Assembly (NCBI GenBank): GCA_049302065.1
Contig: JBAQLU010000126.1
Coordinates: forward strand, 7,475 to 71,474
From: Thermodesulfovibrionales bacterium
GTDB taxonomy: Bacteria > Nitrospirota > Thermodesulfovibrionia > Thermodesulfovibrionales > SM23-35
Direction of reading: 5' to 3'
DNA length: 64,000 nt
The stretch's first letter is position 1. Each line of letters starts with the position of its first letter. Made by a program: the position numbers and the translations under genes. Below the pieces are notes generated by a model. It worked only from the letters and a program-made list of their open reading frames with translations, was not told where the DNA came from and searched no databases. Below are positions 1 through 64,000 of this stretch, piece after piece.

Positions 1-775
1 CTCCAAGCCTTATATGATCACCGGGTTTGATATTTTCTACAATAGTTATGTCACCTCCAACCGGCTTGGCTCCTTCTGCCACAACAACAATAGCGTACTC
101 CTGTCCCCTGAGAGAAAGCTGCTTTATCTTGTTGCAAACCTTCTCAACATGAAAGGGGATTTCCGGTATCAGAATAACATCGGCTGAGCCTGATATGCCG
201 GAATGTAAGGCAATCCATCCTACATATCTGCCCATCACTTCAACTACCATAACCCTGTCATGAGACTTTGCAGTTGTATGAAGTTTATCTATCGCTTCAG
301 TAGCTGTATTTACTGCTGTATCAAATCCAAAGGTTACATCTGTGCAACTGATGTCATTGTCAATGGTTTTAGGGACTCCTATTATAGGCATGCCTTTTTT
401 CAGGAACTTTTCCGCGATGCGCATACTGCCGTCTCCGCCTATCGCAATGAGTGCATTAAAACCCAATGCCCTGAAGTTCTCGATAACAGAGTCAGAAATA
501 TCGGTCTCAACAATACTCCCATCAGATTTTTCTACAGGGAAATTAAATGGATCGCCTTTGATCGCAGTGCCGAGTATTGTGCCTCCGATATTTGTGATAT
601 CCCAGACATACTCAGGGGTAAGGCGTATGATATGTTTAGAGTCAACAAGCCCACGATAACCGTATTTTATGCCGTAAACTTCCCAGCCCTTCTGATATGC
701 AGCAAGTACTATGCCCCTAATGACTGCATTGAGACCAGGGGCATCGCCTCCACCTGTATTAACAGCTATTTTCAT
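1..775 (-). CDS. pfkA: 6-phosphofructokinase (partial, C-terminus runs off the left window edge)
   Basis: Absent from the ORF track because it is open at the edge. Manual reverse translation from ATG 775-773 gives MKIAVNTGGGDAPGLNAVIRG, the PFK signature. ATGA overlap with the stop of the upstream ORF. Confidence 0.85.
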   Translation of the reverse strand, partial: MKIAVNTGGGDAPGLNAVIRGIVLAAYQKGWEVYGIKYGYRGLVDSKHIIRLTPEYVWDITNIGGTILGTAIKGDPFNFPVEKSDGSIVETDISDSVIENFRALGFNALIAIGGDGSMRIAEKFLKKGMPIIGVPKTIDNDISCTDVTFGFDTAVNTATEAIDKLHTTAKSHDRVMVVEVMGRYVGWIALHSGISGSADVILIPEIPFHVEKVCNKIKQLSLRGQEYAIVVVAEGAKPVGGDITIVENIKPGDHIRLG

Positions 776-1287
776 TCTATTACCTCCACTGCTTCTTTTT
801 TTGATACCCTCGGAGGAGGATACGGAACCTTTGACGGATAACCAACAGGAACTATTGCTATTGGCCGCAGATTGTTCGGCATTTTCAGAATCACGGAGAC
901 CTCATCTTCACGGAATGCGCCAACCCATGTTGAACCGAGCCCATGCTCATGAGCAACAAGCATCATGCCCATGATACTTAAAGCAACATCCTGGATCGAA
1001 TATAAGTAAACTCCACGCTCACCATACTTAAGGGATATACGGCTGTCAGAACAACCTATTATAACTAAAGGCGCCTCTGCAATGAAATTCTGGTTCAAGG
1101 CTGCTGCTGCGATCCTTTTTTTGATCTGCTCGTTCTTAATGAAGTAAAACTTTCTTGCCTGCAGATTGCCGGCGCTTGGCGCCCATACAAGGGCTTCCAT
1201 GAGTTTATCAAGCAGCTCATCCGGTATCTTTTTCTTCTGAAAGTCCCGGATGCTCCTTCGCTCTTTAACTGCTTTGAGAATATCCAT
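772..1287 (-). CDS. nitroreductase family protein
   Basis: 171 aa. RRSIRDF near the N-terminus, WAPSAGNLQ, and an overall NADH-oxidase/nitroreductase-fold pattern. Confidence 0.85.
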   Translation of the reverse strand: MDILKAVKERRSIRDFQKKKIPDELLDKLMEALVWAPSAGNLQARKFYFIKNEQIKKRIAAAALNQNFIAEAPLVIIGCSDSRISLKYGERGVYLYSIQDVALSIMGMMLVAHEHGLGSTWVGAFREDEVSVILKMPNNLRPIAIVPVGYPSKVPYPPPRVSKKEAVEVIE

Positions 1288-1304
1288 TTTTAAGAAATCC
1301 AGTA

Positions 1305-1390
1305 AAAGGATTCAAGGGTCCGAGGATTCGAGGATTCTAGTAGTTTGTTTAAGACTTGGACCCTTGACCCCCCGGACCCTTGAACCCTTT
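1305..1390 (-). terminator. long imperfect hairpin built from GGATTC/AAGGGT-type hexamers, downstream of the substrate-binding protein gene
   Basis: AAAGGATTCAAGGGTCCG (1305-1322) pairs with CGGACCCTTGAACCCTTT (1373-1390), 18 bp with 1 mismatch. The inner segments are also hexamer-periodic. Confidence 0.45.
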
Positions 1391-1398
1391 TTTTAATC

Positions 1399-2505
1399 TT
1401 ATGGTTTCCAGTATTCTTCAAACTTTCCATTCTTTGTGATCCAGACAACATATGGTGATGCCGTAACATCTCCGTTTGCATCAAACCTTATCTTTCCGAG
1501 AGCGACATCGAATTCCATAGCATGCAACTTATCAATAACCGCCTTCCCTTCAGTTGACTTTGCCTCTCTGATAGCAGACAACAGGATGTTTGCAGCATCA
1601 TAGGCATAAACAGAATAAGGTCCGATATCACCATATTGTGACTGATATTTTTCGATAAAACCTTTTGCTGAAGGTATATTCCCGGGATCAGGGCTGAACG
1701 TCAGATACGTTCCTTCTGCTGCTGGAGCTCCTGCAATCTCGATAAACTTAGGGTCTATTGTTCCATCGCCGCTCATGAACCTGGTATTTAATCCGAGTTC
1801 TTTCGCCTGTTTAACGAGAAGACCTGCCTCAGGATAGATACCTCCGTAAAAGATCAGTTCCGGATTTTTGGTCTTAATTGCGATCAGAACCATCTTGAAG
1901 TCTTTATCTCCCTGGACAATTCCTCCATAGTAAGCAATATTTACCTTATCTCCAAGGAATTTTTTAAATTCATCTGCAAGTCCCTGGCCGTATGTTGTCT
2001 TGTCATGCAGGATGGCAACGGTTTTCAGCCTGAGACTGTTTAGAGCAAATTCAGCCCCCACCTTACCCTGCTGATCGTCCCTTCCGCATACCCTGAAAAC
2101 ACCCCTGTGACCTTTTTCTGTAAGCTGGGGATTGGTGGAACCGGGCGTAATCATCGGTATCCCTGCTCTGTTATAAACATCTGATGCAGGGATGGAACAG
2201 CTTGAATTGAAATGTCCGATAACACCTGGCACACCATCATTGATCATCTTATTGGCAACAGAGACAGCCTGTTTCGGGTCATGCTGGTCATCGCTGATTA
2301 CAACTTCTATCTTCTTGCCGAGGACTCCGCCTTTGTTGTTCCACTCCTCAACTGCAAGCGAGGCACCGTTCTTGAAATCCATTCCCATTTTTGCCTGGTC
2401 ACCAGTCATGGGTCCGGCAATGCCTATCTTTATTGTATCCTCTTTTTTCTGACATCCAAAAGCTGTTAACCACAGACATAAGAAGAGAAGCGCAACTTTT
2501 TTCAT
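1399..2505 (-). CDS. branched-chain amino acid ABC transporter substrate-binding lipoprotein (LivJ/LivK family)
   Basis: 368 aa. Lipobox LTAFGC, IKIGIAGPMTGDQA, and a type 1 periplasmic binding fold pattern. Confidence 0.85.
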   Translation of the reverse strand: MKKVALLFLCLWLTAFGCQKKEDTIKIGIAGPMTGDQAKMGMDFKNGASLAVEEWNNKGGVLGKKIEVVISDDQHDPKQAVSVANKMINDGVPGVIGHFNSSCSIPASDVYNRAGIPMITPGSTNPQLTEKGHRGVFRVCGRDDQQGKVGAEFALNSLRLKTVAILHDKTTYGQGLADEFKKFLGDKVNIAYYGGIVQGDKDFKMVLIAIKTKNPELIFYGGIYPEAGLLVKQAKELGLNTRFMSGDGTIDPKFIEIAGAPAAEGTYLTFSPDPGNIPSAKGFIEKYQSQYGDIGPYSVYAYDAANILLSAIREAKSTEGKAVIDKLHAMEFDVALGKIRFDANGDVTASPYVVWITKNGKFEEYWKP

Positions 2506-2676
2506 ATTATGAACCCCCTAAGATTTTTCAGTCTGAATGCAAGATCTGCGATATGCAATATATAAAATTGCGACAGATGAAAAAATATCCCTCTTTCGTA
2601 TTGTAGTTAATTTTGCTTTTTTATGAGTCATCAAAATATATGAATAGTAATATATTTATTTAGTAATCTCACCTCT

Positions 2677-2755
2677 CCCCTCTTTATAAAAGAGGGGTAT
2701 TTTGCTTCTTTTCAGAATGGTATCCACGTATTACCTCCCCCTTTTCTAAAGGGGG
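2677..2755. repeat. two related palindromic elements (CCCCTCTTTATAAAAGAGGGG and CCCCCTTTTCTAAAGGGGG)
   Basis: Perfect or near-perfect hairpins at 2677-2697 and 2737-2755 with similar flanks (ACCTC...ATT), lying between thiE and the liv-like gene. Confidence 0.4.
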
Positions 2756-2769
2756 ATTAAGGGGGATTA

Positions 2770-3417
2770 CTAAATATAATTTTCCTTAACTCTGTATCTT
2801 GCATCATGTGATTCAATAATATCTAAAAATCTTTTTGTATTGTCTCCGATATCCCCGCTGAGTATAGCTGATGCCACTGCAACCGCATCAGCTTCGGCAT
2901 CGAGGACTGATCTGATATTTTCGAGGTTTATACCACCAATTGCTACTACCGGTATATGCACCTGATTTTTTATCTCATGAAGCATATCAATCCCTTTCGG
3001 ACTGCCGGCATCTTTGGTTGTCGTATTAAACACAGGGCCAAATCCAATGTAGTCAGCGCCATCTTTCTCAGCGTCTATGGCCTGTTCCACTGTGTGAGTC
3101 GAGATGCCTATTATTCTTTTCCGCCCCATTATCTTCCGGGATTCTTTCAAGGGCAGGTCATCCTGACCGAGATGGACGCCATCGGCATTGACAGCGATTG
3201 CTATATCAGGATGGTCATTTACGAGAAACACGGCATTAAAGTCTTTTGTAATCCCCCTGAGCCTGACCGCTTCCTCATATACTTCTCGCCGTGATCTTTT
3301 TTTATCCCTGTACTGCACCCATTTCAGACCTGCCTGGAGTGCATTGAGTACCATATCTTCATAAGAAAGACTGCATATGCTGCTATCGGTAATAAAGCAA
3401 AGGCCGGCTAAATACAT
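2770..3417 (-). CDS. thiE: thiamine-phosphate synthase
   Basis: 215 aa. LCFITDS start, VQYRDK, HLGQDD, GISTH and GFGPVF motifs typical of ThiE. Confidence 0.85.
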   Translation of the reverse strand: MYLAGLCFITDSSICSLSYEDMVLNALQAGLKWVQYRDKKRSRREVYEEAVRLRGITKDFNAVFLVNDHPDIAIAVNADGVHLGQDDLPLKESRKIMGRKRIIGISTHTVEQAIDAEKDGADYIGFGPVFNTTTKDAGSPKGIDMLHEIKNQVHIPVVAIGGINLENIRSVLDAEADAVAVASAILSGDIGDNTKRFLDIIESHDARYRVKENYI

Positions 3418-3422
3418 AGCGC

Positions 3423-4790
3423 TCAGGCATTTTCCTGACTGCGGCTGCCATTCATTTTCTGAATAAAATTCGTATTGAAATTTCCACTGATAAAATCAGG
3501 GTTGTTCATAACTTTTTTGTGGAATGGAATGGTTGTCTTAATCCCTTCGATTATGAATTCATCAAGCGCACGCTTCATCTTCATGATAGCTTCAGTCCTG
3601 TCTTTACCATGTACGATCAGTTTGGCGATAAGGGAGTCATATTGTGAAGGTATGACATATCCACTATAAATCGCGGTATCAACTCTTACTCCCGGCCCCC
3701 CTGGGAGCGACAGAAATGTAATTTTACCCGGGGAGGGTATGAACCTTTCAGGGTCTTCTGCGTTGATCCTGCATTCTATGGCATGGCCTGAAGGCCGTAT
3801 CTGGTGCTGTTTGTATTCAAACGGTAATCCTGCTGCCAGTTTTATCTGCTCTTTTACAATATCAATGCCTGTCACCATTTCCGTCACCGGATGTTCTACC
3901 TGTATGCGGGTATTTATCTCTATGAAGTAGATATTGCCTTGAGAGTCAACAATAAATTCAACTGTTCCAACATTTCTGTATTTGATTGCGCGCGCAGCCT
4001 TTACACCCAACTCGCCTATTCTCTTTTTAAACTTTTCTGTTAACAGGATGGGAGAAGGTGATTCTTCTATAAGCTTCTGATGCCTCCTCTGTATCGAACA
4101 GTCCCTTTCACCGAGGTGTATCGTGTTGCCCTTGCTGTCTGCCATAATCTGTACTTCAATGTGTCTCATTTCGGGTATGTATTCCTCTACGTAAATTTCG
4201 CTGTTCGCGAATGCTGTCAGGGCCTCTCTCTGGGCCATATAAAATGCCTGCTCAAGGTCCTTTTCCTCTTTCACGATCTTCATGCCGTGTCCGCCTCCGC
4301 CGGCTGAGGCTTTAAGCACGATAGGGAACCCTATCTTTTTTGCGACCTTCGTGGCAATTTCTTCATTCTGCACAGGGCCATCACTCCCGGAAACAACAGG
4401 TACGCCCTTCCTTTTCATTGTCTGCCGTGCTTTTGCCTTGTCACCGCCGATCCTTATATTCTCAGGGCTCGGGCCTATGAATGTTATGCCAGAGGTTGTA
4501 CATGCTTCCGCAAAATGATAGTTTTCAGACAGGAACCCATATCCCGGGTGTATGGCGTCTGAATCCGTTATCTCCGCGGCACTGAGTATAGCGGGAATAT
4601 TCAGGTAACTCTGTGTTACATTGGCCGGCCCGATACATACAGATTCGTCTGCAAGCCGCACATGAAGGGATTCTTTATCCATCTCCGAATATATTGCAAC
4701 AGTTTTTACTCCGAGTTCCTTGCATGCACGGATAATCCTTACAGCAATTTCACCGCGATTCGCTATTAATATTTTATTAAATAATTTCAT
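3423..4790 (-). CDS. accC: acetyl-CoA carboxylase, biotin carboxylase subunit
   Basis: 455 aa. [20 protein letters not shown]-grasp [10 protein letters not shown], and [14 protein letters not shown]-like [15 protein letters not shown]. Confidence 0.95.
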
Positions 4791-4796
4791 GTTTTT

Positions 4797-4907
4797 CAGC
4801 GTAGAGATGAGAGTGAAGAGCGTAGTAGATTGAAACTGTCATATGTCCAGATATGTCAGGTATTTTTTGCTCCTGGCTCTATGCTCTTTGCGCTCTGCTC
4901 CTTGCTC
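4797..4907. repeat. purine-rich arm and pyrimidine-rich arm (GAGNNN-type hexamers) forming an imperfect long hairpin inside the accB-accC intergenic spacer
   Basis: GTAGAGATGAGAGTGAAGAGCGTAGTAG (about 4801-4828) versus TGCTCCTGGCTCTATGCTCTTTGCGCTCTGCTCCTTGCTC (4868-4907). Complementary apart from transitions and small gaps. Confidence 0.35.
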
Positions 4908-5343
4908 ATACGGGATCGATAAGAAACAATGGCTCCCCGTATTCAACAGGCTGTCCATTTTCTACGAGTATTTTTACGACAATTCCGTCAACATCGCTCT
5001 CGATCTCGTTCATCAGTTTCATTGCTTCTACAATACAGAGAACCTGACCTTTGTTTACCTTTGCGCCTATTTCAACAAAAGACACAGCCTCTGGGGTAGG
5101 CGCCCTGTAGAATGTGCCGACTATCGGCGAGGTGATTGTTACAAGCCTCTGTGTCTCTTCCTCGGTTTCAGCTATAATTTTCTCGCGCAAGGATGTAGAA
5201 GGTTTATAAAGAGGCATCTCTAAAGAGGAGAAGGTTTTTTCTCTCTTGATTTTTACCTTTGTGCCATCTTTCTCTACCTGTAGTTCGGTAATATCTGTAT
5301 CCTTGAGAAGTTCTAAGAGTTTTTTTAAATCCTCAAGTTCCAT
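4906..5343 (-). CDS. accB: acetyl-CoA carboxylase, biotin carboxyl carrier protein
   Basis: 145 aa. Biotinylation motif [10 protein letters not shown]. Confidence 0.9.
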
Positions 5344-5906
5344 TATTTTACCCTTTCTATATATTCCGATGTCCTTGTATCAATCCTTATAATATCTCCC
5401 TCGTTTATATGAAAGGGGACTTTAACAACAGCCCCTGTTTCCAAAGTGGCAGGTTTTCCGCTCCCGGAAGCAGTATCTCCCTTGAAACCCGCAGGGTCGG
5501 TCTTGGTAACAGTGAGTTCGACAAAAGTTGAAACTTCCACACTGATAGGCACGTCTTTGTGATAGAGGACTTTTACTGTCATATTTTCCTTGAGGAAATT
5601 CTTTACCTCACCAAGCTGGGAAAGCATGAAAGGGATTTGTTCATACGTCTCTAAATCCATAAAATAATAATGTTCATCCTGAGAATAGATATATTGCATG
5701 TTTTTTTCCTCGAGACCCGGTCTCTCTAATTTTTCTCCTGACCTGAACGTTTCCTCGAGGACTGCTCCTGTCTTGAGATTCTTCATCTTTGTCCTGACAA
5801 TAGCTCCGCCTCTTCCCATTTTTACATGCTGAAAGTCAACTATCTCACAGGGCTCGCCTTTGAACTCGACCTTAAGCCCCTTCCTGAAATCGCTCGTAGA
5901 AATCAA
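5343..5906 (-). CDS. efp: elongation factor P
   Basis: The track ORF runs to 5963. The conserved EF-P N-terminus ISTSDFRKG begins at TTG 5906-5904, 7 nt after AAGGAGG. 187 aa from that start. [19 protein letters not shown] loop. Confidence 0.9.
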
Positions 5907-6011
5907 AACGCATACCTCCTTATAAAAGTCTATTATTTTAGCATTTTCTGTGATTTTTTCCATCTGTCCAGGGAATTAAGCAAAAGTTACATGAATCATA
6001 AATATTTTTTC

Positions 6012-6040
6012 TTGACATCAATTAACAAAATGGGTAAGTT
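6012..6040 (+). promoter_or_regulatory. putative sigma70-type promoter (TTGACA-17 nt-TAAGTT)
   Basis: TTGACA at 6012-6017 and TAAGTT at 6035-6040, 40 nt upstream of the fadL-like start. AAGGAGGGG RBS at 6066-6074. Confidence 0.4.
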
Positions 6041-6079
6041 ACGGAGCGAATAATATTTTTAAAAAAGGAGGGGAAAGGG

Positions 6080-7450
6080 ATGAAGAATCAATCCTTGTGC
6101 AAGTGGAGGGGTGGTATATTTTTTATTGTATGCATTTCTTTCATGTCCGCAAGTTCTGCGTTTGGTGCAGGGTTCGCACTTATAGAAAATGGTGTCAGCG
6201 GTCTGGGGAACGCTTACGCAGGAGGCGCTGCAAGCGCTGAGGATGCCTCGACAATATTTTATAATCCGGCAGGCATGACACGTCTGGAGGGAAAGCAGGT
6301 GATTGCCGGAGCACATATTATTATGCCGTCTGTTAAATTTAATAATGAGGGATCAACTCATGTTCTGCAGCCTTATACCGGAATCCCTCTCCAGGGTGGT
6401 AACGGTGGTGATAGCGGTGTCACAAAGGCTGTGCCGAATTTCTATTACACCAGGAAACTCAGTGACCGTTTTGCAGTCGGGCTTGGTGTGAGTGCGCCAT
6501 TCGGGCTTGCCACTGAGTATGACAAACACTGGGTTGGCCGCTACCATGCTATTGAATCAGATCTCCTTAGTGTTAATATAAACCCGTCAGTTGCGTACAA
6601 AGTAAATGATAATCTGAGTGTTGGCGCGGGTATCAGCGTACAGTACTTAAAAGCAAAACTTACCAATGCAATTGACTTCGGATCGCTTGATTTCCTGGGA
6701 AAACTCGGATTGCCTCCCCATGCGCTCGGTCTGACTCCTCAGGAAGCTGACGGTCATGCCGAACTTAATGGTGACAGCTGGGGCGTTGGCTATAACATCG
6801 GTTTTCTCTATGAATTTACAAAAAATACCCGTATGGGCATAGCATATCGTTCACGCATTGATCACACACTTGACGGCAGGGCTGAATTTTCCGGCGTCCC
6901 TCCCGGACTTGCCCCTGTCCCTGTATTCAAGGATACCGATGCCGAAGCTGAGATAACCGTGCCTGACAACCTTTCTATCAGCTTTTTCCATCAGATCAAT
7001 CCACAGTGGATGATCATGGCAGATTTTACATGGACAAACTGGCAGCTTTTTGAAGAGTTGAAAGTAAAGTTTGACAATCACGACCAGCCGGATGCTGTTA
7101 CTACTGAAAATTGGCAGGATAGTTATCGCACTTCGCTTGGTGTAACCTTTATGCCTGATAATAAATGGACATTCAGAGCCGGCACTGCCTATGATTCATC
7201 CGCAGTTTCTGATAAAAGATACCGGACGCCGCGTATACCGGACGGAGACCGTATCTGGGCAGCGTTAGGTATAGGGTACAAGTTTTCCAATATGTTCAAA
7301 GCTGATATCGCTTATGCTCACCTCTTCATCAATGACCCTGAGATCAGTCAATCTGTAGCTAACCCGGAAAACGCAATAAAAGGCGGTTTAAAAGGATATT
7401 ATGATGCACATATCAATATCGTGAGTGCTTCACTGACTCTGACATTTTAG
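6080..7450 (+). CDS. outer-membrane long-chain fatty acid/hydrophobic compound transporter (FadL/OmpP1/TodX family)
   Basis: 456 aa. Signal peptide, GAGFALIENGVSGLGNAYAGGAA N-terminal hatch motif, and a beta-barrel ending in F. Confidence 0.85.
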   Translation: MKNQSLCKWRGGIFFIVCISFMSASSAFGAGFALIENGVSGLGNAYAGGAASAEDASTIFYNPAGMTRLEGKQVIAGAHIIMPSVKFNNEGSTHVLQPYTGIPLQGGNGGDSGVTKAVPNFYYTRKLSDRFAVGLGVSAPFGLATEYDKHWVGRYHAIESDLLSVNINPSVAYKVNDNLSVGAGISVQYLKAKLTNAIDFGSLDFLGKLGLPPHALGLTPQEADGHAELNGDSWGVGYNIGFLYEFTKNTRMGIAYRSRIDHTLDGRAEFSGVPPGLAPVPVFKDTDAEAEITVPDNLSISFFHQINPQWMIMADFTWTNWQLFEELKVKFDNHDQPDAVTTENWQDSYRTSLGVTFMPDNKWTFRAGTAYDSSAVSDKRYRTPRIPDGDRIWAALGIGYKFSNMFKADIAYAHLFINDPEISQSVANPENAIKGGLKGYYDAHINIVSASLTLTF

Positions 7451-7451
7451 G

Positions 7452-8978
7452 ATGCTCCTGCATCAGCATTTTGTGAGGATTGCAAAGAGGTACGGCGATA
7501 AACCTGCGTTTATTGACCGTACCTCTGACAAGAGGGTCTCATATTCCAAGGCGCTCATCGCTTCCCTTATTCTTTCAGAGAAATTCAGTCAATACAAAGA
7601 AGGATTCCTCGGCATTATGATCCCGACCTCTGCAGGATGTGCACTCTCGATCCTCGGCACATTGATGAGCGGAAGAACCCCGGTCATGATCAACTATTCG
7701 ACCGGTGCAGCGAATAATGCACTCTATGCTCAGAAGAAATGCAATTTTAGAACTATCATCACATCAAAAGCCCTCCTTGAAAAGATCAACTGCCCTGTTA
7801 TCGATGGAATGGTTTTCATTGAGGACATCATGGAGGAGATCTCAGGCAGAGAAAAACTCAAGGCTGCACTTAAGGCGAAGCTTCCGGTTCCTCTTATCCT
7901 TAAAATGATTCATGGAGGGCTTGAAGATGACAACATCGTCATACTCTTTACAAGCGGCAGTGAAAAAGACCCCAAGGCTGTCCAATTAACCCATCGGAAT
8001 ATTGCATCAAACATCGCCAGTTTCAGCAAGGTCATGAAGCTGTATGAGAGTGATGTAATGCTTGCAAATCTCCCCTATTTTCATGTATTAGGCCTGACGG
8101 TCAACCTCTGGACCCCTCTTTTCCATGGAATGACAGTTATTGCATATGCAAATCCTCTCGACTACCGAATGATTTGTAATATTATCAGTGAAGAGAGGCC
8201 ATCGGTAATGGTTGGCACGCCGAGTTTCCTGTGGGGCTATCTCCGCAAATCAGAGGAAGGCAACTTCAGGAGTATCCGTCTTATTGTGAGCGGTGCGGAT
8301 AAATGTCCTGATGCACTGAGAAACGAGTTCTTTGAAAAGCATGGTGTTACGCTGTATGAAGGATATGGAGCTACCGAAACATCTCCGGTGATCTCTGTAT
8401 GCACCCCGGAACATAATAAGCCGGGAAGTGTCGGGAAAGCGCTTCCGGACGTTTTAGTGCGTATCGAAAATTATGAGACCGGCAAAGAATGCGGCGCCGG
8501 AGAGGTAGGGAGAATACTGGTAAAAGGCGATCTTGTAATGAAGGGATATCTGCATGACTTTGAAGAAACGTCAATGCGTATCCGGCATGGATGGTACGAT
8601 ACAGGCGATATGGGTTATCTGGATACAGATGAATTCCTGTGGCACTCCGGCAGGCTGAAAAGGTTTGTAAAGATCGGTGGAGAAATGGTTTCACTGGTGA
8701 AGGTTGAAGATGTGCTGCAAAAACTCCTGCCGGAAAATATTGCCTGCTCGGTGGTGGAAATACCCGATGCGCACAAGGGAGTAAGGATAGTTGCTGCAGT
8801 AACGCAGAAGGTGGATGAAAGAAGGATCCTGAAATTGATGTCAGAGCACCTGCCCAATATAGCCCTTCCAAAACAATTTATTGTGATCGAAGAACTTCCC
8901 AAGATGGGAAGCGGCAAGATTGATTTCCGGGGTGTTACAGAGATGGTTCAGACGTTGTTGCAGAAGGATGTAGCCTAA
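7452..8978 (+). CDS. AMP-dependent synthetase/ligase (acyl-CoA or acyl-ACP synthetase, Aas-like)
   Basis: 508 aa. LFTSGSEKDPKAV (AMP-binding motif), YGATE, DTGD, GKID. Starts 1 nt after the fadL-like stop. Confidence 0.8.
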   Translation: MLLHQHFVRIAKRYGDKPAFIDRTSDKRVSYSKALIASLILSEKFSQYKEGFLGIMIPTSAGCALSILGTLMSGRTPVMINYSTGAANNALYAQKKCNFRTIITSKALLEKINCPVIDGMVFIEDIMEEISGREKLKAALKAKLPVPLILKMIHGGLEDDNIVILFTSGSEKDPKAVQLTHRNIASNIASFSKVMKLYESDVMLANLPYFHVLGLTVNLWTPLFHGMTVIAYANPLDYRMICNIISEERPSVMVGTPSFLWGYLRKSEEGNFRSIRLIVSGADKCPDALRNEFFEKHGVTLYEGYGATETSPVISVCTPEHNKPGSVGKALPDVLVRIENYETGKECGAGEVGRILVKGDLVMKGYLHDFEETSMRIRHGWYDTGDMGYLDTDEFLWHSGRLKRFVKIGGEMVSLVKVEDVLQKLLPENIACSVVEIPDAHKGVRIVAAVTQKVDERRILKLMSEHLPNIALPKQFIVIEELPKMGSGKIDFRGVTEMVQTLLQKDVA

Positions 8979-10063
8979 ATCAGTTCCAGTTTCTTTGGCA
9001 GTGAAGTTAATACTTCAGCTTTTTTCTCACTGACAACCACCATGTCCTCAATCCTGACTCCTCCAAGTCCCGGGAGATAAATTCCAGGCTCGATTGTAAA
9101 GACCATATTTTTTCTTACAGGCTCACTTTTATTCCATGATATCCGCGGTGATTCATGTACCTGAAGACCAACGCCATGACCCGTTCCGTGGCCAAACAGG
9201 TCACCGTACCCTGCATTTTTGATATAATCCCTTGCTCCTGCATCAATCTGCTTTGACCGGGCGCCATTGGAAACAGAAGAGATGGCCCTCCTGTTTGCTT
9301 CGAGAACAGTATGGTAAATCTCCTTCTTTTTCTGTATATCGTTTCCGCCTTTCAGTAGAAATGTCCTTGTCAGATCTGAAAAATAACCATGAGCCTCTCC
9401 GCCCCAGTCTGCTATCACAAGGTCGCCTTTCTGCAATTTTCTGTCAGTCGGCCTTGCATGCGGCATGGCTGAGTGCGGTCCTGATGCAACTATGATATCA
9501 AAGGGGATACGACTGCAGCCTCTCTTCTTCAATCCTTCTTCGAGTCTTAATGCAATTGAACGTTCGCTTATCCCCGGTCTTATATATGTTTTAACATCCA
9601 TAAAGGCATTCTCTGCACGCATCACTGCTTCCTGAATGTAATGGATCTCATGTCTGTCTTTTATCTCCCTTAATTTTTCTACGAAGCCTTCCATTGCCTT
9701 CAACCTGAGACTTGTATGGGATAATTTTCTGAAAAAATGGTAGGACACAGAGGATTCAAATCCGAGTTTTTTAATGCCGTTCTTTTTGGAGATGTCCTGA
9801 ATTAATGCTATCCTGTCCCCTTTTTCGATAAGGGTCTCCCATCCCATCACCTCATTTTCTGACTGCTCCCTGTATCTGAAGTCAGTTATGAAAAAATGGT
9901 CTTTCCCTGTGATAAATGCACAACCGCAAGATCCGGAAAAACCTGTCAGATAACGGACATTATGGATATCAGTAACAAGCAGACCATCAACCTTTGTTTT
10001 ATTAATTGCCTGCCTTATATTATTAAGACGCAAAGAATATCTGTCTGAAATTGTGTCAATCAT
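8975..10063 (-). CDS. Xaa-Pro aminopeptidase (M24 family)
   Basis: HGTGHGVGLQVHE, EPGIY and GGVRIED metal-ligand motifs. The track ORF extends to 10180, but the internal ATG at 10063 gives the usual length of about 362 aa. Confidence 0.8.
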   Translation of the reverse strand: MIDTISDRYSLRLNNIRQAINKTKVDGLLVTDIHNVRYLTGFSGSCGCAFITGKDHFFITDFRYREQSENEVMGWETLIEKGDRIALIQDISKKNGIKKLGFESSVSYHFFRKLSHTSLRLKAMEGFVEKLREIKDRHEIHYIQEAVMRAENAFMDVKTYIRPGISERSIALRLEEGLKKRGCSRIPFDIIVASGPHSAMPHARPTDRKLQKGDLVIADWGGEAHGYFSDLTRTFLLKGGNDIQKKKEIYHTVLEANRRAISSVSNGARSKQIDAGARDYIKNAGYGDLFGHGTGHGVGLQVHESPRISWNKSEPVRKNMVFTIEPGIYLPGLGGVRIEDMVVVSEKKAEVLTSLPKKLELI

Positions 10064-10183
10064 GCATGAAATCCAAATTATTCGCTTACGATAACTGAAG
10101 AATGCCTGATAATTCAATGCCAAATCGTGAGGTGAAGGCTTGGAAAGCCGAGGGAAGGGATGCCCTCGCCCCTTGATCAATTG

Positions 10184-12841
10184 TTATGGAATAGGCCCAT
10201 AAGCTATATTGTTATCGTCCTCATTTGCCTCTAAAACTGAATTATCTTCATCAATCACTGCGATGATATATTTATCAGTTGCCGAAATGCCTGACAGCAA
10301 ACTGTAACTCAAATTCATTTTCTTACTTTTGCCTACCTTCAAAGTTCCAGTTGATATCTGTTTCAGGAATGTATCACCTGCATCATAGACGTTATCGTCA
10401 GAAAGATAAAACCTCACGAAACAAGAGGTAGCATCCTGCCCGCCAGTATTCTGAATATTAAATGCCCCTCTAATCTTGCACTTTTCCCCCTTACACTGCT
10501 GTGTCAGCAATGTCCACATTCCTGTGAGGTTAGCCCGTAGTATAGGCCCATAGATAAAAATATTGTTGCTTTCGTTAGCTTCCATAACGGTATTGTCTGG
10601 ATCAACAACAGCAATGATATATTTATCAGTTGCCGAAATACCTGACGGTAAACTGTAACTCAAACTGATGCTTTTACTTTTACCAACCTTAAGAGTCCCT
10701 GTTTTTGCTTCCTTAAGAAAACGATAGGCTTCATAATAGACACCATCGTCTGAAAGATAGAATCTTACTAATGAAGATAGAGCATCCCTATTACCAATAT
10801 TCTGAACATTGAATTTTCCATTAATTTTGCAATTGGCTCTGTTGCATTTTTGAAATAATGATATCCATGATCCCGTGATATCAGCACCCGACCCTCCTTT
10901 TAAGTTCACCGTAACATTTGGTTCATCTAAATCATTGGAGGGTATGTTGAGAATTGAATCAAATGAACCTGTGGATGTCGGAGAGAAAATTACATTAACT
11001 GTACAGTTGGCTGATGGAGTCACTGTCTGTCCTGAACAGGTGTCATTCTGTTTTATAAATTGAGAGGCATCATGTCCTGTTATAGAAAGCGTTCCTATTA
11101 CAAGATTCCCACTGCCTGTGTTTGAGATGGTAAGTGTTTGAGGCATTGATGAATCACCTACGGGAATGTTAGCAAATACTTGTGTTACAGGATCTACAGA
11201 TATATCAGGTTCATTCGAGGTTTGTTGATTAAAATTTACTGTTACGGTTCTGTTAGCGTTCATAGTAATAGATGCGGTTGTGCCATTACTTGAATCTACT
11301 CCGTCCCATAAATTAAAAGTATAGTCAGAATTTTGACTTGCAGTTAATGTTACTTGCTCGTTAGGACAATAGTTGGCTTTGTCTGGATTCTTTGTGACTG
11401 TTCCTGAACCTGGCGGATTGATATTGATTATGAGACTTCGATCACAATTCTGGCTGAAATTGGCTGTGACGTTTTTATTACCGTTCATGGCGACAGTGCA
11501 AGTATTTCCAGATATGCTGTCACAACCACTCCAAGCACTGAATATATACCCACTATCTGCTGTAGCTGTAAGCGTTACTATAGTGTCTTTATCAAAAGTC
11601 TCAGAACAATCTAAACCACAATTTATTCCTGATGGATTGCTGGTTACTATGCCACTGCCAATTGTGCTGAAGTTTAAAACATAATATTCTGTGTCTTCTG
11701 TTGTAAATGCCCATGTATAGATGCTGGATAAAGATTTTCCCATCAAACTTTTTGCCTCAGTTGTTATAGTCATCGTATAAATTTTGTTATGTTGCAGGGC
11801 AGACGATGGTATGAAAATAGCTATATTAGTCGTAGGATCATAGGTTACAGATCCCATAACTCCTTCACTCATTAGAAAGGTAGCAGCATTAATGGTAGTT
11901 GAATCCATTGCTTCACTGAAAATAGCATTTATAGAACTATTGACTGGAACATCATTGGTCATATGTTCTGATGGAGTTATTGAAATTACTGCAAGAGGCG
12001 TATCTATATGTGGACTATTTAGAATGGGTAAATAATTTATGTAGTCATCACAAGCTAAATCGTCATTTTTATCATAAATCATATTATCAATTACGCTCGT
12101 ATCTGTTGTATTCCAATAATTATTAATAGCCGTCATTGAAGCAGGATGGTATCCCAGAGGCAACTGTAGGGCAATTCTGTCTGTACTTAAAAAGCTATTA
12201 TTTTCAACTATAATCTGAGCATAATAGTTCGCCCAAACTTTTACTACACATGGCATATTTTTATAAAAAATATTATTTATTATATAAACATTTGCAGTAT
12301 TAGTTACGATACTTATTTCATTCGTATTAGTAAAAATATTCCTTTCTATGTAACAATCAGAAGTTGGATACCATAAATGGATTTCAGGTATGTTGTTAAG
12401 TTTAGAATCGCTTAAGTTTAAACTGCCGTATATGCCATATCCCGTGGGGGAATATAAACTTCCACCATTTATTTTAGAAAATTTGATATTAATCAAAAAT
12501 GGTTCATCAGGCTTATTAATTCCAGGCTTTATTTTCACATTATTGAATACAATCTTTTGTGTATCGGTTCCTACAGCATCTAATAATCCCCAGACTTGAA
12601 TTGCAACATGATGCCCTTCTACTAAAACACCTGGTTCAATAGACAAGGTTGCACCGTAAGCAACCTGCACATCGCTTGTAAGATTGTATGGAGAATTACC
12701 TGAAGTCCAAGTTGTATCATTGTTAATTATTCCACCAACATTAGTATCAGCCCATATTTGAGCTGAAGATAGAAGAATGACAGAAAGGCAGGCTAAAAAA
12801 CAGGCAAGAAAACGTTTTTTTAAATTATGCATATTCGCCAC
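10184..12841 (-). CDS. large secreted multi-domain protein (beta-helix, SbsA-type Ig, two bacterial-repeat domains, HYDIN/choice-of-anchor-D-like, two CARDB-like repeats)
   Basis: 885 aa. GTG start and a signal peptide. GSGxVTSNPSGINCG-type repeats. Two C-terminal units of about 117 aa with high identity (SATDKYIIAV.D.DN.V.EANE). Confidence 0.8.
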   Translation of the reverse strand: MANMHNLKKRFLACFLACLSVILLSSAQIWADTNVGGIINNDTTWTSGNSPYNLTSDVQVAYGATLSIEPGVLVEGHHVAIQVWGLLDAVGTDTQKIVFNNVKIKPGINKPDEPFLINIKFSKINGGSLYSPTGYGIYGSLNLSDSKLNNIPEIHLWYPTSDCYIERNIFTNTNEISIVTNTANVYIINNIFYKNMPCVVKVWANYYAQIIVENNSFLSTDRIALQLPLGYHPASMTAINNYWNTTDTSVIDNMIYDKNDDLACDDYINYLPILNSPHIDTPLAVISITPSEHMTNDVPVNSSINAIFSEAMDSTTINAATFLMSEGVMGSVTYDPTTNIAIFIPSSALQHNKIYTMTITTEAKSLMGKSLSSIYTWAFTTEDTEYYVLNFSTIGSGIVTSNPSGINCGLDCSETFDKDTIVTLTATADSGYIFSAWSGCDSISGNTCTVAMNGNKNVTANFSQNCDRSLIININPPGSGTVTKNPDKANYCPNEQVTLTASQNSDYTFNLWDGVDSSNGTTASITMNANRTVTVNFNQQTSNEPDISVDPVTQVFANIPVGDSSMPQTLTISNTGSGNLVIGTLSITGHDASQFIKQNDTCSGQTVTPSANCTVNVIFSPTSTGSFDSILNIPSNDLDEPNVTVNLKGGSGADITGSWISLFQKCNRANCKINGKFNVQNIGNRDALSSLVRFYLSDDGVYYEAYRFLKEAKTGTLKVGKSKSISLSYSLPSGISATDKYIIAVVDPDNTVMEANESNNIFIYGPILRANLTGMWTLLTQQCKGEKCKIRGAFNIQNTGGQDATSCFVRFYLSDDNVYDAGDTFLKQISTGTLKVGKSKKMNLSYSLLSGISATDKYIIAVIDEDNSVLEANEDDNNIAYGPIP

Positions 12842-12949
12842 CCGTTTTATGAATGAGTTAGCTTTAATAAGAACGCCAATTTAATGTTGTTATATTATTG
12901 GATCTTCTCATAAAAGTAAAGAGAAGGTAGGAATATGCATGTGATGTCC

Positions 12950-12977
12950 TTTCCAAAAGACACCGCTGTGATATAAT
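12950..12977 (+). promoter_or_regulatory. putative extended -10 promoter for the small-ORF/SIR2 operon
   Basis: TGaTATAAT at 12969-12977 with TTTCCA 16 nt upstream. 43 nt upstream of ATG 13020, which is preceded by GGGGAGG. Confidence 0.35.
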
Positions 12978-13019
12978 CAGTTTATTATATGATGTAAATA
13001 ATTTTGGGGAGGTAAGTAT

Positions 13020-13454
13020 ATGTATCACATTACTGGCAAAATTTATGGACTTGAGCTTAAGAAAGAATCTAAGAAAGAATCTAAGAAAGAATCCTTAATG
13101 ATCTCCGTGCTGATCTCAGTTGATAAATCATTGGTCAAGAAAATTAATAAGAAATATTTTGTTCCTTTTGTTTTTAGCACTGCCAAGGCTGATGCTGAGG
13201 CTGAGGCTAAGGCTGATGCTGAGGCTAAGGCTGATCTTTTCGAAGTATCTAAAAGGGAAAATGAATATAGTTTAACTGTGCAAGAGGAGAAATATAGTTT
13301 GACTATTAATCTGGGTGAGAAGCATAGCAGCCTACTATCACAATCAAGCGTAATTGGCAAAACTGCGTCCATTATTTTCAACGGACCCATTAATAAGACC
13401 AATGATCTCGGAATTAATGAATCGAGTATCAAGAAATTCGTTATCACCGAATAA
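13020..13454 (+). CDS. hypothetical repeat-rich small protein (144 aa), no recognisable domain
   Basis: Strong SD (GGGGAGG) 7 nt upstream. Contains KKES x3 and AKADAEAE-type in-frame tandem repeats. Same strand as the SIR2-like gene and 33 nt upstream of it. Confidence 0.5.
   Translation: MYHITGKIYGLELKKESKKESKKESLMISVLISVDKSLVKKINKKYFVPFVFSTAKADAEAEAKADAEAKADLFEVSKRENEYSLTVQEEKYSLTINLGEKHSSLLSQSSVIGKTASIIFNGPINKTNDLGINESSIKKFVITE
13059..13094 (+). repeat. 12-nt tandem repeat AAGAAAGAATCT x3 (in frame, KKES x3)
   Basis: Read directly from the sequence. The third copy ends in CC. Confidence 0.85.
13183..13235 (+). repeat. about 18-nt tandem repeat GCTAAGGCTGATGCTGAG, about 3 copies (AKADAE)
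   Basis: Read directly from the sequence. Same AAGGCTGAG-type hexamer vocabulary as the intergenic hairpin at 21872-21934. Confidence 0.8.
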
Positions 13455-13487
13455 AAATCATGATCTTCATAAATCTTATTTGCCTAA

Positions 13488-15215
13488 ATGGATAAGACAC
13501 TTATCATCGTCGGCGCTGGGATGTCAAAAAGCCTCGGGCTGCCCACCACCCCGGAAATTCACGAAATCTTGAGCATTCTTCTTGACGAGCAGTGTTGCAA
13601 GTCAAAGTCTCCTTCTTCTATCAGGCAGCGGCTTGATCACATAAATTCCAAAATGCCATTGGATGAGCCGGCAAGAAAAGACTTTGAAATGACTTTATCA
13701 TTGCTATTGGACGGTGACGGGGCACGGACGGAACAAGCTGCTGAAGAATGCCGCCAGCGCTCGCTGAACGAGTATTGTCTGCTGTACGATAAATACTTTC
13801 TGGATGGGAAAGTTGGCTCTTTCAGACATTATCTAAACCGCGTGTATCAAAAGTATTTGCTGATCGATCTCAAGGCGATAATGTGTTCATTGAAAGAGAG
13901 TTCTCCTGATGGGAAGATTGATCTCGTAAAAATACTGACCACTATTAATAATGCGATTGAATCAAACATTGCAATTCCGACAAAAGAGATTTTTCCAGAT
14001 GAAACAAAAGAAACCCTGCAACTTTATTATTGCGAAAGGGCCGACCTGGATGGCGCACTTAACATATACAGATTGCTTGTTTATAAACTTTTCAAGCATT
14101 TACTGAGAACCATGAATACATCACTGCTGAGCAGATACGAAGATTTTTTTTATCGGCTGGCAAAAGATTTCTCGGAACTTCAGACACTTAATGATGTGGG
14201 AAAATCTTTCCTTCGGGATAACTATCTTTCACCTTTTGCGTACCTTACATATAACTGGGACCCTGTTTTACCATTCCTCGGTATGAAAATGAATCAGAAA
14301 TTGAATAGAGAACTGCTTGAAAAAAGTCATGCCGGGACTTGCAAAAAGGTTTATATGGATTTTGGTTCTCCTTTTGCAGGGATAAAACTATCTGGTGAGC
14401 ATATGGAATCCGCGGTTTATTCCTTTAGCGAAGACGCAGCATTTCTCATTAATGCGTTTACGAAGGATTCCTATACAGAAAAATACACCGACGTAAAATC
14501 AAAAATCCTCATTAAAATTATTAAGCTATTTGTTCCGCATGGCCTTTGTAATATTCGGATTTGCCCACGTTGCCAAAATGGTTTCTTCATTTTCCCTGAA
14601 AACTTGGGCGAGATGGATTTTAGGTATATTTCCCGTTTATTTTGCTCAGACCCAATACCTTCCGAAGTAGATATGTCTTTTATTAAGGGTCCAGGCTACG
14701 AAAAAGTTAAACCGAAATATCTCAAGGGCTTGCCCGATGAACTTGACTGCCCGATATGTAAACACCCGGTATATTTTTCCAATTCTTTCATGGAAATACA
14801 GTCGATTATCAAACCGGAAAAACCAAGCACTGTGAACAAGATACATTTCGATTATGGTGATTTCTTCAGTCAGGCAAAACATGTTGTTTCGCTGGGATAC
14901 TCCTTTCCAAAGGATGATGTTATGAACAGTGTATATCTTCAGACAATGAGAATTCGGCAGGAGGAGTCAAATATTGCTGAAAAAGCAAAAGTGACTGCGG
15001 TTTTATTAAGCAGGAACCGAGATTTGCTTTTGAAGCCATGGTATTCAGTGAAAGAAACAATGAGGATATTAGGGGATAAGGATACCACCGGCACTCGCGA
15101 AACCATAGATGTTCTTAAAACATTTTTTAAAGTGGAAAACATAAGGCTGAATTTTATGGGATTTCCTTCAATACTTGATAATGTTGAGCTTAAAGATATT
15201 ATGATATATAAGTAA
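13488..15215 (+). CDS. SIR2-like (sirtuin-fold) protein with a 4-Cys zinc ribbon and an unassigned C-terminal region
   Basis: 575 aa. N-terminal LIIVGAGMSKSLGLPTT, LTYNWDP (TxNxD), VPHG followed by CPRC, a second CPIC pair, and LGYSFPKDD. Confidence 0.75.
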   Translation: MDKTLIIVGAGMSKSLGLPTTPEIHEILSILLDEQCCKSKSPSSIRQRLDHINSKMPLDEPARKDFEMTLSLLLDGDGARTEQAAEECRQRSLNEYCLLYDKYFLDGKVGSFRHYLNRVYQKYLLIDLKAIMCSLKESSPDGKIDLVKILTTINNAIESNIAIPTKEIFPDETKETLQLYYCERADLDGALNIYRLLVYKLFKHLLRTMNTSLLSRYEDFFYRLAKDFSELQTLNDVGKSFLRDNYLSPFAYLTYNWDPVLPFLGMKMNQKLNRELLEKSHAGTCKKVYMDFGSPFAGIKLSGEHMESAVYSFSEDAAFLINAFTKDSYTEKYTDVKSKILIKIIKLFVPHGLCNIRICPRCQNGFFIFPENLGEMDFRYISRLFCSDPIPSEVDMSFIKGPGYEKVKPKYLKGLPDELDCPICKHPVYFSNSFMEIQSIIKPEKPSTVNKIHFDYGDFFSQAKHVVSLGYSFPKDDVMNSVYLQTMRIRQEESNIAEKAKVTAVLLSRNRDLLLKPWYSVKETMRILGDKDTTGTRETIDVLKTFFKVENIRLNFMGFPSILDNVELKDIMIYK

Positions 15216-15360
15216 ACTCTTTCTACAAAGAATCCTGTTTACAGAAAGTGCAAAGGACTCTCCTTTCCCCAATCTAATAAGATGAGAATGTAGGCATAGG
15301 GGACGTTCTTAACTAATTGAACTATTGGGTTTTATACTTTTGGTATTTTAAGAAGAGGTA

Positions 15361-15487
15361 ATGGAAGGAATGACACGTCAAGCATGTCTATATGCACAGG
15401 GAACTCTCCATCACGTTATCGTTCGGTGGGATAGAAAAACGCACGATTGTCGCTGATGAAAAAGATCAAGAGGAATTTATACAATAG
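15361..15487 (+). pseudogene. remnant of a REP-associated tyrosine (IS200-like Y1) transposase N-terminus, frameshifted
   Basis: MEGMTRQACLYAQGTLHHVIVR continues in another frame as GIEKRTIVADEKDQEEFIQ*. This matches the usual RAYT start (R.A..Y..GT.HHV..RGIE.R.I..D..D...F). Confidence 0.5.
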
Positions 15488-15549
15488 AGAGAGCATGTAT
15501 GCAAATCTTTGATATAATAAAGTCAATTCAGGTTACAGGAGATAAAGCA

Positions 15550-15831
15550 ATGAGGGCCGTGAAACTAAAGGACAGCCTGTGTAAAGAAGCTGAAAGACTG
15601 TCAAGAAATCAGGGAACTAAGGTTGAAGAACTGATACCACGTGCCTTAAAGCACGGATTAAATGTGTTAAACGAAAAACAAGTCCTGGAATTGTATAAAG
15701 ACCGAAAGATAACCCTCCAGAAAGCTGCTGCTATGCTTTCTATAGACATATGGGAGATAATTGACAAAGTAAAAAAGGCGGACCTCCATATAGACTACAC
15801 AACTGAAGAACTGGCAGAGGATTTGAAGTAA
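15550..15831 (+). CDS. UPF0175-family antitoxin-like protein
   Basis: AGGAG lies 8 nt before ATG 15550. LELYKDRKITLQKAAAMLSIDIWEIIDKVKKADLHIDYTTEELAEDL matches the UPF0175 pattern. The track ORF starts at 15499. Confidence 0.7.
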   Translation: MRAVKLKDSLCKEAERLSRNQGTKVEELIPRALKHGLNVLNEKQVLELYKDRKITLQKAAAMLSIDIWEIIDKVKKADLHIDYTTEELAEDLK

Positions 15832-15938
15832 TGCGGGAGAAGGCTGTCTGCAATGCCTCTCCGCTGATGTTCCATGCAAATACAAATAATATCAAATTTC
15901 TCAGCGCATATGAACTTTTTATCCCCTCCCAACAATAG
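15831..15938 (+). pseudogene. truncated DUF3368 (PIN-like) toxin, 35 codons only
   Basis: MREKAVCNASPLMFHANTNNIKFLSAYELFIPSQQ* resembles the N-terminus of DUF3368 partners of UPF0175. It stops 3 nt before the next gene. Confidence 0.5.
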
Positions 15939-15941
15939 AAC

Positions 15942-16844
15942 ATGGAAAAATTGAATAACTATACCAAAATTCTTGCCTTCCCAATTCAGTCAGATAATTC
16001 AATTGTTAGCTATTCGACCCTGATGTGCGATTTCAATGACAGCTTATCCATAAATAATGAGCCTATACTGATTGATTGTGAAAACATCCAGTTCATAAAG
16101 CCGTTCGGTCTTAATCTTTTGGCTGCAATGATGTTTTATCACTTACAAAACGGAAACAAGGTGTTTATCAAAATACCCCTGGCCTCTGATGTCAGAAAAT
16201 ATTTGACTGACACGGGGTTTTTCCAGGAGTTTAGCATTGAACAGAATCAGGTGACATCTGCTCCGAGAAGCACATCGGTTGCTCTTAAAAGGCTTGAACA
16301 AGTAGATGGCACTTATCTTGATAACATCGCTCAGTGGATAAACTATAATGGTGATATTCCTCTAAGAGTCGCTCGGGATCTTGTATCCATAAGCCTCCTG
16401 GAAGCAATCAATAATGTGTTTGACCATAGTCACTCTCTAATAGGCTGTTATATTTCCGCACAGGCATACCACAAAGTAAAACAATTAACTCTTTCCATTC
16501 TTGACTTTGGGATAGGGCTTTTTAATTCTTTAAAACCTTTTTATCCAGACATTAGGGATGATTGCGACGCCATAAGCAAAGCAGTGTTGGAGGGCGTTTC
16601 GAGTAAGAGGAAAATAGAAAAAAGAGTCAGAGGAGTCGGGCTAACAAATATTAGCGGATTTTTATTAAATAGAGGTTCAATGGAAATAGTCTCCTATAAA
16701 GGATATTGGTATCAAAGACATGATGGAGTCATCGAAACGAAAACGCTCGTTTGTCCTTTGAAAGGAACCTGTGTTAATCTTTATATAGATAAGCAAAGTA
16801 TTATAGACATTGTTGAAATCGAAGAGGAAATATGGGGTGAATAA
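15942..16844 (+). CDS. GHKL-superfamily ATPase / anti-sigma-factor-like Ser/Thr kinase with an N-terminal STAS-like region
   Basis: 300 aa. N box LLEAINNVFDHS (about 16398-16434), G1 ILDFGIGL (about 16498-16520), G2 GVGLTNISGF (about 16630-16660). The N-terminal IDCENIQFIKPFGLNLLAAM resembles STAS. Confidence 0.7.
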   Translation: MEKLNNYTKILAFPIQSDNSIVSYSTLMCDFNDSLSINNEPILIDCENIQFIKPFGLNLLAAMMFYHLQNGNKVFIKIPLASDVRKYLTDTGFFQEFSIEQNQVTSAPRSTSVALKRLEQVDGTYLDNIAQWINYNGDIPLRVARDLVSISLLEAINNVFDHSHSLIGCYISAQAYHKVKQLTLSILDFGIGLFNSLKPFYPDIRDDCDAISKAVLEGVSSKRKIEKRVRGVGLTNISGFLLNRGSMEIVSYKGYWYQRHDGVIETKTLVCPLKGTCVNLYIDKQSIIDIVEIEEEIWGE

Positions 16845-17180
16845 ATGGAAATTTTGAGAGTAAAAGAACTCATAGGTGAGAAATGCACTGGCTACGATGA
16901 CGGGAAGAGGCTATTCACTCTTATTGATTCCTTATTGGCAAAGGGACCCTCAGTCAAGATAGATATGAACGGTGTAACTTTTACATCTTCGTCCTTTTAT
17001 AACGCCGCCTTTGGCGAGCTTGTATTAAAATATGGCGTGCCTTTCTTAAAAGAGAAACTTAAGTTTGATAATCTGTCAAACAAGGATAAGTTTCTTTTGT
17101 CTAAAAGCATATCGCTTGCAAAAAAAGTTAAAGAAGAGTCAATTTCAGATTTTTCAAAAACAACTCCTGCTGCAATTTAG
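16845..17180 (+). CDS. STAS-like domain protein (DUF4325 family)
   Basis: 111 aa. The start abuts the upstream stop (TAAATG). VKIDMNGVTFTSSSFYNAAFGEL resembles the STAS/SpoIIAA phospho-acceptor segment (D..GV.F.DSSG). Confidence 0.6.
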   Translation: MEILRVKELIGEKCTGYDDGKRLFTLIDSLLAKGPSVKIDMNGVTFTSSSFYNAAFGELVLKYGVPFLKEKLKFDNLSNKDKFLLSKSISLAKKVKEESISDFSKTTPAAI

Positions 17181-17220
17181 CATAGAAATAGGAATTGATG
17201 GTACGATCCCAGCTAACCAA

Positions 17221-17337
17221 CTATCCTTTCCTCACCCTCTCCACAAAGGCATTGACATCCCTGATCTTAACAACGTGGAAGGGCTTCAGGTTTTTCAGGT
17301 GAGGGTCTCTTGAGACGATGCTGGCAACAGGGTACGG
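17221..17337 (-). pseudogene. C-terminal remnant of a PIN-family toxin (no start codon)
   Basis: The reverse frame reads PYPVASIVSRDPHLKNLKPFHVVKIRDVNAFVERVRKG*, like the ..IVS.D.HLL.L..F.GI.I..P.EF.. end of PIN toxins. An upstream in-frame stop lies at 17338-17340. Confidence 0.4.
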
Positions 17338-17360
17338 TTAATATACTGTGACACTCTAAA

Positions 17361-17807
17361 CTATTTTGACAGGATATTTTTTGCAGCGCGCAGGGCGAGG
17401 AGGTAACTGTCGGGACCAAATCCGCTTATCTGTCCGACAGCAACTCCAGCTATAAAAGACTTCTGCCTGAACTCCTCACGCTTGTGGATATTGGATAAAT
17501 GCACTTCTATGGCCGGCCTCTCAACTCCTGCAATTGCATCCCTTATCGCTACACTCGTGTGGGTATATGCAGCAGGGTTTATGATCAAGACATCATAGTC
17601 GGCTTTTTGAATAATATCCAGTATCTCTCCTTCGCTGTTCAGCTGTATAACCTTAACATCAATGCCGAGTTCTGATGCAAGAAGAGAGATATCTTTATTT
17701 ATATCCTTGAGAGATTTGGCGCCATAAATATTTTTTTCTCTTTTGCCGAGCAGGTTCAGATTAGGGCCATGGATGACCAAGACCTTCTTTGATTGAAGAA
17801 TTCTCAA
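17361..17807 (-). CDS. aroQ: type II 3-dehydroquinate dehydratase
   Basis: 148 aa. [30 protein letters not shown], and [14 protein letters not shown]. Confidence 0.9.
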
Positions 17808-17812
17808 TTTGA

Positions 17813-18169
17813 TCAGAATTCCCCTTCGAGTTTCGGGATTGCGGTTTTCAGGATAAATCTGCCTTTGCCATAATTCCCGTCAGGCTTTATCACAAGGGCG
17901 AGATAGTAATCAGTATTTATTTTTCTCATGATGATCCCACACCTGTCTGAGATGATAGAAAACTCCCTAGCCTCTCCGAGTCCGAGATTGTCTGCTGCGA
18001 GGCTTATATCTTTGATCATTGCAGACGCCTCGGCGCTTAGTCCTGTGAGGTCCACGAGCTTTTCCCTGGCATATTCCTGTACAGACATGCCGTCTCTGCC
18101 GATGATCATGGCAGAAACAGCGCCGTCTACTTTATCAACAATATCTTCAAGAACTTCCAAAAAACTCAT
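17813..18169 (-). CDS. Roadblock/LC7 domain protein (MglB-like)
   Basis: 118 aa. Size and pattern typical of the Roadblock/LC7 fold. Confidence 0.7.
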
Positions 18170-19349
18170 TTTGTCTCTTTTTTATGCCTTCGAGGAAAGA
18201 TTCAAGTCTGAATACCAGTTCCTCTTTATCTTTGCCAAGAAGTTTTAGAAGGGCTCTCAAATCTTCAGTGCGCTGCATAATCTGTCTGTTGTCAGGGTCT
18301 GCAGAAAGAAGTTTTTTGTATATATTCATGGCATCGAGGTACTTGCCCCCGGCTATATATTGATCAGCATCTCCTATATTAAGAGCAGATTCCCTGGATA
18401 CTTTTTCTTCTATTGTGCTTATTTTCTCCTGCAAAGCAGGTTCTGGTTTCCTGAAAATGTCTTCAAATGAGATTGATTCTTCCTCGGGTAATTCCTCAAC
18501 TTCCATTACATCTGCCACAGCCTCTTCCTGTTTTTCAACTATTTCAGCGTGAGATTTCCATAACTGTAAATCCTCTTCGCTGATGGAAGTTTCAGGAATT
18601 TTATCTTCCTCTTCTTTTAAGTCTTGTGTTGTATTAAGGTGGGACTGCCACAGATCTGTCTCTTCCTGATTTATAGGTGTTTCAGAGGGTATTTTATCTG
18701 TTTCCTCAATTTTTTCGGTTAATTCAGCAGGAACTGACCATAATTTACTGTCTTCTTCGCCGGCAGATATTTCAGAAGGTTGCTCTTCCTCATGTTTTGC
18801 TTCAGAGGTGGCTGTTGCCATCAAGTCTTTCTCGGTGAAAGGCATCCCAAATGGTTTCCCCTCTCCTTTTTCTGTTATGATTGGTTTTTGTTCAGGCTCT
18901 GATATTTCCTGGAGCTGTTTTGCCTGTGGCTCCTGAACAGGGGGCACAGGTTCCTTCTCAAGGGAAGAAAGACTCGTTGCTGCCCATTCATCCAGCGGGT
19001 TCAGTTTCAATACGGTTCTGAACTCTCTTATCGCCTTATCTTTATCTCCGAGCTCTCTGTAAATCTCGGCTAATTTTTTGTGGGCATATAAATTTTCAGG
19101 TATTGCTCCAATAACCTTCTCAAATTCAGCCATAGCATCAGCGAACATGCCTCTCTCAATATATATCTTGCCGAGTGAGACGCGTGCGCTTAGATATGCG
19201 GGTTGTTTTTCAAGCCCTTTGATGAGCGCATCTATGGCTTCATCATACATCCCGGCTTTTTTGTATTCTTCAGCAAGGGGGACAAAAAGCTTGGAGTTCG
19301 GATCTTTTTCTATTTTTTCCCTGAGTCTTTCTATTTCTTCTGATGACAT
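18147..19349 (-). CDS. TPR-repeat protein with a long acidic low-complexity linker
   Basis: 400 aa. N- and C-terminal TPR-like repeats (YDEAIDALIKGLEKQPAY...) and an E/P/Q-rich centre. Overlaps the Roadblock gene by 23 nt. Confidence 0.7.
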   Translation of the reverse strand: MSSEEIERLREKIEKDPNSKLFVPLAEEYKKAGMYDEAIDALIKGLEKQPAYLSARVSLGKIYIERGMFADAMAEFEKVIGAIPENLYAHKKLAEIYRELGDKDKAIREFRTVLKLNPLDEWAATSLSSLEKEPVPPVQEPQAKQLQEISEPEQKPIITEKGEGKPFGMPFTEKDLMATATSEAKHEEEQPSEISAGEEDSKLWSVPAELTEKIEETDKIPSETPINQEETDLWQSHLNTTQDLKEEEDKIPETSISEEDLQLWKSHAEIVEKQEEAVADVMEVEELPEEESISFEDIFRKPEPALQEKISTIEEKVSRESALNIGDADQYIAGGKYLDAMNIYKKLLSADPDNRQIMQRTEDLRALLKLLGKDKEELVFRLESFLEGIKKRQNEFFGSS

Positions 19350-19385
19350 GATATGCCCAAATTTTCAATCAAATTAAAAAAAAAG

Positions 19386-20558
19386 TCAAGCTCTGATTTT
19401 GACCATCCTGTCCAGTATTGCATCCGCAACCGCGTCTTTACTTAAAACCGGGAGGCTGATCTCCTTTTCGCCCTCAATAATCATGACTTTATTCGTATCG
19501 ACATCGAATCCTGAACCTGCCTCTGTAACATCATTGAATATAATCATATCCATATTTTTTTCTTTTAGTTTCTTTTTTGCGTTTTCAGTCTTCTGGCCTG
19601 TCTCTGCAGCAAAACCGATGATGAAAAGTTTCTTTTTTATTTTGCCGGCTGCTGCAATAATATCCGGAGATCGTTCGAGATGCAAGATCAGCTTTTCGGA
19701 TTTTTCGAGTTTCTTCTGAGACATTTCTGCAGGCGTAAAATCAGAAACAGCGGCTGCCATTATAAGGACAGTTGATGAAGGCAGTTTACTGGTAACAGCG
19801 TTGAACATGTCCCCGGCGGTCTCGACAGAAATGAAATGGACTCCTTTCGGTTTATCTAAAGATGAAGGGCCGCTTATTAATGTTACCTCTGCACCTCTCC
19901 TGAGAGCAGCCCTTGCTATAGCGTATCCCATCTTGCCGGATGACCTGTTTGACAAAAACCTGACAGGGTCAAGGTATTCCCTTGTGGGGCCGGCAGTAAC
20001 AAGAATCTTTTCATTCAAAAGGTCCTTGTTCGCAAGTGCAGATTTCAGGGACTCGATAATATCAGGGATATCAGCCATCTTCCCAATGCCTTCTTCTCCA
20101 CAGGCGAGCAAACCTTTTTCAGGACCGACCTGGATGACCCCAAGAGACAGGAGTGTCTTCAGGTTTTTCCGGAATATGGGGTTCTCGTACATCCGCCAGT
20201 TCATTGCCGGTGCAATAACTGTCTTGCCCCTGAATGAGAGCAGGCATGTGCTTAGCAGATCGTCTGCGATACCATTGGCGAATTTGCCTATTATGTTTGC
20301 TGTCGCAGGTGCTATAACGAGGATGTCTGCATTTGCAGGGAGCGTTATGTGGGACATGGGATCACTGAAGATGTCTGCGTAGACACTGTTCCCGGAGGCA
20401 ACCTCGAGTGATAATGGTGTTACAAAGTTCTTTGCGGCCCCGGTCATAATAACCGTAACCGATGAGCCTTCTTCCCTGAGTCTTCGTATTAAGTCAAGAG
20501 ACTTGTAAGCAGCAACTCCTCCTGTAACACCAAGGAGTATGGATTTATTCCTCAGCAC
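19386..20558 (-). CDS. coaBC: bifunctional phosphopantothenoylcysteine decarboxylase/synthetase
   Basis: 390 aa. GVTGGVAAYKS, PAMNWRMYENP, and TAGPTREYLDPVRFLSNRSSGKMG. Confidence 0.9.
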   Translation of the reverse strand: MLRNKSILLGVTGGVAAYKSLDLIRRLREEGSSVTVIMTGAAKNFVTPLSLEVASGNSVYADIFSDPMSHITLPANADILVIAPATANIIGKFANGIADDLLSTCLLSFRGKTVIAPAMNWRMYENPIFRKNLKTLLSLGVIQVGPEKGLLACGEEGIGKMADIPDIIESLKSALANKDLLNEKILVTAGPTREYLDPVRFLSNRSSGKMGYAIARAALRRGAEVTLISGPSSLDKPKGVHFISVETAGDMFNAVTSKLPSSTVLIMAAAVSDFTPAEMSQKKLEKSEKLILHLERSPDIIAAAGKIKKKLFIIGFAAETGQKTENAKKKLKEKNMDMIIFNDVTEAGSGFDVDTNKVMIIEGEKEISLPVLSKDAVADAILDRMVKIRA

Positions 20559-20943
20559 CTTCCTCTCGTTTTTCTACGAAGAGGCCTTCAAGAGCCTTCT
20601 TGTCGAGAGTCTCCTTCTCATGGAGATAAACCTTCAGATCCTTCTCAAACTCAGTAAGGTCTTCGCCTGTAATCTCTTTCTTTTTCTCCTCAAGGATTTT
20701 TCTATAATCAAATCTCTTGGAATCTTCTTTTGCCTTTTTTGCCTGGTCTCCTATGAGAAATTCGATGGTATTGTCTACGGTCTCTTCAATGGCCATAGTT
20801 GTAACTTTCTTCGCCTTTGTCTTGACCTTTGGGACAGCACCTACAGCCAGTTCCTTGGCCCTCTGTACTGCTATTGCTATGATCCTGAACCTCCCGTCTA
20901 TCCGGTCATGATCATATTCAATCGGTAAAGAAATAATTTCCAT
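20545..20943 (-). CDS. rpoZ: DNA-directed RNA polymerase omega subunit (extended C-terminus)
   Basis: 132 aa. RFRIIAIAVQRAKELA core. Conserved gmk-rpoZ neighbourhood. Confidence 0.8.
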   Translation of the reverse strand: MEIISLPIEYDHDRIDGRFRIIAIAVQRAKELAVGAVPKVKTKAKKVTTMAIEETVDNTIEFLIGDQAKKAKEDSKRFDYRKILEEKKKEITGEDLTEFEKDLKVYLHEKETLDKKALEGLFVEKREEGAEE

Positions 20944-20945
20944 AC

Positions 20946-21578
20946 TTACATCTCCTCCTGCTTTAAAAAACTCTCTTCAATCCAGAGCGGATTTATTTTT
21001 TTGATGCTGACCCTTTGTGAAATAACTACCGCCTCGAACTCCATGAGCGCATCCTCAAGGATATCGTTAATTATAACATAATCATACTTATCGAAGGTTT
21101 TTATTTCTACGATAGTCCTCCCGAGCCTTTTCCCGATTTCCTCTTTTGAATCTGTCATGCGGTTTTTCAGTCTTTCTTTTAATGTCTCGAGGGAAGGGGG
21201 AAGGATGAAGATATAAATGCCCTCCTTATATCTCTCCTTTATCTGCATAGCACCCTGTGTGTCTATATCGAGAATGACATCATTGCCGGAGTCCAGAAGT
21301 TCTTCAAGCCGTTTTCGTGAAGTGCCATACAATTCTCCGTGAACCTCTGCCCATTCAATAAACTCGCCTTTATCCGCCATTAGCCTGAAGTCCTGCCTGT
21401 TGATAAAGGTATAATCCCTGTCATTCACTTCTCCCTTACGGGGCTGCCGTGTAGTGTATGATACAGAGAATTGCAGATTTGGGAGTGAAGAAACGAGTTT
21501 CCTGCACAATGTTGTTTTACCGGCGCCGGAGGGTGCAGAAACTATAAATAAAGACCCTTTACTCTTCTTCTCCTGCAA
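20946..21578 (-). CDS. gmk: guanylate kinase
   Basis: 210 aa. [11 protein letters not shown]-loop and [13 protein letters not shown]. Confidence 0.9.
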
Positions 21579-21849
21579 AGGCTTCCTTTCCTTCGAAGAA
21601 TCTCTGGGTAATGGTCTCTGCCTGGATTGCGGACAAGATGATGTGGTTGCTGTCTGTCACGATTATCGACCGGGTGCGTCTTCCCTCAGTTGCATCAATA
21701 AGTCTGCCTGCCTTTTTTGCCTCTTCCCGAAGCCTCTTCATTGGTGCTGAACCCGGGGTTACAATTGCCACTACCTTGGAAACAGCTACCACATTGCCAA
21801 AGCCGATATTCACCAGTACGGGACTCAAATCACCTTTCTTCATTTTCAA
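21559..21849 (-). CDS. remA: RemA/DUF370 family regulator
   Basis: 96 aa. [25 protein letters not shown]...AK..G.LIDAT.GRRTRS pattern. Confidence 0.85.
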
Positions 21850-21871
21850 CCTCCAACCGAATATAAACTAC

Positions 21872-21934
21872 AGGCTAAGGCTAAGGTTAAGGCTGAGAAA
21901 AATATTATCTTAACCTCAACCTTAGCCTTAACCT
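21872..21934. repeat. 25-bp-stem hairpin made of AAGGCT/AAGGTT hexamers (probable yicC terminator)
   Basis: AGGCTAAGGCTAAGGTTAAGGCTGA pairs with TTAACCTCAACCTTAGCCTTAACCT around an 11-nt A/T loop. All 4 mismatches are transitions. Confidence 0.5.
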
Positions 21935-21936
21935 TT

Positions 21937-22785
21937 TTATTGTATATTCTGTACCTGTTCTCTGATCTTTTCGATTTCGTTTTTCATATTGACTACAAGG
22001 TTCGATATGGAATAATCACCCGACTTATAGGATAAGGTGTTCACCTCTCTGTTTATCTCCTGAAGCAGGAAATCGAGTTTTTTCCCTATGGTATTGCCAT
22101 TGTCAATAATCTCTATGAACTGTTTCAGATGGTTTTCTGTCCTGCTTATTTCTTCTGAAATATCAAGTTTTTCTGCCATGATGGCAGCCTCCTGAACTAT
22201 CCTGTTATTATCTATCATTCCTGCCTCGACTATCAACCTCAGTCTTTCAGTGAATTTTTCCCTCCATTTTGTTACTTCTTCAGGCGCACGCGCTTTTATC
22301 TCATTATGCATCTCTTGTAACAGCGTTATCCTTCCACGAATCTCATCTGAAAGGAGGCTACCTTCCCGTATTCTCATTGCCTCAAGATTCGAAACAGCTT
22401 CATGGAATGTGGTGTGCAGAGCATCTGTATCAAAATGCGGTTCTTCCTCCATCATGATTTCTCTGTATTCTGTAAGTGTCTCTATGCTGATTGTTCCGGG
22501 TAGAGAGAGTTCTTTCTGCAGATCCAGCAAGGCAGCGTATATGCTTCCTGCAAGATCCCTGTTTATTTTTAGCTGAGGCGCTTTATCGCTGTTTATCGAA
22601 ACAGATACATCAAACTTCCCCCTCTGAAACTTTCCTTTCAGGATATTCCTTAATGGTATTTCGTATTGACTCATGTATGGAGGCATCTTTATTGATATAT
22701 CCATATACCGGTGGTTCAGAGAACGGATTTCAACCGTAAAGTCATTACCTGCTGCACCCCCGAAACCTGTCATGCTTTGTATCAT
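21937..22785 (-). CDS. yicC: YicC-family stress-induced protein
   Basis: 282 aa. MIQSMTGFG start, RSLNHRYMDI, and C-terminal KLDFLLQEINREVNTL. Confidence 0.85.
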   Translation of the reverse strand: MIQSMTGFGGAAGNDFTVEIRSLNHRYMDISIKMPPYMSQYEIPLRNILKGKFQRGKFDVSVSINSDKAPQLKINRDLAGSIYAALLDLQKELSLPGTISIETLTEYREIMMEEEPHFDTDALHTTFHEAVSNLEAMRIREGSLLSDEIRGRITLLQEMHNEIKARAPEEVTKWREKFTERLRLIVEAGMIDNNRIVQEAAIMAEKLDISEEISRTENHLKQFIEIIDNGNTIGKKLDFLLQEINREVNTLSYKSGDYSISNLVVNMKNEIEKIREQVQNIQ

Positions 22786-22903
22786 GTTTTATATAGAATA
22801 TAAAAGACTCAGGAGATTTAGTCAAATAAGTTAAGCATTTAGCTTGAAAAATGCACAGAAATTGTCTAAAATGAGGTTGTAAATTTCCTTTGGAGGAACT
22901 GCA

Positions 22904-23479
22904 ATGGCTGAAATAATGGAGATCAGATGGCATGGAAGAGGAGGTCAGGGAACGGTTACGGCTGCGAAAGTTCTCGCAGATGCTTGCCTGAGTGGCGGAA
23001 GGCATGTGCAGGCATTCCCTGAATACGGCCCTGAGAGGGCTGGAGCTCCTCTAAAAGCATATAACCGGATCAGTGCAAAGGAACTCAGGATGCACTGTCC
23101 TGTTCTCAATCCGCAGGTTGTCAGTGTGGTGGATGCAACATTGCTTGATGGAATTAACGTTGCTGAAGGTGCTACGGAGGATGCGATATTTGTTGTGAAC
23201 ACATCAAAGGATCCAAAGGAGATAAGGGCAAAGCTGAATGCAGGCTCAAGGCAGAAGGTATTTACCGTTGACGCGACAAAGATTGCAGTAGATTGCATCG
23301 GAAGGGCTCTGCCAAATGCCCCTATGCTTGGAACCATATGCAAGGTGACAGGTATCGTAACCCTTGAGCACCTCCTTGAAGATGTCAAAAAAAGCTTTGG
23401 CAAGAAATTTTCACAAAAAATAATTGATGGCAACCTCGAAGCAACAAAGCGTGGATACGAGGAGGTAAAAGAAGGATGA
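22904..23479 (+). CDS. porG: 2-oxoacid (pyruvate):ferredoxin oxidoreductase gamma subunit
   Basis: 191 aa. IRWHGRGGQGTVTAAK. Confidence 0.85.
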   Translation: MAEIMEIRWHGRGGQGTVTAAKVLADACLSGGRHVQAFPEYGPERAGAPLKAYNRISAKELRMHCPVLNPQVVSVVDATLLDGINVAEGATEDAIFVVNTSKDPKEIRAKLNAGSRQKVFTVDATKIAVDCIGRALPNAPMLGTICKVTGIVTLEHLLEDVKKSFGKKFSQKIIDGNLEATKRGYEEVKEG

Positions 23480-23769
23480 AACTCAAGGGATGGAAAGAAT
23501 TGAATCCGGGCGCTGTCATTACCGAGGCAGGCAGTGCAATAAAGTTTAAAACAGGGTCATGGAGATCTTCAAAGCCGGTTTGGATAGAAGAGAATTGCAT
23601 ACAGTGTCTTTTTTGCTGGCTGTACTGTCCTGATATGTCGGTCAAAGTGAAAGATGGCAAGAGGGCTGAATTTGACTATGAATATTGCAAGGGCTGCGGG
23701 ATATGTGCCCTTGAATGTCCGGGGAAGAAAGGCAAGAAAGCAATCGTTATGGTAGAGGAGGGCAAATAA
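23476..23769 (+). CDS. porD: 2-oxoacid:ferredoxin oxidoreductase delta subunit (2x[4Fe-4S])
   Basis: 97 aa. CIQCLFCWLYCP and CKGCGICALECP. Confidence 0.85.
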   Translation: MKLKGWKELNPGAVITEAGSAIKFKTGSWRSSKPVWIEENCIQCLFCWLYCPDMSVKVKDGKRAEFDYEYCKGCGICALECPGKKGKKAIVMVEEGK

Positions 23770-24950
23770 TGGGTAAAATTGTTGCCGTAACCGGGAATGA
23801 GGCGGTTGCAAATGCTTTCAGGCAGATAAACCCTGATGTCTGTGCAATGTATCCTATTACCCCTGCGACTGAGATGATGCAGAGATTTTCAGGTTTTATA
23901 TCAGATGGCCGGGTAAAGACAGAACTTATTCTTGTTGAGAGCGAGCACAGTGCAATGAGTTCCTGTGTCGGTGCGTCTGCTGCCGGCGGAAGGGTTATTA
24001 CTGCAACTTCATCTCAGGGGCTTGCCCTTATGTGGGAGATATTATTTATTGCCTCAGGCACAAGGCTTCCTATCGTTATGCCTGTAGTTAACCGTGCCCT
24101 GTCAGCCCCATTGAATATCCATGGTGATCATTCTGATGCAATGGGCGCCAGAGATACAGGATGGATACAACTGTGGTCTGAGAATGCACAGGAGGCATAT
24201 GATAATGCTATTCAGGCGTTCCGTATTGCTGAGCATATGGATATACGGCTTCCCATAATGGTCTGTATGGATGGTTTTATCATAAGTCATTCTATAGAGA
24301 GGATAGAGTATCTGGAGGATGAGAAGGTCAGGAATTTTGTCGGTGAGTTCAGGCAGCTGAACCCTTTGCTGGACATAGAGCATCCGGTCAGTTACGGACC
24401 TCTGATACTTACTGACTATTATATGGAATACAGAAAAGCACAGGAAGCGGTTGCTTCAAAGGTTTCCAGGATCGTGCTGGATGTTGCTAAGGATTTTGAG
24501 AAACTATCAGGAAGAAAATATGATTTATTTGAGACATACAGGCTTGACGACGCAGAAATAGGGCTTGTCATCCTCAACTCTGCAGCCGGCACCTCGAAGG
24601 ATGTGGTTGATGAATTCAGAAACAGGGGGATTAAGGCAGGTCTCTTAAAGCCCAGGTTATACCGGCCGTTCCCGTATAAGGAAACAGGAGAAGCTCTGAA
24701 ACACCTGAAGGCTCTCTGTGTGCTGGACAGGGCTGATGCCTTTGGCGGTTCCTTTGGTCCGGTAATGTTAGACATCGCTACAAGCCTCTACCCTTATAAG
24801 GAAAAGCCGGTACTGATAAATAAAATATATGGACTCGGGGGAAGGGATTATATGCCTGAGCACGCAGAACTTGTTCTCAACGAACTTGTTGAGATAGCAA
24901 AGACAGGGACGGTAAAGAGCTATAAGGAATACATAGGAGTGAGGGAATAA
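23769..24950 (+). CDS. porA: 2-oxoacid:ferredoxin oxidoreductase alpha subunit
   Basis: The start MGKIVAVTGNEAVA at 23769 overlaps the porD stop (TAATG). The track ORF starts at 23715. Confidence 0.85.
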   Translation: MGKIVAVTGNEAVANAFRQINPDVCAMYPITPATEMMQRFSGFISDGRVKTELILVESEHSAMSSCVGASAAGGRVITATSSQGLALMWEILFIASGTRLPIVMPVVNRALSAPLNIHGDHSDAMGARDTGWIQLWSENAQEAYDNAIQAFRIAEHMDIRLPIMVCMDGFIISHSIERIEYLEDEKVRNFVGEFRQLNPLLDIEHPVSYGPLILTDYYMEYRKAQEAVASKVSRIVLDVAKDFEKLSGRKYDLFETYRLDDAEIGLVILNSAAGTSKDVVDEFRNRGIKAGLLKPRLYRPFPYKETGEALKHLKALCVLDRADAFGGSFGPVMLDIATSLYPYKEKPVLINKIYGLGGRDYMPEHAELVLNELVEIAKTGTVKSYKEYIGVRE

Positions 24951-24951
24951 C

Positions 24952-25887
24952 ATGGGAAAACTTACTTTAAAAGAACTTACCAAGAAGGAAATCCGGATAT
25001 CATCGGGGCACAGATTATGCGCCGGCTGTGGCGCCCCTACAGTCGTAAAAATGGTTCTGCTTGCGATTGATTATCCTGTGATCGCAGCAAACGCAACGGG
25101 GTGCCTTGAGGTTTCAAGCTGCATATCGGATTACACAGCATGGAAGATTCCCTGGATTCACAATGCATTTGAGAATGCTGCTGCTACCCTCTCTGGTGTT
25201 GAGACAATGTACAGGTCTTTGAAAAAGCAGGGGAAGATAGACAAGGAAATAAAGTTCATTGCCTTTGGTGGTGACGGTGGGACATATGATATAGGCCTGC
25301 AGAGCCTTTCCGGTGCGATGGAACGGGGTCATGACATGCTCTATATCTGTTATGACAACGGTGCATACATGAATACCGGTATCCAGCGTTCAAGTGCAAC
25401 GCCTTTTGGCGCTGATACCACAACCAGGCCTGCGGGCAGCGTCGTACAGGGCAAGACCGAACAGAGGAAGAACCTGACAAAGATCATGGCAGCGCACAAC
25501 ATTCCCTATGCAGCCCAGGCTTCTCCAAGCCACTGGATGGACCTCATGAAAAAGGTGCAGAAGGCAATGGAGATTAATGGCCCGAAATTCATGAATATCA
25601 TTACCCCCTGTAACCGGGGATGGAGATCAAGGACCGATGATGCGATACTGTTAAGCAGACTTGCTGTTGAGACCTGCTACTGGCCGCTCTATGAAATAGA
25701 GAATGGAATTACAAAGATAACATTCAAGCCGAAAGAAAAGAAACCGGTTCTGGAATTCCTGAAAGCTCAGGGAAGGTTCAAACATCTCTTCAAACCTGGA
25801 AACGAAGGGATACTGAATAGAATTCAGGCAGAAATAGACAGGGAATGGGAAAGGCTTCAGAAGGAAGAGACCTGTTATGCTTCTTGA
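24952..25887 (+). CDS. porB: 2-oxoacid:ferredoxin oxidoreductase beta subunit (TPP-binding)
   Basis: 311 aa. CAGCG and AFGGDGGTYDIG TPP motif. Confidence 0.85.
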   Translation: MGKLTLKELTKKEIRISSGHRLCAGCGAPTVVKMVLLAIDYPVIAANATGCLEVSSCISDYTAWKIPWIHNAFENAAATLSGVETMYRSLKKQGKIDKEIKFIAFGGDGGTYDIGLQSLSGAMERGHDMLYICYDNGAYMNTGIQRSSATPFGADTTTRPAGSVVQGKTEQRKNLTKIMAAHNIPYAAQASPSHWMDLMKKVQKAMEINGPKFMNIITPCNRGWRSRTDDAILLSRLAVETCYWPLYEIENGITKITFKPKEKKPVLEFLKAQGRFKHLFKPGNEGILNRIQAEIDREWERLQKEETCYAS

Positions 25888-25920
25888 TTATCTCCGGATA
25901 ATTATGATAGGTTTTAGACA

Positions 25921-26415
25921 ATGAGTGGTTCAAACCTTATAATGTACGAAGAGGAGTTCCGGAAGATCGACGCAGAACTCCAGAAGCTGCATCAGCAGTC
26001 AAACGCAAAGGTTGTTTTTCTTGTTGATAAAAACGGCCAACTGATAGCGTCAGCCGGAGAAACACACGACATCGATACGACATCGCTTGCATCTCTTACT
26101 GCCGGAAACATAGCAGCAACCGGAGGGATTGCAAGGCTTCTGGGAGAAAAGGAATTTACCATCCTTTTCCACGAAGGAGAGAAGGACAATATCCATATAT
26201 CGCTTATCGGACAGAGGATCATTCTGGTTGTCATATTCGACAGCAGGTCATCTCTGGGGCTTGTAAGGCTGCGTGTGAAGAAGGCATCGGAGGCAATCGG
26301 CAAGATATTCGATGAGATAACACAGAAGGTTGAAAAAGATAAGGGCGAGGGGAAATTGGAAGAGTCTATTTTTGCAGAGATCAGCGATGAAGATATCGAC
26401 AACCTCTTCAGGTAG
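25921..26415 (+). CDS. mglB: Roadblock/LC7 protein, MglB-like GTPase-activating partner
   Basis: 164 aa, immediately upstream of the mglA-like GTPase. Roadblock-fold pattern with an acidic tail. Confidence 0.65.
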   Translation: MSGSNLIMYEEEFRKIDAELQKLHQQSNAKVVFLVDKNGQLIASAGETHDIDTTSLASLTAGNIAATGGIARLLGEKEFTILFHEGEKDNIHISLIGQRIILVVIFDSRSSLGLVRLRVKKASEAIGKIFDEITQKVEKDKGEGKLEESIFAEISDEDIDNLFR

Positions 26416-26426
26416 GTGCCTGGTAA

Positions 26427-27014
26427 GTGTCTTTTATTAATTATTCTTCACGTGAAATAAACTGTAAGATTGTCTACTACGGTCCCGGGCTTTGTGGAAA
26501 GACCACAAACCTTCAGTATATATACAGGAGAACGAATCCTGAACAGAGGGGAAAGCTCATATCTCTTGCCACCGAGACAGAGAGGACACTTTTTTTTGAT
26601 TTCCTGCCTTTAGCCCTTGGTGACATCAAAGGCTTCAAGGTGAGGTTTCACCTCTATACTGTTCCGGGGCAGGTCTTCTATGCAGCGAGCAGAAAACTCA
26701 TCCTCAAAGGCGTTGATGGTGTTGTCTTTGTTGCTGACAGCCAGCTTGAGAGAATGGAGTCCAATATGGAGAGCCTTGAAGACCTGAAGATTAACCTTGC
26801 AGAGCAGGGGTATGAGCTTGAGAAACTTCCGTACACGATGCAATACAATAAAAGAGATCTGGCGAATGTTGTGCCTGTCGAGGAAATGGATAAGCTCCTG
26901 AATATCCGCAGGGTGCCATGGTTTGAGGGAGTTGCCGTAACCGGCAAAGGAGTCTTCGAAACCCTTAAAGCTGTTGCCAGACAAGTCCTGTTTGAACTGA
27001 AGAAGCACTGTTAA
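26427..27014 (+). CDS. mglA: MglA-like Ras-superfamily small GTPase
   Basis: 195 aa. GTG start, INCKIVYYGPGLCGKTTNLQYIY P-loop, and YNKRDL (NKxD). Confidence 0.8.
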   Translation: MSFINYSSREINCKIVYYGPGLCGKTTNLQYIYRRTNPEQRGKLISLATETERTLFFDFLPLALGDIKGFKVRFHLYTVPGQVFYAASRKLILKGVDGVVFVADSQLERMESNMESLEDLKINLAEQGYELEKLPYTMQYNKRDLANVVPVEEMDKLLNIRRVPWFEGVAVTGKGVFETLKAVARQVLFELKKHC

Positions 27015-27081
27015 TTTGTCAGATAGGAAGATTATTCCAGATCGCAGGCAGTTCTAACTACATTAACAAGGACAGAAGCTG

Positions 27082-27486
27082 TTAGCTTAAATACTTCTTT
27101 ATCTGGGATTCAATCATTTGGGCAGGGATAATAAACGGCTTGTCCTCAATTATAATCTCTATTTCGTTGTCAGAAATGCTACGATATTTTACCTTAATTG
27201 TTCCGAGTACCGACTTCCCGTCAAAGAAGCCACATTCTGTGTTTCCCTCAAATCTTCCACCTCGCCCCGTTATTACGGACTTAACTTTCGTTAGGATTGA
27301 AGATATTTCATTTTTGAGTTTTACAATGAAAGAATGTTTAGTTAGGGATGTACCTTCACAAACACATGGTTGTTCCAATGCAGGGGGTTTTGTTGTAACT
27401 TGGTCAGGTTGTGCGTGAATCACTGCTGGTATCAAAAATAACCCAATAACGATGGTCATGGTTTTTATTTGAAGTGACCTTTTCAT
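27082..27486 (-). CDS. hypothetical small secreted protein
   Basis: 134 aa with an N-terminal signal peptide (IGLFLIPAVIHAQ). No recognised domain. Confidence 0.5.
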   Translation of the reverse strand: MKRSLQIKTMTIVIGLFLIPAVIHAQPDQVTTKPPALEQPCVCEGTSLTKHSFIVKLKNEISSILTKVKSVITGRGGRFEGNTECGFFDGKSVLGTIKVKYRSISDNEIEIIIEDKPFIIPAQMIESQIKKYLS

Positions 27487-27780
27487 ATTTCATCATGCCA
27501 TAGTCTTTTACAGCCAGCATTCCTCAAATTTTCTCATTGTTCTGGCAAACATAATGTTAAGGAGGTGTGGCAGCCAGTCATAGGGGGAACTGGCTGCCAT
27601 GTGAAAATCAGTTTTACTATTACTCTTAATATAAGAAAAGAATATGAAGAAGTGATGAATAAAATATGAAGAATTAGAATAATTTTTCCTTGAAAGAAAT
27701 CTTAAAGTACAGACAATAGTTTTTTGATGGAAATAGCTGGCCGGACAAAACTGGACAGAGACATAAGTGATAAAGCTGCT

Positions 27781-28095
27781 CTATGACTTTAATTTCTTCA
27801 GTCTCTTTGCAACCAGCTTATAGATTTTCTCTTTGTCCCTTTCCCCTATGCCAATAATCTCTATGACTTCAATGTGCTCTCCCAGGAGTCGATATACGAT
27901 ACGATATTTCTTTTTTGCGAAATACAGCTTATAGAATCCGGTTAAATCTATTCCGAACTTATTGCCGAGTGGTTTTCCAAGGAAGGGGTTGTTAGTAAGG
28001 GAATCTATTTTTTTCGCAGCCTGTTTCTCTAATGAACCGGCAAGATTTTCAAAATCCTTCTCTGCATCCGGTAAAAATCCAATCTTATAGGCCAT
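27781..28095 (-). CDS. RelE/ParE-family type II toxin
   Basis: 104 aa. Pattern F.P.A.KD...L......K.......L..NP..G..L........K......YRIVY.....I.V..IG.R. Confidence 0.8.
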   Translation of the reverse strand: MAYKIGFLPDAEKDFENLAGSLEKQAAKKIDSLTNNPFLGKPLGNKFGIDLTGFYKLYFAKKKYRIVYRLLGEHIEVIEIIGIGERDKEKIYKLVAKRLKKLKS

Positions 28096-28366
28096 GTCTT
28101 TTCTTTATTTTTTCCCACGGTATGTTTTTAGCCGGATCATAGCCCTTAAGTCTTGTCTCGACTGTTTCTGCTATCTCAAGATGTTCAAGGATATCCTCAG
28201 CTTGCTTAAGAAGCGTATATTCTTCAGTAGAGAGAATAACTGCTGCCATTTCATTGTTTCTGAGAACAAATAAGGGTTCTCCTGTTTCCTGAATTTCCCG
28301 GAGTCTTTGGGTTAGTTCCCTCTGCAGCTTTGTTACAGGTATCATCTTTTCAGTATTTACTAACAT
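28085..28366 (-). CDS. Phd/YefM-family antitoxin
   Basis: GGAGGTGA lies 5 nt before ATG 28366. IPVTKLQRELTQRLREIQETGEPLFVLRNNEMAAVILS is typical of Phd/YefM. Overlaps the toxin start by 11 nt. Confidence 0.8.
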   Translation of the reverse strand: MLVNTEKMIPVTKLQRELTQRLREIQETGEPLFVLRNNEMAAVILSTEEYTLLKQAEDILEHLEIAETVETRLKGYDPAKNIPWEKIKKRHGL

Positions 28367-28564
28367 AAGTTCACCTCCATAATAATTATTATACATATAA
28401 TATTATGTATGTCAACATGTTTATAACTGTTTGTAACAGCAAAGTGATAATGTACTGAAAGCAAAGTGTTTGAAAAGACTGTCAGCTTATTTAATCAGAA
28501 ACTTGTGGGTCAATGGCTGGACGCTCTTTGCAGAAACAATAGTATTGATAAATAAAGGAAAAGT

Positions 28565-28640
28565 TGGTGGACGGTAGGGGATTCGAACCCCCGACCCCAA
28601 CGTTGCGAACGTTGTGCTCTCCCAGCTGAGCTAACCGCCC
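28565..28640 (-). tRNA. tRNA-Ala (anticodon CGC), CCA encoded
   Basis: Manual cloverleaf: acceptor GGGCGGT/ACCGTCC with G3:U70, D arm GCTC-AGCTGGGA-GAGC, anticodon arm CAACG-TTCGCAA-CGTTG, T arm GGGGG-TTCGAAT-CCCCT. Confidence 0.9.
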
Positions 28641-28708
28641 ACAGGATTATATGATTTGATATTATAAAGATGTACTCCCTATATCCACAAGTTATTTTGC
28701 AAACCATT

Positions 28709-28926
28709 ACATAGCGAACTCTGTTCCAATGGTTGTCATTATCCGGCTTGACCGGATAATCCAGTTCTTTTTTCTGGATTCCCCGATCAAGTCGGGGAAT
28801 GACGGAAATAAAAGATCTTAAATAACTTTTAAGATCTTTGAAGATTAATAACATAGCGAACTCTGTATGTCTATGGATTCCCGTTTTCACGGGAATAGCG
28901 TCATTCCTGCGGAAGCAGTAATCCAG
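28709..28926. repeat. cluster of four REP-like 28-30-nt hairpin elements (GTCATT-stem-loop-stem-AATCCAG) in alternating orientation, plus a 16-nt direct repeat
   Basis: Elements at 28735-28764 (+), 28774-28803 (-), 28874-28900 (-) and 28898-28926 (+). ACATAGCGAACTCTGT occurs at 28709-28724 and 28851-28866. Confidence 0.6.
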
Positions 28927-29006
28927 TTGTTGAAAGGATATTAAGAGATTAATAGCATAATTTAGAGTGGTGCTTGATATATTCAGGTAAAATCATTTAT
29001 ATTTTA

Positions 29007-29035
29007 TTGACTTTTCAGTAAGTATTTTTTAAGAT
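29007..29035 (+). promoter_or_regulatory. putative sigma70-type promoter (TTGACT-17 nt-TAAGAT) for the hdr-mvh operon
   Basis: Hexamers at 29007-29012 and 29030-29035, about 80 nt upstream of hdrA. Confidence 0.35.
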
Positions 29036-29116
29036 TATGGTAATGCAAATCCTTGGAAAAGGATTAAGGATCGGAAAAATGTATAATACCCTGAACAGGG
29101 TAAAAGTGCAGGAACC

Positions 29117-31147
29117 ATGAAAGTCAGTGTTGGTGTCTATATTTGCAGCTGCGGGACTAACATCTCTGATAATGTAGATATAGATCAGCTTGCTCAGTTT
29201 TCATCCAGCCTCGAAAATGTCGGATATGTGAAACTCAACAGCATCCTCTGTTCTGAAGACGGGAAAAATTTTCTTGCCGAAGATATCATAAAAGAAAAAC
29301 CGGACCGTGTTGTTATTGTTGCCTGCACTCCGAAAGAACACGAAAAAACCTTCAGAAATGTCCTTCAGAGAGCCGGGCTTAACCCGTATCTGTTCCAGAT
29401 GGTTAACATCAGGGAACAGGTTGCCTGGGTGACCGATGACAAAAATAAAGCGACTGAAAAGGCAAAGTCCTATATACGTGCAGCAGTCAAGCGGGTAACA
29501 TTACATGAAGCATTGGAGAAAAAGGAGATTGACTGCAATACCGACGTACTTGTAATTGGCGCAGGCCCTGCCGGTATGGAGGCTGCCCACATGCTCGCAA
29601 AGGCAGGCAGAAAGGTCTATCTTGTGGAGAAGAATTCTTTTATCGGCGGCAGGGTTGCGCGGTATGAAGATATTTTTCCAAAGATGGAATGCGCTTCCTG
29701 TATGCTTGAACCAAAGATGGACGAGATACTGCACGATGAGAATATTGAGTTATTGCTGAATAGCGAAGTCCAGGAAGTGCTGGGATTCCTGGGCAATTTC
29801 GTTGTGAGGATAAATAAAAAAGCCGGGTTTGTCGATAAGGAAAAATGTATCGGCTGCGGCGCATGTTATGAGCAGTGTCCGGTTAAGGTGAAGAATGAAT
29901 TTGACTATAACCTGAGCGACCGCAAGGCTATATACGTTCCCTATACAGGCGCATTGCCGAATGTGCCTGTGATCGATACAAAAAGCTGCCTGCGTTTTGA
30001 GGGGCAGAATACGGGACCTCAAAAGGAGGCATTCGAGGCTGGTTTGATAACCAGAGAAGAGTATGAGAGGTTTAAAAATCAGGATTGCAAACAGTGTAAA
30101 GAAGCCTGCATGTTTGATGCGATCAATTATGAAGATACGGATGAAATCCTTGAGAGAAATGTCGGCGGGATAATCACAGCGACAGGTTTTGAACTCTTTG
30201 ATCCGTCAGTCCTCCCTCAGTATGGGTATGGGAAGATACCTGAGGTATATACCAGCCTTGAGTTTGAACGGATACTTGCCCAAACAGGACCTACCGGCGG
30301 AAAACTCCTCACGAAAAATGCAAAAGAACCTGAATCAGTTGCAATCATCCACTGTATAGGAAGCAGGGATAAAGATTACAAAGATTACTGTTCATCTGTC
30401 TGCTGCCTGTATGCGCTGAAGTTTGCGCATATGATAGAAAAACATTCACCTGAAGTTAGGGTCTATGATATATATGCTGACTGGTGTGTCCCGGGAAAGG
30501 ATAATCAGGCTTTTCTGGATTCCATAAAGGAATGGAAAAATTTCGAGTTCATTCATACAACACTCCCCATGAATGTTGTATCAAAAATGAAAGGTGATAA
30601 GATCGATCTGCACTGCATTGATATATCCGAGAAAAAGAGAAAAGTATCTGCGGACATGGTAGTGCTCTGCCCTGCAATGATACCCGGAAAAGATACTGCA
30701 AAACTTTCAGAACTCCTTTTGATTTCACAGGGCAGGGAAGGGTTTTTCGCTGAGGGACATACCAAGCTCGCGCCTGTATCCACGAATATCGAAGGCGTAT
30801 TTATTGCCGGCTGTGCACAGGGGCCGAAAGATATCCAGAACTCGGTGGCCCAGGGTGCAGCAGCAGCAGGACAGGCCCTTTCGATACTCGTCCCTGGAAG
30901 AAAATTGGAACTGGATGTCATGACAGCCGAGATAGATGAAAAAGTCTGCGCTGAGTGCATGATCTGCGTGGGACTCTGTCCATATAAAGCAATTGTCATT
31001 GATAAAGAAAAGAAGGTTGCTGTAGTAAACACGGTTCTCTGTAAAGGGTGTGGGACCTGTGTGGCAGCATGTCCGAGCGGCTCGGCCAAAAGCAGGCATT
31101 TTACTACAGAACAGATATTTGCCGAGATAGAAGAGGTTCTGAAATGA
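29117..31147 (+). CDS. hdrA: heterodisulfide reductase subunit A-like flavoprotein (HdrA)
   Basis: 676 aa. GAGPAGMEAA FAD motif and several CxxCxxCxxxCP clusters (CIGCGACYEQCP, CAECMICVGLCP, CKGCGTCVAACP). Confidence 0.85.
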   Translation: MKVSVGVYICSCGTNISDNVDIDQLAQFSSSLENVGYVKLNSILCSEDGKNFLAEDIIKEKPDRVVIVACTPKEHEKTFRNVLQRAGLNPYLFQMVNIREQVAWVTDDKNKATEKAKSYIRAAVKRVTLHEALEKKEIDCNTDVLVIGAGPAGMEAAHMLAKAGRKVYLVEKNSFIGGRVARYEDIFPKMECASCMLEPKMDEILHDENIELLLNSEVQEVLGFLGNFVVRINKKAGFVDKEKCIGCGACYEQCPVKVKNEFDYNLSDRKAIYVPYTGALPNVPVIDTKSCLRFEGQNTGPQKEAFEAGLITREEYERFKNQDCKQCKEACMFDAINYEDTDEILERNVGGIITATGFELFDPSVLPQYGYGKIPEVYTSLEFERILAQTGPTGGKLLTKNAKEPESVAIIHCIGSRDKDYKDYCSSVCCLYALKFAHMIEKHSPEVRVYDIYADWCVPGKDNQAFLDSIKEWKNFEFIHTTLPMNVVSKMKGDKIDLHCIDISEKKRKVSADMVVLCPAMIPGKDTAKLSELLLISQGREGFFAEGHTKLAPVSTNIEGVFIAGCAQGPKDIQNSVAQGAAAAGQALSILVPGRKLELDVMTAEIDEKVCAECMICVGLCPYKAIVIDKEKKVAVVNTVLCKGCGTCVAACPSGSAKSRHFTTEQIFAEIEEVLK

Positions 31148-31560
31148 GTGATTTTGAACCCAGGATAGTCGGGTTTTTATGCAATTGGTGTTCTTATGCG
31201 GGAGCTGATGCAGCAGGAAGCGCAAGAAAGACCTATCCCCCCAATGTGCGGGTTATCCGCGTAATGTGCACCGGAAGGATCGACCCGCAGTTTGTAATAA
31301 AGGCTTTTCAGGCCGGGGCTGACGGAGTCATGATACTCGGATGTCACCCCGGCGACTGTCATTATAAAGAAGGCAATTACAAAGCTTTGCGCAGGTTTCA
31401 TCTTTTGAGAAAGATGCTAACCCAGTTCGGGATAGAAGAAGAAAGGTTTCGGCTGGACTGGGTTTCTGCCAGTGAGGCTGATAAATTTGTTGAGACAATA
31501 AGTGACATGGTTCAAAAGGTAAAAGCTCTCGGGCCTTTGAAGAGAGAGATTGCTGCGTGA
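31144..31560 (+). CDS. mvhD: methyl-viologen-reducing hydrogenase delta subunit (MvhD)
   Basis: The start MSDFEPRIVGFLCNWCSYAGAD at 31144 forms an ATGA overlap with the hdrA stop. The track ORF begins at 31048 inside hdrA. Confidence 0.85.
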   Translation: MSDFEPRIVGFLCNWCSYAGADAAGSARKTYPPNVRVIRVMCTGRIDPQFVIKAFQAGADGVMILGCHPGDCHYKEGNYKALRRFHLLRKMLTQFGIEEERFRLDWVSASEADKFVETISDMVQKVKALGPLKREIAA

Positions 31561-31577
31561 TAGAGGAGGTTTCATAA

Positions 31578-32540
31578 TTGGCTAAACCAAAGGTAGCCTT
31601 TTACTGGTGTGCCTCATGCGGAGGCTGCGAAGAAGCAGTAGTCGATCTTGCAGAAAACATCCTGAAAGTTGTGGAAGCTGTTGAGTTTGTCCTCTGGCCG
31701 GTTGCGATGGATTTTAAGATCAAAGATGTGGAAGCCCTGCAGGATGGTGAAATAGCGGTCAGTTTCATTAATGGTTCAATACGGACCGGAGAGCAGGAAC
31801 ATATTGCTAAACTCCTCAGGAAAAAATCAGGCCTTGTTGTTGCGTTCGGGGCCTGCGCGCATATTGGCGGTATCCCGGGCCTGGCAAATTTTTCAAACCG
31901 GGAAATTATTTTTGATTATGTATATCAGAAGTCCCCTTCTTTGGACAATCCCAATAAAATATTCCCGCAGGAAAAAACAACAGTTAAGGAAGGCGAATTA
32001 ACTTTACCGAAATTTTATAATACTGTTTTTACGCTCGATCAGGTCATAGATGTCGATTACTACCTCCCTGGCTGTGCTCCTCCGCCAGACCTGATCATGA
32101 ATGCCGTGGAGGCGATTCTAACTGGCAACCTCCCACCAAAAGGTACTGTGCTGGCGCCCGACAAATCTTTATGTGATACCTGCAAAAGGAAAATTACAAA
32201 ACCTGAAAAGGCAGTCATAAAACAGATCAAGAGAGTTCACGAAGTCCTTCTTGATCCGGAAAAGTGTTTTTTAGACCAGGGTATTATCTGCTTGGGGCCT
32301 GCAACCCGTGACGGTTGCGGTGAAAGGTGCATCAACGCTAATATGCCATGCCGCGGATGTTTTGGATCCACGAGCAGGGTTGAAGATCAGGGTGCAAAGT
32401 TTCTTTCAGCCCTTGCATCCATCATCGATGCAGATAGTGAGGAAGGAATAAAGAAGATAACAGATTCTATAGCTGATCCGGCAGGTATTTTCTATTACTA
32501 TTCTTTGCCGGCATCTATGTTGAGAAGAAAATTCATATAA
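31578..32540 (+). CDS. mvhG: [NiFe] hydrogenase small subunit (group 3c, MvhG-like)
   Basis: 320 aa. TTG start, FYWCASCGGCEE, and distal cluster cysteines. Confidence 0.8.
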   Translation: MAKPKVAFYWCASCGGCEEAVVDLAENILKVVEAVEFVLWPVAMDFKIKDVEALQDGEIAVSFINGSIRTGEQEHIAKLLRKKSGLVVAFGACAHIGGIPGLANFSNREIIFDYVYQKSPSLDNPNKIFPQEKTTVKEGELTLPKFYNTVFTLDQVIDVDYYLPGCAPPPDLIMNAVEAILTGNLPPKGTVLAPDKSLCDTCKRKITKPEKAVIKQIKRVHEVLLDPEKCFLDQGIICLGPATRDGCGERCINANMPCRGCFGSTSRVEDQGAKFLSALASIIDADSEEGIKKITDSIADPAGIFYYYSLPASMLRRKFI

Positions 32541-32586
32541 TATAGAATAATGCAGATGCATTTTATCAATTAAATTTGGTGGTTGA

Positions 32587-34050
32587 ATGAATAAACGCAT
32601 TACCATAGACCCGATTACAAGGCTTGAAGGTCACGGGAAGATAGAGATCTTCCTCGATGACAGGGGAGACGTGGAGAAGGCATACTTCCAGGTGCCTGAA
32701 CTGAGGGGTTTTGAGGTCTTTTCTGTTGGCCGTCCTGCTGAGGAGATGCCCAGGATAACACCGAAAATCTGCGGTGTCTGTCCTACCGCACACCATATTT
32801 GTTCTACAAAGGCGCTGGATGACCTGTTCAAAGTCGAACCGCCGCCGGCTGCAAAAAAATTGAGGGAGTTGATTTATTCTGCCTTTATGCTCGAAGACCA
32901 TAATCTCCATTTCTTCTTCCTCGGCGGGCCTGATTTTGTTGTTGGCCCATCAGCGCCACCGGCTGAAAGGAATATCCTGGGGGTTATTGCCAAAGTAGGG
33001 CTTGAGATCGCCGGAAAGGTCATCAAGCTGAGAAGGGAATGCCGTGACGTTATAACCCTTCTGGGCGGGAGGGTAATCCACCCGGTCTGTGGTCTGCCGG
33101 GAGGGATGTCGAAACCGCTCGCTGAAGATGACAGGCTGAAAATTGTGGATGTAGCAAAAAATGGAGTTGAATTCGCACAGTTTGCTTTAAAAATATTCGA
33201 TGATGTTGTTCTCAAGAATAAGGAGTATGTCGATCTGGTTCTTGGTGATACGTATAAACATACTACTTATTACATGGGTATGGTTGATAAAAACAACAAG
33301 GTGAATTTTTATGATGGAGATGTCCGCGTTGTAACCCCGGAAGGAAAGGAATTTGCCAGATTCAAGCCGGGAGAATACCTCAATCACATTGCAGAAAGAG
33401 TCGAGCCATGGAGTTATGTGAAGTTCCCATATCTGAAGAATGTTGGATGGAAGGGATTTGTTGACGGTAAAGACAGTGGTGTGTATCGTGTCGCCCCATT
33501 GGCACGGTTAAATGTCGCTGACGGTATGGCGACACCGCTTGCCCAGGCAGAATATGAAAGGATGTTCGAAACGCTCGGCGGAAAACCTGCTCACAATACA
33601 CTCGCATTTCACTGGGCACGGTTGATTGAAGCCCTTTATGCTGCAGAGCGCATGCTGGAACTTGCACAGGACAGGGAAATTACCGATCCTCATATCAGAA
33701 ACATCCCGACTGCTATACCAGATGAGGGGATAGGAATTGTGGAAGCGCCACGGGGCACACTTATCCACCATTATAAAACTGACAAAAATGGTATTATAAC
33801 TGAAGCCAATCTGATAGTTGCGACTGTAAACAATGCAGCGGCAATCTGTATGTCTATAGAAAAAGCCGCAAGGGGTCTGATAAAAGGAGGCAAGGTTTCT
33901 GACGGTCTCCTCAATATGGTTGAAATGGCATTCCGTGCTTATGACCCGTGTTTTGCATGTGCCACGCATACATTACCAGGGAAAATGGCCCTATCTGTTC
34001 AGATACGGAATTCAAACGGTGATATCATGCAGACTATCAGCAGGGAATAG
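32587..34050 (+). CDS. mvhA: [NiFe] hydrogenase large subunit (group 3c, MvhA-like)
   Basis: 487 aa. ITRLEGHG, KICGVCP, and C-terminal DPCFACATH followed by a cleavable extension. Confidence 0.85.
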   Translation: MNKRITIDPITRLEGHGKIEIFLDDRGDVEKAYFQVPELRGFEVFSVGRPAEEMPRITPKICGVCPTAHHICSTKALDDLFKVEPPPAAKKLRELIYSAFMLEDHNLHFFFLGGPDFVVGPSAPPAERNILGVIAKVGLEIAGKVIKLRRECRDVITLLGGRVIHPVCGLPGGMSKPLAEDDRLKIVDVAKNGVEFAQFALKIFDDVVLKNKEYVDLVLGDTYKHTTYYMGMVDKNNKVNFYDGDVRVVTPEGKEFARFKPGEYLNHIAERVEPWSYVKFPYLKNVGWKGFVDGKDSGVYRVAPLARLNVADGMATPLAQAEYERMFETLGGKPAHNTLAFHWARLIEALYAAERMLELAQDREITDPHIRNIPTAIPDEGIGIVEAPRGTLIHHYKTDKNGIITEANLIVATVNNAAAICMSIEKAARGLIKGGKVSDGLLNMVEMAFRAYDPCFACATHTLPGKMALSVQIRNSNGDIMQTISRE

Positions 34051-34139
34051 ACGCAACTTGATAATGTTCATTAAAAGAGGTTTTGTTAAGAAGTTAAGAA
34101 CAGAAAAACATAATATTTATTAAAAGGAGGGAATAATTT

Positions 34140-34364
34140 ATGGCAACAGTAACATTAGATTGTTTAGGGCTGAGGTGTCCTCAACCGATACTGAAAATAG
34201 CTGCGAAATCCGCTGAACTCAAGCCAGGTGATCTCCTGGAAGTAGTTGCTGACTGTCCTACATTTGAAAAGGACGTCCGTCAGTGGTGTGACAGAACTAA
34301 GAAGACCCTTATGTGGGTAAAAGAAGAAGGTGGAGGGAAAAAACGCTGCCAGATCCAGTTTTGA
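34140..34364 (+). CDS. tusA: TusA/SirA-family sulfur carrier protein
   Basis: 74 aa. LDCLGLRCPQPILK (CPxP motif). AAGGAGGG RBS. Confidence 0.8.
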   Translation: MATVTLDCLGLRCPQPILKIAAKSAELKPGDLLEVVADCPTFEKDVRQWCDRTKKTLMWVKEEGGGKKRCQIQF

Positions 34365-34395
34365 TTCTCCCAAAAATAGAAATTAGGGATAACCA

Positions 34396-36564
34396 ATGAA
34401 TGCCTTTAAAGACCTGTCCATAGGCAAAAAACTATTTTTCAGCTTTGGCTTACTCTTCTTTGTAATCCTGATCTTGGGAATATTCTGGCAGATCGGAATT
34501 TCAAACGTGAAAGACAAGGATCAGAGACAGAATAACCTGATAGAGCTGAAAGAAAAGCTTCGTGAAATGCAGGTCGTACATTATAAGTGGGTAGATAACC
34601 TGAGAGAGACAGCAAGAAAAAGAGGCAAGTTTGAAGGTGAACTTGATCCAGGAAAATGCGTTTTCGGTCAGTGGTATTATTCCTATAAGTTGCTGTATCC
34701 TGAACTCGAAGAACTGTTCAAAACATTAGAAAAGCCGCACAGGAAGCTTCATCAGTCCGGCGAAGCTGTTATGAGGGCATTGCAGCAGGGAAATTCTAAT
34801 GAAGCAGAAAAAATCTCTCTTCACACACGTCAGGTCCTGCTCCCCGAACTGATGAAAATCTATGACCCATTTCTTAAAGGCATTGGCGATGTATATTTAC
34901 AGCAGAAAGCAAAGACAGAGAAATCTGTCCAGACACAAAAAAATACATCCAAGGCCATAATAATTCTTTCATTAATATCAGTAGTCATATTGGCGGTTTT
35001 ACTGACCCGAGGCATTGTAAGACCGTTAAAAAGGGTTACTGACACTGCAAATAAGATTGCAGAAGGCGATATCCCTGATTTTACACATGCAGCGACCAGC
35101 GGAGAAAGTAACAACGAGATTATGCAGATGGAAAATACCTTTGCCCGGATGGCGCTCTCGTTGAATGAACTGGCAAAAACAGCAGGTAAAATAGCATCAG
35201 GAGATCTTGAAGCTGTTGTAAAGATCAGATCGGATAAGGATATCTTGGGTAATGCTATTTCAAAAATGGTCGAGAATCTGAAACAGAGTGTTGAAGAGCT
35301 GCATACAAATTCCATGAACCTTGCCCTGGGGATGAGTGATTATTTTAGCGTCATTTCAGAATTAGCCATTGGCAATCTTAACGTGAAGGCTTCAGATGAT
35401 ACAGGGGATGACCTCTTGAACCAGTTGGGAAAGGTTACGAACGGCATGATCTTTGAGTTCAAAAAACTTTCCGAATGTATAGAAGAAGTAAAGGGAGGCA
35501 ATCTGGATGTGAAGGTTCATGTGCGGTCTGACAAAGATACTCTCGGCATTGGCTTCCAGCACATGCTCGATCATCTCCGGGAAACGTCAGAAGAACTGCA
35601 TTCAAGCTCGATGAATCTTGCAATGGGTCTGACCGAATACTTCATGATACTCCAGAAGGTCGCTGCAGGAAATTTGACCATCAGTGCCAATGAAGATACC
35701 GGTGATGATTTATTAAATCAACTTGGTAAGGCGACGAATACGATGATCGCTTCACTGAAAGATCTCAACATGAAAGTCCTGGAACAGGCTGAGTTGCTCA
35801 CGAGTTCAGCAAAATCCATGGCATCTGTTACAAAGCAGTCAACACGCGCACTTTCTGAACTTTCAAGCGCGATTTCCCTGATATCATCAGCTGCGACCTC
35901 AGTTGCGGAAAATTCTCAGGGTGCAGCTTCTGCATCACAGGTTGCAAATGAATCAACTCAGAAAGGAAGCGAGTTGATGTCCAGGCTTTCAGAGAAGACT
36001 AAAATACTGCAGGTTGCAACAGAAAGGTCAGTTAATGCAATGAAGAGTCTTTCAACCCGTTCATCAGAGATCGGCAAGATAGTCAATGTCATTACAAAGA
36101 TAGCCTTTCAGACGAACCTCCTGTCGTTAAATGCTGCAATAGAAGCAGCCAGAGCCGGTGAATCCGGACACGGGTTTGCTGTGGTTGCTGACGAAGTCCG
36201 CAAACTTGCCGAGAGTTCAGCTAATTCTGCCCGTGAAATATCAAAAATAATCAAAGAGGTTCAGGATGAGACAGAAGAGGCAATGAGGTCGGTTCAGGAA
36301 GGCAAAAAAGAAATGGAATCAGGGGCGATGCTGACACAAGAGATCAGCCAGCAGTTCACAGGCATTTCTTCACAGGTCAAAAACATAGTCAAGCAGATTG
36401 AGAGCATAGTTGCTGCAGCAGCAGATACTGCATCATCAGCTGAAGAGGCATCGGCTTCATCAGAAGAACAGACTGCAGCCATGGAGGAACTCTCTGCTTC
36501 GGCTACAGAGCTTTCGAGTTCAGCGCAGATTCTGCAGGATACAATGGCAAGGTTTAAGGTCTGA
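34396..36564 (+). CDS. methyl-accepting chemotaxis protein with a CZB (zinc-binding) sensor and repeated HAMP-like modules
   Basis: 722 aa. HYKWVDNL...CVFGQWYY...HRKLHQ (CZB) and [36 protein letters not shown] (MCP signalling hairpin). Confidence 0.85.
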
Positions 36565-36577
36565 GACAATTTCTTTC

Positions 36578-37786
36578 ATGCAAAGGATCATTCAGGATTT
36601 AGTCCAGAAGAATAACACGAAAATACTTCTCATTGTCCTTGATGGCCTCGGGGGGCTTCCTAAGGAAGGTAAGACCGAGCTTGATGCTGCAAATAAACCG
36701 CATCTTGACTCACTTGCCATAAATTCTGCATGTGGACTTCATATGCCTGTTGCCATGGGCATAACCCCTGGAAGCGGACCGGGCCATTTGGCACTTTTCG
36801 GCTATGATCCGGTTGAATGGCAGATCGGCAGAGGTGTGTTAGAGGCCCTCGGCCTTGGCATAGAGTTAAGGAAGACGGATATAGCCATACGTGTAAATTA
36901 TGCCACCGTCGAAAATGGCATAATTCAGGACAGACGGGCAGGGAGACCTCCTACAGAGGAAAGCAGGAAGATTACCGGAAAACTTCAGGAGAGAATCAAG
37001 AAGATTGATGATGTTGAGATAATCTTTGCTCCGGGCATGGAGCACAGGTTTGCTACAGTGCTCAGATTTCCTGAACCCTTACCTAAGGGATCGGCTTCGA
37101 TAAAAGATACAGACCCGCAAAAAGAAGGAAAGGCGCCTGTTCCATTGACTCCTGATACACCAGAGGCTGAGAGAGTTGCAAGAGTTGTTGAGAGATTGAT
37201 ATCAGACATTACAGATATCATAAGAAATGAGCAGAAGGCAAACTCTATCCTGCTGCGCGGATTTTCACAGGTGCCTGATATCCCTCATTTCGAAGATACA
37301 TATGGACTGAAATCCCTCTGCATAGCTGTCTATCCCATGTACCGTGGTCTTGCCAAGCTGATCGGAATGGATGCCCCACCCTTGAAAGGTGATATAAGGG
37401 AAGAGATCGATTTCCTGAAAAAGAATTATAATGACTATGACTTTTTCTTCATGCATGTGAAGAAGATTGATTCTTACGGAGAGGACGGCAACTTTCAGGG
37501 CAAGGTATCAAAAATAGAAGAGTTCGATAAATTCCTACCGGAGATACTTAATCTCAATTTTGATGTAGTTATCATTACCGGAGATCATTCAACTCCTGCT
37601 GTCCTTAAGAGTCACAGCTGGCATCCTGTGCCGGTACTTCTCAAATCACCCTATGTCCTCGGCAATACCTGCAAGGGTTTTTCTGAGCGGGAATGTTTAA
37701 AGGGAGAATTCGGTATATTCCCCGCAGTAAATCTTATGCCCCTGGCGCTTGCCAATGCAGGCAGACTCAAGAAATACGGCGCATAA
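36578..37786 (+). CDS. apgM: cofactor-independent phosphoglycerate mutase, archaeal-type (ApgM)
   Basis: The start MQRIIQDLVQKNNTKILLIVLDGLGG is at 36578. The track ORF begins at 36410 inside the MCP gene, which is unlikely to be real. Confidence 0.85.
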   Translation: MQRIIQDLVQKNNTKILLIVLDGLGGLPKEGKTELDAANKPHLDSLAINSACGLHMPVAMGITPGSGPGHLALFGYDPVEWQIGRGVLEALGLGIELRKTDIAIRVNYATVENGIIQDRRAGRPPTEESRKITGKLQERIKKIDDVEIIFAPGMEHRFATVLRFPEPLPKGSASIKDTDPQKEGKAPVPLTPDTPEAERVARVVERLISDITDIIRNEQKANSILLRGFSQVPDIPHFEDTYGLKSLCIAVYPMYRGLAKLIGMDAPPLKGDIREEIDFLKKNYNDYDFFFMHVKKIDSYGEDGNFQGKVSKIEEFDKFLPEILNLNFDVVIITGDHSTPAVLKSHSWHPVPVLLKSPYVLGNTCKGFSERECLKGEFGIFPAVNLMPLALANAGRLKKYGA

Positions 37787-37904
37787 AGTTCTTATAACAT
37801 TCATTAAGCCTGCAACCCATTTTTTATCGCTTGTGCAGGTATCTTTATCACTTTGGAATAGACCTTATCAGAATTGCCTTGTCTGTGATAGAATTGTAGC
37901 ATCT

Positions 37905-38108
37905 ATGCCGCGCATCTTCGATAATATAGAGCAGGATATTCTTACATATTATCTTGACGCCAAAACGGCAGAACTTAAGAAACTTAACGAAAATATAGAA
38001 AATCAAATCACAGCATTGCAGCAACACCGCAAATCCCTTATCCACGAATGTGTCACCGGCAAGCGGCGTATTACTGAGGAGGATATGCGGGTGGTACAAC
38101 AATATTGA
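37905..38108 (+). pseudogene. chimeric remnant: PLD-helicase N-terminus (MPRIFDNIEQDIL) fused to a Type I HsdS C-terminal coiled-coil end
   Basis: The first 13 aa repeat at 38638-38664. The rest (ELKKLNENIENQITALQQHRKSLIHECVTGKRRI) matches the conserved HsdS C-terminus (..LI...VTGKI.V). Confidence 0.5.
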
Positions 38109-38115
38109 TGTTGAC

Positions 38116-38598
38116 ATGAGCATGGATTTTACAATAGAATTTTATGAGACGGCTTCGGGGGCGTGCCCTGTTCGTGAATTTCTTGACGAGTTGAAGGGCA
38201 GTGATCCGGATGAGCGATTGGAAGAAAAAGGCGGAATGAAGAAAAAAACTAATTTTGACCATTACCTCGAAGAGCAGTTAAAAGACCCTTCCTTTGCCTC
38301 ACGCTTTGAGCGCGCCGGAGAGGCTTGGGATGTGGCGCTGCAAATCGCTGTTCTCCGGCAGAAGGCCGGGCTTTCTCAAAAGGAACTGGCGAAGATTCTG
38401 AAGACTTCCCAGCAACAAATCAGCCGGCTTGAGTCTCCCGGCTACGAAGGCCATTCCCTCAGCATGCTCCGCCGCGTAGCCGAAGCTCTGCACGCCCATG
38501 TCCGCGTAGTCTTCGAGCCGATTGAGACAGAAACGGAAATGCGTGTTGCCGAATCCTCTCCACCGTATCAGGCAAAACGCAGGCCCAGGCGGAGCTGA
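38116..38598 (+). CDS. HigA-like XRE-HTH antitoxin fused in frame to a 33-aa HigB/Gp49-like toxin N-terminal fragment
   Basis: MSMDFTIEFYETASGACPVREFLDELKGSDPDE is a Gp49/HigB-like start. From ATG 38236, MKKKTNFDHYLEEQLKDPSF...LSQKELAKILKTSQQQISRLE is an XRE HTH. Confidence 0.6.
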   Translation: MSMDFTIEFYETASGACPVREFLDELKGSDPDERLEEKGGMKKKTNFDHYLEEQLKDPSFASRFERAGEAWDVALQIAVLRQKAGLSQKELAKILKTSQQQISRLESPGYEGHSLSMLRRVAEALHAHVRVVFEPIETETEMRVAESSPPYQAKRRPRRS

Positions 38599-38604
38599 GA
38601 AATT

Positions 38605-38757
38605 ATGTTTGAGGGGCCGGAAAAGACATTCCAGAGACGCATCTTCGATAATATAGAGCAGGATCTTCTTCACGTTTTTTGTGATACTCTTAACATTTCG
38701 GATTGTACGGATTTTTATGTAGGATATTTCAATCTCAGTGGCTGGAAAATATTGTGA
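38605..38757 (+). pseudogene. 50-aa N-terminal fragment of a PLD-domain/helicase-type defence protein
   Basis: MFEGPEKTFQRRIFDNIEQDLLHVFCDTLNISDCTDFYVGYFNLSGWKIL*. The FDN....L and VGYFNLSGW pattern is typical of N-terminal PLD nuclease domains of restriction-related helicases. Confidence 0.45.
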
Positions 38758-39521
38758 AAGGCAAGACTAAAAATCCTTCCAAAGGTATTGTATCATGGCC
38801 TGTGGATGAGAGGCCACGTGAGCGGTTGCTGAGCCGTGGCCCGCATTCGTTGACAGATGCTGAATTGGTTGCGATTTTAGTACGGGTGGGCTTTCATGGA
38901 ACGAATGCGGTTGAATTGGGACGTCTACTATTAAAACAGTTTGGGTCATTGCGGGCGATGGCTGAGGCCCCATTAGCGGCATTACTTGATGTTAAAGGCT
39001 TAAAAGGTGCAAAAGTTGCGCAATTGGCTGCTGCAATGGAGATTGCGAGACGGGTTTCTATTCCGGATAAACGTGAACGGTTGCTGATAAAAGGGACTGC
39101 AAAAGCCAGCGAATACTTAATGGAGAGGTTAAGGGGGTTGCCTGATGAGCATTTTCGTATTCTCTATTTGAATCGTCGTAATTGTTTGCTTGATGACGTG
39201 CTTATTACTCAGGGGACAGTTGACGGCGTAAGACCCCCTCTTCGAAATATAGTTGCTCATGCTTTTCGGACAAATGCATGCAGTATAATAGCCGCGCACA
39301 ATCACCCATCCGGCTTGGCCGAACCGAGCGAATCGGATATTATCTTGACACGGGATATGATATCAGCACTACGCTCACTCGGCATGAAGTTGCTGGATCA
39401 TATCATTATCGGAGAGGAAGCGACATACAGCTTTGCCGACAGCGGACTCCTCGATGAGTTGGAACTGGAATCTTTTGCACCTTATCCAACCAAAAGAAAA
39501 AGACCAAAGGAGCAAGCATAA
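38703..39521 (+). CDS. radC: RadC-family JAB/MPN domain protein
   Basis: ERPRERLLSRGPHSLTDAELVAILVRVG and the JAB motif AAHNHPSGLAEPSESD. The real start may be GTG 38754. The stop overlaps the mod start (TAATG). Confidence 0.8.
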   Translation: MYGFLCRIFQSQWLENIVKGKTKNPSKGIVSWPVDERPRERLLSRGPHSLTDAELVAILVRVGFHGTNAVELGRLLLKQFGSLRAMAEAPLAALLDVKGLKGAKVAQLAAAMEIARRVSIPDKRERLLIKGTAKASEYLMERLRGLPDEHFRILYLNRRNCLLDDVLITQGTVDGVRPPLRNIVAHAFRTNACSIIAAHNHPSGLAEPSESDIILTRDMISALRSLGMKLLDHIIIGEEATYSFADSGLLDELELESFAPYPTKRKRPKEQA

Positions 39522-41536
39522 TGACACCGGAGCAACGAGAGGAGATTATAAGGTTACTTTCAAAAGGGGAAGAACTGTCACCTGAATGGGCAAGAGTGAT
39601 TTTTCCTCCCGAGAAAAGAGAATATGAACTTGTCTATCATGGCAAAGAGCGTGAAGAAGATATACTTGCTAATACATTAGCTGTTCCTTTGCAGCCTGTC
39701 AGAACCTTTGGCAGTAATGGCAGTAAAATGAATGGAGAATGGCATAACATGCTAATCTTTGGCGACAACCTTCAGGTTATGAAATCACTTTTAGAAATGA
39801 AAAAGGCTGGGAAACTTTGTAATGCTGATGGTACACCGGGTGCAAGGCTCATTTACATAGATCCGCCGTTTGCAACTAAAAAGGACTTTTCAGGCACGGA
39901 AGATCAAAAAGCTTATCAAGATAAACTAATGGGAGCTACTTTCATCGAATTCACAAGAAAAAGATTAATTCTGCTCAAAAAACTACTGGCAGATGATGGC
40001 ACAATATACGTCCATATGGATTTTAGAAAATCTCATTATCTAAAGGTGATTTTAGATGAAATTTTTGACTCATATGATTTTGCAGAGATCGTATGGATTT
40101 GTGGCTTAATGGGTTCGGGGAAGTTCTTCCCGAAGGCTCATGAAACCATTTTTTGTTATAAATCAAAAAACGCCTCGTTTGCTCCACCACTTCGATTAGG
40201 ATATTCAGAAAGAATTACTAAAGCGTTACAAAAAGACCAAAAGGGATGGTTTTATACTCGCGGAAAAGAGAGTAGCGGTGGTTCAAATTACTTAAAAACA
40301 TACATCTGTAAGAATCCAAAATTAGCTAAAGAAGACGCTATAGCTGAGGCAAATAAGAATCGCCCACAGACCGCATGGAGTGTCTGGATAGGAAAGGATC
40401 AGTTAGCACAAGAATTCAATGATTATCCCGTTGGGACATATGCATATACAGAGGCGGAAAATGTGGGGTATCCTACCCAGAAACCAGAAGCTCTTCTTAA
40501 GCGAATTATTGAGGCATCGTCTAAGCATGGTGATATAGTTTTGGATGCCTTTGCTGGATCAGGCACAACTTGTGCAGCATCAGAAAAGCTTAATCGTCGT
40601 TGGATTGGCATAGATTGCGGAAAACTTGCAATGTATAAGATACAGAAACGAATGTTAAATTTACATAAAGAAATTGGGAATACAGGTCCGAAAATCGAAA
40701 CAAAGCCGTTTACTCTTCACAACGCTGGTCTTTATGACTTTTCCAAACTTAAAGAACTGCCATGGGATTCGTGGAGGTTCTTTGCTCTACAGCTTTTTCA
40801 ATGCCGCGATGAGCCTCATACCATCGGCGGCATTAAACTGGACGGCTATCTTAAAGGTTCAAGTGTGCTGGTATTCAATCACATGAAAGAAAAAGGTGTC
40901 CGAATTGATGAAGAGACAATAGAGAGCCTTCATGAGGCCCTTGGCACAAGGATCGGCAATAGGCTTTTTATCATTGCTCCTGCTTTGACGTTTGATTTTC
41001 AGCAGGATTATATACCAATAGATGGTGTGCGATATTATGCCCTCCGGATACCATATTCAATTATTAACGAACTGCACCAGAGGGAGTTCACCTGTCTGAA
41101 GCAGCCTTCTGACGAAATGGCAGTGAACGATACGGTTGAAGCTGTCGGGTTCGATTTCATAAGGACTCCTGATTTGAAATTTGAATGCAGTATAAGAAAA
41201 GGAAAGGGTGATTCTCCAGGCATAGCATATATCAAAATCAAGACCTTCAAAAGTGAAGCGGTTGTGAGAGAGCCTATGCGTAAAAAAGGTAACCTGGAGA
41301 CATTGTCGATGGTGATGATAGATTATGACTTCGATGAAAAATCCCAAGTCTTTGACCTTGATGATGTTTTTTATGCTGATGCGATTGAGAAAGCAAACTG
41401 GGAGCTGCATTTGCCTGTTGATTCTATAGGCGGGAAAATGATGGCTGTATTTATTGATATTTACGGCAACGAGGCGCGGGTGGTCATTGAACCGGAACAA
41501 TTTGGGATACCTTCAGGAAAGAAGAGGAGTAGATAA
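39521..41536 (+). CDS. mod: Type III restriction-modification DNA methyltransferase (Mod)
   Basis: 671 aa. Motif IV IYIDPPFA precedes motif I VLDAFAGSGTTCAAS (beta-class order). N-terminal PEWARVIFPPEKREYELVY is typical of Mod. Confidence 0.85.
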   Translation: MTPEQREEIIRLLSKGEELSPEWARVIFPPEKREYELVYHGKEREEDILANTLAVPLQPVRTFGSNGSKMNGEWHNMLIFGDNLQVMKSLLEMKKAGKLCNADGTPGARLIYIDPPFATKKDFSGTEDQKAYQDKLMGATFIEFTRKRLILLKKLLADDGTIYVHMDFRKSHYLKVILDEIFDSYDFAEIVWICGLMGSGKFFPKAHETIFCYKSKNASFAPPLRLGYSERITKALQKDQKGWFYTRGKESSGGSNYLKTYICKNPKLAKEDAIAEANKNRPQTAWSVWIGKDQLAQEFNDYPVGTYAYTEAENVGYPTQKPEALLKRIIEASSKHGDIVLDAFAGSGTTCAASEKLNRRWIGIDCGKLAMYKIQKRMLNLHKEIGNTGPKIETKPFTLHNAGLYDFSKLKELPWDSWRFFALQLFQCRDEPHTIGGIKLDGYLKGSSVLVFNHMKEKGVRIDEETIESLHEALGTRIGNRLFIIAPALTFDFQQDYIPIDGVRYYALRIPYSIINELHQREFTCLKQPSDEMAVNDTVEAVGFDFIRTPDLKFECSIRKGKGDSPGIAYIKIKTFKSEAVVREPMRKKGNLETLSMVMIDYDFDEKSQVFDLDDVFYADAIEKANWELHLPVDSIGGKMMAVFIDIYGNEARVVIEPEQFGIPSGKKRSR

Positions 41537-41539
41537 CCA

Positions 41540-44110
41540 ATGACGACTCGGGGAGATCGGAAGACCTTCAAAAATGAAGACCTTGTCCTTAAGGTTACTA
41601 CAAATATAGACCCTGCTATTTGGGACGAAACAAAATATGAGGCTTTCTTAGATGAACTTTGCGGGACACGGGAGTATCAAAAAGAAGCTATTCGTATTAC
41701 ATTGCAATATCTTCTTGGAGGTAAATACGCTAATCTTCGTGAGCTTGCAAAAGACAATTTTGAAAGCAATGAAGAGATTCAACAGCGTTATGGTTCCTGG
41801 ACAGGCATGGAACGACACCTTCAGTTACCTGACCAACTATCTTGTTCGTTAGACCTCGCCACCGGAACCGGCAAAAGCTATGTTCTCTACGGCGTTGCTG
41901 CCATTCTGCTTGCAGAAGGTATAGCAGACCGGATTCTCGTACTTTGTCCTTCCAATACGATAGAGGCAGGTCTGATAGAAAAGTTTCGTGATCTTGCAGG
42001 CAATTCAGATTTGAAGGATCTTTTGCCGAATGATGCAAGAATTTCTACACCCAAGATCATAAATGCCTCGGAAACTATTGTGGACAGTGCGATATGTATC
42101 GAGAACTATCATGCAATTCTTGAGCATGTTAAATCGTCAATCAGGGACAGTCTGAAGGGGCGCGGTGAACGGGTCGCTGTACTGAGCGATGAAGTTCATC
42201 ATGTGGCAAATGAGACTGGTGCAAAAGCAAAGAAATGGAAAGAGTTTCTGCTCAACCCCGAATATGGATTCAAGATTGTTGTTGGTGTTTCAGGCACATG
42301 CTATGTTGGCGATGATTACTTTGCAGATGTAATCAGTCGTTATTCATTGCGGCAGGCTATAGAGGATCGTTTTGTTAAGAAAGTAGAATACGTCGCTGAG
42401 ATGCCCGAAACTGACAATCCCGAAGAAAGGTGGCAGCTGATATACAACCGACACAAGGACTGGAAAAAGAAACTGAAAAAACATGGCATCAAACCACTTT
42501 CTATTATCGTGACAAAGGGGATTTCAGATTGTAAGCGGGTTGCTGCTGAGTTACAGGAGTTCTTACAGGAATGGGAAGGTATTTCTCCGGATGACGCTAA
42601 AGAAAAAGTGCTGCCTGTAACATCCGCCGCAGAGCATCAGCCAAATATTGCAAAACTTAGGGTTGTAGACAATCCAGCAAGTAAAACTGAGTGGATTGCT
42701 TCAGTGTCTATGCTAAGTGAGGGCTGGGATGTGAAAAATGTATTTTTAATAGTGCCACATGAGGAACGGGCATTTAACAGCAAGCTCCTTGTCGCACAGG
42801 TTCTGGGCAGAGGTCTTCGCGTACCTGATCATTGGCGGGGTGAACAGCCGATAGTGACCGTATTTAATCATGATGCATGGTCCGGGAGAATACGTCATTT
42901 AGTGAATGAAATATTAGAAATTGAGCGGCGTTTATCATCAGCCATTGTCCAGTCCTCCCCGTTCCACTTTGATCTTCACAATCTCGATTACTTGCGCAAT
43001 GAAGACATAAGCGAATACACCAAAAAAGGCGAGTATCGTCTGCTCGAAGAAGGCTTTGTCGATCTGCCGACTCAGGTAGAAGCTGAAGATGTATCGATTG
43101 AATTTGAGCGGGCAGTTACCGGTGAGCGTACAAAATTTAAGACCCATATCGAACATAAGACATATAGTGTTGATGAGGTTGCGGAATTGATGTTTAGGCG
43201 GCTGCAATCAATTGATGAAGAAACAAAGGACGAGGAAGATCCCAAAGACAGAACAAATTATACAAAGAAATTTTCTTTAGAGCGTTTAGAACAGGTTGTC
43301 AAGGAATCATTAAAAAGAGGAAAGATTAAAACGGGTAGAATTACTGAATCCAACAGACAGAAATTCCTTCAAGCGCTCGGAACACTCCGGCGCAAAAAAG
43401 CAAAAAGAGTCGTTTACAAACTCAACCCAAAGGCACTCATACCTTTAAACACCAGTGAACGGCATGCTGAAAGTTGCAGCGCGGCAGAAATACGAAGGAG
43501 TGATAAAACGATCTTCTTTGGGCCAGATTGCGAAGCCACACTTCCTGATGAACAGTTGGAGTTCTTTAAAGAAGTCCTGGACCCTGACGGTGATTTCCGG
43601 GGCGGAAGAGAGGCTATATCTAATTCACATGATTTTAAAACCCCTCTGAATCTGGTTATCGCAGATGCCAAGCCTGAACGCAAATTTGTCCGAATGGTTT
43701 GCGAGAGAGATAATGCCCAGACTTTGGATGCATGGATTAAAAATACCCCGCAAAGGTTCTATGCTATAGAATATGCATGGAAAAAGGGGGAACATCCAAA
43801 ACGCGGTGAATTCAGCCCAGATTTTTTTATTAAGAAAGGCGATATGATTTTTGTTGTTGAAATCAAAGGAGATGAGGAAATATCTGATCCGTCTATGGAG
43901 AACATTAAGAAATATGAATATGCCCTTGCACATTTTATGCGCCTTAATGAATGGCTTGAAATAGAGAAAATTTCTATCCGATACCAATTGAATTTCTTGA
44001 CGCCAAAAGATTACAACAGATTCTTCCAGCAGATGCGAAATAATGCACTGACGGGATTTCGTTCGGAACTGGATGTTGTGCTTAATGCTGCAGCTGCAAG
44101 CAACCAGTAA
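41540..44110 (+). CDS. res: Type III restriction enzyme Res subunit (SF2 helicase + C-terminal PD-(D/E)xK nuclease)
   Basis: 856 aa. Walker A LATGTGKS, LSDEVHHV (DEAH), and C-terminal FSPDFFIKKGDMIFVVEIKGDEE. Confidence 0.85.
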   Translation: MTTRGDRKTFKNEDLVLKVTTNIDPAIWDETKYEAFLDELCGTREYQKEAIRITLQYLLGGKYANLRELAKDNFESNEEIQQRYGSWTGMERHLQLPDQLSCSLDLATGTGKSYVLYGVAAILLAEGIADRILVLCPSNTIEAGLIEKFRDLAGNSDLKDLLPNDARISTPKIINASETIVDSAICIENYHAILEHVKSSIRDSLKGRGERVAVLSDEVHHVANETGAKAKKWKEFLLNPEYGFKIVVGVSGTCYVGDDYFADVISRYSLRQAIEDRFVKKVEYVAEMPETDNPEERWQLIYNRHKDWKKKLKKHGIKPLSIIVTKGISDCKRVAAELQEFLQEWEGISPDDAKEKVLPVTSAAEHQPNIAKLRVVDNPASKTEWIASVSMLSEGWDVKNVFLIVPHEERAFNSKLLVAQVLGRGLRVPDHWRGEQPIVTVFNHDAWSGRIRHLVNEILEIERRLSSAIVQSSPFHFDLHNLDYLRNEDISEYTKKGEYRLLEEGFVDLPTQVEAEDVSIEFERAVTGERTKFKTHIEHKTYSVDEVAELMFRRLQSIDEETKDEEDPKDRTNYTKKFSLERLEQVVKESLKRGKIKTGRITESNRQKFLQALGTLRRKKAKRVVYKLNPKALIPLNTSERHAESCSAAEIRRSDKTIFFGPDCEATLPDEQLEFFKEVLDPDGDFRGGREAISNSHDFKTPLNLVIADAKPERKFVRMVCERDNAQTLDAWIKNTPQRFYAIEYAWKKGEHPKRGEFSPDFFIKKGDMIFVVEIKGDEEISDPSMENIKKYEYALAHFMRLNEWLEIEKISIRYQLNFLTPKDYNRFFQQMRNNALTGFRSELDVVLNAAAASNQ

Positions 44111-44180
44111 AAAGGATTTGTGGAATGAATTTCAACTACGACATCAAATACCACATGGGACGGGATAGTGAGGAAGAAGT

Positions 44181-44396
44181 TTGACGCAGGAAGAACTCAA
44201 GAAACTTTTTGATGAACTGAAAACCCTTTCCTCGGAAACCGAGTGGGTTGAGTTTAAGGAGGCCAAGTCGAGTTTTAGTTTCAAGGAACTCGGTCAATAC
44301 TTCTCTGCCTTGAGCAATGAGGCGAACTTGAAGGGCCAATCATATGGCTGGCTGATTTTCGGGGAGAAGGGCATTGATGGGTTATTGTTATTGTAA
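44181..44396 (+). pseudogene. truncated AlbA_2/Schlafen-type DNA-binding domain protein (N-terminal 71 aa only)
   Basis: ETEWVEFKEAKSSFSFKELGQYFSALSNEANLKG matches the AlbA_2 N-terminus. Full-length relatives are several hundred aa. Confidence 0.5.
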
Positions 44397-44454
44397 AGGT
44401 TTTACTATCGATGCGGTTGATATAGACATGTAGCAAAATGAAGGAAGCATAGAC

Positions 44455-44673
44455 ATGAAAACAACACCTGAAAAGCTTTCAGCGGAGATTAAGTCTTTGA
44501 CTGACGTGGAAAAACTGAGGTTAGTGGACGCTATCCTTGCTGACCTCGACAAACCTGACCCGGAGATAGACCGCATCTGGGCTGATGAGGCACGCAGACG
44601 ATGGACCGCTTATAAGGCAGGGCGTATTCTTTCGGTATCGTATCAGGATGTTAGGCGGGATATTGAGGAATGA
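44455..44673 (+). CDS. putative addiction-module component (TIGR02574-like antitoxin), orphan
   Basis: 72 aa. LTDVEKLRLVDAILADLDKPDPEIDRIWADEARRRWTAYKAG pattern. No intact toxin follows. Confidence 0.6.
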   Translation: MKTTPEKLSAEIKSLTDVEKLRLVDAILADLDKPDPEIDRIWADEARRRWTAYKAGRILSVSYQDVRRDIEE

Positions 44674-44722
44674 ATTGCACAGTGTTATTAGAATAAAATA
44701 CTTATATAAGGAGGTAAAAGAA

Positions 44723-44920
44723 ATGAGTGTTGGAGTAATGGTCGAATTGAAGGTTGAAGAGATCGCTAATTCTATAAAAAAGTTGAAAAAGGCTGACAAG
44801 GAAATGTTGATTCTCTTATTGTCGGGTGAAGGCCGGGAAATTGCCGGGCGGGCACGAGATATTAAAACAAAAAAAGTTAAGCCACTGACAAGAGAGGAGA
44901 CATTCAGGGATGTCTTATAA
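44723..44920 (+). CDS. small antitoxin-like protein (65 aa)
   Basis: AAGGAGGT RBS at 44709-44716. Overlaps the start of a RelE/ParE-like fragment by 11 nt, the usual antitoxin-toxin layout. Confidence 0.4.
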   Translation: MSVGVMVELKVEEIANSIKKLKKADKEMLILLLSGEGREIAGRARDIKTKKVKPLTREETFRDVL

Positions 44921-46391
44921 GGATGCATATCATCCAAGGGTCAAGGCAGATTTAAAAAAGCTGGATAAACCTGCAGTAAAAGAAATCCACAGCATTCTGA
45001 CCCCTAAGTTGATCGATACCCATTGCCATCTTGAGATGGATGCATTTGATCAGGATAGAGAAGAGGTTATTCAGAGGGCGAGAGATGCCGGCATCGAGGC
45101 AATGATCACAATCGGCTCTGATTTGGAAGGCAATATCGGCGGGCTTGAGCTTTCAGGAAAATATGATTTCATCTACTCATCGGTAGGCTTCCATCCTCAT
45201 GATGCAAAGGATTTTACAGAGGAGATATTCGGTAAGATAAAAGAATGGGCAACAGACAGGGGCAAGGGGCAAGGGGCAGGGGGCAAAGTGGTTGCTATCG
45301 GTGAAATCGGTCTGGATTACCATTATGATAATTCTCCGCGAGAGATTCAGCGTGAAGTATTCATGAAGCAGCTCATTTTTGCGAAAGAGATTAATCTCCC
45401 TGTCGTCATTCACAGCAGAGAGGCAAAAAAAGATACGCTTGATATAGTCAGGGAATCGGGCGTCAGGACAGGGGTCTTCCACTGCTTTTCAGGTGATATG
45501 GATATGGCAGAGAAGGCAATGGGAATGGGATTTTATATATCAATAGCAGGGCCGGTAACATTCAGGAACGCTAAAAAGCTGAAAGAGGTTGCTAAGACAA
45601 TCCCTGATGATTATCTCCTGGTCGAGACAGATGCACCATATCTTACCCCTGAGCCTTTGAGAGGTAAGAGGAATGAACCCTCTTATATCATTCATACAGC
45701 AAAGGCGGTCGCAGAACTCAGAGCTATTACCCCTGAGGATATCTCAAGGATTACAACGCTCAATGCAAAGCGCCTTTTCAGGATCGGACAGGTGCAAGTA
45801 GAAGGAGAGATAGCCTACAGGATCAGGGACAGCCTTTATCTTAATATTACAAACCGGTGTACGAATAAATGTTCTTTCTGCATACGGTTCTATTCTGATT
45901 ATGTAAAGGGGCACAACCTGAGGCTTGCAGGTGAGCCAACAGAGGAAGAGCTTAAGAAAGCCATAGGTGATCCGGAACAATATCAGGAGATAGTCTTTTG
46001 CGGATACGGTGAACCAATGCTACGGCTTGATCTGATCAAAAATCTTGCAGCATGGATAAAGCAGCATAAAGGGAGGGTCAGGATAAATACGAACGGCCAT
46101 GGCAATCTCATACACGGTAGAAATATCCTGCCTGAATTACAGGGACTTATTGACAGCATTTCGATAAGCCTCGATGCCCATGATGAAGAGACATACAATA
46201 CAATCTGCAAGCCTGCCTTCAAGAACGCCTTTCAGGGAATCATAGAGTTTATTAAAGAGGCCAGGAAATTTATCCCTGATGTACAGATTACTATTGTTGA
46301 GCTTAATGGCGTTGATATGGAGAAATGCAGGAAGATTGCCGGGGAATTGGGGGTAGAACTCAGGCTCAGGAAGCTTGATGTGGTGGGGTGA
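44910..46391 (+). CDS. TatD-family hydrolase fused to a TatD-associated radical SAM domain; the first 33 codons look like a RelE/ParE toxin remnant
   Basis: LIDTHCHL, GEIGLDY, HSR, and ETDAPYL (TatD). C-terminal half NITNRCTNKCSFC (CxxxCxxC). The TatD start is probably TTG 45009. Confidence 0.8.
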   Translation: MSYKDAYHPRVKADLKKLDKPAVKEIHSILTPKLIDTHCHLEMDAFDQDREEVIQRARDAGIEAMITIGSDLEGNIGGLELSGKYDFIYSSVGFHPHDAKDFTEEIFGKIKEWATDRGKGQGAGGKVVAIGEIGLDYHYDNSPREIQREVFMKQLIFAKEINLPVVIHSREAKKDTLDIVRESGVRTGVFHCFSGDMDMAEKAMGMGFYISIAGPVTFRNAKKLKEVAKTIPDDYLLVETDAPYLTPEPLRGKRNEPSYIIHTAKAVAELRAITPEDISRITTLNAKRLFRIGQVQVEGEIAYRIRDSLYLNITNRCTNKCSFCIRFYSDYVKGHNLRLAGEPTEEELKKAIGDPEQYQEIVFCGYGEPMLRLDLIKNLAAWIKQHKGRVRINTNGHGNLIHGRNILPELQGLIDSISISLDAHDEETYNTICKPAFKNAFQGIIEFIKEARKFIPDVQITIVELNGVDMEKCRKIAGELGVELRLRKLDVVG

Positions 46392-47628
46392 AGAAGTCGT
46401 AAACTTCAGAGATTACTATCTCTCCCTGAATTCCGTCTGAAAGGCGTTTCCATTTCAGCCTGCCGGATGCTATCTCATCATCGCCTATGACGAGAACATA
46501 ATCGGTTGATAACCTGTCTGCCCTTCTCAATTGGCTCTTTAAAGAATTTCCTGCATATCCGAGTTCGGCCCATATCCCCTTTTCTCTGAGCCTGTCGGCC
46601 ATGACAAGGCACTCCTTAACTGCAGTTTCACCTATTGCAGCAATAAACACTGATGGCGCCGGGATCGTATCGGCGCCTGATGACTTCAGGAGTGAAGTGA
46701 TCCTCTCCATCCCGATTGCAAAGCCGATTGCCGGGGTAGCAGGCCCTCCAAAGTCCTCAACAAGTCTGTCATACCGTCCGCCTGCAGCCACTGCATTCTG
46801 GGCGCCAAGGTGTTTGCAGGTGACTTCAAAGGTTGTTCTCGTATAATAATCAAGACCTCTGACCATGTTCGGATTAATGGCATACGGAATATTAAGTAGC
46901 TGCAAATATGATTTAAATATATCAAAATGTTCTTTGCACTCAATACACAAAAAATCTGTAACATGGGGAGAGCCTTCCCGCAGTTTTATGCATGCATCAA
47001 CTTTACAGTCGAGTATCCTGAGAGGGTTCTGGTCATATCTTCTTTTGCAGTCAGGACAAAAACCATCGATCCTGACTGAAAAGAAATTTAGGAGGGCTTT
47101 CCTGTAATCAGGCCTGCATTTTTCGCAGCCGATCGAGTTCACCTCAAAATTAAGACCTTTTAACCCGAGCCTCTCGAAAAAAAGTTTGAGCATAGAGAGT
47201 ATCTCTGCATCGATCTTCGGTTCTCCGGCGCCGAAAGCCTCAGCCCCTATCTGGAAGAACTGCCTGAAACGGCCTGCCTGTGGCCTTTCGTATCTGAACA
47301 TCGGGCCTGAGTAAAAGAATTTCTGCGGAGCAGGAAGGTTGTAGAGATGATTTTCAACATAACATCGGACAACAGGCGCTGTGCCCTCCGGCCGCAAAGT
47401 AATCCGCCTGTCTCCCTTATCGGAGAAGGTGTACATCTCTTTTTCAACAATATCTGTAGTCTCACCTATGCTTCTGATAAAGATATCCGTGGACTCAATG
47501 ATCGGTGTCCTTAATTCCTGAAAACCATAAACGGAAAATATATCCCTGGCAATTTTCTCAACATTCTGCCATATATAAATGGCAGGAGGGAAAATATCAT
47601 GCACGCCCTTCAGGGCATTGTATTTCAT
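46366..47628 (-). CDS. hisS: histidyl-tRNA synthetase
   Basis: 420 aa. LRPEGTAPVVR, FRYERPQAGRFRQF, and GGRYD. Confidence 0.9.
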   Translation of the reverse strand: MKYNALKGVHDIFPPAIYIWQNVEKIARDIFSVYGFQELRTPIIESTDIFIRSIGETTDIVEKEMYTFSDKGDRRITLRPEGTAPVVRCYVENHLYNLPAPQKFFYSGPMFRYERPQAGRFRQFFQIGAEAFGAGEPKIDAEILSMLKLFFERLGLKGLNFEVNSIGCEKCRPDYRKALLNFFSVRIDGFCPDCKRRYDQNPLRILDCKVDACIKLREGSPHVTDFLCIECKEHFDIFKSYLQLLNIPYAINPNMVRGLDYYTRTTFEVTCKHLGAQNAVAAGGRYDRLVEDFGGPATPAIGFAIGMERITSLLKSSGADTIPAPSVFIAAIGETAVKECLVMADRLREKGIWAELGYAGNSLKSQLRRADRLSTDYVLVIGDDEIASGRLKWKRLSDGIQGEIVISEVYDFFTPPHQAS

Positions 47629-48104
47629 TCCCCCTTCATGCCTCCCTCTTCTTCCTCTCTCTCTTTATCAAACTCAAGCATCTTCATGTGGCTTTCGACC
47701 ATCCTCTTTATCTCTTCCTTGAAATGGCGTCTTATCCCTTTGAGGTCAACGATATCCTCATGGATCTTTATAACTTTCTCCTGTGCTTCTTTAAGGAGAG
47801 AGTCTGCTTTTAATTCTGCCTCTCTCACAACAAGTTCTGCTTCTTTCCGTGCGTTTGTCTTATAGTCCTCGACCAGTTGCTGGGCAGTCAGGAGGGTCTC
47901 TCTCAATGTGGTTTCCATGTCCCTGTACTCTTTTATCTGATTCTCCAGCCTCTGTACATTTTCCTTGAGGGATGCATTCTCCCTGAGCAGGTCCTCCATC
48001 TCTTCCCTGATTATCTCAAGAAATCCATAGACCTCTTCAATATCGAACCCCCTGAATTTCATGGGGAACTGTTTCTGCTGGATGTCAAGCGGCGTAATCC
48101 TCAT
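47625..48104 (-). CDS. divIVA: DivIVA domain protein
   Basis: 159 aa. ITPLDIQQKQFPMKFRGFDIEEV followed by a coiled coil. Confidence 0.85.
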   Translation of the reverse strand: MRITPLDIQQKQFPMKFRGFDIEEVYGFLEIIREEMEDLLRENASLKENVQRLENQIKEYRDMETTLRETLLTAQQLVEDYKTNARKEAELVVREAELKADSLLKEAQEKVIKIHEDIVDLKGIRRHFKEEIKRMVESHMKMLEFDKEREEEEGGMKGE

Positions 48105-48415
48105 AATATGGCGCCTCCTTTCAATTTATAGGCAAACTCTATTAAAGACTGTATAAGGAAATACTTTACAAACAATATGGCAAGTATTACAACCATGGGT
48201 GAGATATCAATAACTCCCAGCCTGAACCCTATAATCCCTCTGATCCGCCTGAATACCGGTTCTGTGGCAGTATGAAGGAATCTGACTATCGGATTATACG
48301 GGTCAGGGTTCACCCAGCTTATTAAAGCTGAAACGATTACTATCCACATATAAGCGGTAAGCAATATGTCAAGTATATTAGCTGCTGCAAGTAAAAGATT
48401 TGCAAAGATGAACAT
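48101..48415 (-). CDS. yggT: YggT-family membrane protein
   Basis: 104 aa with a two-TM pattern. Conserved proC-yggT-divIVA neighbourhood. Confidence 0.8.
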   Translation of the reverse strand: MFIFANLLLAAANILDILLTAYMWIVIVSALISWVNPDPYNPIVRFLHTATEPVFRRIRGIIGFRLGVIDISPMVVILAILFVKYFLIQSLIEFAYKLKGGAIL

Positions 48416-49203
48416 TATTCTTTTTTCCCCAATTCTTTTGATCTGTTTGCTGCTGCTTCAATAACAGCATTGATAATATTTGAAAAACCTTTTTCTTCAA
48501 ATATCTTAAGCCCTGCTGCTGTGGTGCCTCCCGGGGAGGTGACCATTTCCCTGAGCTTGTCAGGCGGTATGCCGCTTTCAAGGAGTTTCGCAGTGCCTAT
48601 TAATGTCTGTATCGCAAGTTCAGAGGCATTATACCGTGTTAATCCCGCCTGAATACCTGAGTCTATCATTTTTTCTACAAATAACGCTATGAATGCAGGC
48701 CCGCTTCCGGACAGCGCAGTTACAGCATCCATATATTTTTCAGGGAGTACCATGACTTTCCCGATAGACATGAAAATATCCCTTACTAACCCCATCTCTT
48801 TATCATGGATACATTCGCACATGGACAGGACAGACATCCCTTCCTGTACCAGAGCAGGTGTATTCGGCATTACACGTATTATCTTTGAGGTCTTCAGCCT
48901 CGATGAGAGATACGAAAGTGTTATGCCTGCAGCTATTGATACGACTATTTTGTCGTTCGATATATAGTCCCCAATCTCTCCGGTAACATCATCCATATTC
49001 TGCGGCTTAACAGCAAGGATTATGATATTGCAATTTTTTGCAATTTCTCTGTTGTCTGATGTGGTTTTTACATCGTATGTCTTTTCGAGATATGCACGCC
49101 TCTCAGCCCTTGGTTCAGAGGTCATTATATCCTTCTTCCCGCTCTGCCTTATTCCCTTGATCATAGCCTCTGCCATATTCCCACCGCCGATGAATCCGAT
49201 CAT
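48415..49203 (-). CDS. proC: pyrroline-5-carboxylate reductase
   Basis: IGFIGGGNMAEAMIKG. AAGGAGA lies 8 nt before ATG 49203. The track ORF extends to 49224 and would overlap yggS. Confidence 0.9.
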   Translation of the reverse strand: MIGFIGGGNMAEAMIKGIRQSGKKDIMTSEPRAERRAYLEKTYDVKTTSDNREIAKNCNIIILAVKPQNMDDVTGEIGDYISNDKIVVSIAAGITLSYLSSRLKTSKIIRVMPNTPALVQEGMSVLSMCECIHDKEMGLVRDIFMSIGKVMVLPEKYMDAVTALSGSGPAFIALFVEKMIDSGIQAGLTRYNASELAIQTLIGTAKLLESGIPPDKLREMVTSPGGTTAAGLKIFEEKGFSNIINAVIEAAANRSKELGKKE

Positions 49204-49207
49204 TAAC

Positions 49208-49942
49208 TCATCTCCTTTCTCCAAATATCCCTGTGCCGATCCTTACCATTGTAGCGCCTTCGAGGATAGCTGTTTCATAGTCGTTTGTCATGCCCATAGA
49301 GAGTTCCGGCAGTCTATATCCTTTACTTTCCGCCTGATCTCTCAATTCCCTTAACTTTTTGAAGTACGGCCTTGCCATCTCAGGGTTATCAGAAAACGGA
49401 GGTATGGTCATCAGGCCTTCGAGTTTAAGGCTTTTCATTTCTGAAATGACTTTTATTAAATCCATAAGGGTTTCTTTTGCAACCCCGTATTTTGACTCTT
49501 CTTCTGATAGTTTTACCTCTATTAAAACCCTCTGTATTTTACCTGCTTTTTCAGAGTGTTTGTTTAACTCTTTTGCAAGTTCGATCGAATCGAGTGACTG
49601 AATCAGGTCGAATAGCTGTACGGCAATCTTTGCCTTGTTTTTCTGGAGATGCCCGATCATATGCCATTCTATATCACAGTCTGCACACTGCGCGCTGCAG
49701 TCTGCAATTTTCTTCTGAGCTTCCTGCACCCTGCTTTCCCCCAGCGCCCTCAGCCCAAAAGATACCGCCTCCTTTATCATTTCGATGTCGACGGTTTTTG
49801 TGACTGCGATGAGTTTTACATCAAAAGGAATTCTGCCTGACCTAATAGCAGCAGATGAGATTTTTCGATAAATATTTTTGATGTTCTCAAGAATTACAGA
49901 GTTAATTGTTCCGATCTTAATGTCTTTCATGCTATAAGTCAA
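49208..49942 (-). CDS. yggS: YggS-family pyridoxal-phosphate homeostasis protein
   Basis: 244 aa. LIAVTKT, GESRVQEA, WHMIGHLQKNK, and MGMTNDY. Confidence 0.85.
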   Translation of the reverse strand: MTYSMKDIKIGTINSVILENIKNIYRKISSAAIRSGRIPFDVKLIAVTKTVDIEMIKEAVSFGLRALGESRVQEAQKKIADCSAQCADCDIEWHMIGHLQKNKAKIAVQLFDLIQSLDSIELAKELNKHSEKAGKIQRVLIEVKLSEEESKYGVAKETLMDLIKVISEMKSLKLEGLMTIPPFSDNPEMARPYFKKLRELRDQAESKGYRLPELSMGMTNDYETAILEGATMVRIGTGIFGERR

Positions 49943-50124
49943 ATTTAATGAAATAATATAGTATCACAGGGTCTTAACTATTTCATCAAGTGGAAGCCCT
50001 CTGATCTGGGTTGATGCCTTTAGTTGACAGATATTCCCGGAAGGAAAACGGCAGTATCTCTATGATCCATGATCGTCCGCGGCATGGACGATCTCTTTCA
50101 AAGTGGTTTTTGTAACCATGCTTA

Positions 50125-50180
50125 TTATCCTTCTAATAAGGATAAATAATCATATAATTGTCCTTATTGCAAGGACAATT
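50125..50180. promoter_or_regulatory. two palindromes sharing a TCCTT-N5-AAGGA core (possible operators)
   Basis: TTATCCTTctaatAAGGATAA (50125-50145) and AATTGTCCTTattgcAAGGACAATT (50156-50180). Centres are about 33 bp apart. Confidence 0.3.
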
Positions 50181-50610
50181 AATCTTGAGTCGTTCAAAAT
50201 CTGATTTACAGACACTGTCGAGCTTTCGACTATCCCGCAGGACAACGGCAAATTTCACCCTGCGAGATTGACCAGTGAATTGTTGACTTTACCGGATTAT
50301 CAAATTTCAGGAGTTTCAAAATATTCTCAGCTGCTTCATCAAAGCCAGCGCAGGAGATGGGCTCAATAGAGTGCGACTAACACAAGCAGAGAATTTCAAT
50401 AGTTCTGAAATCTTATTTAATCCTTCATGAAGTCCACATGACCTTTCATCTTGATTTGTTGTGAAGTACTATTCGAACTACTACTGTTTATCGAGGCTCA
50501 CAGAGGTGCGAAGTTCAGGGAGAAAGTGTTCCACTCATAACTACTTAATGGGAAAGAAGACACTTTTTTCGACTTTAAGTAAAATTATAGTATAGTTGAA
50601 TATAGCTTTT

Positions 50611-51494
50611 TCACATTGCTTTCTCTATTAAAATGGAGCATTCAGAACGACTCAAGAGGTATCGAGATACACTCCCTAACATTCCTTTCAATCCTTTCAT
50701 ACCCTTGCTTCCGACGACAATAATATCCGTTTTAAACGATTTGGCAGCATTCATAATTTCAATTAAAGGATCTCCTTCCTTCGTTACTGTATTGATCTTT
50801 GAGAATCTGATACTGAGCAATTCATAAGCTTGTTTAAGGAATTTTTCAGATTCATTGATTTGATATGATCTGATCTCAGTAGCAACTTCTCTTATTTTCT
50901 TATCTATTTCTATATGAAACTTCTTAGGTATATCCAGAACGGACTGTATAACATGAAAGATTGTTATTTCAGTATTACTTCCGAATGGCATCACTGTCAG
51001 AAGTCTTCCTGCCTCCTCAGCATATTGAGATCCATCTGTTGCAAAGAGGATTCTTAAATTATCTGATAAAGACCATTGAGGAGGTTTTACAACCAGTACA
51101 GGCTTTGAAGAATTGATCACTACCGACCTCGCAACACTTCCCAAAAGGACTGCTTTGATACCTTTGAATCCCCCCGACCCGATAACAATCAAGTCTGTAT
51201 TTAAATCTTTTGCTGACTCAATAATGCCTTTGTCTGGATAACCATTAATTATTGATGTGCTGATTTTTATATTACTGGGTTTCAGAAGATTTACGGTTGA
51301 TTCAAGAATTTTCGAAGCGATATCCTGTTTTATACGTTTAAATTCTGAGTAGTAGGTTTCTCCTGCACCTTCAAGAGGCATGCTTATAACGTGTAGAATA
51401 GCGATTTCATCGCCTAAAGACAATTAAGATTTTTTAGGAATTCAGCTGCTCGATCTGAGTATTCTGAGCCATCTGTGGCAAGTAATATTTTCAT
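50611..51494 (-). pseudogene. tandem universal stress protein (UspA x2) interrupted by a frameshift near 51415-51425
   Basis: The track ORF 50611-51423 starts with TTG right after an in-frame TAA. A different frame upstream reads MKILLATDGSEYSDRAAEFLKNLNCL* from ATG 51494, the canonical Usp N-terminus. The shift lies next to an A-run. Confidence 0.6.
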
Positions 51495-51837
51495 ATATCT
51501 TTTCCCTAAATATTAAACAAGGATACCATATTAAGCTGCGAAATTGACATAACAAGTAAACTATTTGTTTTTCCATATTATTAAAAATATTATGATACTT
51601 CATTTTATTGATTTGATACCGCTAATGTTTCATTGCTGGGTAATATTTCTTAATCAACATTACAGGAAAAAGGTGATATCAGCAAAATTTTTCGGGAATC
51701 CCTCTTTCTATGTGCTCTTGCTCTCTACCGGGGCTCTAAGAGACATTTGTTTCAGCTTATCGTTAAATTGCCGTAAGGCTTTTCAGGGGTAGATTTCATG
51801 GAGTATTTGTGAAGTTAGAAAACGTTCTTTAACTTTA

Positions 51838-52551
51838 CTAAGGTTTATGACGTTGCTGTAAAATTGTTTTAGCATACTGAACTAATTTTGCAGGAGATGT
51901 TCCCCTTTTAGGGAGAAATCCATCTGCTCCAGCATTCATAACCTTCTCTTTCACATCTTGCGTGTCATGTGCAGAACATACGATTACTGGAAGCTCTTTC
52001 CAGTTTGGGTTTGTCCTCATAATTGATAACACTTTTAAACCATCCATTCCTTTCATATACAAATCAAGGATTATAAGGTCAGGGTGCTGTTCTGTAAGAA
52101 ATTTTATAGCTTCTATTCCGTCACCTGCTTCTATAACACAGAACCCTTCTTTACATAGCTCACTCTTAATCGCTTGTCGTGACGTATTGTTATCCTCAAC
52201 TAACAGAATACTCTTTCCTTCTCTGTCAGATTGGGCAGGTTTTTTTGTTATGCTTTCGATTAATTCCTTAATTTTAGCTCTCTGCTCAGCGTTTAAGTCA
52301 ACCAACATAACACCCATCCCGATTCCTGGTTGACAATGCCGGACTTGTGCTTTAACCGTTAACTTACCTCCCTTAAAAGGAATAGTTATATCAATTACAC
52401 TATTATTTTCATAAGATTGCATTGCGGAAATATAAAGACCAATTTCGCTTATATCCATACTCGTACACATTCTTGTGCCGTCTATCAGGATGTCTTCTCT
52501 AAAAAGGAATCTTTCGTATTTCCTGTGTTCTTTTTTATCTTCATTATTCAT
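51838..52551 (-). CDS. PilZ domain + response-regulator receiver protein
   Basis: 237 aa. RKYERF...DISEIG (PilZ RxxxR/DxSxxG) and C-terminal ILLVEDN...DLIILDLYMKGMDG...PVIVCSAH (REC). Confidence 0.8.
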   Translation of the reverse strand: MNNEDKKEHRKYERFLFREDILIDGTRMCTSMDISEIGLYISAMQSYENNSVIDITIPFKGGKLTVKAQVRHCQPGIGMGVMLVDLNAEQRAKIKELIESITKKPAQSDREGKSILLVEDNNTSRQAIKSELCKEGFCVIEAGDGIEAIKFLTEQHPDLIILDLYMKGMDGLKVLSIMRTNPNWKELPVIVCSAHDTQDVKEKVMNAGADGFLPKRGTSPAKLVQYAKTILQQRHKP

Positions 52552-52843
52552 TTCGTTAATTATACTCTGAAAATACTAAGCTGGCAATTGAGATAATTGA
52601 ATACTATTGCTTTATTGATTTTTGTTTGAAATGTTGCAGGTCAAGAATTATACATCAAACTTCCAGGAAGAAAGTGAGGGAGTATCCATAAAAAATCATG
52701 CAACTTTTATAGCATACATCTTGTCTTTATATTGGCATTTGGTATAATGAGAATATGTTTTTAGGTTTAAATTAAGAAAAGCATTGTTTTTTTTAAACAT
52801 TTTCATTTATTTGTTATGTGTTGCTTAAATATTAGGATAAAAA

Positions 52844-53818
52844 TTGCGATTTAAAGAAGGCATGGCAGGTTACTTAAAAGTTGACAAGGAATTAATTATT
52901 GTTTTTCTCCTTGTCGCTATCGCCGGCTTTATCTTCTTTTTTGTATATAATCAGCGGGCCTTTTTGAATTTTTTCTATCTGCCGGTACTTGTTGGCGCAT
53001 ATTTTTATGGCAAACGCTATGCTACTTCTTCAGCAATATTGTCAGTTATTATTATTTCTTTAATTGCATATGTTTATCCGGATACTTTTATTCATGGTCA
53101 TTTAGATAGCCAACTGAATCTTTGGTTAGATATTTTGACTTGGGGAGGCTTCCTCACTATTACAGGTTATTACATGGGACTTCTCTATGAAAAGAAGGAG
53201 AAGGCTACTAAAGAGATACGATTAACATATAGAGGCATTGTTGAGATGTTGTCGCTCGTAATAGATTCTGTAGACAAAGAGACCCAGAGTCATTCTTATA
53301 GGGTTTCTATTATTTCTGCAATGATAGCAAGAGAGATGAGATGTTCTGAAGAAGAAATAGAAAATATTAGGATTGCCGCTTTACTCCATGACATTGGCAA
53401 GATAGGCGTCAGCAGCATGATTCTTCAAAAGATTGGGAAATTGTCACCTGAAGAGCGGCAACATATGGACATCCATACAAAACATGGCGCTGAGGTGTTA
53501 CATCCAATGGGTGGGAGGGTGATGCATCTCATACCTTTCGTTTTGTATCATCATGAAAAATATGATGGAAGCGGAAGTCAGGCACTGGAAGGAGAAAATA
53601 TTCCTATGGGAGCACGGATTATAGCAGTTGCCGATGTATACGATGCTTTGATTTCAGACCGTCCATATCGCAAAGGCTTACCGCCATTACAGGCTAAAGA
53701 AGAAATTCTATCAAACTCCGGGAAACAATTTGACCCGAATGTTGTAAAAATATTCGATTCCATCTTTCCAAAAATAGACTCTGAAATTCCCTTAATTCCT
53801 GCGAGATTTGATTTTTAA
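52844..53818 (+). CDS. membrane-anchored HD-GYP domain phosphodiesterase
   Basis: 324 aa. N-terminal TM helices, HSYRV, LLHDIGKIGV, and HHEKYDGSG (HD-GYP). Confidence 0.8.
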   Translation: MRFKEGMAGYLKVDKELIIVFLLVAIAGFIFFFVYNQRAFLNFFYLPVLVGAYFYGKRYATSSAILSVIIISLIAYVYPDTFIHGHLDSQLNLWLDILTWGGFLTITGYYMGLLYEKKEKATKEIRLTYRGIVEMLSLVIDSVDKETQSHSYRVSIISAMIAREMRCSEEEIENIRIAALLHDIGKIGVSSMILQKIGKLSPEERQHMDIHTKHGAEVLHPMGGRVMHLIPFVLYHHEKYDGSGSQALEGENIPMGARIIAVADVYDALISDRPYRKGLPPLQAKEEILSNSGKQFDPNVVKIFDSIFPKIDSEIPLIPARFDF

Positions 53819-53920
53819 CTGCTTTCTATAAGATCTAATATTTTATTCTGAATATAATAGATGCGAGCTACAGTAAGTAAAATTATCTATCCCTTTGGGA
53901 GATGAAAATAGACTTCGTTC

Positions 53921-54106
53921 TCACTTACGAGATTCCCGCCATAGCATCAATGCAAGCCCTGAAGAAATTATAAAGCCAAGCACACTTAACCAAACAGGGA
54001 CAATCATGTCATTTATGGTAACTTCCCAGACAAAAAGCAACCGGAGAAGATGCATAAAAGCAATAAGTGAGAACATAATAATAGCAATGGTTGTAAATGG
54101 TTTCAT
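53921..54106 (-). CDS. small two-TM membrane protein (61 aa)
   Basis: Two clear hydrophobic helices. No other support. Confidence 0.35.
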   Translation of the reverse strand: MKPFTTIAIIMFSLIAFMHLLRLLFVWEVTINDMIVPVWLSVLGFIISSGLALMLWRESRK

Positions 54107-54290
54107 GATTCGTTCCCTCCTTTTTCATAAAGTAGTAAATATTGCCTATTTCCATTTGTAATATGCACAATTATATCAGGTCTCAGATGCGGTTACTACA
54201 AAGAAGGAAGAATTATAAGAGGTAGTCAATCCTTATAAAAGTCTCCTCTCGTACAAGATGTGAATTGTTCACGGTGAATTTGACTAAGAA

Positions 54291-56021
54291 TTATATCCCA
54301 TGGTCATTCCTGGTTTTTGCATCATAAACAACCTTGCCTCCAACAATGGTTACTTCTGCTTTGAAATCCTTTAAGTCCTGCGGTTTGATCGAATACAGGT
54401 CATGAGACCAGACAACAAGATCCGCCAGCTTTCCTTGTTCAATAGAGCCTTTTATATTTTCTTCGAAAGCTGCATAGGCAGAGCCCATGGTGTGAACTCT
54501 CAATGCTTCCCGAATAGTTAACTTCTCATTCGGGGACGGTACATACCCTGATTTTGTCCTTCTCGTAGTTGCTCCGAAAAATGCCCATTTGGGCTCGTGT
54601 GCGAGAGCAGCAGGAACATCGCATCCAAACGCCAAAGGGATACCTTTATGCAGGAAAGACCGCAATGGCATACAATTGGCCATGGATGCTTCATCTGTTG
54701 ACATCCTTAAACCGTCTGCATGCCACGAAATCCATTGTGGCTGGGTCGATATGACAACGCCGAGTTTGCTGATGCGATCAAGAGATTTTGGATCGACCCA
54801 TATTGCATGCTCTATCCTGTGACGCGGGTCTTTTCGGGGGTTCTGTTTGACGGCGTCCTCAATGGCATCCAGTGCCTCGTCAATTCCTTTGTCTCCGACA
54901 ATATGAAATGATATCTGCAACCCGGTATTGTGGAGGAGAAGTACTATCCTCTTTAAGGTCTCCGGATCATAAAAATAGTATGCGTTCCTTGCAGCCATAA
55001 GATTTTTATTGTACATAAGCACAGTGCCGGCGGCATTCCCTCCATCTACTGCAAGTTTCCAGCCGGCAAATGTCAGCATATCTGTTTTGAATCCTTTTAT
55101 CATTTCTGCATATTTTTTAGCCTGCTCCTCTGAGTTGACATACAGCTGCAGATACATGCGCATCTTGAGTTCGTTTTTATCAGCAAGCTTCTTATAAATT
55201 TTGATATCACGCGGGTTAGCGAGAATGACATCTTGTCCGCTTGTGATCCCTGCGGCCAGGCACATCTCCTGTCCCTTTTTAAGATCTGCTTCAAGATCTT
55301 TTTCTGTACGGTCTCCATAGCCGGGTGCAATTTTGCCAACCAGATTCTCAGCCGGATAATGCAGGAGTATCCCCGTTGGTTCGCCGGTAGATGGATCTTT
55401 CACGATTTTCCCCCCGTAAGGGTTTGGAGTCTTCTTATCGATACCGGCTAACTTCAGGGCTGCACTGTTTACAACAACGTACTGTCCGCTGCCATGCCTA
55501 AGGTAAACAGGGTTGTCAGGCGCGACAGAGTCCAGAACCCATCGGTTCAGCGTATCTTCCTTTTGTAAATGAAAACCCTGATTCCCGGAAATCCACGCAC
55601 CTTTGGGAAGGGTTTTTGCCTTCTGTGCAACAGCCTGGAGGAGGTCATCTCCGTCTTTAACTTTAGGGAAACGGATATCTAAATATCCATCCCAGAACTG
55701 ACGGCCGTAGTAGAGCACGTGTATGTGTGAGTCTATGATTCCTGGCGTGACAGTTTTTCCTCTCAGATCGATTACTCTTGTCCCAGGCCCAATCAGGGTA
55801 TTGATCTGTGAAGTTGTCCCGACTTTTACAATCTTGTCGCCTTTGACTGCAACAGCCTGTGCAATGGAATCTTTCGCATCAACGGTTATAACCTTGCCGT
55901 TGATGAGGACTAAATCCGCTTGAGAATCAGGGGATGCAGAAGATGTTACCTGACCGCTACTGCAAAAAAAACACAGCACAATAAAAACAAAAAACAGAAC
56001 TATATGATGACTTTTTCTCAT
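54291..56021 (-). CDS. secreted amidohydrolase (Amidohydro_3 family)
   Basis: 576 aa. Signal peptide, GIIDSHIHV metal motif, FHIVGD, and a later HA/D pattern. Confidence 0.8.
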   Translation of the reverse strand: MRKSHHIVLFFVFIVLCFFCSSGQVTSSASPDSQADLVLINGKVITVDAKDSIAQAVAVKGDKIVKVGTTSQINTLIGPGTRVIDLRGKTVTPGIIDSHIHVLYYGRQFWDGYLDIRFPKVKDGDDLLQAVAQKAKTLPKGAWISGNQGFHLQKEDTLNRWVLDSVAPDNPVYLRHGSGQYVVVNSAALKLAGIDKKTPNPYGGKIVKDPSTGEPTGILLHYPAENLVGKIAPGYGDRTEKDLEADLKKGQEMCLAAGITSGQDVILANPRDIKIYKKLADKNELKMRMYLQLYVNSEEQAKKYAEMIKGFKTDMLTFAGWKLAVDGGNAAGTVLMYNKNLMAARNAYYFYDPETLKRIVLLLHNTGLQISFHIVGDKGIDEALDAIEDAVKQNPRKDPRHRIEHAIWVDPKSLDRISKLGVVISTQPQWISWHADGLRMSTDEASMANCMPLRSFLHKGIPLAFGCDVPAALAHEPKWAFFGATTRRTKSGYVPSPNEKLTIREALRVHTMGSAYAAFEENIKGSIEQGKLADLVVWSHDLYSIKPQDLKDFKAEVTIVGGKVVYDAKTRNDHGI

Positions 56022-56107
56022 ATTTCACCTCAATGAAAGAAATTATTTGTCTACTCTAATGATATCAAAAAAAATGAAAAGATTGAAGCTGGGGCATTTA
56101 TTGTCTA

Positions 56108-57739
56108 TTATAAAGACAGGGCATCCTGATATTCATCCCATAACTTTTGTTTGGCTATACCCATATCAATAAAATCCCAGGGAAGGATTTCGCTGAATTC
56201 TTTTTTTCTGAAGATGTAAAAGTCCTTGTCAATGCCGGCTATCTCTGCTGCCTTCATCCAGTCAGGGGTTTTTGACATTTCTTCTATTACCTTTGATATG
56301 CGCCTGTCTCCAATGGAGAATAACCCCTGCATATATGCATACTTTGGAACATCGTGAAATACCTTGATGCCTTTTACGTGTGAAAGACCCTTTTTAATTA
56401 TCATGAACCTCTCTTTCACTACAGCGGGAGTCTCCATTGGGTGCCACTGAAATGGCGTGAATGGTTTTGGGACAAAGGTGCTGATGCTGAGGGTAATATA
56501 TCTTTTTGCTGAAACAGTCCTTATTTTATTAACAAGATTTATTATCCCCTCAATATCTTCTCCTGTTTCTGTTGGCAGGCCGACCATGAAATAAAGTCTC
56601 AGGGTTTCGATGCCAGCAGCAAAAAGTAGTTCCGAAGTATACAGGATATCCTCCTCTGTAATCCTTTTATTGATGACCTTCCTCATACGTTCTGTCCCGG
56701 CTTCCGGTGCGATCGAAACGCTTTTATGACCTTTCATCAAATTCACCAGTTCAGCGCTCTTTGTGCTTGCCCTCAGTGATGTAATCGAAAAATCAACTCC
56801 AGGTATATTCAGAACGTCTTTGATATGCGGATAATCTGAAAGTGATGGCCCGATAAGGCCGATTCTCTTTGTAGTAGTTATTGCTGCCTGAATCTCATTT
56901 TCGATTGCCTTTAATTCTTTCTTTCTCGGAGGGTTGTATATCTTGCCTGCAACGCAGAACCTGCAGTTCCATGGACATCCCCTCATTGCTTCTATAAGAT
57001 ACATTCCTGAAAATTCTGTTTCAGTGGTAATGATCGAGGTCCGAACTTTTGACAGTGATATGTCTTTCAGGTAACGTTTATTAATAGTCGCCGGTGCGTC
57101 CTCTAATCTTTGTCTTCCTGAAATATTTCCATCACTGTCATAAGAAACGCTGTAGAATTGAGGCAGATAAAGGCCGTCAATGGCCACAGACTTTTTAAGT
57201 ATGTCAGATTTGCCGGCAGAAGACTTATATAATTCAATAAATTCGGGAAGCATCTCATCCGCTTCACCGATAAAGCAGATATCAAAAAAGTCAGAAACTG
57301 GTTCAGGATTGAAAAAGGCAGATGCCCCGCCCATGATAACCAGAGGATGATGTGACTTTCTTTCGCGGCTTCTCAGAGGGATCTTCGACAGCTCAAATAT
57401 TCTTGCGATATTTGGATAATCATTCTCGAATGAGACTGAAAAGGCTATGATATCGAATCTGCTTAATGATCTCTTTGATTCTATCGAAAAGAGTTCAGTA
57501 TTTGTTCTTGCATATTCATGTATATCTTTATCATCGGGAATGAATGCCCTTTCGCAGACAATATCCTTCATGTTGTTCAGAAGACCATAAATCCCCTGAA
57601 AACCGAGGTTGGACATCCCGACGTGGTATGTATTCGGGTAAACAAGGGCAATAGTAATCCTTCCTCCCGGATCTTTATAAACCGTACCTTTTTCTCTGGA
57701 TAACAGGAAGTCTGCTCTTTCCCTCAGTTTCTGGCTCAC
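56108..57739 (-). CDS. B12-binding-domain radical SAM protein
   Basis: EAMRGCPWNCRFC (CxxxCxxC) and an N-terminal B12-binding-like region. The likely GTG start at 57739 forms a GTGA overlap with the upstream stop. The track ORF extends to 57775. Confidence 0.8.
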   Translation of the reverse strand: MSQKLRERADFLLSREKGTVYKDPGGRITIALVYPNTYHVGMSNLGFQGIYGLLNNMKDIVCERAFIPDDKDIHEYARTNTELFSIESKRSLSRFDIIAFSVSFENDYPNIARIFELSKIPLRSRERKSHHPLVIMGGASAFFNPEPVSDFFDICFIGEADEMLPEFIELYKSSAGKSDILKKSVAIDGLYLPQFYSVSYDSDGNISGRQRLEDAPATINKRYLKDISLSKVRTSIITTETEFSGMYLIEAMRGCPWNCRFCVAGKIYNPPRKKELKAIENEIQAAITTTKRIGLIGPSLSDYPHIKDVLNIPGVDFSITSLRASTKSAELVNLMKGHKSVSIAPEAGTERMRKVINKRITEEDILYTSELLFAAGIETLRLYFMVGLPTETGEDIEGIINLVNKIRTVSAKRYITLSISTFVPKPFTPFQWHPMETPAVVKERFMIIKKGLSHVKGIKVFHDVPKYAYMQGLFSIGDRRISKVIEEMSKTPDWMKAAEIAGIDKDFYIFRKKEFSEILPWDFIDMGIAKQKLWDEYQDALSL

Positions 57740-58338
57740 ATCATCACCAGTACGCTCAGCATGGCCATTGACCATATGATGTCAAGGGGAAGCTGAATTT
57801 CGCATGTTGAATCCAAAAGCAGGTCTGCTCTTGGCTGAAACTCATCATCTGCAAGCCATAAAACCAGTATCACCGGTATCCTGGGCATAGGAAACAGCTT
57901 GCAGGAAGCATCTCCGTAAGCCAGTGCTTCAGCACAGAGTTCTTTCCCCCTATTTATAAAACCTTCTTTATCATCTCCATATCTTTTTGCCAGGTTGTCT
58001 AAAGGCAGGACATGACTCCCTCTGAAGAATATCTCTCCACCTTTTAAATTGACGGGTTTCAAAAGTCTCCCTGCAAATGGGATGTACTTTGCATGAACAA
58101 GGTACCAGAGGCAGGAATGGATGAAAAAGTACCCGTGTTTTTTTATGACGGCTTCTCCTGTCGCATCTGTGCTTTTGATAATCTTTTTTTCAGGACTCAC
58201 ATAAAAATCTGTGCAGAAGGATTTTACAACGTAATTGCTGTGCTTTTCGTCATAGAGCACAGCGGCATTTTTGCATACTTCTGCGGGATCAAGATTTTTC
58301 AGTGTCTGCCATGCCTTTTCTTCTCCGGAGGAAATCAT
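57736..58338 (-). CDS. DUF3786-like protein
   Basis: 200 aa. KAWQTLKNLDPAEVCKNAAVLYDEKHSNYVVKSFCTDFYVSPE resembles the DUF3786 N-terminus, identified from memory of the family pattern. Confidence 0.55.
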   Translation of the reverse strand: MISSGEEKAWQTLKNLDPAEVCKNAAVLYDEKHSNYVVKSFCTDFYVSPEKKIIKSTDATGEAVIKKHGYFFIHSCLWYLVHAKYIPFAGRLLKPVNLKGGEIFFRGSHVLPLDNLAKRYGDDKEGFINRGKELCAEALAYGDASCKLFPMPRIPVILVLWLADDEFQPRADLLLDSTCEIQLPLDIIWSMAMLSVLVMM

Positions 58339-58415
58339 TTATAAATAATACCATAAGGTGTCGGGCTTCACTTCAGCTTTGGAATTTTTGATGCTAATCA
58401 AGTTATACTAAATAT

Positions 58416-58583
58416 ATGAAATGCAGACAATGTGGCGGGACAATAAAGCTCATTATTGCCTGAAGACGGGTAACCTTAAACTGCATGGACTGCGGTAACA
58501 AATTCCCCTTGAAAGAATATATTCATGAGATAGATCAAGAAAGTCTGGAACGCATAGCCCTTCGCCCCAGTGACAGGGTTTAG
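58416..58583 (+). other. small CxxC...CxxC zinc-ribbon ORF with an in-frame TGA at 58461-58463
   Basis: MKCRQCGGTIKLIIA-TGA-RRVTLNCMDCGNKFPLKEYIHEIDQESLERIALRPSDRV*. Manual translation. Below the size cut-off of the ORF track. Confidence 0.3.
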
Positions 58584-58637
58584 ATTTTCTTAAATATTAT
58601 TCCCTTCTGTTAGCTTAGATTCAGTATATGAACCGTA

Positions 58638-59426
58638 TTAATCGTATCGTTTCATGTACTGAGCTGGAAGCCATTTATTTAAAACCTGTCTCAACGTTCC
58701 ATCCTGTTTCCATCTCTTCAGTATATCATTCACCTGTTTGAAAAACTGGTCGTCATCTTTCCTGATTGCCCAGGCAAAATATTCTTCGTTGAAAGGCTCC
58801 CATAAGGCTGTAATATCCGCCTCGTTCTCTGAGACAACCCAGATCATAGAAGGTGCATCATGAATAAAGATATCTATTGTTCTCCTTTTGAGCTCAACTG
58901 CTCCGTCATTAGCCTTCGATAATCCGGCTTTCCGAAGAGCATGTGGAAAATTCTTCTGGACAAATGCATCTCCGGTCGTATCTTTTACTGCGCCGACTGC
59001 AGAACTACTTTGCAGTATGCTATCAAGCGAGATATACTTTTTTGCATCCTCGGTACGCATAGCAGCCAGCAACCCGCTTTTCAGATAATAATCAGTAAAT
59101 CTGATTCGCACTTCCCTTGTCTTTGTTATACTCATACCTGACATAATGATATCTATTTTTTCATTCAGGAGAGCTGAAATCTGCTCATCCCATCGCAATA
59201 TGACAAAATTAACCGGCCTTTTTAGTTCTTCTCCGAGCATCCTTGCCATATCTGCCTCAACACCGGTAATGTTCCCTCCCTGTCTGAAAATAATGGGAGG
59301 ATAATCAGGGGTAATTCCGATGCGTAATAGATTGGCAGCCGGGACAGAGTCCTGTGTTGTAGCGCAACCAGCCAAAATAAGTGCAATCAGCAATATGAGT
59401 ACAATTTTTAAACAAGACTTAAACAT
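58638..59426 (-). CDS. amino-acid ABC transporter substrate-binding lipoprotein (family 3 SBP)
   Basis: Start MFKSCLKIVLILLIALILAGC (lipobox) at 59426 with AGGAG upstream. DYPPIIF and GDAF motifs. The track ORF runs to 59510. Confidence 0.8.
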   Translation of the reverse strand: MFKSCLKIVLILLIALILAGCATTQDSVPAANLLRIGITPDYPPIIFRQGGNITGVEADMARMLGEELKRPVNFVILRWDEQISALLNEKIDIIMSGMSITKTREVRIRFTDYYLKSGLLAAMRTEDAKKYISLDSILQSSSAVGAVKDTTGDAFVQKNFPHALRKAGLSKANDGAVELKRRTIDIFIHDAPSMIWVVSENEADITALWEPFNEEYFAWAIRKDDDQFFKQVNDILKRWKQDGTLRQVLNKWLPAQYMKRYD

Positions 59427-59906
59427 AGGATGCTCCTTTCTATAAATGGTTGCTAATAATCCTTCATATCTCAAGATCAAATATGAGGTAATATAAACTA
59501 TACTTTGCAACTAAATCAAATAATACCGGGACATTTCGCAAACTCATACTGATTTTTACAGATTCTCAACTTCCTTCATCAACACGTATGCGAAACAAAT
59601 GGGGGTGAGTGCATTTTGCCCTTTCTTCTAACCAGACAAGAGAGGTCGTCGATCTCACTTTATCCCTAAAACGCGCATCGGATACCACATCATCCGAATG
59701 TTGATAACACATAGAAACAGAGAAGTTGGTAAACTGCAAAATCCATTAATTACTTCATAAATTCTTCATTCATGGGGTCTTTATTCGAAAACATCTAAGA
59801 TACCTATAAGGTATTTTGAATATTATTCAAAATAGGCATTTTTTATTGACAATATTTATAGTTATATGATATTAATGTTCAGTTTTTTACCTCGGGGGTG
59901 GGAACG

Positions 59907-62036
59907 ATGAAAAAATTATTTTTATTTCTGCTTACCACATCATGTGTAGTTGGCATACTTACCTCAGCTTACGCAGATTATGAAGGGACTATCGGCACAG
60001 GGTTTACCATAAACGGTTCAGGCTTTGGTAATTCCAAATCAAAGGTTTATCTTCTGAACGGTAACCAAAAAGTACAGGCGAAAGTAGAAAATTGGTCTGA
60101 CTCATCGATTACCTGCCTATGGACTAAAAAAATATCTCCCGGAACATATTCTCTCTATGTTCAGCCGAAAGGAAAAGGTATGTCCCCTATCCCAGTAGAC
60201 TCATTTACGATCATGCAACCAATCATCGATCAAGTTACTCCAGATGATGGGGTAGCAGGTGATGTTATTACTGTGAATGGAAGGTATTTCACAAATAAAA
60301 AGCCAAAGGTATATTTCGAAAAACCGGCTACACATAAAAGAAAGAGATGCAAAGTCCTAAGTTCATCGATGGATCCGGAAACAGGCAGCAGTAACATCAA
60401 GTTTATAATTCCGAAGTGGGGGTTGGACAAATATAATCTCATTCTGATAAATGCAATTGGTCAGGTAATTGTAGAATTCGCTTCTTGTTCTTACAACATG
60501 TCACCACCGAGTCAAACCTTCGATGCTTCAGGTGGAACCGGCAAAATCAATGTTACAGCGGAGAGTGGATGTAGTTGGACAGCAATAAGTAATGATCAGT
60601 GGATTACAATTACAGCAGAGGAACACTCCGCAGAGGGTGGAGATGGCTATGTTAATTATTCTGTTTCTTCCAATCCTGAAACAATAATAAGAAATGGTTA
60701 TATCACGGTTGCTGGAAAAACATTTACTATAACCCAAGAAGGTGCTGCTGCTCTGGATACCACACCGCCGACGGTTATAGGCTTCAGCATACCCTCGACC
60801 TCAACATCCCTGACGGTATCAATAATAAGTTTTACAGCGACTGATGAAGTAGGGGTTACTGGCTACATGGTTACGGAAACCTCTTCTAAACCTTCAGCGG
60901 GGGCTGCGGGCTGGAGCGCTTCTGCGCCAACGAGCTATCCCTTTGCAAGTGCCGGAGTAAAGACGCTATATGCATGGGCAAAGGACGCAGCCGGCAATGT
61001 CTCGGAAAGCCAGAGTGCGAGTGTTACCATTACAATTAACCTTCCCAAGACAGGACAAACAATAAGCTATTATGCAGGGGATGATGGAGAGCTGCAGATA
61101 GGAGTGGTATGGCCAGTTCCAAGGTTTATTGTCAGTGGTGATTGTGTAACTGACAACCTTACAGGTTTGATGTGGGCAAAGAACGCTAATCTTGCTGGAG
61201 AAATGACATGGCAATCGGCTCTTGACTATGTAGCATCTATGAATAGTGGTGCTGGTTTATGTGGCTACAATGACTGGCGCCTCCCCAACATAAAAGAGCT
61301 GAGAAGCCTGGTTGACTACACACAATATAATCCTCCTTTGCCTGTAGACAACCCATTTGTCAATTTGTATTGGGCCTACTACTGGTCGTCTACTACGTGC
61401 ATGGGTCCGACCGATTATGCGTGGGTCATTGTTACATGGAGTGGAAGGGTGGAAGACCTTGGTAAGGGCCATGGAAGCGGCCCTGTTTGGCCGGTACGTG
61501 CCGAGTCAAATTTGAGTAAGACAGGGCAGACAAAGTGTTTTAACACATCAGGCACTGAGATTAGTTGCACCGGAACAGGTCAGGATGGAGAAATTCGTGC
61601 AGGAGTTGCATGGCCAAATCCAAGGTTTACTGTCAGTGGTGATTGCGTAACTGACAACCTTACAGGTTTGATTTGGGCTAAGAATGCTAACCTTCCAAAA
61701 GGACCAAAGGAATGGCAGCAAGCTCTGGATTACATTGCTTCTATAAATAGTGGTGCTGGTTTATGCGGTCACTATGACTGGCGACTTCCCAATGTGAACG
61801 AGCTTGAAAGCCTTGTGAATGCAGGTAAGGAGGTTTCAGAAATAGAGGAGAAATGGTTGAATGGACAGGGTTTCATAAATGTACAGTCGACACGCTACTG
61901 GACGTCTACTACAATGGCGGAGCAGACTGTTGACGCATGGCTTGTTAATATGTATGATGGCGACGTGCGAGGCCGCTACAAGAGCGATATCGAACTTTTT
62001 GCTTATTATGTTTGGCCGGTACGTGCCGGACAGTAG
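59907..62036 (+). CDS. secreted protein with IPT/TIG-like, BACON-like and Ig-like domains plus two DUF1566 (Lcl C-terminal-like) domains
   Basis: Signal peptide MKKLFLFLL. Two units of about 165 aa with CVTDNLTGL.WAKNANL...W..AL.Y..S.NSGAGLCG..DWRLPN..EL.SLV. The track ORF starts at GTG 59898. Confidence 0.75.
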   Translation: MKKLFLFLLTTSCVVGILTSAYADYEGTIGTGFTINGSGFGNSKSKVYLLNGNQKVQAKVENWSDSSITCLWTKKISPGTYSLYVQPKGKGMSPIPVDSFTIMQPIIDQVTPDDGVAGDVITVNGRYFTNKKPKVYFEKPATHKRKRCKVLSSSMDPETGSSNIKFIIPKWGLDKYNLILINAIGQVIVEFASCSYNMSPPSQTFDASGGTGKINVTAESGCSWTAISNDQWITITAEEHSAEGGDGYVNYSVSSNPETIIRNGYITVAGKTFTITQEGAAALDTTPPTVIGFSIPSTSTSLTVSIISFTATDEVGVTGYMVTETSSKPSAGAAGWSASAPTSYPFASAGVKTLYAWAKDAAGNVSESQSASVTITINLPKTGQTISYYAGDDGELQIGVVWPVPRFIVSGDCVTDNLTGLMWAKNANLAGEMTWQSALDYVASMNSGAGLCGYNDWRLPNIKELRSLVDYTQYNPPLPVDNPFVNLYWAYYWSSTTCMGPTDYAWVIVTWSGRVEDLGKGHGSGPVWPVRAESNLSKTGQTKCFNTSGTEISCTGTGQDGEIRAGVAWPNPRFTVSGDCVTDNLTGLIWAKNANLPKGPKEWQQALDYIASINSGAGLCGHYDWRLPNVNELESLVNAGKEVSEIEEKWLNGQGFINVQSTRYWTSTTMAEQTVDAWLVNMYDGDVRGRYKSDIELFAYYVWPVRAGQ

Positions 62037-62427
62037 GTTATTTGGTCGTTTGGGGATTATTCGCTTCTTTGTTGCAATCTTATTCTATCTTGCCAAGTTG
62101 GGTAGGTCATGTGGTCGGGCTTGACTATTGACTTTTGACGACCCAGAAAGAAAATGCTGCACTGTTTTATCAATAATTCTAAATTCCCAAGCTCGTTCAA
62201 ATTCAACATTTACAATCGTACTCTACATCAAATAAGGATTATTCCCTGTGCTACTTTGATGAAGAAATAAGTGGCGCATATTTCGGTATAAAAGTTATGC
62301 CTCTAACACTCAAAGGGCATGTTCTGGATGCCCCTTAACGGATATGTAAAATCGTCTATATTTGTTGGCAGATTTATATCGGAATGAGTGTGTGAAATTG
62401 TTGTGAGTATACACTAAATAACAATGC

Positions 62428-64000
62428 TCATTTCCTCAATAATTTCTCTACTGTAGGGAATAGTTTTATATCCGTATGCGGGAGGAAAAGGGCGGACATG
62501 TATTCGTCCATGAACCTCCTTGAGACAGAGAGTTCAATATTTGTCATCCTGAGAGCTATCTCTTCTGCTTCTTTCCTCATCTTGTCCGATAGGAGACAGA
62601 GGTAAGCGCCTGCAATGGAAGTGTTGCCGAGGAATATGAATTTTTCTCTCGCTATATCAGGCAACATGCCGATGATAATCGCCCTTTCAATGTTGAGATA
62701 ATTTCCAAAGCCGCCGGCGATATACACACGTTCAACATCGTCGAGTACAATGCCTACCTTCTTCAGCATGAGAGAAATCCCTGCATAGATTGCTGCCTTT
62801 GCCCTGATGATATTTTCTATGTCAACCTCTGTAAGGACAATTTCCCTGCGTTCATCCCTGTAAAACAAGAACTCGGGCCCTTCGAAGCCCTCTCTGATCC
62901 TGTCTGTTTTGATTTCTCTCAGAAGTCTGCCTTTCTGATCGATGACGCCTGACAGGAACAATTCTGTTATTGCGTCTATCATGCCCGACCCGCATATCCC
63001 GACCGGTTTCCCGCTGCCTATTACTCCAAGTTCAGGTTCAAATGTCCGGGGATCGATTTTTATGGACTCCACAGCCCCTTCTGTTGCCCTCATGCCATGC
63101 CTTATGCCGCTTCCTTCAAAACACGGTCCGGCAGAGCATGCAGCAGTCACAAGCCATTCATTATTGCCGAGAACGATCTCTCCGTTTGTACCGATGTCGA
63201 GAAAGAGAGATATTTCACTTCTCTTGTGCATTTTTGAAGCGAGAACACCTGCGACTATATCTCCTCCGACGTAGCTTGCAACACAGGGGACTGTATAAAC
63301 AGGAGCCGGCTTATTGATGTTCAGCCCGGCTGTGCAGGCCTTCCATACAGGGAAGGTATTCAGTGATGGAGTATACGGCTCTTCCCTTATATATTCAGGA
63401 TTGATGGACCAGAAGAAGTGAGACATGATTGTATTGCCGGAAATCACTGCTGACTCAATATCTTCAACCATTATGTTATGTCTTTCAACCAAGGTGGCTA
63501 TCAGGTTATTAATATCAGTAACGACTGCGTCTCTTAGTTCTGCAATCCCATTTTCCTCAGTTGCGTAAACTATTCTCGTAATGACATCATCTCCATGCCG
63601 GATCTGAGAATTGTAGGTTGAACCGACATCAACGAGAGTTCCATCAGAAAGATCAACGAGGTATACAACTACTGTAGTTGTACCCACATCTGCTGCAATG
63701 CCGAATCTTTTTTTGTTTTCAATACGGGATATGCAAACGGCCTCAGGGCCATGAGTATATCCAAGATTGATCTTCCAGCCGGCATCCCTCAATGTATGAG
63801 CCAAAGATGAAACAAAGCCGTGAGAAAATCTCATCCCATGCAACCCTTTTTCCTCAAGGGCTTTCTTAAGCCGTTCAAGGTCGCTTACGTTGTTGTCAAT
63901 AGTGGGGGGAGGAATGTTAAGGGTAATCCATTTTATAAGCGGAGAGATAACCCCATCCATGGACCGGAGCAGTCCGGCAAGATCTTTTGATCTTGAGATC
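62428..64000 (-). CDS. ASKHA-fold corrinoid activation protein-like (RACo/DUF4445 family), partial; N-terminus beyond the right window edge
   Basis: FGIAADVGTTTVVVYLVDL and LFLDIGTNGEIVLGN (acetate/sugar-kinase-type phosphate motifs). The reading frame stays open from 63960 to 64000. Confidence 0.7.
   Translation of the reverse strand, partial: ISRSKDLAGLLRSMDGVISPLIKWITLNIPPPTIDNNVSDLERLKKALEEKGLHGMRFSHGFVSSLAHTLRDAGWKINLGYTHGPEAVCISRIENKKRFGIAADVGTTTVVVYLVDLSDGTLVDVGSTYNSQIRHGDDVITRIVYATEENGIAELRDAVVTDINNLIATLVERHNIMVEDIESAVISGNTIMSHFFWSINPEYIREEPYTPSLNTFPVWKACTAGLNINKPAPVYTVPCVASYVGGDIVAGVLASKMHKRSEISLFLDIGTNGEIVLGNNEWLVTAACSAGPCFEGSGIRHGMRATEGAVESIKIDPRTFEPELGVIGSGKPVGICGSGMIDAITELFLSGVIDQKGRLLREIKTDRIREGFEGPEFLFYRDERREIVLTEVDIENIIRAKAAIYAGISLMLKKVGIVLDDVERVYIAGGFGNYLNIERAIIIGMLPDIAREKFIFLGNTSIAGAYLCLLSDKMRKEAEEIALRMTNIELSVSRRFMDEYMSALFLPHTDIKLFPTVEKLLRK

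Follow-up and report, generated by a model that had tools for sequence, protein, structure and literature searches.

A mobile two-gene cassette encoding predicted kinase and STAS proteins of the CapK/CapS–VapK/VapS family

Anti-sigma kinases of the SpoIIAB/RsbW type phosphorylate STAS antagonists in partner-switching cascades; they are single-domain proteins of about 145 aa and bind sigma factors. In the 64-kb stretch of Thermodesulfovibrionales DNA analyzed here (the window), a gene for a 300-aa protein with a putative GHKL domain (K) is followed immediately by a gene for a 111-aa STAS-like protein (S), and the pair lies between fragments of toxin genes. What might such a pair do where neither a sigma factor nor an intact partner toxin accompanies it? 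Sequence homology assigns K and S to the CapK/CapS–VapK/VapS family, in a minimal two-gene form, and the question becomes one of output.

A cassette inserted among toxin–antitoxin remnants

The features of the locus are as follows.

13488–15215, + strand: gene for a 575-aa protein, called 'SIR2-like' from one PADLOC match (E 0.04 over 38 residues)
15291–17361, no strand: variable-island block (toxin–antitoxin remnants and K-S), 98% identical to three metagenome contigs, which have outer flanks unlike those here
15528–16811, no strand: segment missing from those three contigs (L094, L095, and L096), a natural 1.28-kb deletion; junction read directly and by blastn
15550–15831, + strand: UPF0175 antitoxin gene, 93 aa from the ATG at 15550; reading frame open from 15499; Pfam PF03683, E 1.5e-10
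15831–15938, + strand: stub of a DUF3368/COG2405 PIN-like toxin gene, N-terminal 35 codons
15932–17185, + strand: K-S cassette, with limits drawn by homology; it starts 10 nt ahead of the K ATG and runs 5 nt past the S stop
15942–16844, + strand: K, 300 aa; VapK/CapK-like, predicted N-terminal STAS domain and GHKL kinase/ATPase domain
16845–17180, + strand: S, 111 aa; VapS-like STAS-only protein (DUF4325)
17221–17337 (approximate), − strand: C-terminal remnant of a PIN_3 toxin gene, about 32–38 codons plus stop

The UPF0175 gene to the left of the cassette has been orphaned by the truncation of its partner toxin. Its homologues are uniformly about 93 aa long (41 of 41). Its counterparts in loci L109 and L114 precede complete DUF3368 genes, which encode 122 and 167 aa, respectively, and in L109, L111, and L114 intact DUF3368 proteins are encoded directly after UPF0175 genes that are 85 to 90% identical to that of the window. 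The stub matches the N termini of these intact proteins with 59 to 66% identity over 32 to 34 residues (E about 1e-12; phmmer 3e-9). DNA homology to the intact loci ends at 15932, the window toxin is cut after codon 33–34, and the stub takes its TAG stop from the left edge of K-S. Compared with a complete UPF0175–DUF3368 (COG2405) pair, the antitoxin is intact here and the toxin is not, so the locus does not hold an intact pair of this type.

On the other side, the PIN_3 remnant begins about 40 nt past the S stop; over 32 residues it shares 75% identity with the C-terminal end of the 143-aa PIN_3 toxins from L109, L112, and L113 (E 5e-14; phmmer 8e-12), and 78 to 79% identity at the DNA level over 17220–17319. 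It lacks the N-terminal part, as aroQ ends at 17361. Both fragments were identified by comparison with fetched UPF0175 neighborhoods; queried alone, the 35-aa stub and the 38-aa remnant had no match in Pfam, PDB, or local searches, and a tblastn search of plasmids with the UPF0175 protein was likewise negative. Only 180 nt lie between S and the convergent aroQ. The neighbors of the pair in the window (aroQ, a Roadblock/LC7-like gene with a weak match under the cut-off at E 0.006, a gene for a TPR protein, coaBC, rpoZ, gmk, remA, and yicC) include no sigma-factor or PP2C gene. The initial annotation had described the pair as lying 3 nt after a DUF3368 toxin cut to 35 codons and about 40 nt before an opposite-strand PIN C-terminal remnant, in a broken toxin–antitoxin locus with sigma-factor and PP2C genes absent nearby; the comparisons agree with all of this and identify the interrupted pair as UPF0175–DUF3368.

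The limits of the cassette are set by contig L097, which is 92% identical to the window solely over 15932–17185, with unrelated flanks on both sides, and K-S therefore moves as a unit. Copies at 76 to 80% identity occupy further, different contexts. K-S behaves as mobile cargo, as had been proposed before these copies were compared, and travels in a compact cassette of 1.25 kb. Here, the cassette has taken the place of the 3′ portion of the DUF3368 toxin gene, within a small variable island of toxin–antitoxin remnants by aroQ. No direct or inverted repeats, and no promoter or terminator signals above chance, flank the cassette.

The island itself varies among near-identical sequences. The three 98%-identical contigs match the window at 15291–15527 and 16799–17361, only L095 extends into aroQ, and all three have a different left flank from 15291 leftward. 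Their shared deletion removes the UPF0175 gene, the stub, and nearly all of K and retains S. Because these variants have lost K, and K is degraded in another relative (L012), the module is dispensable and often lost.

The same contigs bear on the suggestion, made in the initial annotation, that the pair regulates the upstream 'SIR2-like' effector, much as CapK–CapS controls adjacent immune operons. This gene lies on the same strand, 0.7 kb upstream of K-S, and regulation of adjacent operons by CapKS-type pairs is known; the SIR2 assignment comes from the weak PADLOC match listed above. However, the gene is upstream rather than downstream of the pair with the UPF0175 locus in between, it is missing from the 98%-identical contigs, which match the window only from 15291 onward, and the cassette boundary is at 15932. 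The 575-aa protein was found beside no other K-S copy, has no match in Pfam, NCBIfam, or PDB, and would have to be controlled by an S protein that carries no HTH or winged HTH domain. We consider such control scarcely credible. A 579-aa gene that adjoins K-S in L003 and L004 was compared as a possible homologue of the 575-aa protein; the comparison showed no homology.

Domains and key residues of K and S

K is predicted to consist of a STAS domain (residues ~8–102) and a GHKL domain (~120–285). The Bergerat boxes comprise E154/N158/D161/H162 (EAINNVFDH), D188/G190/G192 (DFGIGL), and G231/G233/L234 (GVGLTN), with the N-box N158 encoded at 16413–16415; these residues are invariant in 15 close homologues, and most are also invariant across 68 distant ones. 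Pfam matches to K alone are subthreshold (STAS over residues 8–102, E 0.002; HATPase_c_2, E 0.3), and homologues of K have precomputed PF02518 and PF01740 matches. An AF2 model (pLDDT 84, pTM 0.85) contains a STAS-like N-terminal domain and a GHKL domain, and Foldseek matched it to the GHKL N-domains of Hsp90, TRAP1, and GyrB at E of about 1e-5. K may have an ATPase role, since these Hsp90/GyrB ATPases are its nearest structural matches, ahead of SpoIIAB-type kinases. No HTH family was matched on K in Pfam or NCBIfam, and the STAS region begins the protein directly.

The closest known counterpart is VapK. K aligns with Rahnella VapK at 24% identity, collinearly over residues 24–280 versus 22–281 (blastp, E 3e-15). 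F51 of K (codon 16092–16094, in QFIKP) aligns with F54 of Escherichia VapK (in CRFLRP), a predicted ssDNA-site aromatic; the Phe does not vary within the close clade, and most of the 68 distant homologues have an aromatic residue in this column. In the STAS domain of K, the acceptor position is occupied by Pro.

The ATG of S directly abuts the TAA of K. S matches the Pfam family PF14213 (DUF4325, STAS-like) at E 3.8e-12 and 46.2 bits, passing the gathering cut-off of 23, and a PDB sequence search gave Escherichia VapS (9z7o) as the sole significant match (E 1.6e-7, residues 5–98). Identity to Rahnella VapS is 38% (E 4e-15). Ser49 (16989–16991), the predicted phospho-acceptor, aligns with S48 of VapS, opens helix α2 in the AF2 model of S (pLDDT 85), and falls in a column where 68 of 71 S proteins have Ser or Thr. 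Foldseek searches with this model returned STAS matches that were nonsignificant (best E 0.09), against a library that predates 9z7o. S ends 2 to 18 residues beyond the last STAS helix. Past the column of K94 in the window protein, 23 residues follow in VapS, against 0 to 11 in most two-gene S proteins and 17 to 18 in those of the window subclade, where they are nonconserved and of low pLDDT. Searches of Pfam and NCBIfam found no HTH or winged HTH on S, which is a STAS domain only. Without the C-terminal winged HTH, S is therefore no DNA-binding repressor of the CapS kind.

These results uphold what had been read from the letters of the two genes. The Bergerat boxes and N-terminal STAS-like segment claimed for the 300-aa protein are confirmed by conservation, homologues, and the AF2 model; the 111-aa protein does follow with zero spacer, is STAS-like by its DUF4325 match, and has the motif GVTFTSSSF encoded by bases 16971–16997. 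An HMM check of both proteins had also been proposed, and its outcome was divided: S passed the DUF4325 threshold, and K by itself did not pass that for HATPase_c_2.

A GHKL domain next to a STAS protein whose helix α2 begins with a Ser might also describe a classical SpoIIAB/RsbW–SpoIIAA/RsbV pair controlling a sigma factor encoded elsewhere, and an NCBIfam anti-sigma-antagonist model does match the STAS region of K, weakly and far under its cut-off (E 0.0085). K nevertheless has an extra N-terminal STAS domain, as in CapK and VapK, that exceeds the compact plan of anti-sigma kinases. SpoIIAA-type PDB chains surfaced only at E > 1, and only against the STAS region of K, whereas S found VapS. 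The cassette is mobile and its family extends to viral contigs, many with the size of a prophage, and sigma-factor and PP2C genes are absent both beside the pair and from the recurrent neighbor families described below. A sigma-factor switch is thus very improbable, and the view in the initial annotation that the pair differs from one is borne out by the neighbors and by the CapK/VapK-like architecture of K.

Two-gene layout among relatives and the possible output

To relate the window pair to its family, we surveyed the layout of homologous loci. About 20 Nitrospirota contigs with close relatives (L001–L012, L014, and L097–L103) have K followed by S, no PIN gene, and unrelated downstream genes. 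In a distant subfamily, a 94- to 103-aa S directly follows K at 65 of 79 genome loci, with no recurrent third gene, and K stands without S at the other 14. Of 70 viral contigs, many of them as large as a prophage, 57 have the same two-gene layout, and in 52 of the 70 cases the module lies within 3 kb of a contig end; no relatives from the window's own clade were found in viral contigs. These broad surveys cover one K subfamily chosen by search patterns, a nonrandom sample of a K family that comprises 6758 clusters at 50% identity. The module was also found in toxin–antitoxin-rich hotspots, and some pairs in the wider family are directly downstream of restriction–modification genes, as at a Streptococcus hsdRMS-K-S locus.

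No linked effector emerged from these loci. Using Rahnella VapC as query, tblastn and phmmer found no VapC homologue in the 64-kb window, and none was found among 93 genome and metagenome loci except in the Rahnella locus itself, a true vapK-vapS-vapC operon. Viral loci screened with PIN queries yielded a PIN-like match in 1 of 70. Neither sigma-factor nor PP2C families appear among the 25 Pfam families listed for the neighbors of at least two of 64 loci, and the neighborhood survey proposed in the initial annotation accordingly did not place the pair consistently beside sigma-factor or phosphatase genes. Membership in a MADS system was considered, because genes near K-S match mad1, mad2, mad3, mad5, and mad8, and was dropped: K and S match no mad model, and the mad2 and mad5 matches fall on restriction–modification methylase and specificity genes.

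K and S are under purifying selection. At two informative comparisons, dN/dS was 0.10 to 0.25 for K and 0.07 to 0.13 for S; in a third pair (L010 versus L011), the S proteins are identical and the ratio is undefined. These values address whether K-S is a decaying, functionless leftover of VapKSC after loss of vapC, as the PIN gene fragments on both sides, the missing VapC-blocking tail of S, and the deleted or degraded K of close relatives could suggest. The flanking fragments, however, are DUF3368 and PIN_3 genes from toxin–antitoxin pairs of their own and not VapC. Both K and S ORFs are intact, the low dN/dS ratios come from comparisons of loci without any PIN gene, and distant phyla and viral contigs share the two-gene layout. 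Because relatives keep this layout and dN/dS is 0.07 to 0.25, the absence of VapC, of the inhibitory helix, and of an HTH is not local decay, and we judge a functionless leftover quite improbable.

Alongside the observed homology, key residues, conserved layout, selection, mobility, and insertion boundaries, the best explanation, to which we assign a probability of roughly 0.6, is that K and S form a minimal two-gene member of the CapK/CapS–VapK/VapS family, with K as the kinase, S as the substrate, and an output other than VapC or DNA binding. As the pair comes without VapC, and S without a DNA-binding domain or a VapC-blocking helix, the output must be something else. In the proposed mechanism, K would be a STAS-GHKL serine kinase and S its STAS substrate of roughly 100 aa. 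ssDNA generated by DNA damage or phage infection would bind K at the STAS/GHKL interface around F51, activated K would phosphorylate S at Ser49, and phosphorylation would alter the binding partners of S in the style of a partner switch. Output may then arise through S or K acting on an unlinked partner, or K may be the effector, restrained by S. We infer kinase activity, ssDNA activation, and Ser49 phosphorylation from studied systems at 24 to 38% identity.

K as effector is one possible answer on output, not a full alternative to the family assignment. K-S would in that case be a self-contained two-gene toxin–antitoxin or abortive-infection module, in which K sequesters or phosphorylates a host target like anti-sigma kinases do; unphosphorylated S would restrain K, and ssDNA-triggered phosphorylation of S would free it. 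The unit is tight and translationally coupled, more than 120 loci show no linked effector, and S has no output region of any kind. The natural deletion that drops K and keeps S is the pattern expected if losing S alone is harmful, and the toxin–antitoxin-rich hotspots and the frequent position near viral-contig ends would fit prophage-end cargo. The genome loci with K but no S are hard to square with a toxic K that needs S, however, and the toxic component of VapKSC is VapC, not VapK (PMC13373217). We regard K as effector as unlikely.

Within the favored assignment to a minimal two-gene family member, we tentatively entertain the broader possibility that K-S is an autonomous DNA-damage- or phage-sensing switch whose output is not encoded adjacently. 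K could be the effector, seizing a host or phage protein in anti-sigma fashion; alternatively, phosphorylated S or S itself could act on a conserved cellular target, for example to shut down restriction following DNA damage at loci where K-S comes after a type I restriction–modification operon. If this is true, VapKSC and CapKS would be specialized offshoots of a much larger family that includes the copies on viral contigs. Two outputs only have been published for the CapK/VapK family, a winged HTH repressor and a PIN toxin. The window locus and its relatives display a third form, with the same predicted sensor kinase and phospho-acceptor STAS protein and no visible output, that is conserved, under purifying selection, mobile, and also common in other phyla and viral contigs. 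Identifying the target of K-S would test whether ssDNA-sensing kinase–STAS pairs are a general stress and immunity switch, and could explain the DNA-damage response of some restriction systems or prophages. For annotation, the gain is a testable assignment for DUF4325 genes and their upstream 300-aa 'hypothetical' partners.

Comparison with known systems

An earlier bioinformatic record linked DUF4325 genes to PIN toxins, a link that corresponds to vapS–vapC. Unlike the loci of that record, the window has no PIN.4/VapC gene, and the adjoining PIN fragments belong to DUF3368 and PIN_3 toxins from unrelated toxin–antitoxin pairs. The Francisella prophage vB_FhiM_KIRK encodes a 293-aa hypothetical protein (Fhv_0046) and then a 112-aa DUF4325 protein (Fhv_0047) between its CI repressor and integrase (PMC7924643); known from annotation and likened here by description only, these genes fit the two-gene K-S form in size and order.

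With SpoIIAB–SpoIIAA and RsbW–RsbV, the window pair shares a Bergerat-fold domain and a STAS partner with a Ser at the N terminus of helix α2. It differs in the absence of a nearby sigma factor and PP2C phosphatase, in the length of K with its fused N-terminal STAS domain and Pro at the acceptor position, and in being a mobile module of a family that reaches viral contigs, often of prophage size.

CapKS controls CBASS, Bub, and Thoeris operons; CapK phosphorylates S54 of CapS after mitomycin C treatment and is activated by ssDNA, and 88 of 443 capKS loci are directly downstream of restriction–modification genes (PMC13373217). The window pair is likewise a predicted GHKL kinase with a STAS substrate that has a conserved Ser, and some pairs of its wider family similarly trail restriction–modification genes. 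In contrast to CapK, window K has no N-terminal HTH; in contrast to CapS, window S has no C-terminal winged HTH; and in place of a downstream immune operon, the next gene is the convergent aroQ.

VapKSC is a toxin–antitoxin and anti-phage system that protects E. coli from phage Bas42 (Chambers, Rani, Min, Villa, and Corbett, EMBO J 2026; PMC13373217; PDB 9z7o). The phenotypes of VapS S48E, VapS S48A, and VapK F54A mutants support a CapK-like scheme, VapS residues 94–116 are required to neutralize VapC, and VapK is reported to be insoluble (PMC13373217). The family was described in bioRxiv in February 2026 and in EMBO J in June 2026 (PMC13373217). In the light of these reports, the conflict module suggested by the initial annotation stands insofar as the family is conflict-related, as VapKSC and CapKS are, but it is no longer uncharacterized. 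The window differs from VapKSC in that vapC is absent after S, across the window, and in every close relative, in that S has no equivalent of the C-terminal inhibitory helix formed by VapS residues 94–116, and in the modest identity of the two proteins. Against these differences stand the shared architecture of K and VapK (STAS and GHKL domains, no HTH, about 300 aa, end-to-end alignment), the retained ssDNA-site Phe (VapK F54, window F51) and N-box Asn, the homology of S to VapS with its conserved Ser (VapS S48, window S49), and the translational coupling of the two genes, with K first.

The K-S pair and its homologues

The pair comprises two adjacent genes:

15942-16844, + strand: K, ORF of 300 aa (STAS plus GHKL protein)
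16845-17180, + strand: S, ORF of 111 aa (DUF4325 STAS protein); its ATG abuts the TAA of K

Both ORFs are present at the positions and lengths, and with the zero spacer, that the initial annotation had given. Its domain assignments fared differently in Pfam searches: S clears the DUF4325 ("STAS-like") threshold well (E 3.8e-12), whereas K gave only sub-threshold matches, to STAS (residues 8-102) and HATPase_c_2, and its domains are backed by other evidence. Across 15 aligned close homologues, the Bergerat residues E154, N158, D161, and H162 of K show no variation, and D188-x-G190-x-G192 and G231-x-G233-L234 are likewise invariant. The Bergerat positions are still mostly invariant in 68 sequences at about 25% identity. 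An AlphaFold2 model of K (pLDDT 84, pTM 0.85) resembles the GHKL N-domains of Hsp90, TRAP1, and GyrB (E about 1e-5). Homologue motifs and model together support the predicted STAS and GHKL domains of K.

Searched against all PDB chains, S returned a single significant match, "Escherichia VapS" (9z7o; E 1.6e-7, residues 5-98), from Chambers et al. (EMBO J 2026, PMC13373217), where two systems are described, CapK-CapS and VapKSC. CapK is an HTH-STAS-GHKL kinase, and the CapK-CapS switch de-represses adjacent immune operons; VapK (STAS-GHKL) is proposed as the kinase that acts on VapS, the STAS antitoxin, at Ser48, and this phosphorylation would free the PIN toxin VapC (PMC13373217). VapKSC gives E. 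coli about 100-fold protection from phage Bas42, a protection that VapS S48A, VapK F54A, or VapC D28A, each alone, abolishes (PMC13373217). Escherichia VapK has its F54 within the motif CRFLRP (AlphaFold 3 input file, supplement of PMC13373217). The aligned residue of K is F51, in QFIKP; it shows no variation within the clade, and most distant homologues have an aromatic residue at this position.

As reference operon for comparison we used the true vapK-vapS-vapC of Rahnella bruchi (L013). K is collinear with Rahnella VapK (residues 24-280 versus 22-281, 24% identity, E 3e-15), and S shares 38% identity with Rahnella VapS over residues 1-77 (E 4e-15). The S48 of VapS aligns with Ser49 of S, in a column that holds Ser/Thr in 68 of the 71 S proteins. 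In the S model (pLDDT 85), Ser49 opens helix alpha2, where STAS proteins canonically have their acceptor. K has, in its own STAS domain, an invariant proline, P54, at the acceptor-equivalent position (equivalence read by comparing the motif IDCENIQFIKPFG of K with IDMNGVTFTSSSF of S), which fits a non-phosphorylatable sensor domain. By the VapS match, the Rahnella alignments, and the retention of F51 and Ser49, K-S is a homologue of VapK/VapS and CapK/CapS and no unknown kind of system. The term "uncharacterised" in the initial annotation is out of date, the CapK/CapS-VapK/VapS family having been published (PMC13373217).

A cassette within a variable toxin-antitoxin island

The features around the pair are as follows:

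13488-15215, + strand: 575-aa "SIR2-like" gene (PADLOC SIR2, E 0.04, residues 2-39)
15550-15831, + strand: UPF0175 antitoxin gene (Pfam search)
15831-15938, + strand: 35-codon stub of a DUF3368 PIN-like toxin gene
17221-17337, - strand: PIN_3 toxin C-terminal remnant, 75% identical to the PIN_3 C-termini of comparison loci L109, L112, and L113

The description of a broken toxin-antitoxin locus holds: UPF0175 is intact, the DUF3368 stub lies on the left, and the PIN_3 C-terminal remnant on the right. In L109 and L114 an intact DUF3368 gene comes after the UPF0175 homologue, and the stub shares 59-66% identity with the N-termini of intact DUF3368 proteins; L114 and the window also have the TPR-coaBC-rpoZ-gmk neighbourhood in common. 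The DNA match to intact UPF0175-DUF3368 loci ends at window position 15932, and the match to L097, a K-S copy of 92% identity whose context is unrelated, spans window 15932 to 17185 only. Because intact-locus homology stops and L097 homology starts at this one position, a 1.25-kb K-S cassette has taken the place of the remaining, 3′ part of the toxin gene.

The breakpoint (window 15932/15933; L109 3383/3384; L110 841/842; L097 2543) sits after DUF3368 codon 33-34, directly following '...TTCCCAA'. Three states occur at this base: an intact toxin gene (L109, L111, L114), a deletion (L110, L112, L113), and K-S (the window). The deletion removes 299 nt of DUF3368 and begins at a base identical to the K-S insertion point. 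Such recurrence points to a recombination hotspot or to some site-specific process; a search for a recombinase or repeat found none.

Three contigs from different samples or metagenomes (L094-L096, 98% identity) have a 1.28-kb deletion, corresponding to window 15528-16811, that takes out UPF0175, the stub, and K and leaves S intact, with short, imperfect microhomology at the junction. Their left flank differs from the window before 15291 in all three, and their right flank from 17361 on in two of the three, where a response-regulator gene replaces aroQ. On the basis of this deletion and these flanks, the island is judged highly dynamic and the 575-aa gene outside the unit. Apart from the PADLOC hit, the putative SIR2 protein of 575 aa finds no sequence match in Pfam, NCBIfam, or PDB, and its gene accompanies none of the other K-S copies compared, which contradicts the suggestion that K-S regulates a SIR2 neighbour. 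The right-hand neighbours are housekeeping genes (aroQ, a TPR protein gene, coaBC, rpoZ, gmk, remA, and yicC), with one weak, sub-threshold Roadblock/LC7-like match among them (E 0.006). No sigma factor or PP2C gene occurs among the window neighbours, as had been reported from the sequence, and classical sigma-factor control is contradicted by this absence, among other evidence.

The related loci L110 (885-925) and L109 (3726-3766) each have a perfect palindrome of 41 nt (AATTTTGTCAAATTGAAAGTACAATTTTCAATTTGACAAAA-like) shortly downstream from the DUF3368 site. A 144-aa low-complexity ORF at window 13020-13454, with KESKKESKKES and AKADAEAEAKADAEAKAD runs underlain by a 12-nt tandem repeat (13182-13229), may be no real gene.

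Spread and neighbours of the two-gene form

Every close relative, in Nitrospirota metagenome-assembled genomes and metagenome contigs, is K-S without a PIN gene, and the contexts are all different: yjbQ, ispG, rpsT, mtnA with a patatin gene, a transposase, a HEPN-MNT pair, or ABC transporter genes adjoin the pair. Among these PIN-less copies dN/dS is 0.10-0.25 for K and 0.07-0.13 for S at two informative pairs, the S proteins of L010 and L011 being identical. An exhaustive profile search gathered K-like proteins into 6758 clusters at 50% identity, nearly all of about 290-300 aa.

The broad surveys sampled one K subfamily picked by search patterns, and not at random: in 79 genome loci of this distant subfamily, a 94-103-aa S lies directly 3′ of K in 65 and K stands alone in 14, and in 70 IMG/VR viral contigs with K (L115-L184), an S of 95-103 aa directly follows in 57. 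The genome loci take in Bacillota, Alphaproteobacteria, Streptococcus, and others, and none of the 79 has a VapC homologue or a recurrent third gene. The K-only loci (L034, L036, L042, L043, L046, L049, L053, L056, L060, L067, L069, L080, L081, and L087) have a full-length K with no recognisable S after it, except L069, where the contig ends inside K and is hence uninformative on S. Viral K lies <3 kb from a contig end in 52 of the 70, mostly with the S side facing the end, a position typical of prophage cargo beside attachment sites, the provirus boundaries being predictions. Since PIN-less K-S occurs in all close relatives, with low dN/dS and wide recurrence, the sequences indicate that the two-gene layout is no local decay. 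Simple decay of VapKSC is contradicted by, for example, the recurrence of PIN-less K-S and dN/dS of 0.07-0.25. Two-gene K-S appears widespread.

In six Streptococcus loci/species (L074-L078, L083), an hsdR-hsdM-hsdS type I restriction-modification operon lies directly upstream of K-S, 20 nt away; elsewhere this place is occupied by a type IIG restriction-modification gene (L033) or an HKD-SNF2 helicase gene (L088). Such adjacency may reflect a tie between DNA-damage sensing and restriction control. Other neighbours in the broad set include integrases, phage lysins, HTH_3 plus Peptidase_M78 pairs, and YolD and IMS family genes. In the annotation of the Francisella prophage KIRK, a DUF4325 protein of 112 aa comes directly after one of 293 aa, close to the CI repressor (PMC7924643). 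K and S match positions 36-264 and 337-381, at the N-terminus, of the PADLOC DrmA model PDLC02567 (DISARM, 1750 positions); therefore, some DrmA helicases seem to have a fused K-S-like N-terminal module.

Nitrospirota K-S and the UPF0175 locus are repeatedly beside other toxin-antitoxin pairs (HEPN + MNT, MazE, HTH_3 + PIN_3; L098-L103, L003/L004, L109/L112/L113), which suggests common toxin-antitoxin/cargo hotspots. The scan that gave the intact L010 and L011 pairs also found, in a third Nitrospirales genome, a degraded K of residues 162-294 only (L012 6001-6387); by appearance, its flanking ORFs resemble those around L011.

Possible outputs and comparison with VapKSC and CapK-CapS

By homology, K would sense ssDNA at the STAS/GHKL interface around F51 and would phosphorylate S at Ser49, upon which the partner of S would change. 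The known outputs, the wHTH repressor of CapKS and the VapC toxin of VapKSC, are both absent for K-S in the window. K itself could be the effector, restrained by S in an anti-sigma-like logic; the natural deletion of K with S spared in L094-L096 fits this option, whereas the 14 K-only loci (with L069 uninformative on S) speak against constitutive K toxicity. Otherwise, S or K would act on an unlinked partner. What stands of the initial interpretation is a mobile, conflict-related, non-sigma module, but neither the label "uncharacterised" nor the SIR2 link. Both the family and the logic by which it senses are already in print.

Unlike CapK-CapS, the window pair has no HTH in K and no wHTH in S (Pfam/NCBIfam searches). 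Unlike VapKSC, it has no toxin gene: the gap between S and the convergent aroQ is just 180 nt, and searches with VapC found no homologue within the 64-kb window. Removal of VapS residues 94-116 destroys antitoxin activity (PMC13373217). S stops soon after its last STAS helix; VapS continues for 23 residues past the column of K94 (S numbering, window), whereas most two-gene S proteins continue for 0-11, and those of the window subclade for 17-18 that are non-conserved and of low model confidence. The locus is thus, as far as its sequence tells, a toxin-less, HTH-less pair of the VapK/VapS type.
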